Shown here in pieces: positions 1 through 64,000 of a stretch of 64,000 nt of DNA. The notes beneath the pieces are model-generated. The model searched no databases. It was not told the DNA's origin and saw only the letters and a program-made list of their open reading frames with translations. Numbering within the stretch: position 1 is the stretch's first letter; every line of letters begins with the position of its first letter. Origin of the DNA: an uncultured Emticicia sp. (GTDB lineage: Bacteria > Bacteroidota > Bacteroidia > Cytophagales > Spirosomataceae); contig CALCZQ010000061.1 of NCBI GenBank assembly GCA_937903345.1, forward strand, positions 46,784 through 110,783. The letters are read 5' to 3'. A program made the translations under genes and the position numbers.

Positions 1-1391
1 GCATACTCACCCTGAATCATACTTGCTGCAAATTCGTAAGGATTCATTTTACGAGGTTCTGAAAAAGACATAAAATAACGTGGAGAGTTATCTTCCCAAA
101 TAGTATTTATTAGACGAAATACCATGAAGAATTGTAGAGAAAAAATCCCGAAAATAGCAAATTTAAAAATTGATTTATTATTCCATAAATCTTTAATAAT
201 AAGTGAAATTAAAACTAAAGAAAAGCTATAGGAATAAGCCAAATATCGGGGCATAATTCGAAATGTATTCCCATCTTGATAAGCAAAAACAATCAAAGTC
301 AATAACGGAATAAATGATAACAAAAGAATTAAAACCCTTAGTCGAAATTGTTGTCTATCAAAGATTTTTAGAGATTGCTGTACAAAAACAAAAAAACCAA
401 AGAGTGCTGAGAGTATAATTAGAAGATATATCTTTTTATAAAAAATAGTCTGTGAAGGATAGCCATCAATCAACAAGAACATAGCAGAAATTACATGGCG
501 TAATTGCTTGAGGATATTTTTAAAATTAGTTACTTTCAGGTAATCATCAGGTGTTGTGAGAGCCATCTGATTGTATGTTTTTACGCTATTCGCCACGTAA
601 TCAAACAACCATCTTCCTCCATCGCAGTTTAGCCACAACAACACGCCTATTAATGGAATAATTGCGGCAAGTGTAAAACCAAAATATCCTCTTTTTTTTC
701 TAAAACAAAGAATAACAAATAGTGCATGAATAACGAATAGAGGAAAAGTAGCAAAATGGCAAAGTTCACAGATTAAAGCACAACAACCATAGAAAACATA
801 TTTCCAGACGGGCTTTAGACTATATTCCTCTTCTTGAATAATTTTTAAAAATAAGTGTGTAGCTAACAAGGCAAAAAACAAGTTGATACTATAATTGCGT
901 GCTACTTGCGAGTAATTAATATAAAACGGAGAAACTGAAGCGAGAAATGCTGCCAATAAAGCTAAATTCGGCGAACGAAAATGCTCTTTTACAAAAACAA
1001 ATAATAAAACAATAGTAAAGAGATTAAATATCAAAGAAGGCAAACGCAAACTTTTATCCGAAACCCCAAATAAATTCGTCCAATAATGTAAGGAATAAGT
1101 ATAGAATGCTCCATTGCCAGTATCTAATCGTGCTATAGAATCGAAAAAGTCTGGCAATGACTTTTCTGACCAAAATTCTTTCGGTGTAAAATACTTATCA
1201 TTAGGTTTCCTAACCGAATCGTGTTGGTTATTTCCTTCATAGGTTACAAACTGGCTCACAAATAATGAATACTTTTCATCACCAGCCAAACCGTGTTCGC
1301 CAATTTTGTAATATCTCAAACCAAAAGCTAAAACTATGATTCCGAAAAGAATAAAGTTGGCATTTTTCTTCAAAAAAAGCTGTATTCGCAT
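1..1391 (-). CDS. GT-C fold membrane glycosyltransferase (GT39/PMT_2, ArnT-like), partial; runs off the window edge
   Basis: Not in ORF track because no stop lies in the window. Hand translation from ATG 1391: MRIQLFLKKNANFILFGIIVLAFGLRYYKIGEHGLAGDEKYS...SLRLPSLIF...YSQVARNYS. It has many hydrophobic helices and a DE motif after the first TM, typical of GT-C enzymes. Confidence 0.7.
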   Translation of the reverse strand, partial: MRIQLFLKKNANFILFGIIVLAFGLRYYKIGEHGLAGDEKYSLFVSQFVTYEGNNQHDSVRKPNDKYFTPKEFWSEKSLPDFFDSIARLDTGNGAFYTYSLHYWTNLFGVSDKSLRLPSLIFNLFTIVLLFVFVKEHFRSPNLALLAAFLASVSPFYINYSQVARNYSINLFFALLATHLFLKIIQEEEYSLKPVWKYVFYGCCALICELCHFATFPLFVIHALFVILCFRKKRGYFGFTLAAIIPLIGVLLWLNCDGGRWLFDYVANSVKTYNQMALTTPDDYLKVTNFKNILKQLRHVISAMFLLIDGYPSQTIFYKKIYLLIILSALFGFFVFVQQSLKIFDRQQFRLRVLILLLSFIPLLTLIVFAYQDGNTFRIMPRYLAYSYSFSLVLISLIIKDLWNNKSIFKFAIFGIFSLQFFMVFRLINTIWEDNSPRYFMSFSEPRKMNPYEFAASMIQGEY

Positions 1392-1395
1392 CAAT

Positions 1396-2049
1396 TTAAC
1401 TATTTTTTAAATCTAAAATCGTCTGTATTGGATTTTCCGAACTAAACACAAAACTACCTGCTACAAGAGCATTCGCACCTGCTTCAACGAGTTGTTTGGC
1501 ATTTTTAGAAGTTACGCCACCATCAATTTCAATCATTATAGTGGCTGACATTTGACGTACTTTACGCACTTTTTCATACGTATGTTCAATAAACTTTTGT
1601 CCTCCGAAGCCTGGATTTACTGACATAATCAATACCATATCAATATCATGGATAATATCTTCAAGCACATTAACTGGAGTGTGCGGGTTAAGTGCCACCC
1701 CAGCTTTACAACCTAAATCCTTAATTAGCTGAATTGTGCGGTGCAAATGTGGACAAGCTTCATAATGAACTGTGATGATTTCAGCACCCAATTTCTTAAA
1801 TGTTTCTACATATCTTTCAGGTTGAACAATCATCAAATGCACATCGAGTGGCTTTTTGGCGTGGCGTTGGATTGCCTCTAAAACTGGCATTCCGAAAGAA
1901 ATATTTGGCACAAAAACACCGTCCATAATATCAATATGAAACCAATCCGCTTGCGATACATTGAGCATTTCACAGTCGCGTTGGAGATTTGCAAAATCGG
2001 CTGCTAAAACAGAAGGAGCTATAATTGCTCCACTTTGAATAGAACTCAT
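1396..2049 (-). CDS. rpe: Ribulose-phosphate 3-epimerase
   Basis: IAPSVLAADF, HIDIMDGVFVPN, DVHLM, MSVNPGFGGQKF and IEIDGG motifs. Start reassigned to ATG 2049 (MSSIQSGAIIAPS). Confidence 0.96.
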   Translation of the reverse strand: MSSIQSGAIIAPSVLAADFANLQRDCEMLNVSQADWFHIDIMDGVFVPNISFGMPVLEAIQRHAKKPLDVHLMIVQPERYVETFKKLGAEIITVHYEACPHLHRTIQLIKDLGCKAGVALNPHTPVNVLEDIIHDIDMVLIMSVNPGFGGQKFIEHTYEKVRKVRQMSATIMIEIDGGVTSKNAKQLVEAGANALVAGSFVFSSENPIQTILDLKNS

Positions 2050-2151
2050 ACTTTTTTGAATATTTTTTTGCAAAGTTAGGGCTAAGTAATGATGAATTAT
2101 TAATGATGTAGGATAAATTTTATAAAACATTGACTATCAATACATCACAAC

Positions 2152-2188
2152 AAAAAAGTCTGCGTAATTAAAATACGCAGACTTTCAA
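2152..2188 (-). terminator. Intrinsic terminator after clpP
   Basis: Perfect 12-bp stem AAAGTCTGCGTA / TACGCAGACTTT, followed by a U tract on the minus strand. Confidence 0.8.
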
Positions 2189-2230
2189 GAATAAAACTAT
2201 CGACCCTAAAATTCCAACTATTGACTTTTC

Positions 2231-2905
2231 TTATTTATCACGATACAAAACCTCGTCAATCAAACCATAAGTTTTTGCTTCTTCGGCTTTCATCCAGTAG
2301 TCACGGTCAGAGTCTTGCTCGATTTGCTCAATAGATTTTCCTGTGTGATTTGCCAAGATTTCGTATAATTCATGTCGTAATTTAATGATTTCTTTTACAG
2401 TAATCTCCATATCACGCGATTGTCCTTGAGCTCCACCACTTGGCTGATGAATCATAACCCGAGCATGTGGCAATGCCGAACGCTTCCCTGCAGCACCGCC
2501 TGCCAACAATACAGCTCCCATTGAAGCGGCCAATGAGGTACAGATTGTAGCCACATCGGGGCGAACATATTGCATTGTATCGTACATACCCAAACCTGCA
2601 TAAACAGACCCTCCTGGGCTATTGATGTACATCAAAACGTCTTTTTTGGCATCAACTGATTCTAAGAAAAGTAATTGTGCTACTACTACGTTTGCTACGT
2701 AATCATCAACACCTGTTCCTAAGAAAATGATACGGTCCATAATCAAACGAGAGAAAACGTCGATAGCGGCAAAACGCATCGGACGTTCTTCGATGATGTT
2801 TGGAGTCATGTTCTGAACGTTGTGTTTCATATAATCATCAATTCCTAAACCACTCATGCCCATGTGATTCACGGCATACTTACGAAATTCTTCTCCAAAA
2901 TGCAT
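2231..2905 (-). CDS. clpP: ATP-dependent Clp protease proteolytic subunit
   Basis: [30 protein letters not shown] (catalytic Ser), MIHQP (catalytic His) and RDYWM. Confidence 0.97.
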
Positions 2906-2913
2906 ATTATTTC

Positions 2914-2941
2914 AATTAACAGTTATCAATTATCAGTTTTG
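2914..2941. repeat. 7-bp periodic degenerate repeat
   Basis: aattaac/agttatc/aattatc/agttttg immediately upstream of clpP. Confidence 0.45.
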
Positions 2942-3103
2942 ACTGATGTATATTTAAATTTAAAACAGAACGTTTACTTGCAAAGTTCAAAATAAGAACT
3001 TTCTATAAATACGTTTTGTTCGATACAAAGATGTTAATTCTTTTAGAAATTTGTAGTCAGAATTTCAGATATTTTCTCAGAAAAAGCGATATTTAGTAAT
3101 CCA

Positions 3104-3131
3104 CAGTTGGCAGTCAACAGTCAACAGTTTT
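3104..3131. repeat. 7-bp periodic repeat
   Basis: cagttgg/cagtcaa/cagtcaa/cagtttt. Confidence 0.55.
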
Positions 3132-3163
3132 ATAAAGCTCTTATATATAGACACTTAGCGTTT

Positions 3164-3531
3164 ATAAATACAGGTAATAAAATTAGAAAAATTAGGCTTG
3201 ATAAGGGTTTTTCGTAAGCAAACATGGCTAATATGTTGGGAATTTCAACTACCGCCTACGGTGACATTGAACGAAACAAAACAGAATTGAAGATTTCAAG
3301 CGTTACCGAAATTTCCAGAACTTTGAACGAAAGAATTGTTGACTAATTGGATATTGAGCTTTACCCTGTTGATTTTTCGCTTGAAAAACTTCAACTTGAA
3401 AACAATAAACTTAAAGCTGAAGTTGAAAAATGGCAATTGATGACCACCTTTTGCCACGAAAAATACGAAAATCGTTTTACCTGATGAAAGTAATTACAGA
3501 AGAACCTGAACGCAGAAAAATTGGGTTTTAA
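3164..3531 (+). pseudogene. Decayed XRE/HTH_3-family transcriptional regulator
   Basis: Reads (I)NTGNKIRKIRLDKGFS*ANMANMLGISTTAYGDIERNKTEL...RIVD*LDIEL...LEKLQLENNKLKAEVEKWQ...[fs]...KVITEEPERRKIGF*. In-frame TAA at 3215 and 3344, a frameshift near 3470, and ATA where ATG is expected. Confidence 0.75.
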
Positions 3532-3646
3532 TTTTGTAGGATAGGTTTTCAATCTGTCATTCGTCACTTATTTCAATACTTCTGCAACATTTTTGAGATT
3601 TGTGTAAATTCAGAGCATAGATTTGTTGAAAAATTATGAAAAAACT

Positions 3647-5224
3647 ATGCAATCATTACAAAAAATCAGAGGTTACGAATTTATTCTTATTGCCTTCTCC
3701 ACAGTTATCTACGTTGTCCGCCGACTTTTTCAGGAAGCAAGCAGATTTGATTCGATGGTTACAACTGCCGAATTAAACAAAGTACCTTCCAACATAATTT
3801 GGGGAAGCCTTCGAGCTTATGACCACGTAGGAAACAATAATTTCCCGACAATCGTGGCGGCTTCGCTGTTTTTGATGGCATGGCTATTTTTTCATTATTT
3901 AATTTTTCCGAGATTACAAGAAAAAAAGTTTGATAGCACAACTTTTACTTTCATTGTAATCGTCATCATTTTGTGTATTTCGAGTGTTCAGATTTTTGAA
4001 TATTTGAAACTTTATATTCGCTACAAACATGACAGTCACGAAAACATTATTGGCTTAAAAGTTTATTCTCAATACCGTAAATTACTGGTCGTTACAAATA
4101 GTATTGCGGTATTCATCATTATCTTGTTTTATGAGGCTTTTTCTCAGTTTTACTATTATATTCATCAAAAACTAAAAGACGAAAAAGAGGCAAATTTTCA
4201 ATATTTAGACTATTTTTTGATAGCAACTATCAGTATAACCATGATATTTATTGCTCTTTTTGGCAATATTCCACGAAAAGATTATTGGTATGGAGCAGTC
4301 AGAGATTTATCCTTCATATCTATTTGTGCTATGACGGTTTACTTAGCCCAAGATGCATTTTACAAGAGAGTTCTCCCCTATTTTTCATCAATAAAATCAA
4401 AAGAATTTCAGAAAGGAATAATTTACTTTTTGTTTATCAACCTGCTTGGTGCGATTAGTGGATATTTTATTCAATTGCTAAGTTGGTTGTCTTTTAGATA
4501 CGTCAGTCTCGGATTTTATAGTGAGTGGATTTTCCAGATATTTATTTTATTTGTCTTCGTTTCTACGGTTATTGGGTTTCTTAGGAAAGTATTTAGCAAA
4601 GAAAAAATACAATTACAGACACAAATCGTCTCAAAATCAGCCGAGTTATTAAACCTTCGCTCGCAGATAAATCCACATTTTTTGTTTAATGCCTTAAACA
4701 CACTTTATTCAGTTTCGTTGAAAGAAAATGCCGAAAAAACCTCCGATGGTATTCAAAAGTTGGGCGATATGATGCGTTTTATGCTCAATGAAAACCACCA
4801 AGACCGCATTCCGTTGAGTAAAGAAATTGAGTATTTGCACAATTACATTGATATTCAAAGGATGAGAATTGATGAAAACCACAACATCGAAATCAAGGTA
4901 AATATCCAAAACTCAGAGCGAGAAATTTTTATTTCGCCAATGCTGCTCAATCCATTCGTAGAAAATGCCTTCAAACACGGTATAAGTTTCCGAAATCCTT
5001 CGTGGATATACATTACGCTTACCCATGATGCCCAGAAACTGTATTTTAAAGTACATAATAGTTTACATCCAAAACAAGAAAATTCACCCGAACAAGATAA
5101 CAATGGTATTGGTTTGGAGAACGTAAAAAAACGTCTGGAATTGATTTATCCAAATCGCCATACGCTTGATATTCAAGCATCTGACAATGATTATTTTGTA
5201 TCTTTGATTATCGGAATTTACTAA
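3647..5224 (+). CDS. LytS/YehU-family membrane sensor histidine kinase
   Basis: About 9 TM helices, then LRSQINPHFLFNALNTLY (His_kinase), LLNPFVENAFKHG and GIGLENVKKRLELIYP. ATG 3647 preferred over TTG 3623. Confidence 0.92.
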   Translation: MQSLQKIRGYEFILIAFSTVIYVVRRLFQEASRFDSMVTTAELNKVPSNIIWGSLRAYDHVGNNNFPTIVAASLFLMAWLFFHYLIFPRLQEKKFDSTTFTFIVIVIILCISSVQIFEYLKLYIRYKHDSHENIIGLKVYSQYRKLLVVTNSIAVFIIILFYEAFSQFYYYIHQKLKDEKEANFQYLDYFLIATISITMIFIALFGNIPRKDYWYGAVRDLSFISICAMTVYLAQDAFYKRVLPYFSSIKSKEFQKGIIYFLFINLLGAISGYFIQLLSWLSFRYVSLGFYSEWIFQIFILFVFVSTVIGFLRKVFSKEKIQLQTQIVSKSAELLNLRSQINPHFLFNALNTLYSVSLKENAEKTSDGIQKLGDMMRFMLNENHQDRIPLSKEIEYLHNYIDIQRMRIDENHNIEIKVNIQNSEREIFISPMLLNPFVENAFKHGISFRNPSWIYITLTHDAQKLYFKVHNSLHPKQENSPEQDNNGIGLENVKKRLELIYPNRHTLDIQASDNDYFVSLIIGIY

Positions 5225-5275
5225 AAAAGGTCTGTACCGAAGATTACGCACCTCGGATCTGACCATCAAGCAAAT

Positions 5276-5968
5276 ATGACATTAAACGCCATTGCCATCG
5301 ACGACGAACCGAGAGCTTTAGAAGTAATAGAAATTCACGCACAGAAAGTACCATTTCTTGAACTAAAAGCGACTTTCACGGATGCTTTCGAGGCGATTCC
5401 ATTTTTGCAGCAAAACAAAGTTAATTTAATTTTTCTGGATATAAAAATGCCAGACATTTCGGGTATTGAGTTTGTGCAAATACTACAAAAAAAGCCGATG
5501 ATTATCTTTACAACGGCCTATTCTGAATATGCAGTAAAAGGATTTGAACTCGATGCCGTTGATTATTTGATGAAACCTTTTTCACTCGCCAGATTTACAA
5601 AAGCTTGCAATAAAGCACTCGAAATAAAGCTTTCAAGAAGTGAAAAAACGCATAATTTTATCTTTCTAAAAACAGGCTACGAAGAAGAAAAAGTATTACT
5701 CGATGATATTCTTTATATTGAAGCCGAAGGCAATTATATGGCTTATGTTTTGAAAAATAAAAAATTATTATGCCGACAAAATATTGGGGAATGTATTAGC
5801 CAATTACCTACTAATCAATTCATTAGAATCCATCGCTCGTATATTGTGGCATTGAATAAGATTCAAAAAATTACCCGCCATTCGGTTTGGGTGGCGGGTA
5901 GTGAAATAACAGTTGGAGCTTCTTATGAAGATAAACTCGGTGAGATTCGAGAGCGATTGAAGCTTTAA
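5276..5968 (+). CDS. LytTR-family response regulator
   Basis: Receiver domain (IDDEP, FLDIKMP, FTTAYSEYAVKGFELDAVDYLMKPF) plus LytTR domain (FIRIHRSYIV). Cognate of the upstream kinase. Confidence 0.95.
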   Translation: MTLNAIAIDDEPRALEVIEIHAQKVPFLELKATFTDAFEAIPFLQQNKVNLIFLDIKMPDISGIEFVQILQKKPMIIFTTAYSEYAVKGFELDAVDYLMKPFSLARFTKACNKALEIKLSRSEKTHNFIFLKTGYEEEKVLLDDILYIEAEGNYMAYVLKNKKLLCRQNIGECISQLPTNQFIRIHRSYIVALNKIQKITRHSVWVAGSEITVGASYEDKLGEIRERLKL

Positions 5969-6001
5969 ATCTTACATTGCACTAATCGATTAATAGTTCG
6001 C

Positions 6002-7189
6002 TTATTTCCCTTTTTTCTTCAAATTATTTTCTAACAAAAACACGCCATTTTTACTGACAATAACGATGTCGAACTTGCCATCTTTGTTCATATCAGCAAC
6101 CGTTAAGTTCAGCCCTGAACCTGAATCGCTATCAATGATATGTTCAGTCCAATAAGGCTGCTTTTTAGAATCAAACTCAAAATACATCAAAATTGGAGCA
6201 TCGGCATCGCCATTATCTCGACCATTATGAGCCAAATAACGTTTGCCAGTTATGTATTCTTTTTTCCCGTCACCATTCAAATCAGCCATTATTGATGCGT
6301 GCGTTTGGGAGGTGGTTGTGCTTATTGTGTGAGTTTTAAAATCTATTTTTCCATTTTCGTTGATTTGCTCATAATACCAAACTCCCAATGCGTGTGCTGA
6401 TGCCGCCACTACATCATTTTTACCATCGCCATTTACGTCAAAAACTTGCATATGAGAGCATGCATCACCCAAATTTGCAGGATGAAACTCCCAATTCCCA
6501 CCGTTGAGGTCTTTTGTACCTTGATACCAGCCTTCTCGAATAACCACATCTTTTATTCCATCGTGATTAATATCACCATAGCCAATTCCGTGTGAAAACA
6601 TTTCTGTTCCTGCTACTTTTTCTTTTGTCAAATTAAATCTTTTCCACACTGTTTCTCCTTTTTTACTTGGCGATTTTAGCCAAACAATTTGTTTTTTGGC
6701 TTTATCTCCACACAAAATATCCAACCTTCCATCGCCATCAATATCAACAAAGTTGGGTGATTCGTTGGCTATACCTACCGAATCAGCAATAATATGTTTT
6801 TTCCATTCACTTACTTGGTTTTTTTGGGGATTTTCAAACCAAAAAGCCGGTTTTCCTGGATAATCAATAATCACAACGTCGTCCCAGCCATCAAGATTGA
6901 CATCCATTCCAAAGTTAAGAAATGAATTACTGTATTCTTCACGAGGCTTAAAAACTCTTGAAGGAGCCATTTGGTGACGAGTCCAGTGTGGGGCTTCAAA
7001 CCAATAATAACCTGCCACAATATCAAGTTTTCCATCTTTGTTCAAATCAGCCACTGCTCCACCCTCTGATAAAAAATCTCTTGAAAGTATTGTTTTTTTG
7101 AAATCTTGAGCAAACGTAGATAGAGATATTAAACCAATTATGCAACCGCAAAGACCAAATTGTAGGTATGTTTTAAAATAATTTTTCAT
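6002..7189 (-). CDS. Secreted FG-GAP/VCBS-repeat beta-propeller protein
   Basis: Signal peptide (MKNYFKTYLQFGLCGCIIGLISLSTFA-QD) and repeated Ca-binding DxNxDGxxD motifs. ATG 7189 preferred. Confidence 0.85.
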   Translation of the reverse strand: MKNYFKTYLQFGLCGCIIGLISLSTFAQDFKKTILSRDFLSEGGAVADLNKDGKLDIVAGYYWFEAPHWTRHQMAPSRVFKPREEYSNSFLNFGMDVNLDGWDDVVIIDYPGKPAFWFENPQKNQVSEWKKHIIADSVGIANESPNFVDIDGDGRLDILCGDKAKKQIVWLKSPSKKGETVWKRFNLTKEKVAGTEMFSHGIGYGDINHDGIKDVVIREGWYQGTKDLNGGNWEFHPANLGDACSHMQVFDVNGDGKNDVVAASAHALGVWYYEQINENGKIDFKTHTISTTTSQTHASIMADLNGDGKKEYITGKRYLAHNGRDNGDADAPILMYFEFDSKKQPYWTEHIIDSDSGSGLNLTVADMNKDGKFDIVIVSKNGVFLLENNLKKKGK

Positions 7190-7214
7190 TTTATTTGTAA
7201 GTCTAAAATAAGAA

Positions 7215-9977
7215 TTAATGTTTATAAATATGACTTCCACTATCGTTAGTTGAGTTATTGCCGGTTCTTTTTTTCATGTACTCCAAAAACTTAGGAATCG
7301 GACTTTTTTCTGCCATTTGAATCGCTCTTTTGGCATCGACATCAGCTAAAGGCTCCGCAGCATACCAAATCATCAAGGGTAAATTATGATCAGAAATGTC
7401 TTCAGTTTTCTGAGCGAGAGCTTCTACTACATCCCAACGCTCATTTGGCTCAATCCTTTGCATGGCTGATGCCAAATATAGCCGCACCAAAGCTGATTTA
7501 TCGTTTTTAGCCATTACACCAAACTGTTTTAAAACATCAGAAGAAATGGATTTATTTTCGGCCAAAAACTGAATCGCCCAGCTTCTTATATACTCACTTT
7601 GGTTTGAAAGTAAATCAATTAATTCTTTCTCCGAAAAACCATTAGTTACATAAAGTGTCCACAATGCCCTCAGTTTACGGCTAATATCTGGATTTGTATT
7701 CAGAATGACTTTTAGTGCATCATGCACTTGCTTATTTCCACCTCTTTCTTGCAAAATTGTCCTTGCCTGACGCACATACCATTCATTCGGATTTAACTGA
7801 TAATTAACCAATTCTAAGTCAGTTGCTTTGCGTAAATCGGCTTGTACCCATTTATCGGTTTCATAGCTAATCTTAAAAATTCGGCCCATAGTTTTATCGT
7901 GCACATCTGGATTTGAACTATGGCATTGGTTTTTATCATACCAGTCAATTGCAAAAACTGACCCACTTGGGTCATATTTGAAATTGAGCCACTGCGACCA
8001 GCTATCATTCATGGGCATAAAATCTTTTTTGTGCTTACCTACATAGCCTGAGCCTTCACGGGTCAGTTCATCAATATTTAATCTCGCACCATTAATATTA
8101 TTCATAAAAATATTATTGTGGTATTCTTTTGGCCAATTATTTCCACCCAAATATATCATTGCTCCTGCGTGGGCGTGTCCACCACCAGCAGCTGCAGAGC
8201 GAAAATTTCCCGCATGTGGCCCACGGTTACCTAAATAATGTGCATGGTCGGCAATGGTTTTAATGTCATCATATATATATGGATTAAAATGCTTACCCCC
8301 CTGACGTACAAAACGACCACCTTGAATCATGTGGTATAAATGAGGAATAACACAGGCCGTAATAAAAGCGTGGCCATAGTCATTAAAATCCAAGCCCCAC
8401 GGATTACTTGTTCCTTCGGCAAATAACTCGAAAATGTGCTTTGTAGGGTGGTATCGCCAAATACCCGCATTGAGTTTAATGCGTTGGTCGTCGGGTGTTC
8501 CAGGTTTACCAACTTTTGAATGTGTAAATACACCATGCGTGCCATAAAGCCAACCATCTGGACCCCAGCGTAGGCTATTGAGAGTTTCGTGCGTATCTTG
8601 TGTTCCCCACCCATCTAATAGTTTTTGAGGCTCACCAGTTGGCTTATCAGTATTAAAATCAGTCGGAATATACAATAAATAAGGAGCAGCACCAACCCAA
8701 ACACCACCCATACCGACTTCTATACCACTAACAAGGCTTAGTCCTTCAATAAAAACTTTACGGCTATCGAGTGTTCCATCCCCGTTTGTGTCCTCAAAAA
8801 TCAAGATTCTATCACGTCCTTGTCCTTCGGGAGCAGGTACTGGATAAGTATGTCCCTCAACTACCCAAAGTCTTCCACGCCAATCAATAGTAAAAGCGAT
8901 TGGACGTATAATATCTGGTTCGGCTGCTGCCAGTGTAATCTTGAAACCTTTGGGTGGTGTCATGGCTTTTGCGGCCTCAATTCCTGAAAGCCCAGCATTT
9001 ATTACAGGGTCGAGTGGTGGTAAAACTATAATATCTTTTTGAAACAATTCGTTTTGGAAATCTGGTCGTGAGGGATAAAACAAGAAATTATCAAAATTGA
9101 TATGGGCCAATTTATCGTTCGGGATGTATGGTATCTGCGAAATACCACTTTCTTTATCTATGATTCTGATAAAGATAATTTTATTGAGGTATTTTCTTAA
9201 ATCAACCACTACTGGCTGAAGATTGGCTCTCCCTTGCCCAGTTGACTGAAAAATAACCTTTTTTGTATTGGCTAAAACAATTTCTACACGAGTATCTTGC
9301 AAAGCCCCACCCGATACCATAAACGATGCATAAGGCTGAGTTACAGCGAAAGGCACAGACGTCAAAGTGCCTGTAAGTTTATAATTCACAGTTCCACCAG
9401 AACTAAGGAAGTTTTTGCCTTCAAAGCCAATCGTCATATCTTTATCATGAATAGGAGAAGGGTCGGCACTAATAACTGGACTTGTAAAAGCATCTCCGGT
9501 AGCAATCCAATCATGTATATCTCCAGTTTCAAAGTTAAGATTGAGGGGTCTGCCGTTTTTCAAAGGCAATTTACCGACTACAATTTTTTCAATTATTTCT
9601 CCCTCTACAACTTCCAATTTCCCAACCATACCTGCGGCACGATGTCCAGGAACAGTACAATAGTATGTATCGTTTTTATTGGCCACAAAAGTGAGACTCG
9701 ACTTTGAACCTTTTTCAGAAATTGCACCACTTTTAATGCCTAATTTCTCTAAGGCAATATCGTGGGTCATCACTTCTCCGTTGACAATATTGATTCTTAC
9801 TCTAGTTCCTTTTTTTACTTTTAACGTAGGATTTCTTGTGCCATTCTTAAAGAAATAGCCCAACATAGTGGCCTCGAGCGTAAATTCTTTGTCGATTTTT
9901 ATTGTGTCTTGGGCATAGACAGAAGGGAGAATAGTCACCCCCAAAAGCAGTAGCAAGATTAAACGTGATTTATACAT
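7215..9977 (-). CDS. Secreted PVC-type 'membrane-bound dehydrogenase' beta-propeller protein with N-terminal cupredoxin domain and HEAT-like repeats
   Basis: Signal peptide; type-1 Cu motif THD...YYCTVPGHRAAGM; beta-sandwich (NFETG...GTLTSVPF...SFMVSGG); PVC propeller motifs GFKITLAAAEPDIIRPIAFTIDWRGRLWVVE, HETLNSLRWGPDGWLYG and EGTSNPWGLDFNDYG. No CxxCH. Confidence 0.8.
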   Translation of the reverse strand: MYKSRLILLLLLGVTILPSVYAQDTIKIDKEFTLEATMLGYFFKNGTRNPTLKVKKGTRVRINIVNGEVMTHDIALEKLGIKSGAISEKGSKSSLTFVANKNDTYYCTVPGHRAAGMVGKLEVVEGEIIEKIVVGKLPLKNGRPLNLNFETGDIHDWIATGDAFTSPVISADPSPIHDKDMTIGFEGKNFLSSGGTVNYKLTGTLTSVPFAVTQPYASFMVSGGALQDTRVEIVLANTKKVIFQSTGQGRANLQPVVVDLRKYLNKIIFIRIIDKESGISQIPYIPNDKLAHINFDNFLFYPSRPDFQNELFQKDIIVLPPLDPVINAGLSGIEAAKAMTPPKGFKITLAAAEPDIIRPIAFTIDWRGRLWVVEGHTYPVPAPEGQGRDRILIFEDTNGDGTLDSRKVFIEGLSLVSGIEVGMGGVWVGAAPYLLYIPTDFNTDKPTGEPQKLLDGWGTQDTHETLNSLRWGPDGWLYGTHGVFTHSKVGKPGTPDDQRIKLNAGIWRYHPTKHIFELFAEGTSNPWGLDFNDYGHAFITACVIPHLYHMIQGGRFVRQGGKHFNPYIYDDIKTIADHAHYLGNRGPHAGNFRSAAAGGGHAHAGAMIYLGGNNWPKEYHNNIFMNNINGARLNIDELTREGSGYVGKHKKDFMPMNDSWSQWLNFKYDPSGSVFAIDWYDKNQCHSSNPDVHDKTMGRIFKISYETDKWVQADLRKATDLELVNYQLNPNEWYVRQARTILQERGGNKQVHDALKVILNTNPDISRKLRALWTLYVTNGFSEKELIDLLSNQSEYIRSWAIQFLAENKSISSDVLKQFGVMAKNDKSALVRLYLASAMQRIEPNERWDVVEALAQKTEDISDHNLPLMIWYAAEPLADVDAKRAIQMAEKSPIPKFLEYMKKRTGNNSTNDSGSHIYKH

Positions 9978-10044
9978 AGGTATGGTTTTAGGGTTAAGTA
10001 TAGAATTATCATGGCTATCTATGGCTTAGCTCAGGTAACCGTGA

Positions 10045-10677
10045 TTAAGGTAATTCTTGAATATAAATATTTTTGAAGGCAACTTGGGCGGTTCCACCAC
10101 CATGAATTTGTAGACCGATGAACCCAGATTGCGGAATTGTTAAGTCAGATTCGGTATAATCAGTTGTTTGTTTTCCGTTGATGAATATACGAATTCGACG
10201 GTTTTCGGCTCGAATTTCATAGTCGTTCCAATCGTTTAATTTTATATATTTCTTTGTAATTTTTGCATCTTGCCCAGCAATCGTTTTGTTTCTTCGAGAT
10301 TCATCGTAGAGTGTTCCCCAATAATTTTCTCCAAAATCTGCCTGATAGCCAGTCATTTCGTGAGCGGGGTCTTTTAAACGTTTACTACGAAATTGAACGC
10401 CAGAATTGATAAATCCTTTATTTCCCGTAAGTTTTATTTTGAGTTTTAGTATAAAATTAGCGTAACTGCGAGTAGTACATATAAAATCATTGCGTGGCAC
10501 ATCTTTATCTAAAAAGCCACCGATTAAAGCAGCGTTTTCGATACGCCAAATATTAAGGGTGTCTCCCTCCCAGCCTTTAAAAGACTTGCCATCAAAAAGT
10601 CTAACACTTTTCTGTGTAAAATTGAATGCTGAAATTACACCAGCAAGAATTATGAAAGCATACGAAAATATTTTCAT
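10045..10677 (-). CDS. DUF1080 (3-keto-disaccharide hydrolase family) protein, secreted
   Basis: LFDGKSFKGW, NFILKLKIKL, INSGVQFRS, GYQAD, GTLYDESRR, WNDYEI, GFIGLQIH and FKNIYIQEL. Confidence 0.9.
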   Translation of the reverse strand: MKIFSYAFIILAGVISAFNFTQKSVRLFDGKSFKGWEGDTLNIWRIENAALIGGFLDKDVPRNDFICTTRSYANFILKLKIKLTGNKGFINSGVQFRSKRLKDPAHEMTGYQADFGENYWGTLYDESRRNKTIAGQDAKITKKYIKLNDWNDYEIRAENRRIRIFINGKQTTDYTESDLTIPQSGFIGLQIHGGGTAQVAFKNIYIQELP

Positions 10678-10952
10678 GCAGTTTTAGAGGAATAAGGTTA
10701 AATTATTACACTAAAATAATTGAAAAAATTTGCTAAATCGCTTACTATCAGTTTTTATTTGAAAATAAAACATTGAAATAACCTTTCAACTCTTTCCTTT
10801 AAAACTCTATTAATTAATTCAAAACCTTCTTTGGTATTAGTATTAAGCATTTTTTTGAAGAGTGGAATAAGAATTCCCACGGCTCGAAGTTTAAAGAGTC
10901 ATACCAAGCATTGAAGCTAAAAATGCAGTGGCACTTGATTGAAAAGGGAAAC

Positions 10953-10983
10953 AAAAAACGCCAATCGTTATGATTGGCGTCTT
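10953..10983 (-). terminator. Intrinsic terminator after the lipoprotein pair
   Basis: Stem ACGCCAATC-gttat-GATTGGCGT, with an A6 on the plus strand giving a minus-strand U tract. Confidence 0.8.
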
Positions 10984-11000
10984 AATCTATAAAAAAAATC

Positions 11001-11402
11001 TTAACGAATACCCGTATCTATCAAAATCTCAAGTTGAGTGGTTTTACTTTTTTCGATAATGAAGGGTCTCGGAAACCCTTGTTTATTAAAAAAGCTCTTT
11101 GGGCTAAAATCAATTTCAAATTCACCAATCGACATATTAGTGCTTTTTAGTACACCATGAGTGCCATTATAGCTCAAAGTTTTCTCTAAAACTACTTTTC
11201 CAGTTTTTGCTTCTTTTATCGTGAAGGTATAGGCTTCATAAACTTTTCTAATATCATCCGCATTTCTATTACATGGTTCAACCGAGCAAAGTGGCCCGAT
11301 AGTAACATTTAAATCTAGCGAACCAATGTCTGGAGTAATAGTCTGGGATGAACAAGAAATTAGTGTTAAGAACATTGTCGATAAAATCATGTAGTATTTC
11401 AT
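11001..11402 (-). CDS. Lipoprotein, GPLC...DTGIR family (paralog A)
   Basis: Lipobox LTLIS-C after ATG 11402; VTIGPLCSVEPC; ends IDTGIR. Confidence 0.75.
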   Translation of the reverse strand: MKYYMILSTMFLTLISCSSQTITPDIGSLDLNVTIGPLCSVEPCNRNADDIRKVYEAYTFTIKEAKTGKVVLEKTLSYNGTHGVLKSTNMSIGEFEIDFSPKSFFNKQGFPRPFIIEKSKTTQLEILIDTGIR

Positions 11403-11449
11403 ATTATTTTTCAATGTAAATAATTTTCTCTCACACAAAATTTTTTTAA

Positions 11450-11878
11450 TCAACGAATACCTGTATCAATAGTAAAAATGACACTTTGATTAGCATTTTT
11501 GGAAATACTTATTGTTTTTTGTAATTGCTCTTTTTGAGATACAGAAAGTAATCCTGTAACTTGAGAATCCACAACCAAACGATAGGCACCTTCAGTCACT
11601 TGAAATGAAAAACTTCCGGTTCTGTCAAGTTTTTTTTGTGTCACGATTATATCTTTATTTGTTTTCAATATGACCGAATATTTGCCATAAATTTCATCCA
11701 TAGCTTGATTAGATAGACCGCACGGATTTCCATCTTTAGAAAGTCCAGACTCTCCGACAGGTATATTCCCACAAAGAGGACCTATACTCACCTTTCCTTC
11801 GATTACGGAAGAAGGTACAAGATCAACCATACTACATCCCGTTAAGAGAATTAAAATTATAAAAACTATATTTTTCAT
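11450..11878 (-). CDS. Lipoprotein, GPLC...DTGIR family (paralog B)
   Basis: Lipobox LLTG-C; VSIGPLCGN...NPC; ends IDTGIR. Confidence 0.78.
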   Translation of the reverse strand: MKNIVFIILILLTGCSMVDLVPSSVIEGKVSIGPLCGNIPVGESGLSKDGNPCGLSNQAMDEIYGKYSVILKTNKDIIVTQKKLDRTGSFSFQVTEGAYRLVVDSQVTGLLSVSQKEQLQKTISISKNANQSVIFTIDTGIR

Positions 11879-11966
11879 CGCAACTATATTTAAATTTCAA
11901 TTAAAGCCAATTGTATCTTTACAACTATGATTCAATAATTTTGCCAAAGGTTGGAATATCTTTAAA

Positions 11967-14537
11967 TTAATTATTGCAACCTGAAATATAAGCATGAAAT
12001 ACAGCTCCAGCTTCTACTTTAAATCCACCAGTTCCATCGGTTGGATTTAGCGGTTTTAATTCTATTGATTTTGATGCCTTATAGGTCACATTTGCTGTAC
12101 CAGAAATTTGGTTGGTTGCTGAGATAGTTTCTGTTTTATTATAGGTTGTAGTTCCGGACGTTTTATTATCATAAGGAGCGACAAGCATCATTACGGTTTG
12201 ACATGGAATTGTTGTATTTAGTTGAGTTGTGAATAATCCGCGTCCGTGTGTAGCAACTAAAACTGTATTATCAGAAGTTCTAAACTTAAGCATATCGCAT
12301 CTAACATGAGCGAGATTTGCATTTGTAGGTGCCCATTCTGGATTATTAGCTGTAATATTACTGGTTGTCCATACGCCCAATTCAGTGGCAATTAATACTT
12401 GCTGACGATTAAGAGGATTAAATAAAGCATATCGCACAGGAATATTTGGCAAACCGTAGGTAGATTCATCTTTACTGGTCCAGGTACTACCACCGTTATT
12501 TGTATAATAAACCGATTTTACATTATAGTTTGACTTCGTAATCAATAGTTCATTTTCATTAGCACCTATTTCTATACATGAAATATTTCCAAATTCATCA
12601 GCAATTTGAGTTGGATTTAAAACGGTAGTAAGAGTAGGTATGTTTCCATCAACACCTGTAATACCTGTCAATTTATAGACAAAACCCGATGAAGTACCAA
12701 TAAATACAGTATTTGCGGCCAGACCAGCTTTAATAAAACTAACCGGTACATTACCTGTCATGCTAAAGTAATTATAACTATGGTCACTTATATTTGAAAT
12801 TACGTACCGTGCAATGTCAGTAGTGCCAGGAGGTGAATAATAACCTTCATAACTATACAATGTATTATTTGATGAATCATAATCAGAAGGGTTCACAAAT
12901 TGTCCATCATATTTGGGTATTAAATTTTTGATAATCGACCCGTTTTCATTTAACAAATAATAGTTATTATATTGGGTCGTAACAAATTGATAACCAGGAT
13001 TGTCTTGGTCTATAAAAGAAACCATTCCATCACCTCCTAAAACTTCTACCGAACTACCTACTGTATTATATGTTCCTAAAATCTTAACTGAATTATTATC
13101 CTGCAAACCACCAATCAAATAACCATCATATGCAATGTTTTTCATGGAAGCAGCATAAAATTGTGTTACATTCAAATCTTTATTTCTCGCTCCATAAGTT
13201 GGAGTTGTTATACTACTATTACCCCAGTCTGCTGAATAATAAATCCCACCATCATTTCCCATAACAACCTCATTAGGGCTATTAGGTCTGAATACAAAAG
13301 CATGATGGTCAGGGTGGACAGGATTTGAATATCCATAATCGTTGATCCAAGAAGTGCCACCATCAATTGTACGGGCATGACTCGCACCACCAGCAAAAAC
13401 TATATTTGGATTTGTCGTATGAACCGCCAGAATCATATCATACCAACCTTGAGTAGCAATGAAACTTGGGCTTCCGCCAAAAGGCACGGTTAGGTCTGCC
13501 CAGGTAACACCTGCATCAATTGATTTTCTGAAATAGGCTACAGGGCGATCTGTTGTTTCGGCATGAGCCACCGCATAAATCACCTGAGATGTACCACTCG
13601 TAGAGGGAGCTAAAGCAATTTCGGTTCGAGCTCCAGGTGAAGCTAAATATGGCGTTGGCGGAGTAATAGTAGCCCACGAACTACCATCGTTATTGATATT
13701 ATTAGTTTTATAAATTTGAGAAACAATTCTTGAAAAATAACCAAATGCAGCATATACAACATTATCTGTACCAATTTCTAAATCAGAGACAAAAGATGTA
13801 TTTGAGGCACCAGAAGGCAATCCTGCTGCTAAAGCCCAAGAGGCCCCCCCATTCGTAGAAATCCAGACACCAGCTTTTGTTCCAGCAAAAACTCTGCCTG
13901 ATGATGAAACAACTATTTTCTGAACTGTTTGAAAAGCGTAACTCTGTCCGCTCGAAACTGTATAACTAGGAATCGTTGTCGCTAAACGGTTCCAAGTTAA
14001 GCCACCATCAATAGTTTTCCAAATTCCACCGCCTTGCACAGCATCAGCATTTCCATAGCCTTCTCCAGTGCCAACATATATAATATTAGTATTACTTGGA
14101 TCATATGCAATACATGAAACAGCCATATTATCCCAAAAATCAAAAACCTTTTGCCATGAGGAAGCTACACTCGTAATGTCATTATTATACCATAATCCTC
14201 CGGCAACACCCCCTGCCCAAACTTTCTTTTTTGTAGCATCCTTTGGGTCAAACATTAATGCCCTTATCCTTCCACCAACATTATTCGGACCTCTTTCTTT
14301 CCAGTCAATTCCGGGTATTTGGGACATAGTTTTTATCATTCTCCCCATTAAACCTCTCGCTTTTTCTAATTCGTCAAATGGAACGCTTTTGGTCTGAGGG
14401 TCAGCAATCTTTAAAAATTCAGCATTTAATCGACCTTCTGGGTCGTCTTTAATGCTTATAGTTTTGGCAATTTTGGCTTGCCCAAATGACAATAGAGATA
14501 ACACCAACAATGTAAATAATAAAAATATTTTTTTCAT
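11967..14537 (-). CDS. Secreted BNR/Asp-box (VPS10/sialidase-like) beta-propeller protein with a Cytophagales GCx-terminal domain
   Basis: Signal peptide; WKERGPNNVGGRIRAL; Asp boxes (WKTIDGGLTW, STNGGASW, SIDAGVTW, TNNGGSTW); VATHGRGLF; tail SATNQI...YKASKSIEL...GFKVEAGAVFHAYISGCNN. Confidence 0.8.
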   Translation of the reverse strand: MKKIFLLFTLLVLSLLSFGQAKIAKTISIKDDPEGRLNAEFLKIADPQTKSVPFDELEKARGLMGRMIKTMSQIPGIDWKERGPNNVGGRIRALMFDPKDATKKKVWAGGVAGGLWYNNDITSVASSWQKVFDFWDNMAVSCIAYDPSNTNIIYVGTGEGYGNADAVQGGGIWKTIDGGLTWNRLATTIPSYTVSSGQSYAFQTVQKIVVSSSGRVFAGTKAGVWISTNGGASWALAAGLPSGASNTSFVSDLEIGTDNVVYAAFGYFSRIVSQIYKTNNINNDGSSWATITPPTPYLASPGARTEIALAPSTSGTSQVIYAVAHAETTDRPVAYFRKSIDAGVTWADLTVPFGGSPSFIATQGWYDMILAVHTTNPNIVFAGGASHARTIDGGTSWINDYGYSNPVHPDHHAFVFRPNSPNEVVMGNDGGIYYSADWGNSSITTPTYGARNKDLNVTQFYAASMKNIAYDGYLIGGLQDNNSVKILGTYNTVGSSVEVLGGDGMVSFIDQDNPGYQFVTTQYNNYYLLNENGSIIKNLIPKYDGQFVNPSDYDSSNNTLYSYEGYYSPPGTTDIARYVISNISDHSYNYFSMTGNVPVSFIKAGLAANTVFIGTSSGFVYKLTGITGVDGNIPTLTTVLNPTQIADEFGNISCIEIGANENELLITKSNYNVKSVYYTNNGGSTWTSKDESTYGLPNIPVRYALFNPLNRQQVLIATELGVWTTSNITANNPEWAPTNANLAHVRCDMLKFRTSDNTVLVATHGRGLFTTQLNTTIPCQTVMMLVAPYDNKTSGTTTYNKTETISATNQISGTANVTYKASKSIELKPLNPTDGTGGFKVEAGAVFHAYISGCNN

Positions 14538-14620
14538 ATGATGCGTTTTTGAAGAGAGATTAAAATCGAAACCAAAAATATATAATTAAACCACAACCAT
14601 TACTGAAATTTTAAAATTAA

Positions 14621-15010
14621 TTACTTGATGGTAATTATCTTACGTAAAGCACTTTTCATTCCTTTTTCAATAATTTTATAATTTTCTATTTCTTTTGCGA
14701 TATAAATAAAAGCGATGCTATAGTTTCCTATGAGCAGCTTTTTATGAAGACGATACGCTTCTTTCATTCGGCGGCGAATAAGATTACGATCAACAGCGTG
14801 CTTAAACTGACGCTTCGGCACTGAAAATAAAACTTGGGTAAGCTTTAGATTAGCAATGGCTGAATTAGTTTCTGAAGGAATTTGAGGCTGAAAAACCACA
14901 CGTATCGGGTACGAAAACACTCCTCCATTGCCAGAATTCTTTCTGTCAAAAAGGCCATCGATAACCTTAACACTACAAAGACGTTCGTCTTTTTTAAATA
15001 TTTGCCTCAT
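14621..15010 (-). CDS. rnpA: Ribonuclease P protein component
   Basis: FKKDERLC, FSVPKRQFKHAVDRNLIRRRMKEAYRLHK (RNR motif). Downstream of rpmH. Confidence 0.93.
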   Translation of the reverse strand: MRQIFKKDERLCSVKVIDGLFDRKNSGNGGVFSYPIRVVFQPQIPSETNSAIANLKLTQVLFSVPKRQFKHAVDRNLIRRRMKEAYRLHKKLLIGNYSIAFIYIAKEIENYKIIEKGMKSALRKIITIK

Positions 15011-15152
15011 GTAATGCGATCATAAATGTTCGCCAAAAATAAATTATATGAAGTAAAACCTAATTTCCCAATAAAAAAAGCCCCCTAATAGGCGGCTCAA
15101 ATATCTTTATTATCAAATAGTTTTGATAAAATTTCTATTTTAAGAGAAAATG

Positions 15153-15308
15153 TTATTTGTGTTTTTTCTCATCAGAAACAGATAATCTCTTTCTACCTCT
15201 AGCACGACGTGCAGAAATTATTCTTCTTCCGTTAGCTGTTTCCATACGCTCACGGAATCCGTGTTTGTTACGACGCTTTCTATTTGATGGTTGGAATGTC
15301 CTTTTCAT
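15153..15308 (-). CDS. rpmH: 50S ribosomal protein L34 (51 aa; missed by the ORF track)
   Basis: Hand translation: [51 protein letters not shown]. Confidence 0.98.
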
Positions 15309-15353
15309 TATATTTTTGTTATTTTTGTCCTTTGAATGCTAAATTCTAGAGTG

Positions 15354-15361
15354 CAAAAGTA
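15354..15361 (-). promoter_or_regulatory. Bacteroidota -7 promoter box for rpmH
   Basis: TACTTTTG on the minus strand (TAnnTTTG consensus), about 45 nt before the rpmH ATG. Confidence 0.6.
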
Positions 15362-15404
15362 CTACTATTTTTTAAAACCACAAAATCCTAAAGAAAAAAA
15401 CTAT

Positions 15405-16853
15405 ATGAAATATAAAATATATTCCAAAAATAAAGCATCTCATTTCATTGACGTCGAATGTAGCATCGAAAACATCAAAAATGAAGAAATTGAACTTCAA
15501 TTACCTTCTTGGCGGCCCGGGCGTTATGAATTACAAAATTTTGCTAAAAATATTCAAAGTTTTGAAGTTTTCGACGAAAATAATCAAAAACTAAAAGCAT
15601 CAAAAATTACAAAAGACCGCTGGAAAGTACATACCTGTGGAGCGACCCACATTACGGCAAAATATAATTATTATGCCAATGTGATCAATGGGGGAAGCAG
15701 TTTTGTCGATGAAAATATTTTGTATGTAAACCCAGTAAACCTATGTATTTATGCAGAAGGTTATATAACTGAACCTTGCAAATTAGAATTATATAAAGCT
15801 GATAATCAAGAAATTGCGGGATTAAATGACCAACAAAAACTGGATGATGATCAAGTAAGCATGCTGTTTAATGATTTCTATCATTTGGCAGATTCACCTT
15901 TTATCGTCAGTTCGAATTTAAAACATGACTTTTACGAAGTCGGAAAAGTAAAATTTAATATTTGGTTTGAAGGAAACCTTTCAAGAGACTATTTACACCA
16001 AATAAAAACCGATTTTAAAAAATTTACGGAAGAACAAATCAAACTTTTTGGTGAATTTCCTGAAAAAGCCTATCACTTTATTACATGGATTTTACCAAAA
16101 CCCTATTATCATGGAGTTGAGCACCGAAGCTCTACGATGCAGGTTTTGGGGCCAGACGGTCAAGATTTTGAAGGTTCCACGACCGAAGAGCTTTATATTG
16201 ATTTGCTGGGTTTGGCTTCACACGAGCTTTTTCATACTTGGAATATTTGTAAACTTCGCCCTGTTGAGCTGCTCCCTTATGACTACACGAAGGAAAATTA
16301 TTTTTCGACCTGCTTCGTTGCCGAGGGTATAACGACTTATTATGGAGATTTGATGCTTTATCGTTCGGGGGTTTTCATTTTTAATCAATATTTTAAAGAA
16401 TTGGAATCCTATTACAAACGCCATTTTGACCACGCTAACAATGCCTCTCAATCACTTGTTGAATCTTCATGGGATTTATGGCTTGATGGCTATACCCAAA
16501 GCATTCCCGACCGCAAAGTTTCAGTGTACCATAAAGGGGCAATAGCCGCACAGATTTTGGATCTGCATCTTCAACGAGTTTCGGACAAAACTCGCTCTTT
16601 GGATAATGTAATGGCTTTGATGTGGCAGCGTTTCGGAAAATCTGAAAATGGCACGCCATTGAAAGGCTACACTTTGCAAGATTATAAAGATATTTGTGAG
16701 GAAGTGGCTGAGGAATCGCTTGATTGGTATTTTGAAAAATGTATTTTCGGTACAGAATCTCTTTTTAATTTACTCAACAGCTATCTTCAAGACATTGATT
16801 TGCAGATAGTTAGGAACGAAGAAGGACTGGTTAAATTAGAAATCCTTAGTTAA
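15405..16853 (+). CDS. M61-family glycyl aminopeptidase-like metallopeptidase (no C-terminal PDZ)
   Basis: LQLPSWRPGRY, GVEHRSS, LASHELFHTWN (HExxH), VAEGITTYY and SVYHKGA. ATG 15405 preferred. Confidence 0.88.
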   Translation: MKYKIYSKNKASHFIDVECSIENIKNEEIELQLPSWRPGRYELQNFAKNIQSFEVFDENNQKLKASKITKDRWKVHTCGATHITAKYNYYANVINGGSSFVDENILYVNPVNLCIYAEGYITEPCKLELYKADNQEIAGLNDQQKLDDDQVSMLFNDFYHLADSPFIVSSNLKHDFYEVGKVKFNIWFEGNLSRDYLHQIKTDFKKFTEEQIKLFGEFPEKAYHFITWILPKPYYHGVEHRSSTMQVLGPDGQDFEGSTTEELYIDLLGLASHELFHTWNICKLRPVELLPYDYTKENYFSTCFVAEGITTYYGDLMLYRSGVFIFNQYFKELESYYKRHFDHANNASQSLVESSWDLWLDGYTQSIPDRKVSVYHKGAIAAQILDLHLQRVSDKTRSLDNVMALMWQRFGKSENGTPLKGYTLQDYKDICEEVAEESLDWYFEKCIFGTESLFNLLNSYLQDIDLQIVRNEEGLVKLEILS

Positions 16854-16905
16854 ATATTACCTCAAACACTCTTAATTATACATTATTCATTATCAATTAA
16901 AATAA

Positions 16906-17313
16906 ATGTTTTCATTCGACTACGACTACCGAATCCGTTACGCCGACATTGACCAAATGGGCTATATGTATTATGGAAATTATGCAAAACTCTACGAAAT
17001 TGGTCGAGTAGAAGCTTTACGTTCATTGGGACTTCGTTACCGAGATTTAGAAGAAACAGGCATCATTATGCCAGTTTATGAAAATAAATCTCGTTTTATT
17101 TCACCTGCCAAATATGATGATTTAGTAACCATTCGAGTGATTATCAGGGCATTACCTAAGGTTAGAATTATATTTCACTACGAAATATATGATAAGCAAC
17201 AAACGCTTTTACACACTGGCGAAACCACATTGGTTTTTGTAAAAACATCAAACAATAGAATTACGACATGTCCAGAAGAAATTACTGATAGATTATTGCC
17301 TTTTTTTAAGTAA
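16906..17313 (+). CDS. Acyl-CoA thioesterase (YbgC/4HBT hotdog fold)
   Basis: RIRYADIDQMGYMYYGNYAKLYEIGRVE and PAKYDD. Confidence 0.9.
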   Translation: MFSFDYDYRIRYADIDQMGYMYYGNYAKLYEIGRVEALRSLGLRYRDLEETGIIMPVYENKSRFISPAKYDDLVTIRVIIRALPKVRIIFHYEIYDKQQTLLHTGETTLVFVKTSNNRITTCPEEITDRLLPFFK

Positions 17314-17333
17314 AGCAATTTTTCAAATTGCTC

Positions 17334-17375
17334 AAAAAAAATGAGCCACCTCAAGAAAGAAGTGGCTCATTATTT
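17334..17375. terminator. Terminator between the convergent thioesterase and amidase genes
   Basis: Stem AATGAGCCAC / GTGGCTCATT, with an A-run on the left giving a long U tract on the minus strand. Confidence 0.8.
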
Positions 17376-17403
17376 ACAAAAGGGAACAATTTAAAAAATT
17401 GTT

Positions 17404-19053
17404 CTACAACTTCGGATGTTTTTTATGAAAATCAGTCGCATCTTGGTAAGCTTTTGCCACTTGTAAAAGCTTTGCTTCACCAAATAATTTACCCATAAAA
17501 GTAATACTCAAAGGTCGGCCTTCCGAGCGAAAACCATTAGGCAAAACCACGCAAGGATGGCCTGTGAGATTGGTCATTGTCAAATTTTTACTAAATGATG
17601 GCGTGATATACACATCAAATCCTTTTAGCGTTTTATCTAATTCTTGAATCAATAAAGTACGATGGCGATTGGCTTGTAAATATTCAACTGCAGGCACAAA
17701 TCGAGCTGACCGAAAGGCATTTGGCCAAGCATTCTTGCTTTGTCTGACCATCAAATCATCTTTGCCTGAGCGAGTCAAATCATCAAAAGCAGCGGCAGCT
17801 TCTACACCCAACAAAAAACTAATTTCATTCGATGGTAAAGTTGGTAATTCAATCGGAATAAGCTCTGCACCGAGTTTTTTGAGGGTGACCAAAGTAAGCG
17901 AATCGGTCGTTTTATTGGGAGATTTTCTTTCAAAATCGCTTTTTACATAAGCAATTTTCATGCCTTTTATCCCTTGTGTTCCATCATAATTAAAAGGGGC
18001 CTTCATACAAGTAAAGTCTTGATTATCAACTCCTTGAATCGTATTCAGAACAATAGCACAATCTTCAACTGTGCGGCAAATCGGCCCTAATTTGTCCATA
18101 CTCCAACTCAAAGCCATTGCACCTGTACGAGGTACTCGCCCAAAGGTTGGACGCAAACCCGTAGTTCCGCATTCGGTTGAAGGTGATACAATCGAACCGA
18201 GTGTTTCACTTCCTATAGCAAAAGGTAAAAGACCAGCCGAAACTGAAGAAGCCGAACCCGCCGATGAGCCGCTCGAACCACGTTTCAAGTCCCACGGATT
18301 TAAAGTTTTTCCGCCAAACCAAACATCGCCCATTGCGAGTTCACCGAGGGTCAACTTGGCACAAAGCACTGCACCTGCTTGCTCCAAACGCTGAATAACG
18401 GTAGCATCGTTATCAATCATTTGATTTTTATAAGGCACCGAACCCCAGGTTGTTTTATAACCTTTTACAGCCAGTAAATCTTTTGCCCCATAGGGAATAC
18501 CATGCAGAAAACCACGATATTTGCCTGCCTTAATCTCAAAATCGGCTTGGGTGGCTTGTTTTAAAGCCAAATCTTCGGTAATCTTAACCACACAATGCAG
18601 TTGACTATCGTATTTTTTTAGTCTTTCTAGAAAAAACTTTGTCAATTCAGTAGAAGTAATCTGCTTGGTTTTGAGTAATTCACCCAATTCTCGTACCGAA
18701 TAAAAAGCCAAATCCTCACGATTTGCGGGTAATTTTACAGCCGAAATTTGTGAAGCCTTGAAAGGAAAGAAGTTTTTTTCAAACTCAAAACCCAATGGAA
18801 GAGGATTGAAATACAAAGCCGGCGAAACGCTATTATCAAGTGGCACTTTTCGCATGGCTTCAAAATCCTTTTGATTATCTCGCAAATCATTGAGCATCGA
18901 ATCAGCTTCGGCATCGGTAAAGTCAAGTCCTAAGATTTTCTCAGCTTGATTGATTACTTCAACTGTCAAAGGTGGATTTTCTACAACTTTAGTGATGAAT
19001 GCACCCAAACCAAGCGAAAATAAACAGGCGACGGGTAAAATTAGTTTTTTCAT
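17404..19053 (-). CDS. Amidase-signature family amidase, exported
   Basis: GIPYGAKDL (catalytic Lys), GSSGSSAGSAS and IGSETLGSIVSPS (Ser-cisSer-Lys triad). N-terminal hydrophobic leader. Confidence 0.9.
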   Translation of the reverse strand: MKKLILPVACLFSLGLGAFITKVVENPPLTVEVINQAEKILGLDFTDAEADSMLNDLRDNQKDFEAMRKVPLDNSVSPALYFNPLPLGFEFEKNFFPFKASQISAVKLPANREDLAFYSVRELGELLKTKQITSTELTKFFLERLKKYDSQLHCVVKITEDLALKQATQADFEIKAGKYRGFLHGIPYGAKDLLAVKGYKTTWGSVPYKNQMIDNDATVIQRLEQAGAVLCAKLTLGELAMGDVWFGGKTLNPWDLKRGSSGSSAGSASSVSAGLLPFAIGSETLGSIVSPSTECGTTGLRPTFGRVPRTGAMALSWSMDKLGPICRTVEDCAIVLNTIQGVDNQDFTCMKAPFNYDGTQGIKGMKIAYVKSDFERKSPNKTTDSLTLVTLKKLGAELIPIELPTLPSNEISFLLGVEAAAAFDDLTRSGKDDLMVRQSKNAWPNAFRSARFVPAVEYLQANRHRTLLIQELDKTLKGFDVYITPSFSKNLTMTNLTGHPCVVLPNGFRSEGRPLSITFMGKLFGEAKLLQVAKAYQDATDFHKKHPKL

Positions 19054-19142
19054 TATGCTGATGATTATTTTTTTACAATTTAGATAAAAGCAGAGTTTAT
19101 GAAAAGAGTTTTTAGTTTTTATTATTAGAACTAATTTCTGAG

Positions 19143-19150
19143 TATATTTG
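19143..19150 (+). promoter_or_regulatory. Bacteroidota -7 promoter box
   Basis: TATATTTG about 30 nt before ATG 19181. It overlaps the TTG start chosen by the ORF track, which argues against that start. Confidence 0.5.
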
Positions 19151-19180
19151 ATTTTTAGTTTATCAACAAAATTTCAATCA

Positions 19181-20407
19181 ATGAAAAAAATATGCTATCT
19201 ATCAGCTCTTGGGATTCTTTTTTTGGCTGGACAACTTTCCGCTCAAACATCCAATGGCATAAAAAAACACATTGATTATTTAGCATCCGATAAACTCGAA
19301 GGGCGTGGGACAGGAACAGAAGGAGGTAAAGCTGCAGCAAAATATATAGAAAAACAATTCAAGAAAATCGGACTAAAACCCTACGGCGATAAAGGAACTT
19401 ATCTACAAGAATTTCCTGCTAAAAAAGGTTTACCACCCAATATTAGTTATGTACAAGCTACCAATGTAGTAGGTTTTTTGGATAATGGTTCAGAAAAAAC
19501 CATCGTCATTGGAGCACACTATGACCACCTCGGTAAAGGCGACCAAGGGAGTTCGCTGGAAGCAAATTCGGTTGGAAACATTCATAACGGAGCAGACGAT
19601 AATGCTTCTGGAACGGCTGGTTTGATAGAAATGGCAAAGTTTTATGCAAAAAACAATAGCAAGGAAAAACACAATTTTTTATTTATTGGTTTTTCGGGCG
19701 AAGAATTGGGCTTAATCGGTTCAAAATATTATGCTGATAATGCCACAGTGGATTTAAAATCAGTCAATTGTATGATAAATATGGACATGATTGGGCGTTA
19801 TCGTGACGATAAAGGTTTAACGATTGGCGGTTGGGGAACCAGTAGCTTTTGGGGCAAAAATATTCCACAATTGGCTTTAAAGCAAGGAGTTAAATACAAT
19901 GTTGACTCGGCAGGAGTTGGCCCATCCGACCACACTTCATTTTATCTTAAAAACCTGCCAGTATTGTTTTTCTTTACAGGAGCTCACCAAGAGTACCATA
20001 AACCAAGCGATGATGCAAACTTGATAAATGCTGAAGGCGAAGTAAAAGTTTTGGACTTAGCAAAAAGCATTATTGAGAAAATAGAAATAGCCCCGAAACT
20101 TGATTTTATACAGGTGGCAAACAATCCACACGCCAGCAATGCACGAAGTAGTTTTAAAGTAACGATGGGTATTATTCCTGACTACGCGTATGACAAAGGT
20201 GGAGTAAGAATCGACGGCGTAAGCAAAGGTCGCCCAGCAGAAATAGCAGGGATCCAAGCGGGTGACATAATTATGAAACTTGGAGAAAACCCAACTACCG
20301 ATGTACAAGCATACATGAAAGCACTCGGAAAGTTTGAAAAAGGACAAACAATTGATGCCGAAGTAAAGCGTGGGACTGAAAAAATGATTTTAAAGATTAC
20401 TTTTTAA
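19181..20407 (+). CDS. Secreted M28-family metallopeptidase with C-terminal PDZ domain
   Basis: Signal peptide; IGAHYDHLG, GADDNASG, FSGEELGLIGS, NMDMIG, SDHTSF, YHKPSD; PDZ TMGIIPDY...PAEIAGIQAGDII. Confidence 0.92.
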   Translation: MKKICYLSALGILFLAGQLSAQTSNGIKKHIDYLASDKLEGRGTGTEGGKAAAKYIEKQFKKIGLKPYGDKGTYLQEFPAKKGLPPNISYVQATNVVGFLDNGSEKTIVIGAHYDHLGKGDQGSSLEANSVGNIHNGADDNASGTAGLIEMAKFYAKNNSKEKHNFLFIGFSGEELGLIGSKYYADNATVDLKSVNCMINMDMIGRYRDDKGLTIGGWGTSSFWGKNIPQLALKQGVKYNVDSAGVGPSDHTSFYLKNLPVLFFFTGAHQEYHKPSDDANLINAEGEVKVLDLAKSIIEKIEIAPKLDFIQVANNPHASNARSSFKVTMGIIPDYAYDKGGVRIDGVSKGRPAEIAGIQAGDIIMKLGENPTTDVQAYMKALGKFEKGQTIDAEVKRGTEKMILKITF

Positions 20408-20417
20408 ACCTTGCATA

Positions 20418-20458
20418 ATTGACAAATTTGCAGTAGAATAATTGGCAAATTTGTCAAT
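20418..20458. terminator. 14-bp perfect inverted repeat between convergent genes
   Basis: ATTGACAAATTTGC ... GCAAATTTGTCAAT. No clear U tract, so the function is uncertain. Confidence 0.5.
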
Positions 20459-20462
20459 GCTA

Positions 20463-22259
20463 TTAAAATACCAACTCCAAACCCAATTTATCTCTTAATT
20501 CTAATAAAGCAGGATTTTTATTGGCTAAATATTCAAATTTCTCCTGTGCAGTATAAGGTCGGCGTTCGGTAGTTGACTCTACAATTTCAGAGGTAATTTG
20601 TATTGAAGCATTTCTTAGACTTTGACGGAGAAAAGTAGCCAATTCTTGTTTCAATTGTACCAAAGTATCCATCTGAATCTGATTATCCAACTGCAACTTA
20701 AAGGTTGTACCTTCCAACACAAAATCACGCTTGAGCATTACCTTTAAAGTCTCAATATCTCGTTCATTGGCAAATGTAAATAATGCTTGTTGAGCAGTTT
20801 CATAAGTAAACGAATCATGATAATTTGGCAAAAATGGCTCATTATCAACACTTTTCACTTCCATTTTTGGGCTTAAAACCGTAGTTTCAATATCAACAGT
20901 AGAGCGAAGTTTTGAAGAAGCCATCGAAGGGCGGGAAGCTGGCTGTGCACTCTGAGCGGTACTTGACGAATTAGGCATAACCAGTCTTTCAGGCACAGCA
21001 GGTATCGAATCCACGTAACTTGACCTTGCTTGAGAAGTTGTAGTAGCAATGGCTAAGTCAGATTTCTGTTCCGAACTCTCAGCCCTTGCTTTTGATTGTA
21101 AAGCTATTGAATTACTATTTTTTTTTTCGTCCCCGTTGTTGGGTAGCTCACTCAGCGTCAAAACTTGCTGAATCTGTGAGAGTTTCATTAACCCAATTTC
21201 AACGTGTAAACGCTGATTTTTAGCCGATTTATAATTTAAATCAAGTTGGCTTCCAATACTTAACGAAGAAAATATATAACCTAGCGATAATTTAGCCGAT
21301 TGCTCAATGTATCGTTGTTGAATAGAATCAGCCACCTGCAAAAGCTTTACTGTTTGCGGGTCTTTACTTACCATGATATTTCTAAAATGTTCATTCAAAC
21401 CCACCACAAACTGGTGTCCATCGAAACCTTTTTCCAAAATTTCATTGTATAATAAAAATGCTTCCGACACATTTCCTGTCCATAAAGCCTCGGTCATACG
21501 GAAGTAATAATCATAATCAAGAATATGTAAATTTTCTAATACAGCTTGATAAGTCAAACCATTTCCAGAAGAAAAAGTAACATTCAAATCAAACATCGAA
21601 AGGGCATCACGCAAACCACCATCAGCCTTCTGGGCAATCAGTTCAAGTGCTTGATAATCAGCTTTAACAGCTTCTTTTACAGCCACATTTGCCAAATGAT
21701 CGGCAATGTCTTTTATTTGAATACGGTTAAAATCAAAAATCTGACAACGACTCAGAATAGTTGGCAAAATTTTGTGTTTTTCAGTGGTTGCTAAAATAAA
21801 AATGGCGTAGCTTGGCGGCTCTTCGAGGGTTTTCAAAAAAGCATTGAAAGCCGAGGCTGAGAGCATGTGAACCTCATCAATGATATAAATCTTATACTTG
21901 CCCGATTGCGGTGGAAAACGCACTTGGTCAGTCAAGTTTCTAATATCTTCGACCGAGTTATTGGAAGCCGCATCAAGTTCGTGAATATTAAACGAGGCAT
22001 TATTATTGAAACTCTTGCAAGAATCACACTCATTACACGGCGAAATATCTTCTGTAAGATTTTGACAATTGATGGTTTTGGCCAAAATTCTGGCACAGGT
22101 TGTTTTACCAACACCACGAGGGCCACAAAACAAAAACGCCTGTGCCAAATGATTGGTGCGAATGGCATTTTGCAAAGTAGTTGTTATGTGCGACTGACCC
22201 ACAACTGCATCAAAAGTTATAGGGCGATATTTTCGAGCAGAAACAACAAATTTTTCCAT
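20463..22259 (-). CDS. dnaX: DNA polymerase III subunit gamma/tau
   Basis: ARKYRP, GPRGVGKT (Walker A), ELDAASNNSV, IIDEVHML, LKTLEEPP and TILSRCQ. Confidence 0.97.
   Translation of the reverse strand: MEKFVVSARKYRPITFDAVVGQSHITTTLQNAIRTNHLAQAFLFCGPRGVGKTTCARILAKTINCQNLTEDISPCNECDSCKSFNNNASFNIHELDAASNNSVEDIRNLTDQVRFPPQSGKYKIYIIDEVHMLSASAFNAFLKTLEEPPSYAIFILATTEKHKILPTILSRCQIFDFNRIQIKDIADHLANVAVKEAVKADYQALELIAQKADGGLRDALSMFDLNVTFSSGNGLTYQAVLENLHILDYDYYFRMTEALWTGNVSEAFLLYNEILEKGFDGHQFVVGLNEHFRNIMVSKDPQTVKLLQVADSIQQRYIEQSAKLSLGYIFSSLSIGSQLDLNYKSAKNQRLHVEIGLMKLSQIQQVLTLSELPNNGDEKKNSNSIALQSKARAESSEQKSDLAIATTTSQARSSYVDSIPAVPERLVMPNSSSTAQSAQPASRPSMASSKLRSTVDIETTVLSPKMEVKSVDNEPFLPNYHDSFTYETAQQALFTFANERDIETLKVMLKRDFVLEGTTFKLQLDNQIQMDTLVQLKQELATFLRQSLRNASIQITSEIVESTTERRPYTAQEKFEYLANKNPALLELRDKLGLELVF
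21112..21128 (-). other. Candidate slippage/frameshift site in dnaX: G-A10-TAG-TAA
   Basis: The minus strand reads GAC GAA AAA AAA AAT AGT (D377-E-K-K-N). One extra A gives AAA TAG TAA. One A fewer gives IVIQ*. Confidence 0.6.
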
Positions 22260-22353
22260 GTCGCAAGTTACAAAAAAAATAGAATTTTAGGAGATTTTCA
22301 TCCACAGAATCATTTGATTTATTTACTTTTGTAGAGAAAAACCAAAGGATAAT

Positions 22354-22728
22354 ATGACTAACAAACTGACAATTAAGGCGTTTAACCACGTAGCTTTACA
22401 AATATCTGATATTGAAAAAAGTCGAGCTTTTTACTCAGACATACTTGGTTTAAAAGAAATTTTAGCTCCAGCCTTCGATTATCCTGTTGTTTGGTTTAGT
22501 TTAGGAAATGGCCGAGAAGTACATCTCATTGGTAGAAAACCAGAAGTTCCATTTACTCCAGTACGAAGTAATCATTTTGCACTCGAAGTAAGCGATATGT
22601 ATTTGGCAGAGAAAATGCTGAAAGAAAATGGTGCAAACTGCTTACCCATAAAATCTCGCCCCGATGGAATTTTGCAGCTATTCCTAACCGACCCTGACGG
22701 AAATTTTATTGAACTTTGTCAGATTTAA
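22354..22728 (+). CDS. VOC/glyoxalase family protein
   Basis: FNHVALQISDIEKSRAFYSDILGL, NHFAL and FLTDPDGNFIEL. Confidence 0.88.
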   Translation: MTNKLTIKAFNHVALQISDIEKSRAFYSDILGLKEILAPAFDYPVVWFSLGNGREVHLIGRKPEVPFTPVRSNHFALEVSDMYLAEKMLKENGANCLPIKSRPDGILQLFLTDPDGNFIELCQI

Positions 22729-23261
22729 TTGCCAAACATCGCCTTCAAAGCTCCCCAAAGAGTCTTTTTCAAATCGAGGTTTGCATCGAGTACACGAAGT
22801 TCGTCTGAGAGTAAGAAATCAACCCCAGCAATATTTTTTGGCTGGTAAATATTGAGCAGAATATTCCAGTTTATTTTACCCAAACCTACACCAAAACTTA
22901 TAAATTTCTTTGTTACATTTTGAGATAAAAATGACTGATAATCAAGTGTATTTTCTTTGCTCAACTCCACTAAATCAATTTGATCGAGCGTTAGTCCGAT
23001 TGCTCCAAGAATTTTCACCAAAAGTACTTTTTCTGATGCTGAAATCGTATCAGTCAGAATCAAGACTTGGTTTCGGAATTTAAAAGTTGGAATCGCTAGC
23101 TTGGCCACTTCCTTTGGAGAAATTAGGTCAACAACTGACTCTTGCACAATTGCTTTTTTCTCAACAAAAGGTTCTGTTTCCGCAGCTTTTGGACTTTCGG
23201 AAACTACATTTTTGTAGAGAGTCTCTTTACTGAAAAGATAATTGGCAAGATTTGAAGTCAT
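22725..23261 (-). CDS. Conserved hypothetical protein, possibly DNA polymerase III psi (HolD)-like
   Basis: LLVKILGAIGL...FISFG...L..L..N.DLKKTLWGALK resembles the psi C-terminus (KRALW). Located next to dnaX. Confidence 0.45.
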   Translation of the reverse strand: MTSNLANYLFSKETLYKNVVSESPKAAETEPFVEKKAIVQESVVDLISPKEVAKLAIPTFKFRNQVLILTDTISASEKVLLVKILGAIGLTLDQIDLVELSKENTLDYQSFLSQNVTKKFISFGVGLGKINWNILLNIYQPKNIAGVDFLLSDELRVLDANLDLKKTLWGALKAMFGN

Positions 23262-23274
23262 AGTTTTTAAGCTT

Positions 23275-23365
23275 GTAGAACAAGTTTCTAACTTGCTCCT
23301 GTTTGCTACTTACAAGTTTAAATCGGAACGGTCGGCCGCAACGGTTGCTTTCAAACTTGTGTTAC
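23275..23365. repeat. Pair of facing GTAG/GTAA-type REP-like palindromes
   Basis: GTAG-aacaagtt-tct-aacttgctc on the plus strand; GTAA-cacaagttt...aaacttgt on the minus strand. Located 3' of purA. Confidence 0.5.
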
Positions 23366-23427
23366 AAAATAAATGTGCCACATTTTCCAGATATGGCACA
23401 TTTAATCAACATAAATTATATTTTAGC

Positions 23428-24693
23428 CTAACGCAAAATGATTTCTTCACGGTCTGGACCTGTTGAAATAAAGCTAATTGGCACTTGAAGTTCTGCTTCC
23501 AAATAAGTTACATAATCAGCCAATTCGGCGGGAATTTGGTCAAATTTACGCATTCCTTCAAGCGAACAAGCCCAACCTTTGAATGTTTTATAGATTGGTT
23601 CTACATCAGTATCTGTCAAATCAAATGGCATTTGTTCGGTGATGGTACCATCTGTTAGGCGGTAGTGTGTACAAATGTTTATTTCATCCAAGAAATTCAA
23701 TACGTCAACTTTCATCATAATCAATTGCGTTACTCCATTGAGCATGATGCTATATTTGAGTGCAGGCAAATCTAACCAACCCGTACGTCGAGCTCTGCCA
23801 GTTGTTGCTCCAAACTCACGTCCTTCTTGGCGGATTTTTTCTCCAAGGTCGTTAGCTAATTCTGTCGGGAACGGCCCACTTCCTACACGTGTGCAGTAAG
23901 CCTTGAAAATTCCGAACACTTCACCTATTACGTTTGGTGCTACGCCCAAGCCTGAACATACGCCCGCAGCGGTTGTGCTTGAGCTTGTTACGAATGGATA
24001 AGAGCCAAAATCAATATCAAGCAATGAGCCTTGTGCCCCTTCGGCTAATACTTTTTGACCGCTTTTTATTGAAGCATTTACCACGTATTCGGTATCTTGT
24101 AAATCGAATTCTTTGATAAACTCAAGAGCGGAGAAAAACTCTTTTTCTGATGCAGCCAAATCATATTCAAAATTGTAAAAATCTAAGATTTGCGTATGTT
24201 TAGCTACCAAAGCTTTGTATTTTTCTATGAAATTTGGAGAAACGATATCACCCAATCGCAAGCCTTGACGAGCCACTTTATCAGCATATGCAGGACCAAT
24301 TCCTTTCAAAGTTGAGCCAATTTTAGCATCGCCTTTTGCTTTTTCATAAGCCGCATCAAGCAAACGGTGACTTGGTATAATAATGGCAGTTTTCTTAGAA
24401 ATAACTAAGTTCTTCCTTAAATCAAGGTTATATTTAGCCAAACCATCAATCTCTTTTTTGAATATAATTGGGTCAAGCACAACACCATTTCCGATGATAT
24501 TTAAACAATCAGAACGAAAAACACCCGAAGGTATTTGGTGTAATACGTGTTTATTGCCATTGAATTCGAGCGTATGACCAGCATTTGGCCCTCCCTGAAA
24601 ACGTGCAACTACTTGATAATCAGGTGCAAGTACATCAACAATTTTACCTTTGCCTTCATCGCCCCATTGTAAGCCTAAAAGAATATCAACCAT
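23428..24693 (-). CDS. purA: Adenylosuccinate synthetase
   Basis: QWGDEGKGK, RFQGGPNAGHT, EGAQGSLLDIDFGSYPFVTSS and EFGATTGRARRTGWLD. Confidence 0.98.
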   Translation of the reverse strand: MVDILLGLQWGDEGKGKIVDVLAPDYQVVARFQGGPNAGHTLEFNGNKHVLHQIPSGVFRSDCLNIIGNGVVLDPIIFKKEIDGLAKYNLDLRKNLVISKKTAIIIPSHRLLDAAYEKAKGDAKIGSTLKGIGPAYADKVARQGLRLGDIVSPNFIEKYKALVAKHTQILDFYNFEYDLAASEKEFFSALEFIKEFDLQDTEYVVNASIKSGQKVLAEGAQGSLLDIDFGSYPFVTSSSTTAAGVCSGLGVAPNVIGEVFGIFKAYCTRVGSGPFPTELANDLGEKIRQEGREFGATTGRARRTGWLDLPALKYSIMLNGVTQLIMMKVDVLNFLDEINICTHYRLTDGTITEQMPFDLTDTDVEPIYKTFKGWACSLEGMRKFDQIPAELADYVTYLEAELQVPISFISTGPDREEIILR

Positions 24694-24788
24694 TTTATTA
24701 ATTAAGAAGCGGTATTCCGCCCGTTAGAATTAAGAATTTTATTAGTAGAAAATGCTAAAATTCGATGTATAAAAAAATTTAAAAAAAA

Positions 24789-25256
24789 TCAAGAAGCGAC
24801 TTTATTCTCACAGTTTTCTCGCTCACAGCTACCATAAAAAATAAGAGAATGGTGCATAACCTTAAACTTTAGCATTTCGCCTACCATATTTTGGATATTC
24901 TGCACACGTGGGTCACAGAACTCCATAACATTGTGGCAGTCAACACAAATCAGGTGGTCGTGCTGTTTAGAGCCGTAGGCCTTTTCGTATTGAGCTAAGT
25001 TTTTACCAAACTGATGTTTTTTCACTAAATCGCACTCAACCAACAAATCAAGGGTATTATAAACTGTGGCACGACTAACTTGATATTTCTTGTTTTTCAT
25101 AGAAATATACAAATCTTCTACCTCGAAATGATCATTTCTTGAGTAAATCTCTTCCAAAATTGCATATCTTTCGGGCGTTTTACGGAGCAATTTTGTCTCC
25201 AGATAAGCCGTGAAAATGCTTTTTGCTGATTCAAAATATGAAGGTGTAGAAACCAT
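24789..25256 (-). CDS. fur: Fur-family transcriptional regulator
   Basis: [25 protein letters not shown] (CxxC) and GSCERENC. The Fur/PerR/Zur subtype is not resolved. Confidence 0.85.
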
Positions 25257-25397
25257 TCTTTTAAATGAGTTTGACAGTAATTACAGATTAAAATTACTAA
25301 TAAAATACAGAACTTCCATCATTTAAAATATTATTGAGCGAATTAGCTACATTTATTTCTATCAATTCTCAAATAAATACAAAAATTATCCACTAAC

Positions 25398-25434
25398 AAA
25401 AACGTCGGTATGGATTATAAACCATACCGACGTT
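25398..25434 (-). terminator. Intrinsic terminator after the sxtIJK-like cluster
   Basis: Perfect 13-bp stem AACGTCGGTATGG / CCATACCGACGTT, followed by a U tract on the minus strand. Confidence 0.82.
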
Positions 25435-25452
25435 GATTTTGAGTATTAATAC

Positions 25453-25815
25453 TTACCAAGTATTTTCTAAATCTTTAGCCGTGTATCGATGATTTCTTTC
25501 ATCATAAGCACTGCCCGATACTTTCTTTAATTTTAATGAATCTGATTTCTTAAAAACCTTCATCAACAATGCAAGAGGCGTTAAAATAATAAAGAAAATA
25601 AGGCTTAACAAAATCGTTGAATTTATTCGACCCAAAATTTCAGCGATTTTGAGCCATACCCAAGAGATCTTCTCGGCCACAACGCCAGAAAATACACCAA
25701 AAATGCCAATAATCAATGCCGTATTGAATAACCATTGAGACTTTAGGAAGTAAAAAAATATCAACAAACCCACAACAATCGTGAGGATGATTTCTTTATA
25801 ATTCTGTTTTTTCAT
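25453..25815 (-). CDS. SxtJ-family membrane protein
   Basis: WVWLKIAEILGRINSTILLSLIFFIILTPLALL...KDLENTW. Typical position after carbamoyltransferase and DUF5989. Confidence 0.85.
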   Translation of the reverse strand: MKKQNYKEIILTIVVGLLIFFYFLKSQWLFNTALIIGIFGVFSGVVAEKISWVWLKIAEILGRINSTILLSLIFFIILTPLALLMKVFKKSDSLKLKKVSGSAYDERNHRYTAKDLENTW

Positions 25816-25965
25816 TTAAAATAAGGTGTAAATAAATGGAGCAATAGCCGAACCAGCACCGATTACGATTAGTACACCAATTAATAATAAAACTACAATC
25901 ATGGGCATTAACCACCATTTTTTGCGTTCTTTAATGAAGTTCCAAAGGTCTGATAAAAAATCCAT
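25816..25965 (-). CDS. DUF5989 (SxtK-like) small membrane protein, 49 aa (missed by the ORF track)
   Basis: MDFLSDLWNFIKERKKWWLMPMIVVLLLIGVLIVIGAGSAIAPFIYTLF. The stop directly abuts the sxtJ ATG. Confidence 0.88.
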   Translation of the reverse strand: MDFLSDLWNFIKERKKWWLMPMIVVLLLIGVLIVIGAGSAIAPFIYTLF

Positions 25966-25972
25966 AGTTATG

Positions 25973-26022
25973 AAGCCCCAGTTTAGTTTTCTTAGCTCCC
26001 CCTCTGGGGCTTAGGGGGGGTG
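25973..26022. repeat. G/C-run REP-like palindrome
   Basis: AAGCCCCA ... TGGGGCTT inverted pair, plus CTCCCCCTCTGGGGCTTAGGGGGGG, in an AT-rich spacer. Confidence 0.4.
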
Positions 26023-26023
26023 T

Positions 26024-27890
26024 CTAATCCAATTGATATTCTTTCTTCCACTTATCCGATTCTGTCCATTGTGGTTGGGTGTTTTTGTCGAATATATAAT
26101 TTCCTATTACCAAAAAATCCATTTCAGTACGCATTAAGCATTTGTAGGCATCTTCTGTTATACAAACGATTGGTTCGCCACGTACATTGGAACTCGTATT
26201 TACTACAACACCATAACCTGTTTGCTTTTTAAATACATTGATGAGTGTCCAATAGCGAGGATTAGTTTCGGCATGAACGGTTTGGATTCGTGCCGAATAA
26301 TCAATGTGTGTTATGGAAGGCAAATCTGAGCGTAGAAAATACAACTTCTCCATCATGGGTAGGTTTTCGTAGCTTGCAGGAAATATGGTACGGCGTTTTT
26401 CGGCCACTCCATGCACCAAAAGCATGTATGGTGAAGGTGTTTCGCATTCAAAATATTCTTGCACATCTTATGCCAAAACTGATGGTGCAAACGGACGAAA
26501 ACCTTCTCGATATTTGATTTTTAGGTTTAACTTTTTCTGCATTTCTGCATTACGAGCATCTCCTAAAATACTTCGTCCACCTAAGGCACGAGGGCCAAAT
26601 TCCATGCGGCCTTGAAACCAGCCTATTACGTTTCCATCGGCCAATAATGAAGCCGTTTTCGCCGCCAGAGCATCAAAATCCTCGAAACGCTCGAAAGAAG
26701 CATTGTATTTTCTCGACATTTGCTCAACCTCAAGATCTGAATACTCAGGACCTAAATATGAGCCTTTCATGGCATCAAGTTTTTCTTTATCGACTTTACG
26801 TTCTTGACCAAAATAAATATGATATGCTGCCTGTGCTGCTCCCAAAGCTCCACCAGCGTCACCCGCTGCGGGTTGAATATAGACGTTTTCAAAAATATTG
26901 GTTTTCTGTAATTTGCCGTTCGCAACGCAGTTTAGAGCAACTCCGCCTGCTAAACAAAGATTTTTTGAACCTGTGAGACGTTTGGCTTCTTGAGCCATTT
27001 TTATCACGACTTCTTCAGTTACTTCTTGAATAGCTAAAGCAAAATCGCAGTGAATTTGCTCCAATAAACTCTCTGATTCGCGGCGTTTGAAACCCAGTAC
27101 CTCTGCCCATTTATCGTCATAAACCATTCTGAGACCAGTGGCATAACTAAAATATGCCTGATTTAGCCAAATTGAACCATCATCTTTGATTTCGATGAGT
27201 TTGTTTTTGATAATGTCTACAAAACGAGCTACATGTTCTGAGCCATGGCTGCCATACGGAGCCAAGCCCATGAGTTTGTATTCACCAGAATTTACCTTGA
27301 AACCACAATAATAGGTTACAGCAGAATATAGAAGACCGAGTGAATGCGGAAAACGCAATTCTTTCAGAATCGTCATATCTTTACCTTTTCCGTAACAAAT
27401 CGAAGCAGTAGCCCACTCTCCTACGCCATCAATCGTTAATACAGCAGCTTCTTCAAACGGTGAGGGATAAAATGCACTTGCTCCATGTGAAAGATGATGT
27501 TCGGGAAAAAGTAATTTTGCTTTTTTCTTGTCGTAACCACCGATTTTCTCTAATTCCTTGTGCAGCATTCGCTTTAGAAACATCTTGTCTTTTAACCAGA
27601 CAGGAATTGAATTAAGAAAAGATTTTAAGCCTTTTGGAGAAAAACCGTAGTAAGTCTCAAGTAAACGCTCAAATTTTAAGAGAGGTTTATCCTAAAAGAC
27701 TATGGCTTCAATTTTACCTAGAGTAAGGCCAGCGTAATCAAGGCAAAACTTTACGGCATTGCTCGGAAAGACTGGGTCGTGCTTGATAAAGGATAAATCT
27801 TTCTTCTTGTGCTGCGGCGATGACTTCACCATTTTGAATGATAGGGGCAGCCGAATAGTGATAAAATGCAGAAATACCTAAAATATTCAT
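26024..27890 (-). pseudogene. Carbamoyltransferase (NodU/CmcH/SxtI family), disrupted
   Basis: Starts MNILGISAFYH(Y)SAA..QEERF at 27890. +1 frameshift near 27790; TAG at 27692-27694 in VF*DKPLLKFERLLETY; TAA at 26468-26470 in PFAPSVLA*DVQEY. Motifs EHHLSH, GRMEFGPRALG and NTS.NVRGEPIV are retained. Confidence 0.9.
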
Positions 27891-27972
27891 CTAAGTGGTT
27901 TAGGTAAATTGGCCTAAGCGGGTTGCAAAAATATCAAAAATATTGCAATTTATGTGTAAACTTATGCTTCAC

Positions 27973-28521
27973 TTATTTTAAGGAAACTGTAAAGCCAATG
28001 GCACTGCTTTCGGTAAGTCCAAACTGGATTTTTTTAATATATCCAATTTTGGAAGTTGATTTTAGTTTTGTATTATAAATTTCAACAGCGTGTTGGGCGA
28101 GTTCATTAGATGACTCAACCATACACAAACCTCCGACAACCAAACCTAAACCCATTAGAAGTTTAGGTAAACTTCTAATTTTATAATCTACCTGCTTACC
28201 ATCAATTGTGGCTGTTGCATCTACGCCTTTGAGTGCCATGTATGCTAATCCAACACCACCAACAGTAAAAACTGGACCTATCGGTTTTAAGATATTAGAC
28301 CACATAAATTTTATTTTAGATTGTTTGGTGGTATCAAATTTTTTTGTGAGTTTTCCACCAGAAAGCTTTATTCCATCTTGATAAATATAAGTAGAAATAA
28401 ATGCCCGATTAAAATAAAGTGTGTCGGGTTTCTGGGCAAAACCATTCAAGCAAGTATTACACATAACTAACGATACTATAATAAAATACTTCGGTAGCAG
28501 ATAAGAAGAATTTGTTTCCAC
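27973..28521 (-). CDS. Hypothetical exported/membrane protein
   Basis: Signal-like N-terminus (..GFA-QK) and two internal hydrophobic stretches. No family recognised. Confidence 0.6.
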   Translation of the reverse strand: METNSSYLLPKYFIIVSLVMCNTCLNGFAQKPDTLYFNRAFISTYIYQDGIKLSGGKLTKKFDTTKQSKIKFMWSNILKPIGPVFTVGGVGLAYMALKGVDATATIDGKQVDYKIRSLPKLLMGLGLVVGGLCMVESSNELAQHAVEIYNTKLKSTSKIGYIKKIQFGLTESSAIGFTVSLK

Positions 28522-28740
28522 AAGAAAAATAATGATTAACGTAAAATGTATGCAATACTAAATGAAATACAAAGAAAAAAGTTCGTTTAATATAAAATGA
28601 AACCTGCTTTTAGGAAAATAATTTCATACCGTTTTAAGCGAAGCTATGAATTCAAAGATGCTTTTCTGATTCATACCTCGGCAAACCCTTTTTGACCTTA
28701 ACCAGTACATAAACAGTCATAGCATTAGGTTTTTTTGGGG

Positions 28741-31011
28741 TCATTCAATACCAACTCTCGTCACTTTATTCATACCGTCAATACCACCGAGTTTCTGCAT
28801 AAGCGTTTCTAGGTGTCCAGTATCTTGAACGTAAAGTTTAATATCGCCTGTAAATATACCATCATTTGTATCAACTGCCAAGGAACGCATATTGATATGT
28901 AATTCACTTGAGATAACTTTTGAAATATCTTGAATCATTCCCATGCGGTCAATTCCATCAAGGTGAATTGTTGCCACAAAAGCCTTAGCAACCTGGGAAG
29001 ACCAACGAGCTTTAATAACTCGATTACCATATTGCGAAAGTAACTGTTGGGCGTTGGGACAAGTATTTCGGTGAATTTTAATACCTTCATTGATTGTCAA
29101 AAAACCAAAAACATCATCACCTGGAATTGGGCTACAACATTTGGACAGCGTAAAATCAATCTCTTGTAAATCATCTCCAATAAAAAGTGTATCAACTCCT
29201 TTTACTTTCTTGATTTCCTTCTCAAAACTTTTAGCATCAATAAACGCTTTGTTATCAAGTTCAATTTTAGCTTGTTTATTGATTCGAGCGTCGCGGTCAG
29301 CTTTAAATTTCTTTATTTCATCCGAATGAATATAGCCTTTTCCGAAACTATAATAAAGGTCGTTATAATCTTTCTTATTAAAATACGCCCGAAGTTGATT
29401 CAGCGTTTCGAGGTTATTTTCAAGCCCCAAAACCTTAAATCGTTTGGCAATAATTTCTTTCCCATCGCTGAAATAGACTTTATTTTCTTCTTTCAGCAAA
29501 TCTTTGATGCGGGCTTTTGCTTTTGAAGTTGTCACAAATCGTAACCAATCTTCAGAAGGCTTTTGACTCTTGGTTGTCAGAATTTCGATTTGGTCTCCGT
29601 TTTGCATCACATAACTTATTGGCACCAGCTGGCTGTTTACCTTACCAGCCGTACATCGCTTACCAATATCAGTATGAATTTCAAATGCAAAATCAAGAAT
29701 TGTTGAACCTTTACGAAGTACTTTCAAATCACCTTTCGGAGTAAAAACAAAAACCTCTTCGTTGTAGAAATTTCCCCTAAAATCTTCTAAAAACTCAATC
29801 GCCGATTTATCTTCTGATTCAAGTGTTTCACGCACTTGATTTATCCATCGGTCGAGTGGAGCATCGGTGGAAGTATCATTTCCTTTGTATTTAAAATGAG
29901 CGGCGTAGCCACGTTCCGAAATTTCATCCATGCGTTCGGTACGAATCTGAACTTCCACCCATTGTCCAGTTTGACTCATTACAGTGGTGTGCAAAGATTC
30001 ATAACCATTGGCTTTTGGAATCGAAATCCAATCTTTCAATCGGTCTGGATTTGGCTTATATTCATCAGTTACGATAGAATATGCTTGCCAACATGCTGAT
30101 TTTTCTCTGTCAGAAGGAACATCCTGCAAAATAATACGAATCGCAAAAAGGTCAAAAATATCTTCAAAGGAAGTATGTTTATTCTTTAATTTATTCCAAA
30201 TCGAGTAAATGTGTTTCGGTCGGCCTTTGATTACAAAATTGATTCCTGCATCATTTAATTTTTTCTGAATTGGCTTAATAAAACTCTCAATGAAACGATC
30301 ACGAGTAGATTTGGTGGTTTTTAGCTTAAAAGCTATATCCTTATAAATCTCAGGCTCTGTATATTTCAAATATGAATCTTCAAGTTCGGATTTAATTTTA
30401 TAAAGGCCCAAACGGTGAGCAAGCGGAGCGTAAATAAAGATAGTTTCGTGAGCAATTTTTAGCTGCGAATTACGAGCCATGCTTCCAAGTGTACGCATAT
30501 TGTGCGTGCGGTCAGCGAGTTTTATCAAAATCACCCTTACGTCTTCAGAAAGAGTAAGGAGCATTTTCCTGAAATTTTCGGCCTGTGCCGATGTTCCTTG
30601 CTCAAAACTTCCTCCAATTTTAGTCAAACCATCAATAATTCGAGCCACCTTAGGGCCAAAGTCTTGTTCAATATCTTTAAGCGTTAAGTCGGTATCTTCG
30701 ACTACGTCGTGCAACAATGCACAAATAATTGAAGTTGCACCGAGCCCAATTTCTTCGACACAAATTTGGGCAACTTCGAGCGGATGAAAAATATAAGGCT
30801 CTCCTGACTTTCGTCGCATGTCCTTATGAGCTTCCATCGCAATTGTAAATGCTTTTTTTATTTGTTTAGCATCGTCCCCTTTCAAAACAGGCTTGGCTGC
30901 CCGAAATAGTTGCCGATACCTTGCAAGTATTTCATTTCGTTCTTTTTCTAAATCAAGCATTGCCCCATGCTGACTAACATCCGATGTAATACTTAGTTCT
31001 TGCTCCATCAC
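28741..31011 (-). CDS. relA: Bifunctional (p)ppGpp synthetase/hydrolase (long RSH)
   Basis: RKSGEPYIFHP, LHDVVED (HD), IKLADRTHNMRT, GRPKHIYSI, GYESLHT, EVQIRT; TGS and ACT domains. The start may be ATG 31008. Confidence 0.95.
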   Translation of the reverse strand: MMEQELSITSDVSQHGAMLDLEKERNEILARYRQLFRAAKPVLKGDDAKQIKKAFTIAMEAHKDMRRKSGEPYIFHPLEVAQICVEEIGLGATSIICALLHDVVEDTDLTLKDIEQDFGPKVARIIDGLTKIGGSFEQGTSAQAENFRKMLLTLSEDVRVILIKLADRTHNMRTLGSMARNSQLKIAHETIFIYAPLAHRLGLYKIKSELEDSYLKYTEPEIYKDIAFKLKTTKSTRDRFIESFIKPIQKKLNDAGINFVIKGRPKHIYSIWNKLKNKHTSFEDIFDLFAIRIILQDVPSDREKSACWQAYSIVTDEYKPNPDRLKDWISIPKANGYESLHTTVMSQTGQWVEVQIRTERMDEISERGYAAHFKYKGNDTSTDAPLDRWINQVRETLESEDKSAIEFLEDFRGNFYNEEVFVFTPKGDLKVLRKGSTILDFAFEIHTDIGKRCTAGKVNSQLVPISYVMQNGDQIEILTTKSQKPSEDWLRFVTTSKAKARIKDLLKEENKVYFSDGKEIIAKRFKVLGLENNLETLNQLRAYFNKKDYNDLYYSFGKGYIHSDEIKKFKADRDARINKQAKIELDNKAFIDAKSFEKEIKKVKGVDTLFIGDDLQEIDFTLSKCCSPIPGDDVFGFLTINEGIKIHRNTCPNAQQLLSQYGNRVIKARWSSQVAKAFVATIHLDGIDRMGMIQDISKVISSELHINMRSLAVDTNDGIFTGDIKLYVQDTGHLETLMQKLGGIDGMNKVTRVGIE

Positions 31012-31083
31012 AATCGCTCTCTTGATTTTTTATCTACGTTTTGTTGTATTTTCATTTTCCTGATTACTTCATAGTGAATGCCG

Positions 31084-31122
31084 TGCCACCCAGCGGACTG
31101 CCGCCCAGCGGATTGCCGCCCA
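31084..31122. repeat. GC-rich 15-bp tandem repeat, about 2.6 copies
   Basis: tgccacccagcggac / tgccgcccagcggat / tgccgccca, upstream of relA. Confidence 0.7.
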
Positions 31123-31259
31123 ATAGTATTTTCCTAACACTAAGTTAATAGTAAGACTTAAAGGAACAAATTATTTTCTGTGATTCATACCTCAAAATGG
31201 GTCTTTCGCGTAATAAAAATTAACCCGTAAAAATTTCTTGTATATTTTTTATTATAAAG

Positions 31260-31290
31260 TTGACACATTAAAAATAAACCATTACCTTTG
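31260..31290 (+). promoter_or_regulatory. Promoter for tRNA-Leu/tig
   Basis: TTGACA at 31260-31265 and TACCTTTG (-7 box) at 31283-31290. Confidence 0.65.
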
Positions 31291-31357
31291 CAGCCCGAAT
31301 GATACAAAAATTCAAGCGAAGTAATTTACTTCAAAGATATTTATAAAACCGGAAAAT

Positions 31358-31439
31358 GCGGGCGTGGCGAAATTGGTAGACGTGCCAGACTTAGGATCTG
31401 GTGCCGCAAGGTGTGGGGGTTCGAGTCCCTTCGCCCGTA
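31358..31439 (+). tRNA. tRNA-Leu (anticodon TAG)
   Basis: Acceptor GCGGGCG/CGCCCGT-A; D-loop AATTGGTAGA; anticodon arm CCAGA-CTTAGGA-TCTGG; long variable arm; T-loop GTTCGAGT. CCA is not encoded. Classical position upstream of tig. Confidence 0.96.
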
Positions 31440-31440
31440 C

Positions 31441-31480
31441 AAAAAAACCCTCTGGACCTTGCTTGGTTAGGGGGTTTTTT
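31441..31480 (+). terminator. Terminator/attenuator between tRNA-Leu and tig
   Basis: AAAAAAACCC...GGGGTTTTTTT imperfect hairpin with a U tract. Confidence 0.55.
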
Positions 31481-31620
31481 AAGTTTTAGACTTATTGAAA
31501 ACTTTTGGTTATTGCGTTTGGCTGTAGACTAAGCCACTTTATTAAATTTAAAAATTCTCGTTTTTTTAAGCTAAAAGCCGATAGCTTGTTGCTAAAGACT
31601 TAAAACTCAAATAATCCTAA

Positions 31621-32964
31621 ATGGAAACTATATTAGATAGAATTTCTTCTACTCAAGGCAAATTGAAAGTAACCCTCATCGAAGCTGATTATAAGCCAGA
31701 GGTTGATAAAAAAATTAAACAATACAGCAAAACTGCTCAAATAAAGGGTTTCCGCCCAGGAATGGTGCCTAAAGAATATATCAAAAAATTACATGGCAAA
31801 AGTATTCTAGTTGATGAGGTTATCAATATGGTTTCGAAAACTGTGAATGATTATATTGCTGAAAACAAATTGCGTGTTGTTGGCGACCCTTTGCCAGATA
31901 ACGAAGCAGCTCAAAACATTGACTGGGACAACCAAAAAGAATTTTCTTTTGAATATGAAATCGGAACAGCATCTGATTTTTTGGTAGATTTATCAAAAAT
32001 TCCTGCGATTAAAACTTATAACATTGCGGTTTCAGAGGGTAAAATCGAAGAGGCGATTGCAGATGTACGTAAGCGTTTTGGAAAAGACATTGAGATTGAA
32101 GAAGCTGAATCTGGAGATATGATTTTCGGTACTCTAAAACAAGAATCTTCGGAATTTGATGTAAAAGATGCAACTATCCCGACTGAGCGTGTCAAAGACG
32201 AATCAGCTCATATTTTCAAAGGTTTAGAAAAAGGAAGTGTCGTAAGATTTGATATCCAATCAATTTTCTCAAACACCAAAGATTTAGGCTTTGCTACAGG
32301 CAAGACTGAAGAAGAAGCTTCTGCCTTAACCGGGGAGTTTGAATTGACAGTTGAGAAAATTACACGCGTGGGTACAGCAGAACTTAACCAAGAATTGTTT
32401 GACCAAGCTCTTGGACAAGGAAAAGTAAGCAACGAAGAAGAATTCAGAGCTGAAATTTCAAAAATCATTGATGAAAATTATAGCCGTGAAAGTGAACATT
32501 TATTGGATTTTGAAGTGGAAAAAACGCTTTTAGATAACATTTCTATCGAACTTCCGGATGAGTTTTTGAAAAAATGGTTGTTCAACATCAACGAAGGTAA
32601 ATTTACGGTAGAAGACATCGAGAAAGATTACGATGCTTTTGCTAAAGGTTTACGTATGGATTTGATTCGTAATGAGGTTGCTTCAAATAGCGATATTAAA
32701 TTGGAATATACTGACATCGTTGAAGAAGTAAAAGCTGAAATGAAAAATTATTTTGGTGGATATGCTTACGAAGGTTTGGAAGAAATGATTGACCAAATGG
32801 CTCGTAAAACTTTGAAAGAAAACAAAGACAACGCTGTTCGTCGTTATACTGACCGTGCATTTGGCAAGAAAGTACGTGAGTTTTTGAAAGCAAACATTGC
32901 TGTTGAAAAAACATCAGTGAGCTTTGAAGATTTCAACAAAATTGCGGAGACTGTTTACGCGTAA
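31621..32964 (+). CDS. tig: Trigger factor
   Basis: IKGFRPGMVP ribosome-binding signature (GFRxGxxP), 447 aa, downstream of tRNA-Leu. Confidence 0.93.
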   Translation: METILDRISSTQGKLKVTLIEADYKPEVDKKIKQYSKTAQIKGFRPGMVPKEYIKKLHGKSILVDEVINMVSKTVNDYIAENKLRVVGDPLPDNEAAQNIDWDNQKEFSFEYEIGTASDFLVDLSKIPAIKTYNIAVSEGKIEEAIADVRKRFGKDIEIEEAESGDMIFGTLKQESSEFDVKDATIPTERVKDESAHIFKGLEKGSVVRFDIQSIFSNTKDLGFATGKTEEEASALTGEFELTVEKITRVGTAELNQELFDQALGQGKVSNEEEFRAEISKIIDENYSRESEHLLDFEVEKTLLDNISIELPDEFLKKWLFNINEGKFTVEDIEKDYDAFAKGLRMDLIRNEVASNSDIKLEYTDIVEEVKAEMKNYFGGYAYEGLEEMIDQMARKTLKENKDNAVRRYTDRAFGKKVREFLKANIAVEKTSVSFEDFNKIAETVYA

Positions 32965-33044
32965 AATTTAATTTTGAATGATAGAATGAGTGCCGCAATG
33001 GAATTGAATAATTGAATAATTTTTAATCGTTCTGGAAATATTTC

Positions 33045-33092
33045 TATAAAAAAAACTCCCACAAAAGAAATCTTTTTATGGGAGTTTTTTTA
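33045..33092. terminator. Bidirectional terminator between tig and gpmI
   Basis: AAAAAAACTCCCA ... TGGGAGTTTTTTT. Confidence 0.85.
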
Positions 33093-33124
33093 TTTAATCA
33101 TTCTAACATTCTCTCATTGAGGCA

Positions 33125-34687
33125 TTAGATTAGCACATTCCCTGTCATTTCTTTTGGAATTTCTACGCCCATCAAAGTCAAAATCGTAGGAGCAATATCA
33201 CCCAATTTGCCATCTTTCACCTCGAAACGGTCGGTTTTGTCAACGATGATACACGGCACGAGATTAAGCGAGTGTTGTGTATTTGGTGTTTTGTCATCAT
33301 TAATCATATAATCAGCATTACCGTGGTCGGCAATTACGATAAATGTATAGCCATTAGCCAAACCGGTTTCTACCACCTTCTCTAGGCATTGATCAACAAA
33401 CTCAACAGCAGATACAACTGCCGAGAAAACACCTGTGTGACCAACCATATCAGGATTAGCAAAGTTTAAGCAGATAAAATCTACCTCTCCTTTTTGTAAT
33501 TCAGGAATAATTGCCTCGTCAATATCAAAAGCAGCCATTTGTGGTTTCAAATCATAAGTAGCTACATCTTTCGGCGATGGACACATCAAACGGCTTTCGC
33601 CCTCAAATGGCTGTTCATGTCCACCCGAGAAGAAGAATGTTACATGCGGGTATTTTTCAGTTTCAGCAATACGAATCTGTTTTTTCTTCGCTCGCTCCAA
33701 AACTTCACCCAAAGTGTTATTTAGATTATCTTTTTCGTAAATAACCTTGACATTTTTGTATGTTTCATCGTACATTGTCATCGTTATGTAGTACAAATCA
33801 AGGGCTTTCATACCAAAGTCAGGAAAGTCTTTTTGAGTAAGTACTTCGGTAATTTCACGACCTCGGTCAGTACGGAAATTGAAGCACATCACAACGTCAC
33901 CCTCTTCGATTAAGGCCACTGGTTTTTCGTCTTCAACGATTACGATTGGTTTTAAAAACTCGTCAGTAATACCTTCCTCATAAAAATCTTGCATTACTTG
34001 TGGCAATTCTTCAATCTGAATTTTTACTTCTAAACCTTCTACGTTTTCGTCAACCGCCGCAATGCCATTCACCATTGCATCGTAAGTCATTTTTACTCGC
34101 TCCCAACGCTTATCTCGGTCCATTGCATAATATCGACCAATTACCGAAGCTAATTTACCGCCAGTTATTTCGAGCGTTGCTTGTAATTCGGCTAAAAAAC
34201 CTTTTCCACTTTTTGGGTCACAGTCACGGCCATCCGTAAACGCATGAATGAAAACATCAGTCAAACCATAATTGCCAGCGGCTTTGGCGAGCCCTTTTAC
34301 GTGGTCGATATGCGAGTGAACGCCACCATCTGACACTAAACCAATAAAGTGTACTTTCTTGCCGTTGTTTTTGGCATATTCAAAAGCATCAACCAAAACC
34401 TTTTCTTTGGCCAAATGCCCTTCTTCTACGGCAATATTGATTTTTTCTAATTCTTGATAAACTACTCGGCCAGCCCCCAAATTCATGTGACCAACTTCTG
34501 AGTTACCCATTTGTCCGTTTGGCAGACCTACCGCACGGCCACAAGCCTCAAGCGTACTATTTGGGTATTCGCTCATCAATTTTCTAAAATATGGCACATT
34601 GGCGGCTTCGATTGCCGAACGCCATTCTTCTCCTTTTTTAGGAATTCCCCATCCATCAAGGATGATTAATGCTACTTTTTTGTTCAT
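33125..34687 (-). CDS. gpmI: 2,3-bisphosphoglycerate-independent phosphoglycerate mutase
   Basis: LIILDGWG, GQMGNSEVGH, GRYYAMDRDKRWER, NFRTDR, AETEKYPHVT and ADHGNA. Confidence 0.97.
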   Translation of the reverse strand: MNKKVALIILDGWGIPKKGEEWRSAIEAANVPYFRKLMSEYPNSTLEACGRAVGLPNGQMGNSEVGHMNLGAGRVVYQELEKINIAVEEGHLAKEKVLVDAFEYAKNNGKKVHFIGLVSDGGVHSHIDHVKGLAKAAGNYGLTDVFIHAFTDGRDCDPKSGKGFLAELQATLEITGGKLASVIGRYYAMDRDKRWERVKMTYDAMVNGIAAVDENVEGLEVKIQIEELPQVMQDFYEEGITDEFLKPIVIVEDEKPVALIEEGDVVMCFNFRTDRGREITEVLTQKDFPDFGMKALDLYYITMTMYDETYKNVKVIYEKDNLNNTLGEVLERAKKKQIRIAETEKYPHVTFFFSGGHEQPFEGESRLMCPSPKDVATYDLKPQMAAFDIDEAIIPELQKGEVDFICLNFANPDMVGHTGVFSAVVSAVEFVDQCLEKVVETGLANGYTFIVIADHGNADYMINDDKTPNTQHSLNLVPCIIVDKTDRFEVKDGKLGDIAPTILTLMGVEIPKEMTGNVLI

Positions 34688-34782
34688 AAGTTAAACCTCT
34701 TGCCCCTGAGAGGAATTTGATTAGAAAGATTCGTATGAAGAGACTTTATTTAACACACGAAATTTTATAATTTCTTTGGTAT

Positions 34783-35110
34783 TTATGTTATTAGCTTTGC
34801 CCACTATTTAAGGCGTTTATCGGACACAGTACTTTCTTCGCTTTTATCATATATATAAGCAAGGAAAATTTGTTCATTAGTTATTTTTACATAGGTAATA
34901 ATGCTACCACCCCCAGCTTTTACCAGAAGATTTTGAGGTGATTTTTAGTCTTATTTTAAAGAAATTACTGCCCAGACTTGTACCCAATTGAGGATTTTCT
35001 TGAAGTTTTAACAAAACTTCTTTCAAGTCTTTTTCCAAAGAATTATATTTTTAGGAAAGACGATTGAACGATTGATCAAAATCATTTATTGTTCTTATTT
35101 TATAGCTCAC
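34783..35110 (-). pseudogene. RelE/ParE-family toxin, disrupted
   Basis: Hand translation: (M)SYKIRTINDFDQSFNRLS*KYNSLEKDLKEVLLKLQENPQLGTSLGSNFFKIRLKITSKSSGKS[+1]GGGSIITYVKITNEQIFLAYIYDKSEESTVSDKRLK*WAKLIT*. This matches the LG....KIRL...SKxxGKSGGxRxITY...IYDKSE pattern. Confidence 0.78.
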
Positions 35111-35337
35111 TGAGCACATCTTGTATTGGTCGTGATGGACATTTTCCTTCAGAGGATAATTGAGCATTTTTCATTGCTTTCATTTATTCTTTCTAAATAT
35201 TTCATCTTTCTTTCTCAGCCCTTACCTTCATATGCATAGCATTTGAAACAACCATAAACGCTTTTTTCTGTTGGTCATTTATTTGTTCAAAAATCAGCCT
35301 GATATTTTTGTTGGTTTAATTCCCCAAATTTACTCAT
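35100..35337 (-). pseudogene. Putative cognate antitoxin, disrupted
   Basis: The C-terminal frame ...AMKNAQLSSEGKCPSRPIQDVLSEL* overlaps the toxin start (AGTGAGCTATAA). The upstream part is broken by stops and frameshifts. 5' end uncertain. Confidence 0.45.
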
Positions 35338-35435
35338 TTTTTTTTCAATTCGGCTAAAACTTTCTTTCCTCTGCTATTTATTGCTGCCGAACCTTTTTGA
35401 TGTTTCAGTAGTAAATCTTCGATTTTAAAAGTTCA

Positions 35436-35942
35436 TCACTCCTCAATTTTTACGATTTGATATTTTTCGATCAAATAATCAAGCAAAGCCTCGTTGCTTC
35501 GCCAAACGATTTGGTAAACATCCTCAAAAAATGGTTCTGATTCGTAGTATGGGTCAGGTACTTCTGATATTCCACGAATTTCGGGGTCGTGGTCACGGAG
35601 CAAAAAAAGCTTATCGGCAGATGGGGTTTTGTGTTTAGTTTTGTAGTAAAAATTATTGACATCTTTGAAATTTGCTTCGTCCATTACCACAATGTGCTCG
35701 AAGTCATCTAAATCGGCAACCGAAATTTTACGTCCACGATGGCTGAGTTTAAGGCCATGTTTTTCGGCGTTTTTCATGGTTCGTTGATCGGGTAATTGAC
35801 CGATATGATAGCCCGCTGTACCTGCCGAATCGCACGAGATTTTATCTTGCAAACCACGTTTTTTTACTAATTCTCGGAAAGTAGCTTCGGCAATTGGCGA
35901 GCGACAAATATTGCCGAGGCAAACGAAAAGTAAGTTTATCAT
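35436..35942 (-). CDS. Low-molecular-weight protein-tyrosine phosphatase
   Basis: FVCLGNICRSP (CX5R), DSAGT and VPDPYY. ATG 35942 preferred. Confidence 0.93.
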   Translation of the reverse strand: MINLLFVCLGNICRSPIAEATFRELVKKRGLQDKISCDSAGTAGYHIGQLPDQRTMKNAEKHGLKLSHRGRKISVADLDDFEHIVVMDEANFKDVNNFYYKTKHKTPSADKLFLLRDHDPEIRGISEVPDPYYESEPFFEDVYQIVWRSNEALLDYLIEKYQIVKIEE

Positions 35943-35982
35943 ATTCAATTATCTGATTATCAAATATTTATTTTATTGTAAA

Positions 35983-36009
35983 GTAGCACAATTTACAAAA
36001 TCGTGCTAC
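35983..36009. repeat. GTAG-type REP-like palindrome
   Basis: GTAGCACaatttacaaaatcGTGCTAC: perfect 7-bp ends with further inner pairing. Located 3' of the amidohydrolase gene. Confidence 0.6.
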
Positions 36010-36037
36010 CGAAACGAATGTGATACAAAACTCAAAT

Positions 36038-37678
36038 TCAATGAACCTTCTCGCCCCCAACATAAGTATTCAAAACCTTTACATTTCTAAGTTTTTCTTT
36101 TGGAGCGAGCATTAAATCTTCTTCCAAAATTACAAAATCGGCCATTTTTCCAGTTTCTATGCTACCACGTTCTTTTTCTTCAAAATTGGAAAATGCACTC
36201 CAAATTGTCATGGCTTTTAAGGCTTGCTCACGAGTAAGTGCGTTTTCCATCTGAAAACCGCCCTCAGGGAAATTCTTAGCATCTTGGCGAGCCACTGCCG
36301 AATGAAAACCGTATAGAGGATTCACAAATTCAACTGGAAAATCACTACCATTGGCCAAAAAACCATTTTGTTTCAATAAATCTTGAAAAGCGTAAGCAGT
36401 TTTTATACGCACATCGCCCAGACGCTCATCAGCCCAATACATATCAGATGTACCGTGCGTAGCTTGAATTGAAGGAATAATTGAGTATTTACCAAACTTA
36501 GGAACATCCTGTTTATCAACCACTTGTGCGTGTTCGATTCTCCAACGGCGGTCGTTTTTAGTTTTCAATAATTTCCCATAAATGTCCAAAATTAAACGAT
36601 TGGCCGAATCTCCGATACAATGGGTATTTGCTTGAAATCCCGAATTGTAAATTTGTGTAAGGCTGCGTTCTAACTCGGCCGCACTCAACAACAAAAAGCC
36701 TGTTTTTGAAGGCTCATCGCTGTATGGTTTGAGCAAACACGCTCCACGTGAACCTAAAGCACCATCGGCATATAATTTAAACGAACGCACATTCAATCGG
36801 TCGGTTTTATAAACGCCTTTTTTGATAAAATAATCAAGGTTTCTGATTCCGAGTGAAACCATCACGTAGTTGCGAATTTTTAACGAACCTTCTTTGTTCA
36901 TTTTATCAATCAAATCAATGTCATCTTGATTAAGACCCGCATCTGAAACAGTCGTAAGTCCGAGTTTGAAACACTCTTTTTGAGCGGCTAAAAGCATTTT
37001 TCGTTTGTCGGCATCAGTAGCTTGAGGAATAACCCTACGTACCAAACCCATGGCGTTATCGACCAAAATTCCAGTTAATTGACCATCCATAACTTCCACA
37101 TCGCCACCATTTACCTTACTTGCAGGTGAAATTTTTGCCAATTCAATCGCTTTTGAATTAACAACTGCAGCATGGCCATCAATACGAGTCAAGAAAACAG
37201 GTTTATTCGGGAAAGCCTTATCGAGTAATTCTTTGGTCGGAAAAACTTTTACATCCCAATCGTTTTGGTCCCAACCACGACCAATCAGCCATCTATCGCC
37301 TTTGTGCTGAGCTTCAAATTTTTGTAGGCGTTCGATGATTTCTCCATAGGATTTTGTATCAACCAAATCGCACTGACTGAGCATTTGTCCAAGCCCCAAA
37401 AAGTGACTGTGGGGGTCATACAGACCTGGAAAAACTGGTTTGCCTTTGGCATCAATTTTTTGTTTGGCGGTATATTTGGCCAAAATATTTTTGGAAGAAC
37501 CTGTTTCGAGAAATTTACCGCCTTTGATAGCAAAGGCTTCGGCTTTAGTAAATTGGTTATCAACGGTATAAACGACCGCATTATGCACAATGATGTCGGC
37601 AGTTTTTTTCTGTGCAGAAAGCTGAAACGTTGCAAATGATAAGGAGCTGAGAAGTAGATTTTTGAAAATAATTTTCAT
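36038..37678 (-). CDS. Exported amidohydrolase_3 (YtcJ-like) metal-dependent hydrolase
   Basis: PGLYDPHSH, RIDGHA, FKLYADGALGSRGA, THCIGD, RIEHAQ, GSDFPV and GKMADFVIL. Confidence 0.9.
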   Translation of the reverse strand: MKIIFKNLLLSSLSFATFQLSAQKKTADIIVHNAVVYTVDNQFTKAEAFAIKGGKFLETGSSKNILAKYTAKQKIDAKGKPVFPGLYDPHSHFLGLGQMLSQCDLVDTKSYGEIIERLQKFEAQHKGDRWLIGRGWDQNDWDVKVFPTKELLDKAFPNKPVFLTRIDGHAAVVNSKAIELAKISPASKVNGGDVEVMDGQLTGILVDNAMGLVRRVIPQATDADKRKMLLAAQKECFKLGLTTVSDAGLNQDDIDLIDKMNKEGSLKIRNYVMVSLGIRNLDYFIKKGVYKTDRLNVRSFKLYADGALGSRGACLLKPYSDEPSKTGFLLLSAAELERSLTQIYNSGFQANTHCIGDSANRLILDIYGKLLKTKNDRRWRIEHAQVVDKQDVPKFGKYSIIPSIQATHGTSDMYWADERLGDVRIKTAYAFQDLLKQNGFLANGSDFPVEFVNPLYGFHSAVARQDAKNFPEGGFQMENALTREQALKAMTIWSAFSNFEEKERGSIETGKMADFVILEEDLMLAPKEKLRNVKVLNTYVGGEKVH

Positions 37679-37866
37679 AGGGTAGTTTTATAGTTTGTTT
37701 GATAAAAAAAAAGAAGAAATCTGATGTTTACTTCACTTCTTTGTATGTAATACTTGACTGCTTAAGAGTCGTATTCACTTATTTATATTTATCTCTCCCA
37801 AACGCTTTGCCTTATGATACATTCAGAGCTATTCAAGATTGACTATTTCGTAGTCGAAAGGGAATT

Positions 37867-38904
37867 TTATTTAATATTCGCCTTATCGAGTGCTTCTTGG
37901 AAAATACGGGCATTATTGGTGTGTTCTTGAAAAGTTTCGGCAAAATTATGGTAGCCCGAAAAATCTTCTTTTGCACAAAAATACACGTATTTATGGCGTT
38001 CGTAATTCAAAACAGCATTCAAAGCTACTGGCTCAGGTAATGCAATTGGGCCGGGTGGCAAACCTATATTTTTGTAAGTATTGTATGGCGAATTTACGGC
38101 CAAATGTTTGTACAGAATACGACGCAATGAAAAATCACCAACGGCAAATTTAACAGTTGGGTCAGCTTGCAAAGGCATACTTGTTGCCAAACGATTGATG
38201 TATGCACCAGCCACTCGAGGCATTTCATCAGCTTTATTAGTTTCAGATTGCACGATTGAGGCCAAAACCGCCACTTGTATCGGTGTCATATTGATAGAAT
38301 TAGCTTGAGAAAGGCGTTCGCTCGTCCAATATTTATTATATTCGTCATACATTCTTGCCATAAATTTCTCAGGAGTAGTTGTCCATCTGATAAAATAGGT
38401 ATTCGGTAAAAACATACACATAATTGTAGTAGTATCGAAACCGAATTTCTGACAAGCCTCTGGGTTACGCAATAAATCAACCAATTCTTCGGTTTTAAAC
38501 TCAAAACGCCCGCCCATTTTTTTTATCAAATCTGATTTTAAGCGTACATTATTGAAAGTCAGACGAACTTCGTCTTGCTCGCCTCGGCGTAGTTTTCCAA
38601 TTAATTCACGGTTTCCAGAATTTGGTTTAATGAGGTAGCGTCCAGCCCTTACTTTTTCAGGATAATCCATGAATTTTGAGAGAAATTGGAAGGAGATTTC
38701 ATCATGAATTACTTTATACTTATGCAACGAATCAACTACATTTTTGTAAGTTCCATCAGTGGGAATATACAAAACGAAGTCTTTCTTGCCTTCGACATTC
38801 AGATTAGCACTGTTGGCAACTTGCCAAAAATAAAAGGATAAAGTGGCCGCTACGGTAGTAGAAACGACCAATGCGTAGGCAATGAATTTTCTATTTTTAA
38901 ACAT
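37867..38904 (-). CDS. mltG: Endolytic transglycosylase
   Basis: N-terminal TM; FLPNTY, LASIVQSET, LQADPTV, NSPYNTYKNIGLPPGPI and YVYFCA. Confidence 0.94.
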   Translation of the reverse strand: MFKNRKFIAYALVVSTTVAATLSFYFWQVANSANLNVEGKKDFVLYIPTDGTYKNVVDSLHKYKVIHDEISFQFLSKFMDYPEKVRAGRYLIKPNSGNRELIGKLRRGEQDEVRLTFNNVRLKSDLIKKMGGRFEFKTEELVDLLRNPEACQKFGFDTTTIMCMFLPNTYFIRWTTTPEKFMARMYDEYNKYWTSERLSQANSINMTPIQVAVLASIVQSETNKADEMPRVAGAYINRLATSMPLQADPTVKFAVGDFSLRRILYKHLAVNSPYNTYKNIGLPPGPIALPEPVALNAVLNYERHKYVYFCAKEDFSGYHNFAETFQEHTNNARIFQEALDKANIK

Positions 38905-38910
38905 AGGATT

Positions 38911-40272
38911 TTATTTTAGCTTTTCAATAATTTGGTCTGGTTTTATCTTTTCTTGTTCACCCGAATTCATGTTTTTAAGTGTCAATTCGCCAGATTGCAT
39001 TTCGTCTGAACCTACAACGATTACAAAAGGAATATTCTTGCGATTGGCATAATCAAACTGCTTTTTGATTTTTGCAGCATCTGGATAAATTTCGGCGTTG
39101 ATTCCTGCATCACGCAATTTTTTTAAAATTGGTAAAGAATACTTTTCGGCTTCGACATCAAAATTGGTTATTAAAACTTTGGTTGTAACCGACTGATTTT
39201 CAAGAAACAAGCCCAATTCTTCCATTACATCAAAAATTCGGTCAAGGCCCAACGAAATACCAACGCCTGAAAGTCCTGACATTCCGAAAGTGCCAGTTAG
39301 GTTATCATAACGACCTCCGCCCGAAATACTTCCAATCTGCACGCCATTGGCTTTTACTTCAAAAATTGCCCCAGTGTAATAGCTAAGTCCACGTGCGAGG
39401 GTAATATCAAGTTGAGTTTTGGGTTTTTCTAAACCAAAACTTTGCACCAAAGACCAAACATTCTCCAATTCCTCAATACCTTTTAAACCAGTTTCGGAAT
39501 CCTTTAGCCAAGATTTTAATTTATCAAACACTTGGCTATCGGCTCCTTGTAATTCAAAAATTGGCTGTAATTTCTCAATAGATTCCTCAGAAAAGCCACG
39601 TTCACGTAATTCGTCTTCTACCTTTTCTTTCCCAATTTTATCCAATTTATCTATCGCAACTGTTAGCGGCACTTCACTACCCTTCACTCCTATTACTTCG
39701 GCAATACCCGATAAGATTTTGCGGTTATTGATTTTAATCGTAAAGTCTTTGATACCCAAATTTTGCAAAATTTCCTGCAACATCAATACGATTTCAGCTT
39801 CACAAATCAATGAATCAGTGCCTACAACATCGGCATCGCATTGATAAAACTCACGATAACGCCCTTTTTGTGGGCGGTCGGCACGCCAAACTGGCTGAAT
39901 CTGATAACGTTTAAATGGCATTACTAAATCGTTACGGTTCATCACCACAAAACGAGCAAACGGAACGGTAAGGTCATAACGCAAACCCTTTTCAGCAATT
40001 TTGGGCATGACTTTTTTGGAACCATCTTCTAAATCTTTCGGGGTCAAATCTTTTGAAAAATCACCCGAATTTAAGATTTTGAATAAAAGTTGGTCTCCTT
40101 CTTCGCCATATTTCCCCATCAAAACCGAAAGGTTCTCAATGGTTGGCGTTTCGATAGGTTGAAAACCAAATTTCTGAAAAGTATGCTTAATGGTATCAAA
40201 AATAAAATTTCGCTTGACCATCACTGAGGGCCCGAAATCTCTTGTTCCTCTTGCTAAACTTGGTTTACTCAT
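38911..40272 (-). CDS. hisS: Histidine--tRNA ligase
   Basis: RGTRDF, LRYDLTVPFAR, WRADRPQKGRYREFYQCD, ARGLSYYTG and GGGRYD. Confidence 0.97.
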   Translation of the reverse strand: MSKPSLARGTRDFGPSVMVKRNFIFDTIKHTFQKFGFQPIETPTIENLSVLMGKYGEEGDQLLFKILNSGDFSKDLTPKDLEDGSKKVMPKIAEKGLRYDLTVPFARFVVMNRNDLVMPFKRYQIQPVWRADRPQKGRYREFYQCDADVVGTDSLICEAEIVLMLQEILQNLGIKDFTIKINNRKILSGIAEVIGVKGSEVPLTVAIDKLDKIGKEKVEDELRERGFSEESIEKLQPIFELQGADSQVFDKLKSWLKDSETGLKGIEELENVWSLVQSFGLEKPKTQLDITLARGLSYYTGAIFEVKANGVQIGSISGGGRYDNLTGTFGMSGLSGVGISLGLDRIFDVMEELGLFLENQSVTTKVLITNFDVEAEKYSLPILKKLRDAGINAEIYPDAAKIKKQFDYANRKNIPFVIVVGSDEMQSGELTLKNMNSGEQEKIKPDQIIEKLK

Positions 40273-40414
40273 TATGTTTTTTTATTACAAGTATTTACAC
40301 GCTGATAACAATACCAGAAAATATTATACAGACGTTTTTTTACAATTATTTATTTCATTCACAAAATTAGCTTAAAAAAGTCATTGTTAATTATTAAATG
40401 TTAATTGATTTTCG

Positions 40415-40422
40415 TAGCTTTG
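40415..40422 (+). promoter_or_regulatory. Bacteroidota -7 promoter box
   Basis: TAGCTTTG(CAG), about 120 nt before the small basic ORF. Confidence 0.6.
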
Positions 40423-40539
40423 CAGCCTAATTTTGCTCCAAGTCCCTCGAAAAGGGTCTTCAGATATTCTAAAAAATTTTTTACTATACTCTGATTCTCC
40501 ATTAGTAAATGGGTTTTAGGGTCTAAAATACATAATACA

Positions 40540-40683
40540 ATGGCAGTAACACAGTTGAAGCGTAAAGCAAAAAGAAACCAAGCAGTAGCTAAAAATAGAA
40601 TTGCGACTATCAAACGTTTATCTTTGAAATTAGATGTTAAGCGTGTTGATATCGAGGCATTGAAAGCAGAATTCGCAAAATAA
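40540..40683 (+). CDS. Small, very basic 47-aa protein (missed by the ORF track)
   Basis: MAVTQLKRKAKRNQAVAKNRIATIKRLSLKLDVKRVDIEALKAEFAK. Has its own promoter box and terminator, and uses codons like those of highly expressed genes. Resembles a conserved Bacteroidota family often labelled 'spore protein' (from memory, unverified). Confidence 0.8.
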   Translation: MAVTQLKRKAKRNQAVAKNRIATIKRLSLKLDVKRVDIEALKAEFAK

Positions 40684-40701
40684 TTTTACTGTTTGTTTAT
40701 T

Positions 40702-40748
40702 GAACAATAAAAAAGAGATGCTCCTGGAGTATCTCTTTTTTATTGTTC
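40702..40748. terminator. Bidirectional terminator
   Basis: GAACAATAAAAAAGAGATGCTC-ctg-GAGTATCTCTTTTTTATTGTTC long stem. Confidence 0.85.
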
Positions 40749-40760
40749 GATAATGAAATG

Positions 40761-41120
40761 TTAATCTGATTGGGACTTTGAATTATCTATTTTTGTAATC
40801 GAGAGTTTGTGTTTTAATCTTTTTTCTTTTTGTTTAAGAGCTTTCTTAATTAGTTTTTTATTTTCTATTCTTACCTTAAAAATAATAGCTTGTCCAAATA
40901 TACATAAGCCACCATTAATAATAATAAGGCTGTAGGCACCTATCAAAAACCAACGCAAAAACGGAGCATTAGTGTGTTTTAGATTTGCGGCTTCGCTAAA
41001 AATACTTAAACCAAAACCAACTAGTAATAAGCTACCAATGGCACTCAAAAGCCATTTGGTGTAAAGACTCATTCGTTTCAACATTTTTTTTCCAGGTGGT
41101 TTTTTATTTTTAACTTCCAT
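40761..41120 (-). CDS. Hypothetical membrane protein (2 TM, basic tail)
   Basis: Two hydrophobic helices (KWLLSAIGSLLLVGFGLSIF; WFLIGAYSLIIINGGLCIFG). Confidence 0.6.
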   Translation of the reverse strand: MEVKNKKPPGKKMLKRMSLYTKWLLSAIGSLLLVGFGLSIFSEAANLKHTNAPFLRWFLIGAYSLIIINGGLCIFGQAIIFKVRIENKKLIKKALKQKEKRLKHKLSITKIDNSKSQSD

Positions 41121-41314
41121 ATTATAAAATCTTTATTGGTATCGGTGTAAAATCTAAGCACAAAAATAACTAATTTTGAGAAAAAAACAGAACAATTATT
41201 AATCGTTTGGAATTACGCTATCAATTGTCAACCTGTCTCGCAAACTGACTTGATACGATACTGATCACCATCAAGTATTATCTTTTTTAGCGTTATCTAC
41301 CCTAATTTAATGAT

Positions 41315-41992
41315 ATGCAGGAAGAAATAAGCAAGCATACTAAAAAAATTTATCATTCAATGAAAAACCAAAATTCTGCTTTTGGCGAAAAAATAAAAGA
41401 AATTTTTATTGAAATTTTTATCATCGTTTTTGCCGTAACATTTTCAATATGGCTACACGACTGGAGCGAGAAAAGACACCAACAAAAAGAAGTAAAAGAA
41501 TTTTTGATAGACATAAAGGAAGATTTGACAAACGATGTCCGTATTTTTGAAGCGTCATCAAAGAAACTCCAAGAAGTTTCAAAAAATTACAAATTAGACA
41601 ACAATAAAAATGATACAACTGGCAATGATGTCTTAGAGTTGATAATATTGCTTAGATTGCCAAATACTGGTAATTACGAAGGATTTAAGTCAAGCGGAAA
41701 AATAGGATATATTGAAAATAAAAACCTAAAAAAAGAAATTTTGTATTATTATCAGCAACTCATGCCACTGACATCTTTATTGGAGAATAAGTTTAATGAC
41801 AAACTTGAAAAACTAAATAATGAACTGAAGTTAGAGCCTAAAATAACCAAAAATATTTTAAACAAACCTATTTACAAGAAAGTGGCAAGCGAATATTTTA
41901 CTCAATTAAACCAAAGTATTAGTTTCTATCAAATAGATACTACATACGCTAAAAGTATTATTCAAAAAATTGAGAAAGAAATAAAAAAATAA
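41315..41992 (+). CDS. Hypothetical protein (DUF6090-like, N-terminal TM plus helical domain)
   Basis: EIFIEIFIIVFAVTFSIWLHDWSE...LIDIKEDL...GKIGYIENKNLKKEILYYY pattern. Confidence 0.6.
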   Translation: MQEEISKHTKKIYHSMKNQNSAFGEKIKEIFIEIFIIVFAVTFSIWLHDWSEKRHQQKEVKEFLIDIKEDLTNDVRIFEASSKKLQEVSKNYKLDNNKNDTTGNDVLELIILLRLPNTGNYEGFKSSGKIGYIENKNLKKEILYYYQQLMPLTSLLENKFNDKLEKLNNELKLEPKITKNILNKPIYKKVASEYFTQLNQSISFYQIDTTYAKSIIQKIEKEIKK

Positions 41993-42127
41993 AACAGGCA
42001 TTTTCCTATTGGTTAAGTAGTTGATGCTATTAAAATACTACTTTTACCATAAGCTAAACACTTGATTATCAGTATTTTTTTTCATTATCGTCTATCAATT
42101 CAATAAACATTTCAGAACTTTCAAATA

Positions 42128-42913
42128 ATGGGCAAAATTATTAGTTTTTTACTCCGATTTATACCTCGAAAATACCTTCAATTATTCAGCCATATTCCAC
42201 TCAAAATTTACACTTTTTTCTTGAAAGGGAATAACGTTGAATGCCCAGTTTGTGATACCAAACTTACCAAATTCTTGCCTTATGGCCGTTTAGTTTCTCG
42301 TCCGAATGCCCTTTGTCCAAACTGTTTAGCTCTCGAACGACACCGTTTGATGGCCTTATATATGAAACAGCGAACAAATTTTTACACTTCTGGACATTCC
42401 GGCGGTATTAGACTAAAAGTGTTGCACGTTGCCCCTGAGTATTGTTTCATTGACCGTTTTGAAGCAATGGAAAATTTGGAATACATCACAGCCGATATTG
42501 AGTCGCCATTAGCAAAAGTAAAAATGGATATTCACGAAATTCCGTTTGAAGCAAATACTTTTGATGTGGCGATTTGCAATCACGTAATGGAACACGTCAA
42601 TGATTATCACAAAGCAATGTCAGAACTATATAGAGTTTTAAAACCAAACGCTTGGGCAATCATCCAATCGCCACAAGACTGGACAAAAGCACATACTTTT
42701 GAAGACCCAACCATCACCGACCCGCGAGAACGTGAGCGAGTTTTTTGGCAGAATGACCACCTTAGGCTATTCGGTCGTGATTATGGTCGTGAACTCGAAA
42801 AAGCTGGTTTTACGGTAACAGAAGATGATTTTGTAATGAAAATGCCAAAAGATTTAGTGATACGATACTCATTACCCAGTGAAGAAATTGTTTATTTTTG
42901 TGAGAAAAAGTAA
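42128..42913 (+). CDS. Class I SAM-dependent methyltransferase with N-terminal Zn-knuckle
   Basis: CPVC...CPNC.ALERHR, VLHVAPE, FDVAICNHVMEHV and ELYRVLKP. Confidence 0.88.
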   Translation: MGKIISFLLRFIPRKYLQLFSHIPLKIYTFFLKGNNVECPVCDTKLTKFLPYGRLVSRPNALCPNCLALERHRLMALYMKQRTNFYTSGHSGGIRLKVLHVAPEYCFIDRFEAMENLEYITADIESPLAKVKMDIHEIPFEANTFDVAICNHVMEHVNDYHKAMSELYRVLKPNAWAIIQSPQDWTKAHTFEDPTITDPRERERVFWQNDHLRLFGRDYGRELEKAGFTVTEDDFVMKMPKDLVIRYSLPSEEIVYFCEKK

Positions 42914-43296
42914 TGAAAACGCTCAGATACATTTTTCTGGTCACAGATATCGGTTTCATAATTTATTGGCTTATTACATTACTGAAATTTATTCCTGACG
43001 AATATCTTTATCAAGATTATACAAATGAACTTTTAATAGCTTGGAATTGGAGCTTTTTCCCGCTTGATATTTGCGTTTCATTTACAGGTTTATTGAGTTT
43101 ATATTTATGGGAAAAGCAAAACGATTCTTGGGAAAAATTAGCTTTAATCTCCTTGATATTAACTTTTTGTTCAGGTTTACAAGCTATCTCTTTTTGGATT
43201 ATTCGAAAAGATTTTGATATAACATGGTGGCTTCCCAATCTTTTTTTGGTGATTTACCCTCTATTCTTCATCCATAAAATTCTAAAAACCAAATAA
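42913..43296 (+). CDS. YvaD/DUF5360-family membrane protein
   Basis: TDIGFIIYW...EYLYQDY...AWNWSFFPLD...TFCSGLQAISFW. Confidence 0.75.
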   Translation: MKTLRYIFLVTDIGFIIYWLITLLKFIPDEYLYQDYTNELLIAWNWSFFPLDICVSFTGLLSLYLWEKQNDSWEKLALISLILTFCSGLQAISFWIIRKDFDITWWLPNLFLVIYPLFFIHKILKTK

Positions 43297-43306
43297 CATT
43301 CAACCT

Positions 43307-44059
43307 ATGAGATTTAAAGACAAAGTAGTAATTATTACTGGTGGAAACTCTGGAATTGGTAAAGCAACAGCCATTATGTTTGCCAAAGAAGGAGCAAAAG
43401 TAATGATTTCCGATTTATCAGAAAAAATGGGCGATGACCTCGTTGAGGAAATAGAAGCTACTGGCAGCGAAGCATCATACATTAGAGTAAATGTAACAGA
43501 CCTTGCGGATGTGAAACGGATGATTGAGCAAACTGTTGCTCGTCTCGGCAGATTTGATATTTTGGTGAATTCGGCAGGAATTCTCGGGCCACGTATTCGC
43601 ACTGATAAATATCCTGAAGAAGATTTTGATAAAGTAATTAATGTAAATGTAAAAGGCCTTTGGAACTGCATGAAAGTTGCTTTACAGCATTTCATAACAC
43701 AACGTAGTGGAAATATAGTCAATATTGCTTCAGTGGCTGGGCATTTGGGAATGGTCGGACACATTGCCTATTCGGCAAGTAAACACGCCGTGATAGGAAT
43801 GACTAAAACTGCGGGAATTGAGTATGCCAAACATGGTATCAGAATCAACGCTGTTTGTCCTGGATTTACTCAAACGCCAATGTTAGAAGGAGCAGATAGT
43901 GATGTTGCCTATATGGAGGCACTTCAATATGCAACGCCTATGAAACGCTTTGGCAAACCAGAAGAAATTGCAAGTGCAATTTTATATTTAGCCGCCGATG
44001 AATCTTCGTTTATGACAGGGCAGAGCATGATTTTAGATGGAGGGCTGATTTTGCAGTAG
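43307..44059 (+). CDS. SDR-family oxidoreductase
   Basis: TGGNSGIG, NSAG, YSASK (YxxxK) and IRINAVCPG. Confidence 0.93.
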   Translation: MRFKDKVVIITGGNSGIGKATAIMFAKEGAKVMISDLSEKMGDDLVEEIEATGSEASYIRVNVTDLADVKRMIEQTVARLGRFDILVNSAGILGPRIRTDKYPEEDFDKVINVNVKGLWNCMKVALQHFITQRSGNIVNIASVAGHLGMVGHIAYSASKHAVIGMTKTAGIEYAKHGIRINAVCPGFTQTPMLEGADSDVAYMEALQYATPMKRFGKPEEIASAILYLAADESSFMTGQSMILDGGLILQ

Positions 44060-44093
44060 CGTACTTTTATTTAACCATGCACTAAATAGATTT

Positions 44094-44279
44094 ATGAAGC
44101 GGCTATATATTAATCGTAAATATTTTATTACGTTCATTATGAGTACAGTAATGACGCTAATTATTGAATATATTTTACCCGAAAAAGCAGTAGATAATTT
44201 GATTAAGTACTTCATCGGTGGTTTCGCAATTGGTAGTTTTGTGGCTATGTTTTTTGTGAAATACAAAGATTCGGATTAA
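44094..44279 (+). CDS. Small hypothetical 2-TM protein
   Basis: 61 aa with two hydrophobic segments; fills the gap between two co-oriented SDR genes. Confidence 0.5.
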   Translation: MKRLYINRKYFITFIMSTVMTLIIEYILPEKAVDNLIKYFIGGFAIGSFVAMFFVKYKDSD

Positions 44280-44303
44280 AATTGTTCAACAACAAAACCA
44301 ACT

Positions 44304-45065
44304 ATGAAAAACACATTCGATTTAACAAATAAAGTGGCCGTAATTACGGGTGCGAGCAAAGGGATTGGCGAGGCCATTGCCCGAATATATGCTGCTTATG
44401 GAGCAAAAGTGGTCATTAGTAGTAGAAAACAAGCCGATTTAGATGAATTAGCTTCCGAAATAAATGCCGAAGGTGGCGAATGCTTAGGCATTGCCGCAAA
44501 TACTGGCGATATGGCTCAGCTCCGAAATTTGGTTGATAAAAGCGTAGAAATTTACGGCGGAATTGATATTTTGGTCAATAATGCTGCTACCAATCCGGTT
44601 TATGGGCCATCACTCGATTGTTCGGAAAGTGCTTTTGATAAAATCATGCAAGTGAATGTAAAAGCTCCTTTTGAACTAGCAAAAATGGTGCATCCAATCA
44701 TGAAATCTCGCGGTGGTGGAAGCGTAATAAATATCAGTAGTATCGCTGGTACTACACCCGACCCAGGTTTGGGAATGTATAGTGTGAGTAAGGCTTCGTT
44801 GAATATGCTAACCAAAGTTTTGGCCAAAGAATGGGGAACAGATGGCATCAGAGTAAATGCAATTGCCCCAGGTTTGATAAAAACAAAATTTAGTCAAGCA
44901 CTTTGGGACAACGAAAAAACTTTGGCTCATTTTACAAAAAACCTTCCGATTGCCCGCATGGGAAGTGTAGAAGAAATTTCGCCTATGGCACTCTATTTGG
45001 CTTCGGCAGCATCTGGCTATACAACAGGCGGAATTTTTGCTATTGATGGCGGTACGATAATTTAA
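44304..45065 (+). CDS. SDR-family oxidoreductase (DHRS4-like)
   Basis: TGASKGIG, VVISSRKQ, NNAATNPVYG, YSVSK and IRVNAIAPGLIKTKFS. Confidence 0.93.
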   Translation: MKNTFDLTNKVAVITGASKGIGEAIARIYAAYGAKVVISSRKQADLDELASEINAEGGECLGIAANTGDMAQLRNLVDKSVEIYGGIDILVNNAATNPVYGPSLDCSESAFDKIMQVNVKAPFELAKMVHPIMKSRGGGSVINISSIAGTTPDPGLGMYSVSKASLNMLTKVLAKEWGTDGIRVNAIAPGLIKTKFSQALWDNEKTLAHFTKNLPIARMGSVEEISPMALYLASAASGYTTGGIFAIDGGTII

Positions 45066-45073
45066 GAGAGATT

Positions 45074-45158
45074 TTCGGCAATCGGCTTTCGGTTGTCTGC
45101 TTTATTTTAAGATTTAAACTTGTACAAATTCCGATGGCTGACCGCCTAAAGCCGAAGT
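45074..45158. repeat. 7-bp periodic inverted repeat
   Basis: Left arm ttcggca/atcggct/ttcggtt/gtctgct. Right arm ccgatgg/ctgaccg/cctaaag/ccgaagt, whose reverse complement fits the same (t/a)tcggc consensus. Confidence 0.6.
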
Positions 45159-45164
45159 AAAAGA

Positions 45165-45980
45165 ATGAGCGTTTGCGTAATAATTCCGATTTATCAAGAA
45201 AAACTGAGTAAGACCGAAGAAATTTCGCTTGCACAGGGAATACGTGTGTTAGGGCATTATCCGATTATTGTAATCAAGCCAAAATCTCTGAATATCAATT
45301 ATTTACAGCAACCATATTCACAGATACAATTTGAGTCGTTTGACGATTCTTTCTTCAAAAGCACACTTTCTTATAATAAACTCATGCTTTCAGAAGAATT
45401 TTATAGTCGTTTTTTGAAATACGAATATATGCTTATTTATCAGTTAGATGCTTTTGTTTTTCGCGATGAACTTAATTATTGGTGTCAGCAAGGATATGAT
45501 TATATTGGAGCTCCTTGGAGAATTGAGATAGATTTTGATTCTAAAGTCAAGGAATTTATTTGGAACGCAAAGAAGAAAATCGCTCTGTGGTTCGACCTAA
45601 AAGAAGAACTTTATGGCAAATACGGCCCGAAAGAAATCATTATTAAACGAACCGTAGGTAATGGTGGATTTTCGTTGAGAAAAACTAAGAAATTACTTAG
45701 TATGATTCCAAAAAACCAGCAAAAAATTGAAGAATATCTCGAAAAAGTGAAGACTCACCCTGCATATAATGAAGATATGTTTTGGGGAATTGAGTTGAAC
45801 CGTTATGTTCCACAACTAAAAATCCCCAACTGGCGAACAGCACTAAAATTTGCCGTTGAGCACATGCCCGAAAAAGCATTTCGCCTCAATGGAGGCCTGC
45901 CATTTGGCTGCCACGCATGGGATATTTATGAAACTGATTTTTGGAAAAAAGAGATAGAAAAGTTGGGCTATAAATTTTGA
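45165..45980 (+). CDS. DUF5672-family glycosyltransferase-like protein
   Basis: YNKLMLSEEFY, LIYQLDAFVF, YDYIGAPW, VGNGGFSLR, NEDMFW, ALKFAVE and PFGCHAW. Confidence 0.85.
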   Translation: MSVCVIIPIYQEKLSKTEEISLAQGIRVLGHYPIIVIKPKSLNINYLQQPYSQIQFESFDDSFFKSTLSYNKLMLSEEFYSRFLKYEYMLIYQLDAFVFRDELNYWCQQGYDYIGAPWRIEIDFDSKVKEFIWNAKKKIALWFDLKEELYGKYGPKEIIIKRTVGNGGFSLRKTKKLLSMIPKNQQKIEEYLEKVKTHPAYNEDMFWGIELNRYVPQLKIPNWRTALKFAVEHMPEKAFRLNGGLPFGCHAWDIYETDFWKKEIEKLGYKF

Positions 45981-46039
45981 TTTGCTCTACTCATTTTAAA
46001 ATGATAAGTTGAAAATCTTTCCTTCGAAATAAACACTTT

Positions 46040-47215
46040 ATGAGAAATTATTGCGGAACACCTCGAGAAACCATCCCTTTTAAAATCATGGATTTTTTTG
46101 TGGATATTTATGCAAATCTTTTCTACAAAAAACGAAATTTAGCACCTATCAATCATGAAGCACCTCGAATCTTGGTAGCTTCATTGGGTCATTTGGGTGA
46201 TGCCCTCACAGTGACTTATATGTTTCCTCTCATAAAGAAAACTTACCCAAATGCAACAATTGATTTATTGACAGCCCAATGGTGCGAGCCTGTGAATCTG
46301 CATAATCCATACATCAATCAAACCATCTATATTGATCATTTTCAAACAAACCGACGTAAGCTTTCACGTTGGGATAAAATTAAAGCTTTTTACCAAACAT
46401 TTCGTCAGGCTTTACCAGCACTTCGCCAAGCCGACTATGATTATTACATCGATATTCGTTATACTGATGCAGTGGCCCATTTTGTTTTGCCTTTTATCAA
46501 AGTAAAAAAAGCTTTTGGTTTTTCAAGACGTGCATTGGGTGGACTTTTAGATAAGGAATTTGATGTACCCACGCACGAATTCCATCATTTTGAAATGTAT
46601 TTTATGCTATTGCGTGAAATGGGAGTAAAAGGCACTTTCACTGACATTGAACCTTACTTCCCGATACCTGTAGGCGTAATTTTTGAAAAAGTACAAGAAA
46701 AAATCGGTTTAGCGAATGAGCCTTTTTTTATGCTTTTTCCAGAAGCTGGCGGTGAAAGCAGGCAACTTTCAGTAGAATTTTGGGCGAATTTAATTGAACA
46801 AATTTTACATAAATATGCTATAAATGTTTTGTTGTGCGGACAAACTTCCATGTCAAAACAAATTTTAAATTTGGTTGCAGATACCTTCAAAAACCAAGTT
46901 ATTGATACTTCGGCCAAAATCAACATTCAAGAAATAGCCGTTCTATCACAAAATGCTAAGTTTGCACTTACACTTGATTCTTTTCCTGAGCATTTTTGTT
47001 GTGTTTTCTGTAAAACTATTACGATTTATAAAGGAGCTGGCCTACCGTTTTTTCCATTGGCCAACTTGCCTGTTTACCTCATTCATAACCACAAACCAAG
47101 CCTTGGATTGCCATTTGAGCGAGAAAATGTAGAGATTGTGTTTCACGCAAATGTTGAAACTGATACAGTAAAAACATTAGTTTTTAACAAAATAAGCACC
47201 TTTTTAAATGAATAA
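46040..47215 (+). CDS. GT9 (heptosyltransferase-like) glycosyltransferase
   Basis: GHLGDAL.....L.KK.YPNATID N-terminal motif and LTLDSFPEH (xxDSxxxH). Confidence 0.8.
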   Translation: MRNYCGTPRETIPFKIMDFFVDIYANLFYKKRNLAPINHEAPRILVASLGHLGDALTVTYMFPLIKKTYPNATIDLLTAQWCEPVNLHNPYINQTIYIDHFQTNRRKLSRWDKIKAFYQTFRQALPALRQADYDYYIDIRYTDAVAHFVLPFIKVKKAFGFSRRALGGLLDKEFDVPTHEFHHFEMYFMLLREMGVKGTFTDIEPYFPIPVGVIFEKVQEKIGLANEPFFMLFPEAGGESRQLSVEFWANLIEQILHKYAINVLLCGQTSMSKQILNLVADTFKNQVIDTSAKINIQEIAVLSQNAKFALTLDSFPEHFCCVFCKTITIYKGAGLPFFPLANLPVYLIHNHKPSLGLPFERENVEIVFHANVETDTVKTLVFNKISTFLNE

Positions 47216-48464
47216 AGTCATTTTAGAAACATCAGTTTTGGGCTTGGGCTACTTCCATGAACAATCTCGTACAGGAATTTTCAGAGTTGCTGAAGAACTT
47301 TTCAAAGGCTTGTATTCTAGTAATGAAATAGAACTTTCGTTGGCAAATACCGAAAATTTGCCTGAAATGATAAGTTATTTAAAAAAACATTTTCCAGAAT
47401 CAACATTTAATTTAGTCAATAAAAAATCAGATAAAGTTAGAGCCAAATTTGAGAGCTCGATTATTTCTATTTTTCCGTTTAAATCATTTTCTCAAAAGGC
47501 TGTTAGAGAGGCTTTTGTGCGTACTCGTGGGTATCTTAAACCAAAATTTTCGTTCAATCCAATTTCTTTTGAGAACTACAATATTTATCATTCACCATTT
47601 TTGCCAATTCCGCAGGAATTAAAGGGATTTTCAAAACCTAAAAAAATCATTACGATTCATGATTTGATTCCGCACCTGTTTCCACAATATTTTGGTGAAT
47701 GGAACAAAATGATAATGCATAAAATTTTGGAAAGCATCGATAAGGATACAACACCTATTTGTGTTTCGGAAGCCACAAAAAATGATTTATGTGAAGCAAC
47801 TGGTATTTCACCCGAACGTGTTTCGGTGATACATTTAGCTGCCTCGAAGGAGGTTTTTTATCAAGAAAAAGACAAATCAAAAATAGAAAAAATTCTAAAA
47901 AAATATAATATTTCAACTGAAAGCAAACACCTCCTTTCAGTTTCTACCTTAGAGCCTCGCAAAAATATCGAACGTACGATAAGGGCTTTCTTGAGACTCA
48001 TCCAGCAAGAACATATCAAAGATTTAAACTTAGTGCTGGTTGGCACAAAAGGCTGGCAGTTTACTAGTATTTTTGACGAAATAAAATCGAATCCTGCATT
48101 AAAAGAACGAATTATCACAACTGGCTTTGTGGCAGATGAGGATTTGGCAGCTTTATATTCTTCGGCTATTGGATTTGTTTATCCTTCGCTTTATGAAGGT
48201 TTTGGGCTACCTCCACTCGAAGCTATGCAATGCGGAACTCCTGTAATTTCATCTACAAAAAGTTCAATTCCAGAGGTGGTTGGCAATGCTGGAATTTTGG
48301 TTGAACCAACCGATGAAACCTCCATTTCGGCGGCTATGTTGGAATTTTATCAAAATGCAAATCTTAGAGATGAGTTAAGCAAAAAAGCCCTTTTACAAGC
48401 AGCCAAGTTTTCTTGGAGAAGATTTACCGACGAACATATTAAAATCTATCAGCGATTTTCCTAA
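47208..48464 (+). CDS. GT4-family glycosyltransferase
   Basis: ITIHDLIP, TLEPRKN and YPSLYEGFGLPPLEAMQCGTPVI (EX7E). Overlaps the GT9 stop by 8 nt. Confidence 0.92.
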   Translation: MNKVILETSVLGLGYFHEQSRTGIFRVAEELFKGLYSSNEIELSLANTENLPEMISYLKKHFPESTFNLVNKKSDKVRAKFESSIISIFPFKSFSQKAVREAFVRTRGYLKPKFSFNPISFENYNIYHSPFLPIPQELKGFSKPKKIITIHDLIPHLFPQYFGEWNKMIMHKILESIDKDTTPICVSEATKNDLCEATGISPERVSVIHLAASKEVFYQEKDKSKIEKILKKYNISTESKHLLSVSTLEPRKNIERTIRAFLRLIQQEHIKDLNLVLVGTKGWQFTSIFDEIKSNPALKERIITTGFVADEDLAALYSSAIGFVYPSLYEGFGLPPLEAMQCGTPVISSTKSSIPEVVGNAGILVEPTDETSISAAMLEFYQNANLRDELSKKALLQAAKFSWRRFTDEHIKIYQRFS

Positions 48465-48471
48465 TCCCAAC

Positions 48472-48816
48472 TTATAATTGTATATATTTAGCCACTAATC
48501 TCTGAGGAGCAGCCTCGGAATAGGCAGCAGTAAGAGCATCATTCAAAAATTCATCATCCAATTTATTGAGAAGAAAATGTGTCCATCCATGTTTACCCCA
48601 TTTATTTGGTACAGGAAAAACTGCAGTTTTATCGCCATACATGGAAAAGATAGATTGATCGTTTTCTGAAAGTTTCAAAGTAGCTCTTCGTTGTTTTTCG
48701 TTGAGGGTAGCAAATGTTTTCTTTTTTATAAGAAACGAAATCTTACCGATATGCAGCTGTTCTTCGCTTTCATCAAAAGCTAAGGCTAATTTTCGAAAGG
48801 TTTGTACTGTAATCAT
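48472..48816 (-). CDS. MmcQ/YjbR-family protein
   Basis: FRKLALAF..SEE, KKTFATL and VPNKWGKHGWT. Confidence 0.8.
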   Translation of the reverse strand: MITVQTFRKLALAFDESEEQLHIGKISFLIKKKTFATLNEKQRRATLKLSENDQSIFSMYGDKTAVFPVPNKWGKHGWTHFLLNKLDDEFLNDALTAAYSEAAPQRLVAKYIQL

Positions 48817-48818
48817 AA

Positions 48819-49724
48819 CTATTGAATAAAGTCGATTGCTTTGGGTTGGATGGTCATCTTCATAGGTAAAAACCCTACAAATTCACCATCCATATCAATC
48901 GGTAATTGATACTTTGACGATTCAAAAAGCAATGTCTTTGAAGTATAATATTTGACAGCTGGATGAACCAATCGCTTGCATTTTTTTAAGTTAGGAAAGT
49001 TTTTTAAATAATCGATCAAACTTACTTCACCAATAGCAATTACATTGAGCAATCCATCTGAAATATCAGCATCAGGGGCAACCCCTAAACCACTTCCAAA
49101 ATACTTTGCATTAGCTGCACAAAAATTCATCACATTACCAGAATATTCAAAATCATCGCCAGTTACTTTTAATGGTTGTGATTGGTAAATCAAAAAGTTT
49201 TTTATGATAAAATACTGATAGGTAATGATTGAACCAAATATTTTAATAGCCTCATCAAGTTGCTGTGCTATCACTCCACCAATACCAACATCAGCGATAT
49301 TGATAAAATATCGAGAAGTGTTACTCCCGTCTTTGGAGATAAATTCTGCAAAGCCTACATCTATTTTCTTAAAATTTTTCCTCAAAATTGATTCCTTTAA
49401 ACCAGTCAACGAATGAGGAGAACAAGCGGTTTTTATAAAATCATTTCCAGAACCATTTGGCACTAATCCAAGTTTTATATTTGGCAACTTTGTATTTAAA
49501 AGTCCATTTAAAACTTCGTTAAGTGTTCCATCACCTCCACAAGCAACAATGTACGTAAATCCTTCATTAACAGCAATTTCAGTTAATAAAATCGCATGTT
49601 GCTCGAACTGTGTTTCACAAATTTTTACTTGAAACAAAACTTCATCATAAACCCTTTTTATTTCATTAATCAAGCTTTTCTTTTTTCGAGCTTTTCCATT
49701 AATAATGAATGCTATTTTTATCAT
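48819..49724 (-). CDS. Diacylglycerol kinase-like lipid kinase (YegS/BmrU family)
   Basis: ACGGDGTLNEV, PNGSGNDF, FINIADVG, YFGSG and DMDGE. Confidence 0.9.
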   Translation of the reverse strand: MIKIAFIINGKARKKKSLINEIKRVYDEVLFQVKICETQFEQHAILLTEIAVNEGFTYIVACGGDGTLNEVLNGLLNTKLPNIKLGLVPNGSGNDFIKTACSPHSLTGLKESILRKNFKKIDVGFAEFISKDGSNTSRYFINIADVGIGGVIAQQLDEAIKIFGSIITYQYFIIKNFLIYQSQPLKVTGDDFEYSGNVMNFCAANAKYFGSGLGVAPDADISDGLLNVIAIGEVSLIDYLKNFPNLKKCKRLVHPAVKYYTSKTLLFESSKYQLPIDMDGEFVGFLPMKMTIQPKAIDFIQ

Positions 49725-49944
49725 AAAGGTGTATAAATAGTGGTTGAATATAACTCAAGATAGTAAAAATTATTTTATCAAAAAATCTCCATTTGCTAAT
49801 CCTGCAAACAAGCAATATTTTTAACAAGCTCCCTCAAAAACTTTCTCTATGTTTAGTTCAATATAAATTTTTCTTAAAAAAATGTATTAATCCTAACATT
49901 TTCCTGAATCAAAAAGTTAATCTTATTTAAATCTAAATTTTATC

Positions 49945-50733
49945 ATGAACCATTACATAGAATCAATTCAAGAAAAAATCGAACCTTTAAGACAGCAGAT
50001 TATCAATCATAAAGTCTATTCAGTAATCAACGACCTCGATGATTTAAAAGTTTTCATGCAGTACCATGTATATGCGGTATGGGATTTTATGTCGCTGCTC
50101 AAATCTCTGCAAAGTAATCTTACTTGCACAACAGTACCGTGGTTTCCAGTAGGGTCTGCTCAAACTCGCTATTTAATCAATGAAATCGTAGCGGGTGAAG
50201 AGTCGGATGTGGATATGAATGGCGTACGTAAAAGTCATTTTGAGCTTTACTTAGATGCCATGCATCAAGCAGAAGTAGAAACTTCTCAAATCGAAAAATT
50301 CATTTCTATTTTAAAAGAATCAGGCGATTTAGAATCATCTTTCGTTATGGCTGGAACGCCCGATGCCGCTCGAAATTTTGTGAATTTTACGTTCGATATT
50401 ATCAAAAGCAATAAATCTTATCTTCAGGCGGCTATTTTTACATTCGGTCGTGAGGATTTGATTCCTGGAATGTTTATGTCGATCATCAATGATATTCATT
50501 TGAGTGTTCCAGAGAAAATCTCTACTTTCAAATATTATCTTGAACGCCACATCGAAGTAGATGGCAATCACCACAGCCACCTAGCTTTAGAGATGACAGC
50601 CAACTTATGCGGTGAAAACGAAGAGTTTTGGAAAGAAGCTGAAGCAGCCACCATTCATTCGCTCCAGAAACGTATTGAGCTTTGGGATGGTGTTTATGAA
50701 AGTATTGAAGCTAAAAAAGTTTTCGCTTTATAA
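49945..50733 (+). CDS. DUF3050 heme-oxygenase-like protein
   Basis: HVYAVWDFMSLLKSLQ, INEIVAGEESD, SHFELY, FTFGREDLIP and YLERHIEVDGNHH. Confidence 0.85.
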   Translation: MNHYIESIQEKIEPLRQQIINHKVYSVINDLDDLKVFMQYHVYAVWDFMSLLKSLQSNLTCTTVPWFPVGSAQTRYLINEIVAGEESDVDMNGVRKSHFELYLDAMHQAEVETSQIEKFISILKESGDLESSFVMAGTPDAARNFVNFTFDIIKSNKSYLQAAIFTFGREDLIPGMFMSIINDIHLSVPEKISTFKYYLERHIEVDGNHHSHLALEMTANLCGENEEFWKEAEAATIHSLQKRIELWDGVYESIEAKKVFAL

Positions 50734-50756
50734 GATTATTTATTGTGATTAAATAC

Positions 50757-50787
50757 CTTAGGAATGACCAATTTGGACGTTCCTAAG
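50757..50787. terminator. Hairpin between convergent genes
   Basis: CTTAGGAA-tgaccaatttggacg-TTCCTAAG. Confidence 0.5.
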
Positions 50788-50800
50788 AGTAATTTTTAAT

Positions 50801-51574
50801 TTATTTTAACAGGTAAAAGCGTCTGATTCCAATAAAAACTATTGTAAATACTGTGTAAACAATAAAAAATGGAACAATGAAATTAACCAAATTGAAGGCT
50901 AACATTATGGCAATAATCAATAACTGAAAGCCCAAGCCATATATTGAAATCAATGTCATAAACCAATTGGGGAAAGTTCTTATTTTATAGGCTTCTGCAT
51001 CCAAAACATAAACAATTCTATCAAAAATGCCGTAAAGTGATACATAAATAGCAAACAATGCATTAACTGTTTTCTGATTTTCATTGGCAAACGCTTCTGG
51101 AGTTTCCGTCTCAAAAATCTTACTTGTAGCATCTCCTCCTACGGAGTTATTTCTCAGAATTACATAGTAAAAGTTATAGACAGTTCCTTGCAATTGAATA
51201 CACAAAAAAGCTATCAGTGTAAGAACCCAAGAGCTATTTGAAATAGAGCAAATAGTCATCAAAAATATAAAATTCAGTATAATATCAAAGACACTATCCA
51301 AATATCGACCTGTATAAGATGGCGTATTTTTTACTCTTGATAACTCGCCATCAGCTGCATCAAGAATAGATTTGACGATAAGAAAACAACCCGCCCACCA
51401 ATAATAAGCATTGAAAATACAATAAACTGCAATTAAGCCAGAGATTCCAAAAAGAAGCGTTAAATGAACAGGAGTAAAACGAGTATTTTTTAATTGATTA
51501 GCGATAATTTGGGCAAATGGTCTTCCATAATCAGAAAAGTCAAGAAATTTATCTTGAGCTGCAAGTTTGGACAT
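50801..51574 (-). CDS. CDP-alcohol phosphatidyltransferase family protein
   Basis: TPVHLT and LDAADGELSR...GRYLDSVFD (DxxDGxxAR...GxxLDxxxD motif). Confidence 0.9.
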   Translation of the reverse strand: MSKLAAQDKFLDFSDYGRPFAQIIANQLKNTRFTPVHLTLLFGISGLIAVYCIFNAYYWWAGCFLIVKSILDAADGELSRVKNTPSYTGRYLDSVFDIILNFIFLMTICSISNSSWVLTLIAFLCIQLQGTVYNFYYVILRNNSVGGDATSKIFETETPEAFANENQKTVNALFAIYVSLYGIFDRIVYVLDAEAYKIRTFPNWFMTLISIYGLGFQLLIIAIMLAFNLVNFIVPFFIVYTVFTIVFIGIRRFYLLK

Positions 51575-51751
51575 TAAAATTTAACATAATAATAACATTA
51601 AGACAATATAGTCATTATACAAAAGTAAATATTTTCTTTTACAGTTCTGTTTCAAAATCATAAGATTATCGAAGTATAGACCAAATATTTAATAACTCGA
51701 CTTGTCCAAACAAATATTTTCGTAATTTAGGAGACAAATTCGACCTTTACC

Positions 51752-53227
51752 ATGCAAAAGTTAATCAAAGAGTTCCTTCACGCTGAAGCAGAGTACCAAA
51801 CACGTCGCCATTTTCTGCAAACCTGCACAACGGGGCTTGGAGCAATGGCTTTTGGATCACTGCTGGGCGGATGTTCGGGAAAAGAAAACCCAGCACAAGC
51901 ACTCATAGATCCTATGTTTCCGAAGCAACCACATTTTACTCCAAAAGTAAAACAGGTGATTTATATTCACATGGCGGGGGCTCCATCGCAGCTAGAACTT
52001 TTCGACTATAAACCAGCATTGCAAAAATTTGATGGGCAGGATTGTCCACAAGAGTTTTTAGAAGGAAAAAAGTTTGCCTTCATCAGAGGAATACCCAAGA
52101 TGTTGGGTTCAATTGGTCAATTTAGTCAACACGGAAATTCAGGTGCGTTAATTTCTGACTTTCTTCCCTATCTACCTGAAGTTGCCGATGACTTAACTTT
52201 CTTGAAAGCTATGTACACCGACCAGTTCAATCATGCCCCAGCTCAATTATTAATGCACACCGGAAGTCCTAGACTGGGGCGACCGAGTATTGGTGCATGG
52301 TCAGTTTATGGTTTGGGTTCTGAAAATCAAAATCTTCCAGGATTTATTGTTTTAGCATCAGGCGGACGAAGCCCTGATGCGGGAAAAAGCGTTTGGGGAA
52401 GTGGATTTTTACCATCTATCTATCAAGGCGTTCAGTGCCGAACGGGTGGCGACCCAGTTTTGTATGTTTCTGACCCGCACGGCATGAGTCGAGATATTCG
52501 CAAACAAACCATCGAGGCTATCAACGAAATAAACAAACAACAATATGAAGCCGTACAAGACCCCGAAATCTTGACTCGTATTTCACAATACGAGATGGCG
52601 TTCAGGATGCAAATGTCTGTGCCTGAAGTGATGGACACCAGTAAAGAACCCGAATGGGTTCGTGATATGTACGGAGCTGTGCCAGGAGAAGGCTCCTTTG
52701 CAAATAACTGCCTATTGGCCAGACGTTTAGTAGAAAACGGTGTTCGTTTTGTACAGCTTTTCCATTGGGGTTGGGACTCCCATGGCACCGACCAACGCCT
52801 TTCACTTGATGGCGGTTTTAAAGATTTATGTCGAGTAACTGACCGATCAGTAACTGCCTTAATAAAAGACCTAAAAATGCGAGGTTTGCTCGACGAAACC
52901 TTGATAGTTTGGGGTGGAGAATTTGGCAGAACTCCCATGCAAGAAAACCGTGACGGACAAACCTTACCTTTTAAAGGGCGTGACCATCATCTAGATGCTT
53001 TTACCGTTTTTATGGCTGGGGGAGGACTAAATAAAGGTATGACTTTTGGCGAAACCGACGATTTAGGTTATTACGGTATAAAAGACCGTACTCACGTACA
53101 TGATTTGCAAGCAACTATTTTGCATCTCATGGGTTTTGATCACGAAAAATTAACTTATGCTTTCCAAGGGCGACCATTTAGGTTAACCGATGTTGCAGGA
53201 AAAGTGATTAAACCAATTTTAGCGTAA
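51752..53227 (+). CDS. DUF1501 domain protein with Tat-like leader
   Basis: TRRHFLQ; KQVIYIHMAGAPSQLELFDYKP; NHAPAQ; CLLARRLVENGVRFVQL; WGGEFGRTP; GRDHH; HDLQATILHLMG. Confidence 0.9.
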   Translation: MQKLIKEFLHAEAEYQTRRHFLQTCTTGLGAMAFGSLLGGCSGKENPAQALIDPMFPKQPHFTPKVKQVIYIHMAGAPSQLELFDYKPALQKFDGQDCPQEFLEGKKFAFIRGIPKMLGSIGQFSQHGNSGALISDFLPYLPEVADDLTFLKAMYTDQFNHAPAQLLMHTGSPRLGRPSIGAWSVYGLGSENQNLPGFIVLASGGRSPDAGKSVWGSGFLPSIYQGVQCRTGGDPVLYVSDPHGMSRDIRKQTIEAINEINKQQYEAVQDPEILTRISQYEMAFRMQMSVPEVMDTSKEPEWVRDMYGAVPGEGSFANNCLLARRLVENGVRFVQLFHWGWDSHGTDQRLSLDGGFKDLCRVTDRSVTALIKDLKMRGLLDETLIVWGGEFGRTPMQENRDGQTLPFKGRDHHLDAFTVFMAGGGLNKGMTFGETDDLGYYGIKDRTHVHDLQATILHLMGFDHEKLTYAFQGRPFRLTDVAGKVIKPILA

Positions 53228-53317
53228 ACCACCAATATGAGTGTCCAAATTGGACGTTTCAGCAGGCTAAATTTAACAGTAAAAACTAAATTGTAAAAGT
53301 ACTAAAACACATTTAAA

Positions 53318-53839
53318 ATGAAAATTATTACCACAATATTACTTTTAATTACTTATTTCAATGTTTTTAGTCAAAGGGATTCCGCCTATTATCATCCAAA
53401 TATCACAAAAAAACTATATTATTTAAAGCCTTTACAAAAAGTGAATGGAGCTTACTATTATGGTGAACGCCGGCTGAGCGGCTATAACTCGCTCGAAGTA
53501 CCGTTTTTTGAACTAAACGACCCCGAGGTAAATTTTCAATACCGACGCTATAAAACTTTTACAGGCATTGGGCAAGCAATTGGTTTTGTTCCAACAATCT
53601 ATTTTCTTGCTACATTTAACAAACCTAGCACTCGCCAAAGTGGTTTTTATTCAAGTACTTATTTGAGCATAATCGGGGCAACATTAGTTGGAAGCATCAC
53701 TTGTTTTTTAATTGGGAAATCTCATATAAAAAAAGCAGCAATCAAATATAACCAAGCACTTGGCCAAAACAATTTGAGTAATTTACAACTAAAAACTGAT
53801 AAAAACTCCTTAGGATTGGCACTTCGATATAATTTTTAG
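53318..53839 (+). CDS. Hypothetical exported/membrane protein
   Basis: Signal peptide (..NVFS-QR) and two internal hydrophobic segments. No family recognised. Confidence 0.6.
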   Translation: MKIITTILLLITYFNVFSQRDSAYYHPNITKKLYYLKPLQKVNGAYYYGERRLSGYNSLEVPFFELNDPEVNFQYRRYKTFTGIGQAIGFVPTIYFLATFNKPSTRQSGFYSSTYLSIIGATLVGSITCFLIGKSHIKKAAIKYNQALGQNNLSNLQLKTDKNSLGLALRYNF

Positions 53840-53890
53840 ATTCATTTATTCCCTGACAACATATACATAAAATTTACAAAAAAACATTTC

Positions 53891-53954
53891 TTGTCAGTAT
53901 TTGAAACATTTTTGGCAGTCAAAACTGAAATTTTGTCAGAAATTCTTACCTTTG
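53891..53954 (+). promoter_or_regulatory. groESL promoter: three TTG(T/G)CAG repeats at 21-bp spacing followed by a -7 box
   Basis: TTGTCAG 53891, TTGGCAG 53912, TTGTCAG 53933; TACCTTTG at 53947-53954; an inverted copy CTGACAA at 53853. Confidence 0.6.
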
Positions 53955-54132
53955 CCACTCGTTGGCAGAAATTTTGTAGCGATGTCATTATGTCTTTGAT
54001 TCGCGATTAAAGATTCGAGACGGAGAAGAAGATTCAATTTTTAAATCGTTTTTAAGACTTGTTTCTTCAGCTCTAAACCTTGTATCTCATATCTTAAACT
54101 TAAATTTTTTAAACTCAAAAACTCAAAATAAA

Positions 54133-54408
54133 ATGTCAGTAAACATTAAGCCCTTAGCAGACAGAGTATTGGTAGAAGCTGCTCCGGCAGAGGAAAAAAC
54201 AGCATTCGGTATCATCATTCCTGATACAGCAAAAGAAAAACCACAAAAAGGTATTGTCGTAGCAGCAGGTCCTGGCAAAAAAGATGAGCCAACCCTAGTA
54301 AAAGTAGGTGACAACGTACTTTATGGTAAATATGCTGGTACAGAAATAACTGTTGATGGTAAAGAGTACCTCATTATGCGTGAGTCTGATATTTACGCTA
54401 TTGTTTAA
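54133..54408 (+). CDS. groES: Co-chaperonin GroES
   Basis: [22 protein letters not shown] and YLIMRESDI. Confidence 0.98.
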
Positions 54409-54411
54409 AGT

Positions 54412-56147
<1,736 letters not shown>

Positions 56148-56167
56148 TATCAGCCAATTCAATTTAC

Positions 56168-56203
56168 AAAAAAGGTCTTAGGAGAATTTCTAAGACCTTT
56201 TTT
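56168..56203 (+). terminator. groESL terminator
   Basis: AAAAAGGTCTTAG-gagaattt-CTAAGACCTTTTT. Confidence 0.88.
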
Positions 56204-56278
56204 GTGTTTACTCTTTTCAAAAAAACAAGAAAACTTTATTCAACAAAAATCGTTAAGTTTGTAAAAAATACTATAATT

Positions 56279-56470
56279 ATGACAGCAATTTTGGATAAAG
56301 AGTTAATCAGAAAGTCACTTATTGACTTGGCTATGGTTGAGCCAGAATTTGTAAGTGCCTTAATTTTAGAAGTTGATGCTAACTTGAAGAAGTCAAAAAA
56401 ACAACGTTTAACTGAAATTATAAAAGAAGATTTTGAAGAGTACGGTGAGGTTTTTAAGGCATTGGCATGA
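56279..56470 (+). CDS. Putative antitoxin of the Doc module (63 aa)
   Basis: ATG 56279, with TAAGTTTG box at 56254-56261. Ends IIKEDFEEYGEVFKALA. ATGA overlap with the doc gene. Confidence 0.6.
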   Translation: MTAILDKELIRKSLIDLAMVEPEFVSALILEVDANLKKSKKQRLTEIIKEDFEEYGEVFKALA

Positions 56471-56874
56471 ACATTATATATTTAGACAAAAACGATATTA
56501 CATTTATCAATCAACAAACCGTTGCTGTTCATGGTGGAAACTTCATGCCTCCAAATTATTTTCTGCATGAAGAAAATTTAGATTATCTACTTGAAGTGGT
56601 TCAAGCAGAAATGTTTGGAGAACCACTTTACCCAACAATTACAGATAAAGCAGCTGTTTATTGCTACAATATCATTTGTAATCACATTTTCTCTGATGGT
56701 AACAAACGTACAGGTTTAGAAGCCGCTCTTGCTTTTCTAAAGCTAAATGGGAATAGGTTAAATAGGAATCTCCCTCATAAACAGCTATTTGATTACATCC
56801 TAAAAATTGCTTCGGGAGAATCAAACTTAGAAGAATGCAGGTCTTGGTTTGCCGAAAATGCAGTAAAACTTTAA
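56467..56874 (+). CDS. doc: Death-on-curing (Doc/Fic) family toxin
   Basis: LYPTITDKAA and NHIFSDGNKRTG (Fic/Doc HxFxDGNKR motif), 135 aa. Confidence 0.88.
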   Translation: MNIIYLDKNDITFINQQTVAVHGGNFMPPNYFLHEENLDYLLEVVQAEMFGEPLYPTITDKAAVYCYNIICNHIFSDGNKRTGLEAALAFLKLNGNRLNRNLPHKQLFDYILKIASGESNLEECRSWFAENAVKL

Positions 56875-56953
56875 GCCAGCTTTTGAACAAAAAAGACATT
56901 TTTGACGTATTCCAATTTGAAAAGAGTGCAACCAACTATAATACTATCAAAAA

Positions 56954-57943
56954 ATGTCAACATTCCAAGCATTCTACATCACCGAAAACGAAGATAAAAC
57001 TTTCTCACAAAACATCATTGAACGTCAAATCGAAGATTTACCAGCAGGTGAAGTCTTAATCAAAGTACAATATTCTTCACTCAATTATAAAGATGCACTT
57101 TCGTCAACTGGTAATCGCGGCGTAACTCGTAATTACCCACACACACCAGGTATTGATGCCTCTGGTGTGGTTGAAGAAAGTCAATCTGTCGATTTTCAGA
57201 AAGGTGATAAAGTACTCGTAACTGGCTTCGACCTCGGCATGAACACTTCGGGCGGATTTGGACAATACATCAGAGTACCTGCTAAATGGGTTGTAAAACT
57301 TCCTCGTGGATTGAAAGCCAAAGAAAGTATGATTTTTGGTACTGCTGGACTTACCGCTGCTCTTTGTATTGATAAATTATTACAAAGCGGACTTACACCC
57401 GAAAAAGGAAAAGTTGTCGTGACGGGTGCAACGGGCGGAGTAGGTACAATGGCCGTAATGATTTTGGCAAAACTTGGCTTTCATGTTGTGGGCGTAACAG
57501 GCAAATTCGAAGGCAGAGATTATCTATTAAAAATCGGAGCGAAAGAAGTTATTTCTAGAGAGGAAGTTGATGATAAATCAAGTCGCCCATTATTGAAAGG
57601 AATTTATGCAGGTTGTGTCGATACAATAGGCGGAAATATACTCGCAACTATCTTAAAATCAATGCAATACAATGGAGTTGTAGCAATTTGTGGTTTAGTT
57701 AATTCGCCCCAATTGCCAACGAGTGTATTTCCTTTTATCCTGCGTGGCGTATCGATGTTTGGTATCGACTCGTCAGAATGTGATATTGAATGGCGTAAAA
57801 AACTTTGGAAAAACCTCGCCAAAAACTGGAAACCTTCTGATATTCAGTCAATTACCAAAACCGTTACATTAAAAGGGCTTTCTAAAGAAATCAAGAAAAT
57901 TTTGAAAGGCGGACAAATAGGTCGTGTAATTGTTAGATTATAA
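56954..57943 (+). CDS. YhdH/AcuI-family zinc-independent quinone oxidoreductase (MDR)
   Basis: YSSLNYKDALS, PGIDASG, GTAGLTAAL, VTGATGGVG and PFILRGV. Confidence 0.92.
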   Translation: MSTFQAFYITENEDKTFSQNIIERQIEDLPAGEVLIKVQYSSLNYKDALSSTGNRGVTRNYPHTPGIDASGVVEESQSVDFQKGDKVLVTGFDLGMNTSGGFGQYIRVPAKWVVKLPRGLKAKESMIFGTAGLTAALCIDKLLQSGLTPEKGKVVVTGATGGVGTMAVMILAKLGFHVVGVTGKFEGRDYLLKIGAKEVISREEVDDKSSRPLLKGIYAGCVDTIGGNILATILKSMQYNGVVAICGLVNSPQLPTSVFPFILRGVSMFGIDSSECDIEWRKKLWKNLAKNWKPSDIQSITKTVTLKGLSKEIKKILKGGQIGRVIVRL

Positions 57944-57979
57944 AAAATTATTATCTTTGAAGGCATAAACCCTAATCAT

Positions 57980-59155
57980 ATGCCTGTTCTAACTCGCCTT
58001 ACTTCGGCCGATGTCTATCGTGGCTTTGTTATGCTTCTGATGATGGCCGAAGTCCTACATTTCGGAGAAGTTTCCGAAACACTTCCCGAAAGTACTTTTT
58101 GGTCATTTCTTGCCTTTCATCAAGACCACGTTGAGTGGGTTGGCTGCTCACTTCACGATATGATTCAGCCTTCATTTTCGTTTTTGGTCGGAGTGGTTCT
58201 CCCCTATTCTATTGCCAGCCGCCTTACGCAAGAAAGTAGTTTCAGTAAAGTTTTTGTTCACGCCCTCAAACGCTCATTGATTTTAATTTTATTGGGTATT
58301 TTTCTACGTTCGCAGTACAAAACCCAAACCTACTTCACTTTTGAAGACACTCTCAGCCAAATCGGCTTGGGTTATCCAATCTTATTTTTGCTAGGTTTTC
58401 GTTCGCAGAAAATCCAAATTTCAGTACTTATCCTTATTCTTGTAGCTTATTGGCTAGCTTTTGCCCTATATCCGCTTCCCACCGCCAATTTTGATTATGC
58501 AAGTGTAGGAGTTGCCAAAGATTGGGAGCATAATCTGACAGGTTTTGCGGCTCATTGGAATAAAAATACCAACTTCGCTTGGGCATTTGACCAATGGTTT
58601 CTAAATCTCTTTCCGAGAGAAAAACCATTTATTCGCAATGGTGGAGGCTACTCAACTTTAAGTTTTATTCCTACACTCGGAACAATGATTTTAGGACTTT
58701 TAGCGGGAAATATTCTAAAATCTGGTATTCTCCCTTACGAAAAACTAAAGAAATTTATTATTCTTGGTGTTTCTGGTTTGGTTATTGGTTTGATTCTAAA
58801 TCTACTTGGCATCTGTCCGAATGTGAAACGTATCTGGACTCCAACGTGGGTTATTTTCAGTGGAGGACTTTGCTTTTTGTTCTTATCTTTCTTTTATTGG
58901 ATAATCGAGATCAAAGAAAAAACAAACTGGGCGTACTTTCTGAAAATAATAGGTATGAATTCGATTGCAGCTTACTGCATTGCTGACGCACTAGGAGTTT
59001 ATATCTCAAAATCGCTCAAAATTCATTTAGGCGAAGATTATGCCACTATTTTCGGAATTCCGTATCAATCACTTATTCATGGAGGATTGATGTTACTAAT
59101 TTATTGGCTGCTTCTTCAATGGCTTTATAAAAAGAAAATTTTTATTAAAATTTAA
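57980..59155 (+). CDS. DUF5009/HGSNAT (NagX-like) membrane acyltransferase
   Basis: RLTSADVYRG, HVEWVGCSLHDMIQPSFSFLVG, VKRIWTPTW and GMNSIAAY. Confidence 0.85.
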   Translation: MPVLTRLTSADVYRGFVMLLMMAEVLHFGEVSETLPESTFWSFLAFHQDHVEWVGCSLHDMIQPSFSFLVGVVLPYSIASRLTQESSFSKVFVHALKRSLILILLGIFLRSQYKTQTYFTFEDTLSQIGLGYPILFLLGFRSQKIQISVLILILVAYWLAFALYPLPTANFDYASVGVAKDWEHNLTGFAAHWNKNTNFAWAFDQWFLNLFPREKPFIRNGGGYSTLSFIPTLGTMILGLLAGNILKSGILPYEKLKKFIILGVSGLVIGLILNLLGICPNVKRIWTPTWVIFSGGLCFLFLSFFYWIIEIKEKTNWAYFLKIIGMNSIAAYCIADALGVYISKSLKIHLGEDYATIFGIPYQSLIHGGLMLLIYWLLLQWLYKKKIFIKI

Positions 59156-59186
59156 ACTAAACGTATAAAATCTTTTTGTATTAATT

Positions 59187-59224
59187 ATCCCTAATCTTCT
59201 GAATAAGATTGGGGATTTTTTTAT
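59187..59224 (+). terminator. Intrinsic terminator
   Basis: ATCCCTAATCTT-ctgaat-AAGATTGGGGAT plus U tract. Confidence 0.82.
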
Positions 59225-59508
59225 TTCGCAGAATGCATTTTTATAGCACTAAAGCACCTTAACCTAATTTATGTATAACAATTATTCTCTTTTATTATCA
59301 AGTATATGAATTTTGCAATCTATACAAATAATTGTGTAATACTTACTGAAAATATTTGCTCCAATTTTGCATGGTAAAAATTATTTCTTTATTGCAGCAT
59401 TCGATTTTACATAGAACTTCTACTAAAAGTGTAATTTTTGTGAAATGAAATAATTTTTAGAATAATTTTGAAACATTTTACTATTTTTTTACTAAAATAA
59501 TTTTAAAA

Positions 59509-60249
59509 ATGAAAAAACTCGTTCATTCATTTGTATTTACGCAATGTAAATCACTTATCACTAATTAGAGCCTTGGATGCCTAATTACTTTTAGTTTTAA
59601 TGGGGCTTTATTTGCCCAAAACCCCTCAGCCATACTTGACGTGGCAGCCTATAACAAAGGAGTTTTGATTCCTCGTGTGAGTTTAACATCAACCGCTGAT
59701 ATTAGCACAATTACCTCACCCGCAACGTCATTACTTGTGTATAATACAGCTACTGTTGGCATTCCACCTACCAATGTCTCACCAGCATATTATTACTGGA
59801 ATGGCACAAAATGGGATCTTTTAGGCAGTATTACAACCTTTGCAGAGTTTTATGCACTCATGCCAAGCGACAATACTGCCACTATTGCTGCAGGTGCACG
59901 CATCGAATTTCCTCAGAATGGCCCGACAAATAACATAATTACGCGGATTAACGCAAGTCAATTTAATATACCCGCCATTGGAATCTATTCGGTAAGTTGG
60001 CAAGTAAGCGTTGCAGAAGCAGGCCAACTAATCCTGCAACTTAATGGCACTGACATTCCATCGAGCGTGGTTGGGCGTGCCACAGGAACCACCCAAATTT
60101 ACGGCCACACAATGATTACGACAACAGTAATAAATTCGGTACTTCAAGTAGTAAATCCGAGTGGAAATCCGGCAGCTTTAACGCTAACACCAATTGCAGG
60201 CGGCACTCGTGCCGTCACGGCGAATCTTGTTATTACTCGTATTCAGTAA
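59509..60249 (+). pseudogene. Secreted chimera (Bacteroidota N-terminal module plus BclA-C-like domain), with an in-frame TAG in the signal peptide
   Basis: ATG 59509 MKKLVHSFVFTQCKSLITN*SLGCLITFSFNGALFA-QNPSAILDV..NKGVLIPRVSL...YYWNGTKW, then FAEFYALMP.DN.ATIA.G....FPQNGP...GQLIL.LNG...VVGRATGTTQI...LTPIAGGTRAVTANLVITRIQ. TAG at 59566-59568. Confidence 0.65.
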
Positions 60250-60316
60250 ATCTTTCATATTATAAAAGAGCAGGACAATTAGATTTACTCTTTAGTCATT
60301 CTTACATACTAAATCC

Positions 60317-60685
60317 ATGAAAACAGAAATAAAAGTCGGAGGAAGAATGAAACTATTCTCGGAAGATGTAGCATATTTTGAAGCCGATGTAAACTATACA
60401 ATCATTCATTATTACCAAGGCAAGAACAAAATCGTGGCGACAACTATTGGTCAGATTCACGAACGCATAGGGGAAGAATGTGGTTTCATACGGCCTAATA
60501 GAGGTTATCTTATCAATCTTCAATTTGTTGATAAATATAAATTAGGAGAATTATTACTACAAAATAAATTAAAAGTAAATATCTCAAGAAGGAGAAAAAA
60601 ACGATTAAATAATATTGTGGAGAAATATTTTGAGCAAAAAATACAAATCACTGCATACACAATGAAAAAAAGCATGAGATATTAG
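60317..60685 (+). CDS. Stand-alone LytTR DNA-binding domain protein
   Basis: YFEADVNYTIIHY...VATTI...FIRPNRGYLINL...ISRRRK. No receiver domain. Confidence 0.85.
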   Translation: MKTEIKVGGRMKLFSEDVAYFEADVNYTIIHYYQGKNKIVATTIGQIHERIGEECGFIRPNRGYLINLQFVDKYKLGELLLQNKLKVNISRRRKKRLNNIVEKYFEQKIQITAYTMKKSMRY

Positions 60686-60826
60686 ACATGAAACAAAATG
60701 CCAACTATCATAAGTTACATCATTTCAATTTGTCGATCAATATTGTCTCATAACATACTTGCAAAAATATTAAATAACATGGGACGCCTAAAAAAGTTGT
60801 ACCATGTTATCCTTCATAAATTAAAT

Positions 60827-61951
60827 TCAATTATCGCCTTCTTTTCTAACATCAAAAATTCGATGTAACCAAGATTTTTTCTCGGCAATATCTACATCTT
60901 TTTCTTCTTTTGTTAGCTGATAACCAAGTAATTGTACTAAATCTGGTTGCCCAGCGTCAATCCAACAAGTAAGCCAAAAATCTCCCACCATTTTTATTGA
61001 AGCTCTCATTTGTCGCTCCACTTGATTTTTAAGCATCGAATGATATCGTTCCGAAAAATCATGTGAATAAATTTTTGTGATTATACCATTTCGCTCGTCA
61101 AAACCAAACTTTTTATCTTCGGAAAACTGATTTGTTAGTTCTCTTTCAAAAACCAAAACCGAATCCAAAGCAGCATTTGCTCCCAATACTGCTTGCCAAG
61201 CACGCTTCTGCGGTGTTTTAACATATTCTGCTTGACCGACAAAAAAATCATAATTATCTGAAAATAATTCAGGTAAACGACTCTCCCAAAAACCATGAAT
61301 ACCAACTTGATTGGTTAGTTGTCCATTATAATTTCGGGTCGTATGAAGTGGCACATTGGCATCAGCAATATAATGACCAATATCAGCTGAAAGCATCAAA
61401 ATCCTCCGAACGTCACGTTTACGGAAGGCTTCCGTCAGCTGAAACTTCATAAAATTGATGTGCCAAGGCACAATACCATGTCGGTTTAATGTATCTTCTG
61501 AAATTTTCTCCGTTACTTCTTTCCAAGAATAAGTCGGAAGTTTTTTTCGCAGCGAATCAGCATAATTATCTAAATCAATAAAATGCCGAGGAGCCTCTTC
61601 TTTTACTGCATAACGCCTCTGATCAGGATTTACTGCATTTTCGGTGATGTAATCAATGTGCGATTTATAGAATTTAAACATTTCAGGTGGAAGCGTATAA
61701 ACCGCCAAACGATTTATCCGCTGATGCCCAAAAAAGCCCCAGAGTGGATGCTCCCAGAGTGGACGCTCCCAGAGTGGATGCTCCCAGAGTGGATGCTCCC
61801 AGAGTGGATGCTCCCAGAGTGGACGCTCCCAGAGTGGACGTAAATTTTCGAACTTCATTTTCCATGAAGAAATCAAAATAACACCTAAAAAAAGAATACT
61901 ATTCCTTATAAATTTTGATAAAAAAACTTTTTTTACAATTCTTTTTGTCAT
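60827..61951 (-). CDS. Zn-dependent phospholipase C / S1-P1 nuclease superfamily protein, with a pentapeptide repeat before the mature N-terminus
   Basis: WGFFGHQRIN, PDQRRY, PRHFIDLD, LGH-like IGHYIADANVPLHTT, GIHGFWESRLPE. ATG 61951 preferred. Confidence 0.85.
   Translation of the reverse strand: MTKRIVKKVFLSKFIRNSILFLGVILISSWKMKFENLRPLWERPLWEHPLWEHPLWEHPLWERPLWEHPLWGFFGHQRINRLAVYTLPPEMFKFYKSHIDYITENAVNPDQRRYAVKEEAPRHFIDLDNYADSLRKKLPTYSWKEVTEKISEDTLNRHGIVPWHINFMKFQLTEAFRKRDVRRILMLSADIGHYIADANVPLHTTRNYNGQLTNQVGIHGFWESRLPELFSDNYDFFVGQAEYVKTPQKRAWQAVLGANAALDSVLVFERELTNQFSEDKKFGFDERNGIITKIYSHDFSERYHSMLKNQVERQMRASIKMVGDFWLTCWIDAGQPDLVQLLGYQLTKEEKDVDIAEKKSWLHRIFDVRKEGDN
61738..61840. repeat. 15-bp tandem repeat (VNTR), 6 full copies plus 13 bp, within a CDS
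   Basis: Unit CCCAGAGTGGA(T/C)GCT; encodes (PLWE[H/R])n on the minus strand. No spacers. Confidence 0.97.
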
Positions 61952-62272
61952 TTGTGCCACTATTTTTTTTCAAAATAAAATATTCTATTTATAACTTTCT
62001 AAAAATCTGTCTTTTTAAACTTCAAAATCAAAATTTTTTATTTTTTTTCAAGCAACAAGTAAATTTTTGATACACTTTTTTAGAAAAAATACATTTTTCT
62101 TTTAAAAACCCCTTTATGTAAAACCTAAATTTAAATATTTTGAAAATTGAAATATAAATACTCATTTTGTTAAAAAGTAAAAAAACCAAATATTATTTGG
62201 AAATATAATGCAAAAACAAAAAACAACAAAATATTTTCTTGAAATAATGCAACAATATTAAATAAAATGTCT

Positions 62273-62280
62273 TATATTTG
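62273..62280 (+). promoter_or_regulatory. Bacteroidota -7 promoter box
   Basis: TATATTTG, 35 nt before ATG 62316. Confidence 0.5.
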
Positions 62281-62315
62281 TAACTCAATACAGAATATTA
62301 TTCGGAATTAAGAAA

Positions 62316-62744
62316 ATGAATAAGACACAAAAAAAACAAGTTATTGCCCAATCGTTATTAAAATATTTGATGCCAGTAATGGCTTTGGGGATTTTTGCTT
62401 TTTTAATGGTAGCCTACGGTTCGGCATACACGCCTCCGAAAGCACAAAAACAACGCATTGTTTGTTTTAAATTCAAAGAAGGAACTTCAGCTGATGCAAT
62501 CAAGCAACACATGGCTGACTTTCAAGATTTGAAACGTCAGATGCCAGAAATAGCTGCCTATTCAGCTGGTGAAACCTTCGGAGAAGAAAATTCAACAGCT
62601 GAGTACGATGTTATGCACTACCTTACTTTCAGAACTGAAGCTGAGGTTGAAAAATTTCGTGAAAGTACTCAATATAAGGCATTTGAAAAATCCAACGAAA
62701 CAAAATGGGATAAAGTTTTGGTTATTAATTCAGAGATTAAATAA
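62316..62744 (+). CDS. Dabb-family (stress-responsive alpha/beta barrel) protein with N-terminal membrane anchor
   Basis: IVCFKFKEG...FQDLKRQMPEIAAYSAG...YDVMHYLTF. Confidence 0.75.
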   Translation: MNKTQKKQVIAQSLLKYLMPVMALGIFAFLMVAYGSAYTPPKAQKQRIVCFKFKEGTSADAIKQHMADFQDLKRQMPEIAAYSAGETFGEENSTAEYDVMHYLTFRTEAEVEKFRESTQYKAFEKSNETKWDKVLVINSEIK

Positions 62745-62851
62745 ACCAATTTTTAAAAGATAAGCTTAAGTAAGGTATCGATCGGAGCGATTCCTTCTTT
62801 TTTATAATTAAAAGTTTTTTAGTTTAAGTTTTTTCTTTAAAATTATTTCAT

Positions 62852-62859
62852 TAATTTTG
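62852..62859 (+). promoter_or_regulatory. Bacteroidota -7 promoter box for rpsT
   Basis: TAATTTTG(CAA), about 45 nt before the rpsT ATG. Confidence 0.6.
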
Positions 62860-62902
62860 CAATCTAGATTTAGAGTAAGACAATTATTATATTTAAAATA
62901 CA

Positions 62903-63160
62903 ATGGCAAATCATAAGTCGGCATTAAAGCGTATCAGAGCAAACGAAACTAAGCGTTTAAGAAATCGTTACCAACACAAAACCACTCGTACTTTAGTTAG
63001 AAAATTACGTGGTTTAAACGATAAAACAGCAGCTTCGGAATTATTTAAATCAGCAGCTTCGGCTTTAGATAAATTAGCACGCAAGAACGTTATTCATAAA
63101 AACAAAGCAGCAAACTTGAAATCGGGTTTGGCTAAGCACATCGCAGGATTAGCAGCTTAA
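62903..63160 (+). CDS. rpsT: 30S ribosomal protein S20
   Basis: MANHKSALKRIRANE...LDKLARKNVIHKNKAANLKS. Confidence 0.98.
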   Translation: MANHKSALKRIRANETKRLRNRYQHKTTRTLVRKLRGLNDKTAASELFKSAASALDKLARKNVIHKNKAANLKSGLAKHIAGLAA

Positions 63161-63200
63161 TTTTCGATACGTTGCCCAACTTTCGGGAATTCAATATTTT

Positions 63201-63236
63201 TGCTCATGGAAACAATTTCTCCGTGAGCATTTTTTG
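63201..63236 (+). terminator. rpsT terminator
   Basis: TGCTCATGGA-aacaatttc-TCCGTGAGCA plus U tract. Confidence 0.78.
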
Positions 63237-63245
63237 TTTAAATTT

Positions 63246-63362
63246 AGGCACAATGAGGCAAAGGTACATAGATATAAAGATATTAAGAATATCCTTACAA
63301 CCAAGCACCTTACAGTTATCAAAAAAAACTTTGTGCCTTTGAAACGTTGTAGCTTTGTACCT
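63246..63362. repeat. 8-bp periodic inverted repeat
   Basis: Left arm aggcacaa/tgaggcaa/aggtacat. Right arm ctttgtgc/ctttgaaa/cgttgtag/ctttgtac/ct. Confidence 0.5.
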
Positions 63363-63373
63363 AAAAAATAACG

Positions 63374-64000
63374 ATGATTAGCAATATTTTATCGTGGGCG
63401 GAAGAAGACCGACCAAGAGAAAAACTTTTGTTGAAGGGCAAGGCTGTCCTTTCCGATGCTGAATTGATTGCTATTTTGATAGGTTCAGGCACAAGAGAGT
63501 TATCGGCCGTTGATTTATCAAAGCTGATTTTGCAAAGCGTTAATAATAATCTAAACGAATTAGCAAAGCTGAGCATCAACGACTTAATGAAATTTAAAGG
63601 CATTGGCGATGCAAAAGCTATCTCGATTGCTGCCGCTTTAGAACTTGGCAGAAGAAGAAAAGAAAGTGAGTCGCTAAAAAAACAAAAAATTACTTCATCA
63701 GCAGATGTCTATGAGGCAATTCGCCCTTATTTGATGGATTTGCAACACGAGCAATTTTGGATAATATTACTCAATCGAGCCAATGAAGTTATTCGTCCTC
63801 AACAAATAAGTATCGGTGGAGTTTCGGGTACGGTAGCCGACCCAAAGATTATTTTCAAAGCTGCTATTGAGCACCTAGCTTCAGCAATTATTTTGGTTCA
63901 TAATCACCCATCTGGAAATCTTACACCGAGCCAAGCAGATAAAGAATTGACAAAAAAAGTAAAAGGAGGAGGCCAAACACTTGATATTCCAGTGCTTGAT
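63374..64000 (+). CDS. radC: RadC/JAB-domain protein, partial (runs off the window edge)
   Basis: Not in the ORF track. MISNILSWAEEDRPREKLLLKG..LSDAELIAILIGSG...KGIGDAKA...ALELGRR...EQFW...IILVHNHPSG (JAB motif). Confidence 0.95.
   Translation, partial: MISNILSWAEEDRPREKLLLKGKAVLSDAELIAILIGSGTRELSAVDLSKLILQSVNNNLNELAKLSINDLMKFKGIGDAKAISIAAALELGRRRKESESLKKQKITSSADVYEAIRPYLMDLQHEQFWIILLNRANEVIRPQQISIGGVSGTVADPKIIFKAAIEHLASAIILVHNHPSGNLTPSQADKELTKKVKGGGQTLDIPVLD

What the first reader, a model, noticed from the sequence alone, without database searches (positions are those of the whole stretch)
6002..10677. DUF1080 + cupredoxin-fused PVC-type dehydrogenase (no heme domain) + FG-GAP: candidate copper-coupled periplasmic glycoside oxidation system
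Seen: three co-oriented exported proteins with gaps under 70 nt. The 920-aa protein begins with a cupredoxin carrying a full type-1 Cu ligand set (H...C-x4-H-x4-M in YYCTVPGHRAAGM). A beta-sandwich resembling the accessory domain of GH32-type enzymes, the PVC-type propeller and HEAT repeats follow, and there is no CxxCH. Established: PVC-type dehydrogenases normally end in a CxxCH cytochrome c domain, and DUF1080 enzymes act on 3-keto-glycosides. Inference: blue copper replaces heme c as the built-in electron acceptor in an oxidise-then-cleave sugar pathway.
Basis: partly seen in the sequence, partly recalled or inferred. Interest (0 to 1): 0.72.

Follow-up and report, generated by a model that had tools for sequence, protein, structure and literature searches.

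The report
Copper-wired sugar-dehydrogenase-like enzyme with two partners
Three exported proteins of an Emticicia bacterium form one conserved unit around an uncharacterised sugar-dehydrogenase-like enzyme whose usual built-in heme electron carrier has been replaced by a blue-copper domain; this is a real, testable variant of a very common family of unknown function, already present but misnamed in databases.

Summary
Three minus-strand genes sit between an upstream terminator and a convergent gene. They encode a DUF1080 protein, a 920-aa protein and an FG-GAP propeller. The 920-aa protein reads signal peptide, type-1-copper cupredoxin, beta-sandwich, DUF7133/TIGR02604 propeller, HEAT solenoid. 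It has no CxxCH.

The four copper ligands (H72, C107, H112, M117) are invariant in 78 of 78 orthologs from three phyla. The cupredoxin's nearest solved relative is the N-terminally tethered cupredoxin of Hyphomicrobium nitrite reductase. On a tree, the copper form is one clade nested among heme-bearing relatives.

Among the 150 nearest family representatives, 41 are single chains fused to FG-GAP and/or DUF1080 domains in at least six orders. These domains are closer to the window's two partner proteins than any own-genome paralog is. So the three genes are one functional unit.

The propeller folds like PQQ sugar dehydrogenases. However, pqqC was not found in this genome or in five other ortholog-bearing genomes. 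A conserved His-rich insert with two HxH motifs is unexplained.

"Copper replaces heme" is well supported. "Oxidise-then-cleave sugar pathway" is plausible but unproven. The scan has noted the same architecture on other DNA. Verdict: a new variant of a known, uncharacterised kind, of moderate interest.

The parts
10045..10677 (-). Gene 1: exported DUF1080 / 3-keto-disaccharide-hydrolase-family protein, 210 aa
   Evidence: PF06439, E 1.4e-37. The best solved relative is 4jqt, E 2.7e-23. Fused DUF1080 domains of relatives score higher against it (100-119 bits) than the best own-genome paralog does (91 bits).
7215..9977 (-). Gene 2: 920-aa core protein (signal peptide, cupredoxin, beta-sandwich, propeller, HEAT). 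No CxxCH.
9603..9902 (-). Type-1 copper cupredoxin domain (residues about 26-125). Ligand codons: H72 at 9762-9764, C107 at 9657-9659, H112 at 9642-9644, M117 at 9627-9629.
   Evidence: PF00127 at 32.3 bits, above the cut-off. The family profile hits the N-terminal tethered cupredoxin of H. denitrificans NiR 2dv6 (E 4e-25) and 6tfd. Foldseek's top hits are the same entries. The ligands are invariant in 78/78 orthologs.
9018..9575 (-). Beta-sandwich domain of unassigned family (residues about 135-320)
   Evidence: AlphaFold2 strands at 157-301, pLDDT 80-95. No Pfam hit at E 10. hhalign against DUF1080 gives probability 0.4%. Present in only part of the relatives.
7860..8978 (-). DUF7133 / TIGR02604 beta-propeller with an sGDH-like fold (residues 334-706)
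   Evidence: TIGR02604 at 359.8 bits and DUF7133 at E 1e-61. The top 17 Foldseek hits are PQQ sugar dehydrogenases or relatives in that fold: sGDH 8re0/1cru/1cq1, 2ism, 3a9g, 3das, AA12 6jt5/6i1t, with TM 0.40-0.57. A 422-aa own-genome ORF bridges Pfam GSDH and DUF7133.
8166..8306 (-). Conserved His-rich insert in the propeller (residues 558-604; H563, H578-A-H580, H588, H601-A-H603). Function unexplained.
   Evidence: These residues are invariant in 36 orthologs. H578, H580, H601 and H603 are also shared with heme-bearing subfamily members but not with own-genome paralogs. pLDDT is below 50 in both models.
7254..7820 (-). HEAT-like alpha-solenoid (residues 720-908)
   Evidence: Thirteen helices with pLDDT above 90. 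Weak HEAT_2 hit here; PF13646 is annotated in many orthologs.
6002..7189 (-). Gene 3: exported FG-GAP/VCBS integrin-like propeller, 395 aa from ATG 7189
   Evidence: FG-GAP_3 at E 1e-36. Its profile hits integrin alpha-V and CRTAC1 propellers only. N-terminal or C-terminal FG-GAP domains of fused relatives are 31-40% identical over the full length, and no own-genome paralog is comparable.
10955..10983 (-). Terminator-like hairpin ending the preceding unit. It marks the 5' boundary of the three-gene unit.
   Evidence: 12-bp stem followed by a T run. A 277-nt gap follows before the DUF1080 start.

Best explanation
This is a self-contained, Sec-exported three-protein periplasmic redox module.

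The core 920-aa enzyme is a six-bladed propeller with the fold of soluble PQQ sugar dehydrogenases, held on a HEAT solenoid. Its relatives carry a C-terminal mono-heme cytochrome c. This clade lost that domain and gained an N-terminal type-1 copper cupredoxin of the kind tethered to Hyphomicrobium copper nitrite reductase.

Most likely mechanism: the propeller dehydrogenates a sugar or glycoside. The electrons leave one at a time through the blue copper to a periplasmic or membrane acceptor of the aerobic respiratory chain. The DUF1080 partner processes the keto-sugar product as a lyase/hydratase, as in characterised DUF1080 enzymes. The FG-GAP propeller is a dedicated third subunit, probably for substrate binding or scaffolding.

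Shown here:
- the domain anatomy;
- invariance of the copper ligands;
- mutual exclusivity of copper and heme;
- nesting of the copper clade inside heme forms;
- synteny, and fusions of all three components in relatives;
- the fold class of the propeller.

Inferred: the substrate, the site of oxidation, the direction of electron flow, the roles of DUF1080 and FG-GAP, and the cofactor.
For: Anatomy.

Copper site:
- Four ligands are invariant in 78/78 orthologs of Bacteroidota, Rhodothermota and Acidobacteriota, and none has CxxCH.
- The cupredoxin is homologous to the tethered cupredoxin of 2dv6/6tfd, E 4e-25.

Heme-to-copper swap:
- 95/150 nearest representatives have one CxxCH, and none has both modules.
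- 6/8 own-genome paralogs have CxxCH. The other two carry cupredoxins at opposite ends.
- The copper clade has support 99 and sits inside a 20-row clade (support 96) that contains heme-bearing fusions.

One unit:
- DUF1080 and FG-GAP are the only neighbours that recur widely across the 80 loci: 54 of 80. At least one is adjacent in 44 of 61 loci with full flanks.
- 41/150 representatives are fusions with FG-GAP and/or DUF1080 in at least six domain orders. Seven carry both, for example P0126 = FG-GAP, DUF7133, HEAT, cytochrome c, DUF1080.
- The fused domains are the closest relatives of the window's partner proteins.

Dehydrogenase-like propeller: with a sequence bridge to Pfam GSDH.

Carbohydrate context:
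- DUF1080 enzymes are 3-keto-glucoside lyases/hydratases (10.1101/2024.03.25.586180). They partner with periplasmic cytochrome-c-linked lactose 3-dehydrogenase (PMC9007349).
- A heme-type family member released glucose from lactose (PMC5342196).
- SusC-like genes lie next to 9 ortholog loci, SusD genes next to 4 and GFO oxidoreductases next to 4.
Against: - No substrate, transporter or sugar regulator is linked in this window.
- DUF1080 is adjacent in only 29/61 full-flank loci and in 0/10 Acidobacteriota loci.
- pqqC was not found in the own genome (99.8% complete) or in 5 ortholog-bearing genomes. The same search finds it in 5/81 Acidobacteriota.
- No sequence-level match to any solved PQQ enzyme, and no Pfam GSDH hit.
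- A subfamily-specific set of invariant His/Cys residues, including two HxH motifs in an unmodelled insert, points to a different cofactor.
- In its closest solved homolog the tethered cupredoxin feeds electrons into the enzyme, not out of it.
- DUF1080 also includes non-keto enzymes, for example an endo-xanthanase cited in PMC9007349.
Confidence: 0.5

Rival explanations
1. The propeller is a metalloenzyme, not a PQQ enzyme. The subfamily-specific invariant histidines and cysteine (H463, H510, H546, HAH 578-580, HAH 601-603, C685-H686) would bind a copper, iron or zinc centre. The cupredoxin (or cytochrome c in relatives) would deliver electrons into it, as CuA does in nitrous oxide reductase or the tethered cupredoxin does in nitrite reductase. 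The enzyme would then reduce O2 or another small acceptor, or carry out an oxidative cleavage.
For: The His/Cys set is kept in 45-51 of 51 heme-bearing subfamily members and in all copper orthologs, but not in 7 own-genome paralogs. Two HxH motifs lie in a 47-residue insert that AlphaFold2 cannot place. pqqC was not found. The closest cupredoxin homolog is an electron-input domain (PMC7201279).
Against: No metal-chaperone gene is a conserved neighbour. The fold matches sugar dehydrogenases best. The DUF1080 and SusC/D context fits carbohydrates.
Confidence: 0.2
2. The propeller is a non-redox glycoside-cleaving enzyme (hydrolase or lyase), as claimed for Lac161_ORF7. The cupredoxin would then have a structural, sensing or regulatory role rather than carrying catalytic electrons.
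For: Purified Lac161_ORF7 (TIGR02604 + HEAT + cytochrome c) released glucose from lactose with Km 1.8 mM and kcat 13.2 per s, with no added electron acceptor (PMC5342196). Six-bladed propellers of this fold also include lactonases and lyases (ranks 20-49).
Against: Strict conservation of a complete type-1 copper site, and the one-for-one exchange with cytochrome c across the family, are hard to explain without electron transfer. The single report used a coupled glucose-oxidase assay, and all three candidates tested were positive. It has not been followed up in the literature searched.
Confidence: 0.08
3. The N-terminal cupredoxin serves copper handling or resistance (CopI-like) rather than electron transfer.
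For: A weak NCBIfam hit to CopI (E 6e-5, 22.9 bits against a cut-off of 280).
Against: That hit is far below its cut-off. The domain matches the nitrite-reductase tethered cupredoxin at E 4e-25. It occupies the role of cytochrome c in a family of redox-domain fusions.
Confidence: 0.04
4. The three genes are neighbours by chance and do not work together.
For: 17 of 61 full-flank ortholog loci have neither partner adjacent.
Against: DUF1080 and FG-GAP are the only neighbours that recur widely. Both are fused to the enzyme in 41/150 relatives in several orders, and those fused domains are their closest homologs. DUF1080-FG-GAP fusion ORFs lie next to the enzyme in L077, L089 and L090.
Confidence: 0.02

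Closest known systems
TIGR02604/TIGR02603 'PVC-type heme-binding CxxCH protein' (Pfam DUF7133 + HEAT + cytochrome c), including Lac161_ORF7 (PMC5342196)
   Same: The propeller scores 359.8 bits against TIGR02604. It has the same HEAT solenoid, the same export and the same subfamily His/Cys signature. It nests inside heme-bearing members on the tree.
   Different: It has no CxxCH and no cytochrome c domain. A type-1 copper cupredoxin sits at the opposite (N-terminal) end. The FG-GAP and DUF1080 modules are separate genes rather than fused domains.
Three-domain copper nitrite reductases: N-terminal cupredoxin-tethered HdNiR (2dv6, 6tfd; PMC7201279) versus C-terminal cytochrome-c-tethered NiR (PMC13324648)
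   Same: The cupredoxin is homologous (E 4e-25, 34% identity over 120 columns) with the identical C-x4-H-x4-M ligand loop. The family-level pattern is also the same: an N-terminal cupredoxin or a C-terminal cytochrome c as alternative tethered redox partners.
   Different: The catalytic core is unrelated: a propeller with HEAT repeats, not the two-cupredoxin T1/T2 copper NiR core. The direction of electron flow here is unknown.
Soluble PQQ glucose / aldose sugar dehydrogenases (sGDH 1cq1/1c9u, 3das, 3a9g, 2ism) and fungal AA12 pyranose dehydrogenase, described from memory as fused to a cytochrome domain (6jt5 is the PQQ domain alone)
   Same: These are the best structural matches of the propeller. 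There is remote sequence kinship through a protein that bridges GSDH and DUF7133. From memory, the fungal AA12 enzyme likewise carries a built-in electron-transfer domain.
   Different: No sequence-level hit. pqqC was not found in the genome. The protein has an extra His-rich insert and a HEAT solenoid.
Periplasmic lactose/glycoside 3-dehydrogenase LacABC (FAD + cytochrome c) with a DUF1080 3-ketoglycoside-processing enzyme (PMC9007349), and the Bacteroides/Alistipes 3-keto pathway (10.1101/2024.03.25.586180)
   Same: A periplasmic dehydrogenase wired to a one-electron carrier and genetically linked to a DUF1080 protein.
   Different: The dehydrogenase here is a propeller, not an FAD GMC or GFO/NAD enzyme. 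No sugar-phosphate-isomerase-like lyase or reductase is in the unit. An FG-GAP partner is added. No 3-keto intermediate has been shown.

Membership tests
Cupredoxin, type-1 (blue) copper protein (PF00127) | Profile match above the curated cut-off | tested here: met
   32.3 bits against a cut-off of 21.2, residues 51-123. The family profile hits 2dv6 at E 4e-25.
Cupredoxin, type-1 (blue) copper protein (PF00127) | His...Cys-x(n)-His-x(n)-Met ligand set | tested here: met
   H72, C107, H112 and M117 are present and invariant in 78/78 orthologs. They align with the ligand loop of HdNiR.
Cupredoxin, type-1 (blue) copper protein (PF00127) | Greek-key beta-sandwich fold | tested here: met
   AlphaFold2 strands at 30-124, pLDDT about 85-92. 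Foldseek's top hits are cupredoxin domains.
Cupredoxin, type-1 (blue) copper protein (PF00127) | Binds copper with a ~600 nm band and narrow EPR hyperfine splitting | not testable with these tools
   Needs purified protein.
PVC-type heme-binding CxxCH protein (TIGR02604 N-terminal domain + TIGR02603 heme domain) | TIGR02604 / DUF7133 propeller domain | tested here: met
   359.8 bits against a cut-off of 122.2; DUF7133 at E 1e-61.
PVC-type heme-binding CxxCH protein (TIGR02604 N-terminal domain + TIGR02603 heme domain) | CxxCH heme c attachment motif / cytochrome c domain | tested here: not met
   No C..CH in the 920 aa or in 78 orthologs. No cytochrome c family hit. The database name given to orthologs is therefore a misnomer.
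PQQ-dependent soluble glucose/sorbosone dehydrogenase (PF07995 GSDH) | Six-bladed sGDH-type propeller fold | tested here: met
   The top 17 Foldseek hits are sGDH-fold (PQQ sugar dehydrogenase family) entries, E 7e-9 to 4e-7, TM 0.40-0.57. Model pLDDT is only 66.7.
PQQ-dependent soluble glucose/sorbosone dehydrogenase (PF07995 GSDH) | Profile match to GSDH | tested here: not met
   No GSDH hit at E up to 10 and no PDB sequence hit. The only link is indirect, through a bridging ORF.
PQQ-dependent soluble glucose/sorbosone dehydrogenase (PF07995 GSDH) | PQQ available and PQQ/Ca-binding residues present | tested here: inconclusive
   pqqC was not found in the own genome or in 5 ortholog-bearing genomes, with a positive control elsewhere. 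Scavenging cannot be excluded. Residues could not be mapped without model coordinates.
DUF1080 / 3-keto-disaccharide hydrolase family (PF06439) | Profile match above the cut-off | tested here: met
   130 bits against a cut-off of 26.8.
DUF1080 / 3-keto-disaccharide hydrolase family (PF06439) | 3-keto-glycoside lyase/hydratase activity | not testable with these tools
   Known for BT2157 and AL2/BT2 only. The family also holds other activities.
FG-GAP / VCBS integrin-like propeller (PF13517, PF01839) | Repeated FG-GAP Ca-binding blades | tested here: met
   FG-GAP_3 at E 1e-36 and FG-GAP at E 4e-21. The profile hits integrin alpha-V and CRTAC1.
LacABC-type periplasmic glycoside 3-dehydrogenase system | FAD-dependent GMC dehydrogenase subunit with a cytochrome c subunit | tested here: not met
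   No GMC, FAD or cytochrome c domain in the three proteins or their neighbours.

The most novel reading that the evidence does not exclude
The propeller of this subfamily, in both copper- and heme-wired members, is not a PQQ enzyme at all. It would hold a previously undescribed His-ligated metal centre, built from two HxH motifs plus H463, H510, H546 and C685-H686. That would define a new class of periplasmic metallo-oxidoreductase that works with dedicated FG-GAP and DUF1080 subunits and is wired through either cytochrome c or blue copper.
Probability: 0.2. Interest if true: 0.8.

Novelty: new variant of a known kind. Interest (0 to 1): 0.5.

Why it matters
TIGR02604/DUF7133 proteins are very abundant: 13,029 representatives at 50% identity, and eight paralogs in this one genome. 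Apart from one report of lactose cleavage, no function has been assigned to them.

This work gives a concrete three-component definition of one subfamily (enzyme, FG-GAP, DUF1080), supported by fusion proteins. It shows that the built-in redox carrier is interchangeable between heme c and blue copper, in parallel with tethered nitrite reductases. It also raises a sharp cofactor question, since pqqC was not found and a conserved His-rich insert is unexplained.

The copper form needs no heme c maturation machinery. That should make it an easier entry point for expressing and characterising the whole family.

The work also flags a propagated annotation error: heme-less proteins are named "heme-binding CxxCH protein".

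Tried and rejected
1. GH32-like or concanavalin-like identity of the beta-sandwich. Pfam at E 10 found nothing and hhalign against DUF1080 gave probability 0.4%. Left unassigned.

2. Sequence-level link of the propeller to solved PQQ enzymes. The profile search of the PDB found nothing at E 10, so only fold-level similarity stands. The catalytic-residue correspondence to sGDH that I recalled from memory could not be tested and is not used as evidence.

3. hhalign of the propeller against the own-genome GSDH-like ORF covered blades 1-4 only. It did not place a His at the H463 column, so it says nothing about catalysis.

4. Spatial clustering of the invariant His/Cys residues. Model coordinates are not exposed, so this was not testable.

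6. Sigma-70 promoter scan. It found fewer sites than in shuffled sequence, and Bacteroidota promoters are not covered by it, so it was uninformative. Only the upstream terminator was used.

7. Literature searches for DUF7133, TIGR02604, PVC-type heme-binding and DUF1080+FG-GAP+cytochrome c found only PMC5342196 and a genome description.

8. A generic link of all TIGR02604 paralogs to DUF1080 was rejected. In the own genome only this gene and one distant relative have an adjacent DUF1080.

9. CopI-like copper resistance was rejected: 22.9 bits against a cut-off of 280.
Full report
**What is there.** Window 6002-10677 holds three minus-strand ORFs.
- Gene 1 (10677-10045, 210 aa) is a DUF1080 / PF06439 protein, E 1e-37.
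- Gene 2 (9977-7215, 920 aa) matches PF00127 Copper-bind at residues 51-123 (32.3 bits, cut-off 21.2). It matches DUF7133 at 334-705 (E 1e-61) and TIGR02604 at 359.8 bits (cut-off 122.2), with a weak HEAT_2 hit.
- Gene 3 is an FG-GAP/VCBS propeller, E 1e-36. Its real start is ATG 7189, which leaves a 25-nt gap. The GTG at 7240 would overlap gene 2, and orthologs show 17-26 nt gaps.

The gene 1 to gene 2 gap is 67 nt. All three proteins begin with a Sec-type hydrophobic leader without a twin arginine. This was read directly from the sequences; no predictor was available.

A 12-bp terminator hairpin at 10983-10955 closes the preceding gene, and a 277-nt spacer follows. Downstream, the next gene is convergent. 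The three genes therefore form a discrete unit.

The window neighbours are a LytTR two-component pair, two small lipoproteins, a BNR/sortilin protein and rnpA. None is a sugar transporter or a Sus gene. The closest database relatives name the organism as Emticicia, 94% identical to E. aquatilis.

**Anatomy of the 920-aa protein.** AlphaFold2 on a 36-ortholog alignment gave mean pLDDT 76.9. The model shows:
- a cupredoxin at 30-124;
- a second all-beta sandwich at about 140-301 (pLDDT 80-95);
- a propeller at 345-705;
- thirteen helices at 720-908 (pLDDT above 90).

There is no C..CH anywhere in the protein. The sandwich has no Pfam hit even at E 10 and no profile similarity to DUF1080.

**The copper site is real by every computational test.**
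- The ligand string runs from H72 to M117.
- In 78 full-length orthologs, H72, C107, H112 and M117 are invariant, together with P110 and G111 of the ligand loop.
- A profile of the family hits the N-terminal, tethered cupredoxin domain of Hyphomicrobium denitrificans nitrite reductase (2dv6, E 4e-25; 6tfd, E 6e-24). The same C-x4-H-x4-M loop aligns.
- Foldseek puts these entries first.

**Copper stands where heme stands in relatives.**
- The own genome has eight TIGR02604 paralogs. Six have one CxxCH about 120 residues from the C-terminus. Two have none, and both of these carry a cupredoxin.
- One is the window protein, with the cupredoxin at the N-terminus. The other is a 1227-aa protein reading ThuA, DUF7133, HEAT, CARDB and a C-terminal azurin-like domain. 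The swap therefore happened at least twice, in different positions.
- An exhaustive search found 13,029 representatives at 50% identity. Of the best 150, 95 have a single CxxCH and 4 have the copper loop (one full-length cluster plus fragments). None has both.
- On a FastTree phylogeny of the propeller-HEAT part, rooted on own-genome paralogs, the nine copper rows form one clade (support 99). It lies inside a 20-row clade (support 96) whose other members include heme-bearing proteins.
- FastTree local supports are weaker than bootstraps, so I treat "derived from a heme-bearing ancestor" as likely, not proven.

**The three genes are one unit.**
- Eighty ortholog loci were fetched. They come from Cytophagales, Flavobacteriales, Chitinophagales, Sphingobacteriales, Rhodothermales and Acidobacteriota, at 56-95% identity.
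- Clustering all neighbouring ORFs showed that DUF1080 and FG-GAP are the only widely recurrent neighbours, in 54 of 80 loci.
- Among 61 loci with at least 2.5 kb on both sides, FG-GAP is adjacent in 41, DUF1080 in 29, both in 26 and neither in 17. Linkage is strong in Cytophagales (34/38 have at least one partner). It is weak in Acidobacteriota (3/10, FG-GAP only).
- In L077, L089 and L090 a single ORF fusing DUF1080 and FG-GAP lies next to the enzyme.
- Most tellingly, 41 of the 150 nearest representatives are single chains that include FG-GAP and/or DUF1080 domains, in at least six different orders. Seven have both. For example, P0126 (1741 aa) reads FG-GAP, DUF7133, HEAT, cytochrome c, DUF1080.
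- These fused domains are the nearest homologs of the window's partner proteins. The FG-GAP domains are 31-40% identical over the full length, with no comparable own-genome paralog. The fused DUF1080 domains score 100-119 bits, against 91 for the best own paralog.
- The window cluster is thus the split, copper-wired version of a fused, heme-wired enzyme.

**What the propeller is.**
- A propeller-only model (pLDDT 66.7) matches PQQ-dependent soluble sugar dehydrogenases best: sGDH, TTHA0570, 3a9g, 3das and fungal AA12. E-values run from 7e-9 to 4e-7 and TM-scores from 0.40 to 0.57. Lactonases, DFPase and lyases of the same fold come lower.
- There is no sequence-level match to any solved structure and no Pfam GSDH hit.
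- A 422-aa own-genome ORF hits both GSDH (38.9 bits) and DUF7133 (26 bits), and aligns to the propeller profile at E 1e-5. This supports remote common ancestry.

**Unexplained cofactor.**
- pqqC was not found in the own genome (99.8% complete) or in five ortholog-bearing genomes of three phyla. The same search finds it in 5 of 81 Acidobacteriota, which serves as a positive control.
- The subfamily, copper and heme members alike, keeps H463, H510, H546, H578-A-H580, H601-A-H603 and C685-H686. The seven own-genome paralogs lack these residues.
- The two HxH motifs lie in a 47-residue invariant insert (558-604) that both models leave below pLDDT 50.
- This fits scavenged PQQ poorly. It leaves open a His-bound metal centre or another cofactor. 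I could not test spatial clustering because model coordinates are not exposed.

**Carbohydrate context is indirect.**
- DUF1080 genes accompany the periplasmic, cytochrome-c-linked lactose 3-dehydrogenase LacABC (PMC9007349). The same paper notes a DUF1080 endo-xanthanase, so the family is not limited to keto-sugar chemistry.
- One heme-type TIGR02604 protein, Lac161_ORF7, released glucose from lactose when purified, with Km 1.8 mM and kcat 13.2 per s in a coupled glucose-oxidase assay (PMC5342196).
- In subsets of ortholog loci the neighbours include SusC-like receptors (9 loci), SusD (4), GFO/IDH/MocA oxidoreductases (4) and a bona fide GSDH (5).
- The second copper paralog is fused to ThuA and lies 2.6 kb from GFO and xylose-isomerase-like genes.

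**Mechanism.** I commit, at 0.5 confidence, to a periplasmic sugar or glycoside dehydrogenase module. In it, electrons leave through the blue copper, DUF1080 processes the oxidised product and FG-GAP is a dedicated third subunit.

The rivals are:
- a His-ligated metal enzyme that is fed electrons by the cupredoxin, as in its nitrite-reductase homolog (0.2);
- a non-redox glycosidase (0.08);
- a copper-handling role for the cupredoxin (0.04);
- chance adjacency of the genes (0.02, effectively refuted).

**Distribution and novelty.**
- The N-terminal cupredoxin-sandwich module occurs in about 9 of 400 evenly sampled Bacteroidota genomes, and matches fall in 8 of 180 genera. One further genome carries it split over two ORFs.
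- It is near-universal in the Spirosomataceae records retrieved.
- The sequences are public and their Pfam content is precomputed. NCBI and UniRef nevertheless name them "PVC-type heme-binding CxxCH protein", although none has CxxCH.
- No paper in the library describes the architecture.
- The scan has noted the same or sister architectures on other DNA: e1-5075548, e1-5035201, e1-2434732, e1-3334086 and e1-5148155. Those are AI notes and were not used as evidence.
- Verdict: a new variant of a known but uncharacterised kind, of moderate interest.

Noticed in passing
Own genome, G000:C51:181537-185220 (minus strand; L093:5038-8721), outside the window: A second heme-less TIGR02604 paralog of 1227 aa reads ThuA, DUF7133, HEAT, CARDB and a C-terminal azurin-like cupredoxin (CTFPGHWSIM). 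GFO/IDH/MocA and xylose-isomerase-like TIM genes lie 2.6 kb away, and a pectinesterase/esterase gene lies downstream. This is an independent heme-to-copper swap at the other end of the protein.
   Followed up: partly
window 8166-8306 (minus strand), residues 558-604 of the 920-aa protein: An invariant His-rich insert with two H-A-H motifs is left unmodelled by AlphaFold2. It is shared with heme-bearing subfamily members but absent from other TIGR02604 subfamilies. pqqC was not found in the genome, so the cofactor is unknown.
   Followed up: partly
Database names of orthologs P0006, P0010, P0019 and others: NCBI and UniRef call these proteins 'PVC-type heme-binding CxxCH protein', although none of 78 orthologs has a CxxCH motif. 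The name is a propagated annotation error.
   Followed up: yes
Own genome, G000:C51:100723-101991 (L094:424-1692, minus strand): A 422-aa ORF hits both Pfam GSDH (38.9 bits) and DUF7133 (26 bits). It is a sequence bridge between PQQ sugar dehydrogenases and the PVC-type propeller.
   Followed up: partly
G400:C1:2770293-2773346 (a Bacteroidota genome): A split form of the enzyme. The cupredoxin is on a 430-aa ORF, and the sandwich and propeller are on a 903-aa ORF about 2 kb downstream.
   Followed up: no
L019 (labelled Cyanobium MAG) and L062 (labelled Chitinophaga pinensis MAG): Both contigs carry Emticicia-like loci at 76% identity with the same three-gene order. They are probably mis-binned contigs.
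   Followed up: no
L055:5926-8763: The ortholog is broken into three ORFs in a MAG assembly. This looks like frameshift errors rather than a pseudogene, but it was not checked.
   Followed up: no
Own genome, G000:C53:64358-65134 and the 904-aa ORF within G000:C53:65264-69043 (L011): Another DUF1080 gene lies about 130 nt from the locus fetched around a distant TIGR02604-like 904-aa ORF. This suggests that DUF1080 pairing recurs in a second subfamily.
   Followed up: no
window 9297-9707 (+): A 136-aa ORF lies antisense inside the 920-aa gene. It is most likely spurious.
   Followed up: no
window 11001-11878 (-): Two tandem small ORFs have no Pfam hit. They end at the strong terminator at 10983-10955 and are not part of the unit.
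   Followed up: no

Follow-up and report, generated by a model that had tools for sequence, protein, structure and literature searches.

A conserved run of ten adenines in Bacteroidota dnaX as a candidate site of programmed transcriptional slippage

The dnaX genes of Thermus thermophilus and Escherichia coli are both recoded, by different means. T. thermophilus dnaX undergoes programmed transcriptional slippage (Larsen et al. 2000, PNAS 97:1683, as summarized in PMC1088944 and PMC5009743). Escherichia coli dnaX uses -1 programmed ribosomal frameshifting on A_AAA_AAG, with an upstream Shine-Dalgarno (SD)-like element and a downstream stem-loop. Another form of the gene, split into two ORFs and carrying a run of ten A's (A10), was reported by Antonov et al. 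2013 (NAR 41:6514, PMC3711429, Suppl. Fig. S3). Two-ORF genes are found in Flavobacterium johnsoniae, F. psychrophilum, Cytophaga hutchinsonii, Capnocytophaga, Chlorobi, and Coraliomargarita, and transcriptional realignment was predicted for them by alignment to the A9 site of Thermus (PMC3711429). Outside dnaX, slippage stimulated by a stem-loop in the nascent RNA is described for IS630 of Roseiflexus (Penno et al. 2015, PNAS 112:E1984, as summarized in PMC5009743); in that summary, the U5C5 motif does not slip without the hairpin. We found no report of DnaX forms or of a role for gamma in Bacteroidota in the literature searched.

The gene described here is in a 64-kb window (the whole stretch of DNA analyzed) from an AT-rich member of the Bacteroidota. 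The ORF is on the minus strand at 20463..22259, stop codon included, and encodes a 598 amino acid tau in frame 0. Its product matches the NCBIfam gamma/tau equivalog NF011531 over amino acids 1-596 (813 bits, against a cut-off of 685) and TIGR02397 (dnaX_nterm) over amino acids 6-360 (421 bits). The Pfam domains are DNA_pol3_delta2 (PF13177, amino acids 22-180), DNAX_ATPase_lid (PF22608, 185-232), and DNA_pol3_gamma3 (PF12169, 244-368). The AAA+ clamp-loader domains I-III and the full-length equivalog match identify the gene as dnaX. The clamp-loader core, as outlined by Pfam and TIGR02397 (domains I-III, amino acids 1-368, 21156..22259 on the minus strand), is common to tau and the predicted gamma. 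The part that only tau would have (amino acids 382-598, 20466..21116 on the minus strand) is made up of a linker (amino acids 382-470) rich in serine, alanine, and threonine by composition and a conserved C-terminal domain; the last ~100 amino acids match relatives across the order. No Pfam family was found in these C-terminal 217 amino acids, even at E<=1. The nearest named dnaX genes are those of Dyadobacter (77%) and Runella (74%), which fits Cytophagales.

The A10 run is at 21118..21127 on the minus strand, which reads ...CCC AAC AAC GGG GAC GAA AAA AAA AAT AGT AAT TCA ATA GCT... It starts at nucleotide 1133 of the CDS (codon 378), one codon past D377, and spans codons 378-381 (GAA AAA AAA AAT, phase 1), ~64% of the way through the ORF. 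The run adjoins the end of the clamp-loader core, where domain III (PF12169) stops at amino acid 368. In the frame reached by one added A or a -1 shift, tandem stops follow at 21112..21117 on the minus strand (TAG at 21117-21115 and TAA at 21114-21112); in the frame of one A fewer or two A's more there is a TAG at 21104..21106 on the same strand. These stops are 0 (+1A) and 4 (-1A) codons past the run. One added A gives a product of 381 amino acids that ends in ...DEKKK*, one lost A gives 384 amino acids that end in ...DEKKIVIQ*, two added A's give 385 amino acids, and three restore tau at 599 amino acids. A preliminary description of this DNA had placed the run right after the clamp-loader domains and before the linker, and had given the same two shifted ends, with the TAA as a back-up stop. 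The coordinates, the domain matches, and the translations bear out each of these points, and its statements on E. coli (a -1 shift at A AAA AAG) and on Thermus (slippage on a homopolymer) match the literature.

The window gene is like Thermus dnaX in that a sense-strand run of at least nine A's is found past the clamp-loader core, at its end, inside a single tau ORF. In both genes there are close stops in the two shifted frames, so any change in the number of A's other than by a multiple of three leads to gamma. The run is A9 in Thermus and A10 in the window gene. The likeness to E. coli extends to the gene, the domain boundary, a predicted gamma whose end is no more than a codon from the shift site, and an in-phase heptamer of A's (GA A_AAA_AAA), after which TAG is the next codon of the -1 frame. 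Unlike E. coli dnaX, the window gene has no AAG codon and no downstream stem-loop, and its structure is upstream; in Bacteroidota as a whole, the run has 10 A's whatever its phase and the +1 frame stop is conserved too. The two-ORF layout, in which frame 0 ends at the run, is absent in the window gene, where tau is in frame.

We think it likely that the A10 run is a Thermus-type programmed transcriptional slippage site from which both tau and gamma are made. The RNA:DNA hybrid is given as 9-10 bp in PMC5009743, and for RNA polymerase on ten template T's this hybrid would be all rA:dT. On it, the nascent RNA could slide so that A's are added or, less often, dropped. Transcripts with 10 or 13 A's would encode full-length tau (598 or 599 amino acids), and those with 11, 12, or 9 A's would meet the nearby stops and encode a gamma-like protein of 381-385 amino acids. 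This protein would have domains I-III, without the linker and the C-terminal domain. From the comparisons below and from Thermus we infer that the slip occurs at transcription, how efficient it may be, and that the short protein may be used.

A lone A10 is not improbable in a genome of 35.5% GC, and taken alone the window gives weak evidence. The dnaX run is the sole A10 or T10 of the 64 kb, for which dinucleotide shuffles give ~12, and the genome contains 238 A/T runs of length 9, 19 of length 10, two of length 11, and one of length 13; long A/T runs are depleted in this genome. The run could also be a by-product of A-rich codons for a lysine patch (EKKN/KKK) where the linker begins, with no role in recoding and only tau made. 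AAA accounts for 83% of the Lys codons of this genome and GAA for 79% of the Glu codons, so that by codon bias alone EKK followed by an AA-starting codon would give A10 about half the time. Sense-strand A runs of at least 10 in long open frames number ~8 genome-wide, dnaX among them, which leaves ~7 others. The case beyond chance thus rests on conservation, not on the run itself.

The run is kept at the dnaX site in all 24 same-genus relatives (72-96% amino acid identity), and 23 of them have exactly A10. Counting genome G000, there are 24 genus genomes with A10. In a run-anchored alignment of these 24, G000 included, the ten A's and nucleotides -4, -3, and -1 are 100% identical, and the columns of the linker flank are at 40-60%. 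The stops past the run vary in form within the genus (TAG, TAA, TGA) and are always present, 0-2 codons past the run in the +1A frame and 3-5 codons past it in the -1A frame. A pattern scan of metagenome contigs permitting A8-A13 found five from this clade, each with exactly A10.

The one genus member without A10 is G021 (locus L024), which has A9 and gamma in frame, the only coding indel relative to three relatives. This locus brings up DNA phase variation, in which replication slippage would heritably flip the gene between tau-in-frame and gamma-in-frame alleles. We consider this extremely improbable. The other 23 relatives, G000, and the five metagenome contigs are all exactly A10, and an off state would be lethal without rescue at the transcript level, tau being essential. 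The G021 assembly has five contigs and is 91% complete, so its A9 may be a homopolymer miscall or a real register flip.

For the phylum, we analyzed 110 dnaX loci, 30 from relatives and 80 named ones found by scanning species genomes; the named loci include Dyadobacter, Runella, Rufibacter, Hymenobacter, Pedobacter, Mucilaginibacter, Sphingobacterium, Chitinophaga, Saprospiraceae, Flavobacteriales, and Bacteroidales. A run of A9-A11 is present at the boundary between domain III and the linker in 99 loci (85 A10, 9 A9, and 5 A11). It occurs in Cytophagales, Sphingobacteriales, Chitinophagales, Flavobacteriales, and Bacteroidales, and in codon phases 0, 1, and 2. The run is kept in 16 of the 20 loci with at least 45% GC, and Hymenobacter (59-62% GC) keeps it even though AAA makes up only 8-50% of the Lys codons in the same gene. 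Survival of the run in GC-rich lineages rules out codon bias as a full explanation.

The stops past the run are conserved at the same scale. In 95-97% of the tau-in-frame loci (n=86), both shifted frames stop before the gene-wide median, and the median distance past the run is 1 codon for +1A and 4 codons for -1A. The early stops of the -1A frame have a binomial p of ~3e-14 (n=60 after de-duplication), a value that overstates independence since the loci are related. Conservation of the run goes beyond what protein sequence and codon bias account for. We therefore regard a lysine patch with no recoding role as very unlikely: the run persists in lineages that prefer AAG, its length is constant at 10 while the encoded peptide varies with phase, close stops are kept in both shifted frames, and lineages in which frame 0 ends at the run would be unable to make tau without recoding.

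The A10 run thus appears to be a recoding signal kept across Bacteroidota, very probably letting one gene make both tau and gamma. The preliminary description had proposed that tau (598 amino acids) and a gamma of ~381 amino acids are made by recoding that annotation would miss, and had suggested looking for the poly-A run and the shifted-frame stops in relatives. That check is strongly positive (A9-A11 in 99 of 110 loci), and conservation supports the proposal. Standard annotation lists one 598 amino acid protein for this gene and would miss a probable second clamp-loader subunit. The phylum as a whole probably solves the tau/gamma problem as Thermus does and not as E. coli does.

Thirteen of the 110 loci have a frame 0 that closes a few codons past the run, with the conserved C-terminus of tau in another frame. 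Twelve of these 13 reach tau by exactly one added A (the -1/+1A frame). We also found this layout close to the window gene: among 16 other families of its order, eight have A10 with gamma in frame, three have A10 with tau in frame, and five are without a long run. The anatomy of the site, its conservation, and the extra A that these sister lineages need for tau are all directly visible in the genomes. Tau is described as an essential subunit in bioRxiv 10.1101/2022.11.10.516041. With tau essential and gamma in frame 0, the gamma-in-frame sister lineages must recode efficiently at A10.

The two-ORF dnaX genes of Antonov et al. 2013 share the A10, the domain boundary, the phylum, and the predicted mechanism with the window gene, and the sister families carry exactly their layout. 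They differ in register: frame 0 encodes gamma in the two-ORF genes, where a slip is needed for tau, and tau in the window gene. By this comparison the window site is the same element in the opposite register. There is no frameshift in the DNA of the window gene, so a detector of frame transitions in DNA such as GeneTack has nothing to detect. The 2013 work had already predicted the mechanism and its occurrence in Bacteroidetes, and the site is not surprising to a recoding specialist. Its main value is for annotation and as an example that is well documented. In the sister lineages, annotation breaks an essential gene up into what look like two fragments, and recognizing A10 as a recoding signal would mend this error as well as the single-product listing of the window gene. 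The reversed registers within one order illustrate the idea that recoding at ~50% lets a single base change swap the standard product.

The preliminary description left the mechanism open; by comparison across loci, slippage at transcription is better supported than a -1 ribosomal shift. A ribosome that shifts by -1 on A_AAA_AAA and then terminates at the TAG, as in E. coli dnaX on A_AAA_AAG, would also make both products. The heptamer is in phase, and such a shift could account for part of the recoding or even most of it. Of the two shifted-frame stops, the one in the -1 frame follows at once and is better conserved, 12 of the 13 gamma-in-frame loci need exactly this frame for tau, and the sole tRNA-Lys among the 30 tRNAs parsed (aragorn) has the anticodon UUU. 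Transcriptional and ribosomal mechanisms can also stand in for one another in dnaX (Antonov 2013, PMC3711429). Seven A's would suffice for a ribosomal shift, yet 10 is the fixed length in each of the three phases, about as long as the RNA:DNA hybrid. The stop of the +1 frame is held close too, and this would matter only if transcripts with several numbers of A's are translated. In E. coli, A_AAA_AAA is far less shift-prone than A_AAA_AAG, according to the literature. Reliance on Shine-Dalgarno pairing is low in Bacteroidota, which would make an SD stimulator upstream of the run unlikely.

RNA structure around the run also counts against a ribosomal shift. No stem-loop was found downstream: for the 40 nt past the run the median own-gene percentile is 0.56-0.61 (0.56 over 99 loci), and in the window gene the minimum free energy of the 40 nt downstream is at the 53rd percentile of its own gene. 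The conserved structure is upstream, which fits an effect on RNA polymerase. The upstream hairpin, the lack of downstream structure, the stops in both frames, and the length fixed at 10 together favour slippage at transcription, and we judge it unlikely that a ribosomal shift is the main route to the two products.

In the window gene, a small hairpin is predicted 5' of the run at 21132..21143 on the minus strand (CCC at 21141-21143 and GGG at 21132-21134, with a 6-nt loop). The stem of 3 bp is weak, and its 3' arm ends 4 nt before the A10. The CCC/GGG stem alone has -4.3 kcal/mol, a value taken from relatives that carry that stem alone; the 32-nt fold of the window has -7.0 kcal/mol and includes a second small hairpin further upstream. 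Among the positions of its own gene, the hairpin ranks at the 1st-2nd percentile. Stems differ within the genus and complementarity is kept (CCC/GGG, CTTCCT/GGGAAG, CTGCC/GGCAG, TTGTCG/CGACAG, TCAG/CTGA, CCGG/CCGG).

When the 32 nt ahead of the run are folded to minimum energy, the 3' arm of the hairpin ends 0-5 nt short of the run in 87 of 99 loci. The upstream hairpin is below the 10th percentile of its own gene in 53% of loci (n=57, de-duplicated at 60% identity). Real pairs of 5' and 3' halves fold at -5.9 kcal/mol and between-locus chimeras at -3.3 kcal/mol (Wilcoxon p ~3e-6, which overstates independence since the loci are related). Compared with mononucleotide shuffles, folds of the 40 nt upstream have weak z-scores (median -0.28); the hairpin signal is visible only with position relative to the run and with own-gene or chimera controls. 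We found no mention of an upstream hairpin at dnaX in the literature searched, and its phylum-wide occurrence is the least documented aspect of the site. Phylum-wide conservation of this hairpin in Bacteroidota is a difference from Thermus dnaX, as are the AT-rich host and the position of the window site at ~64% of the ORF.

A hairpin in the nascent RNA that ends 0-5 nt before the run probably aids the slip, as in hairpin-stimulated slippage and at intrinsic terminators. The predicted stem-loop directly 5' of a slippery motif is the arrangement of Roseiflexus IS630, where a hairpin is immediately 5' of a motif of ~10 nt in a terminator-like geometry. Unlike the IS630 motif, the A10 of dnaX should slip alone, and the predicted hairpin (3 bp here) would modulate the slip rather than make it possible. 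A more tentative extension, which we consider possible but doubtful, is that hairpin and A10 form a terminator-like, tunable slippage device in nearly all Bacteroidota. The hairpin would then set the tau:gamma ratio at RNA polymerase, perhaps by way of elongation rate or ATP supply, and slippage near 50% would let the tau- and gamma-in-frame registers flip freely. If so, dnaX would be the first essential cellular gene, in contrast to an insertion sequence, with a slippage signal assisted by a hairpin. As a possible Shine-Dalgarno-like element, a GGGGA motif is found in the genus 3-7 nt upstream of the run; it is not conserved phylum-wide, and it forms the 3' arm of the hairpin.

One species of the same genus departs from the A10 run at the end of clamp-loader domain III of dnaX. 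In the locus comparison, its dnaX locus (L024, G021:C1:1223083-1227225; run at locus position 2633, minus strand) has A9 instead of A10, which puts gamma, the predicted short form, in frame 0 and tau, the full-length protein, in the frame reached by one extra A. The A9 is the sole coding indel of this locus relative to its relatives, and the G021 assembly comprises 5 contigs; either the register has truly flipped in this species or the homopolymer was miscalled.

The boundary run of Pontibacter rugosus (L038, NZ_JBHTLD010000384.1) is only A7, in the context GGATC AAAAAAA GCTAAGGTAG, and, counted from the codon where the run begins, both shifted frames still reach a stop within 4-5 codons. Possibly the slippery run has been shortened here and leans more on its context. 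A run of at least nine A is absent at the boundary in a minority of Bacteroidota dnaX genes: L027 (from G026, a very small genome of ~1.0 Mb), L029 (G027), L119 (G033), L124 (G032), L126 (G037), L102 (Candidatus Bacteroides intestinavium), and L093 (Draconibacterium orientale).

Upstream of dnaX, a T8 run (window 22272-22279, minus strand) lies 13 nt 5′ of the ATG (22259). In the genus alignment, the T8 and the following GTAACTTGCGAC-ATG are conserved nearly letter for letter in most genus members; the opposite strand of the genus comparison shows the run as A8. Possible readings of the T8 and GTAACTTGCGAC are that they belong to a promoter of the Bacteroidota type or to a very short leader.

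Elsewhere in the genome to which the window belongs (G000), we listed sense-strand runs of at least ten A within open frames of at least 150 amino acids, setting aside the dnaX run. These include an A13 run (C1:82862-82874, C denoting the contig), an A11 run (C8:28898-28908), and A10 runs at C9:32101-32110, C32:7262-7271, C45:15711-15720, C45:33357-33366, C53:28850-28859, and C66:833-842. Any of them might mark another site of slippage or phase variation, reflect a start-codon artefact, or have arisen by chance.
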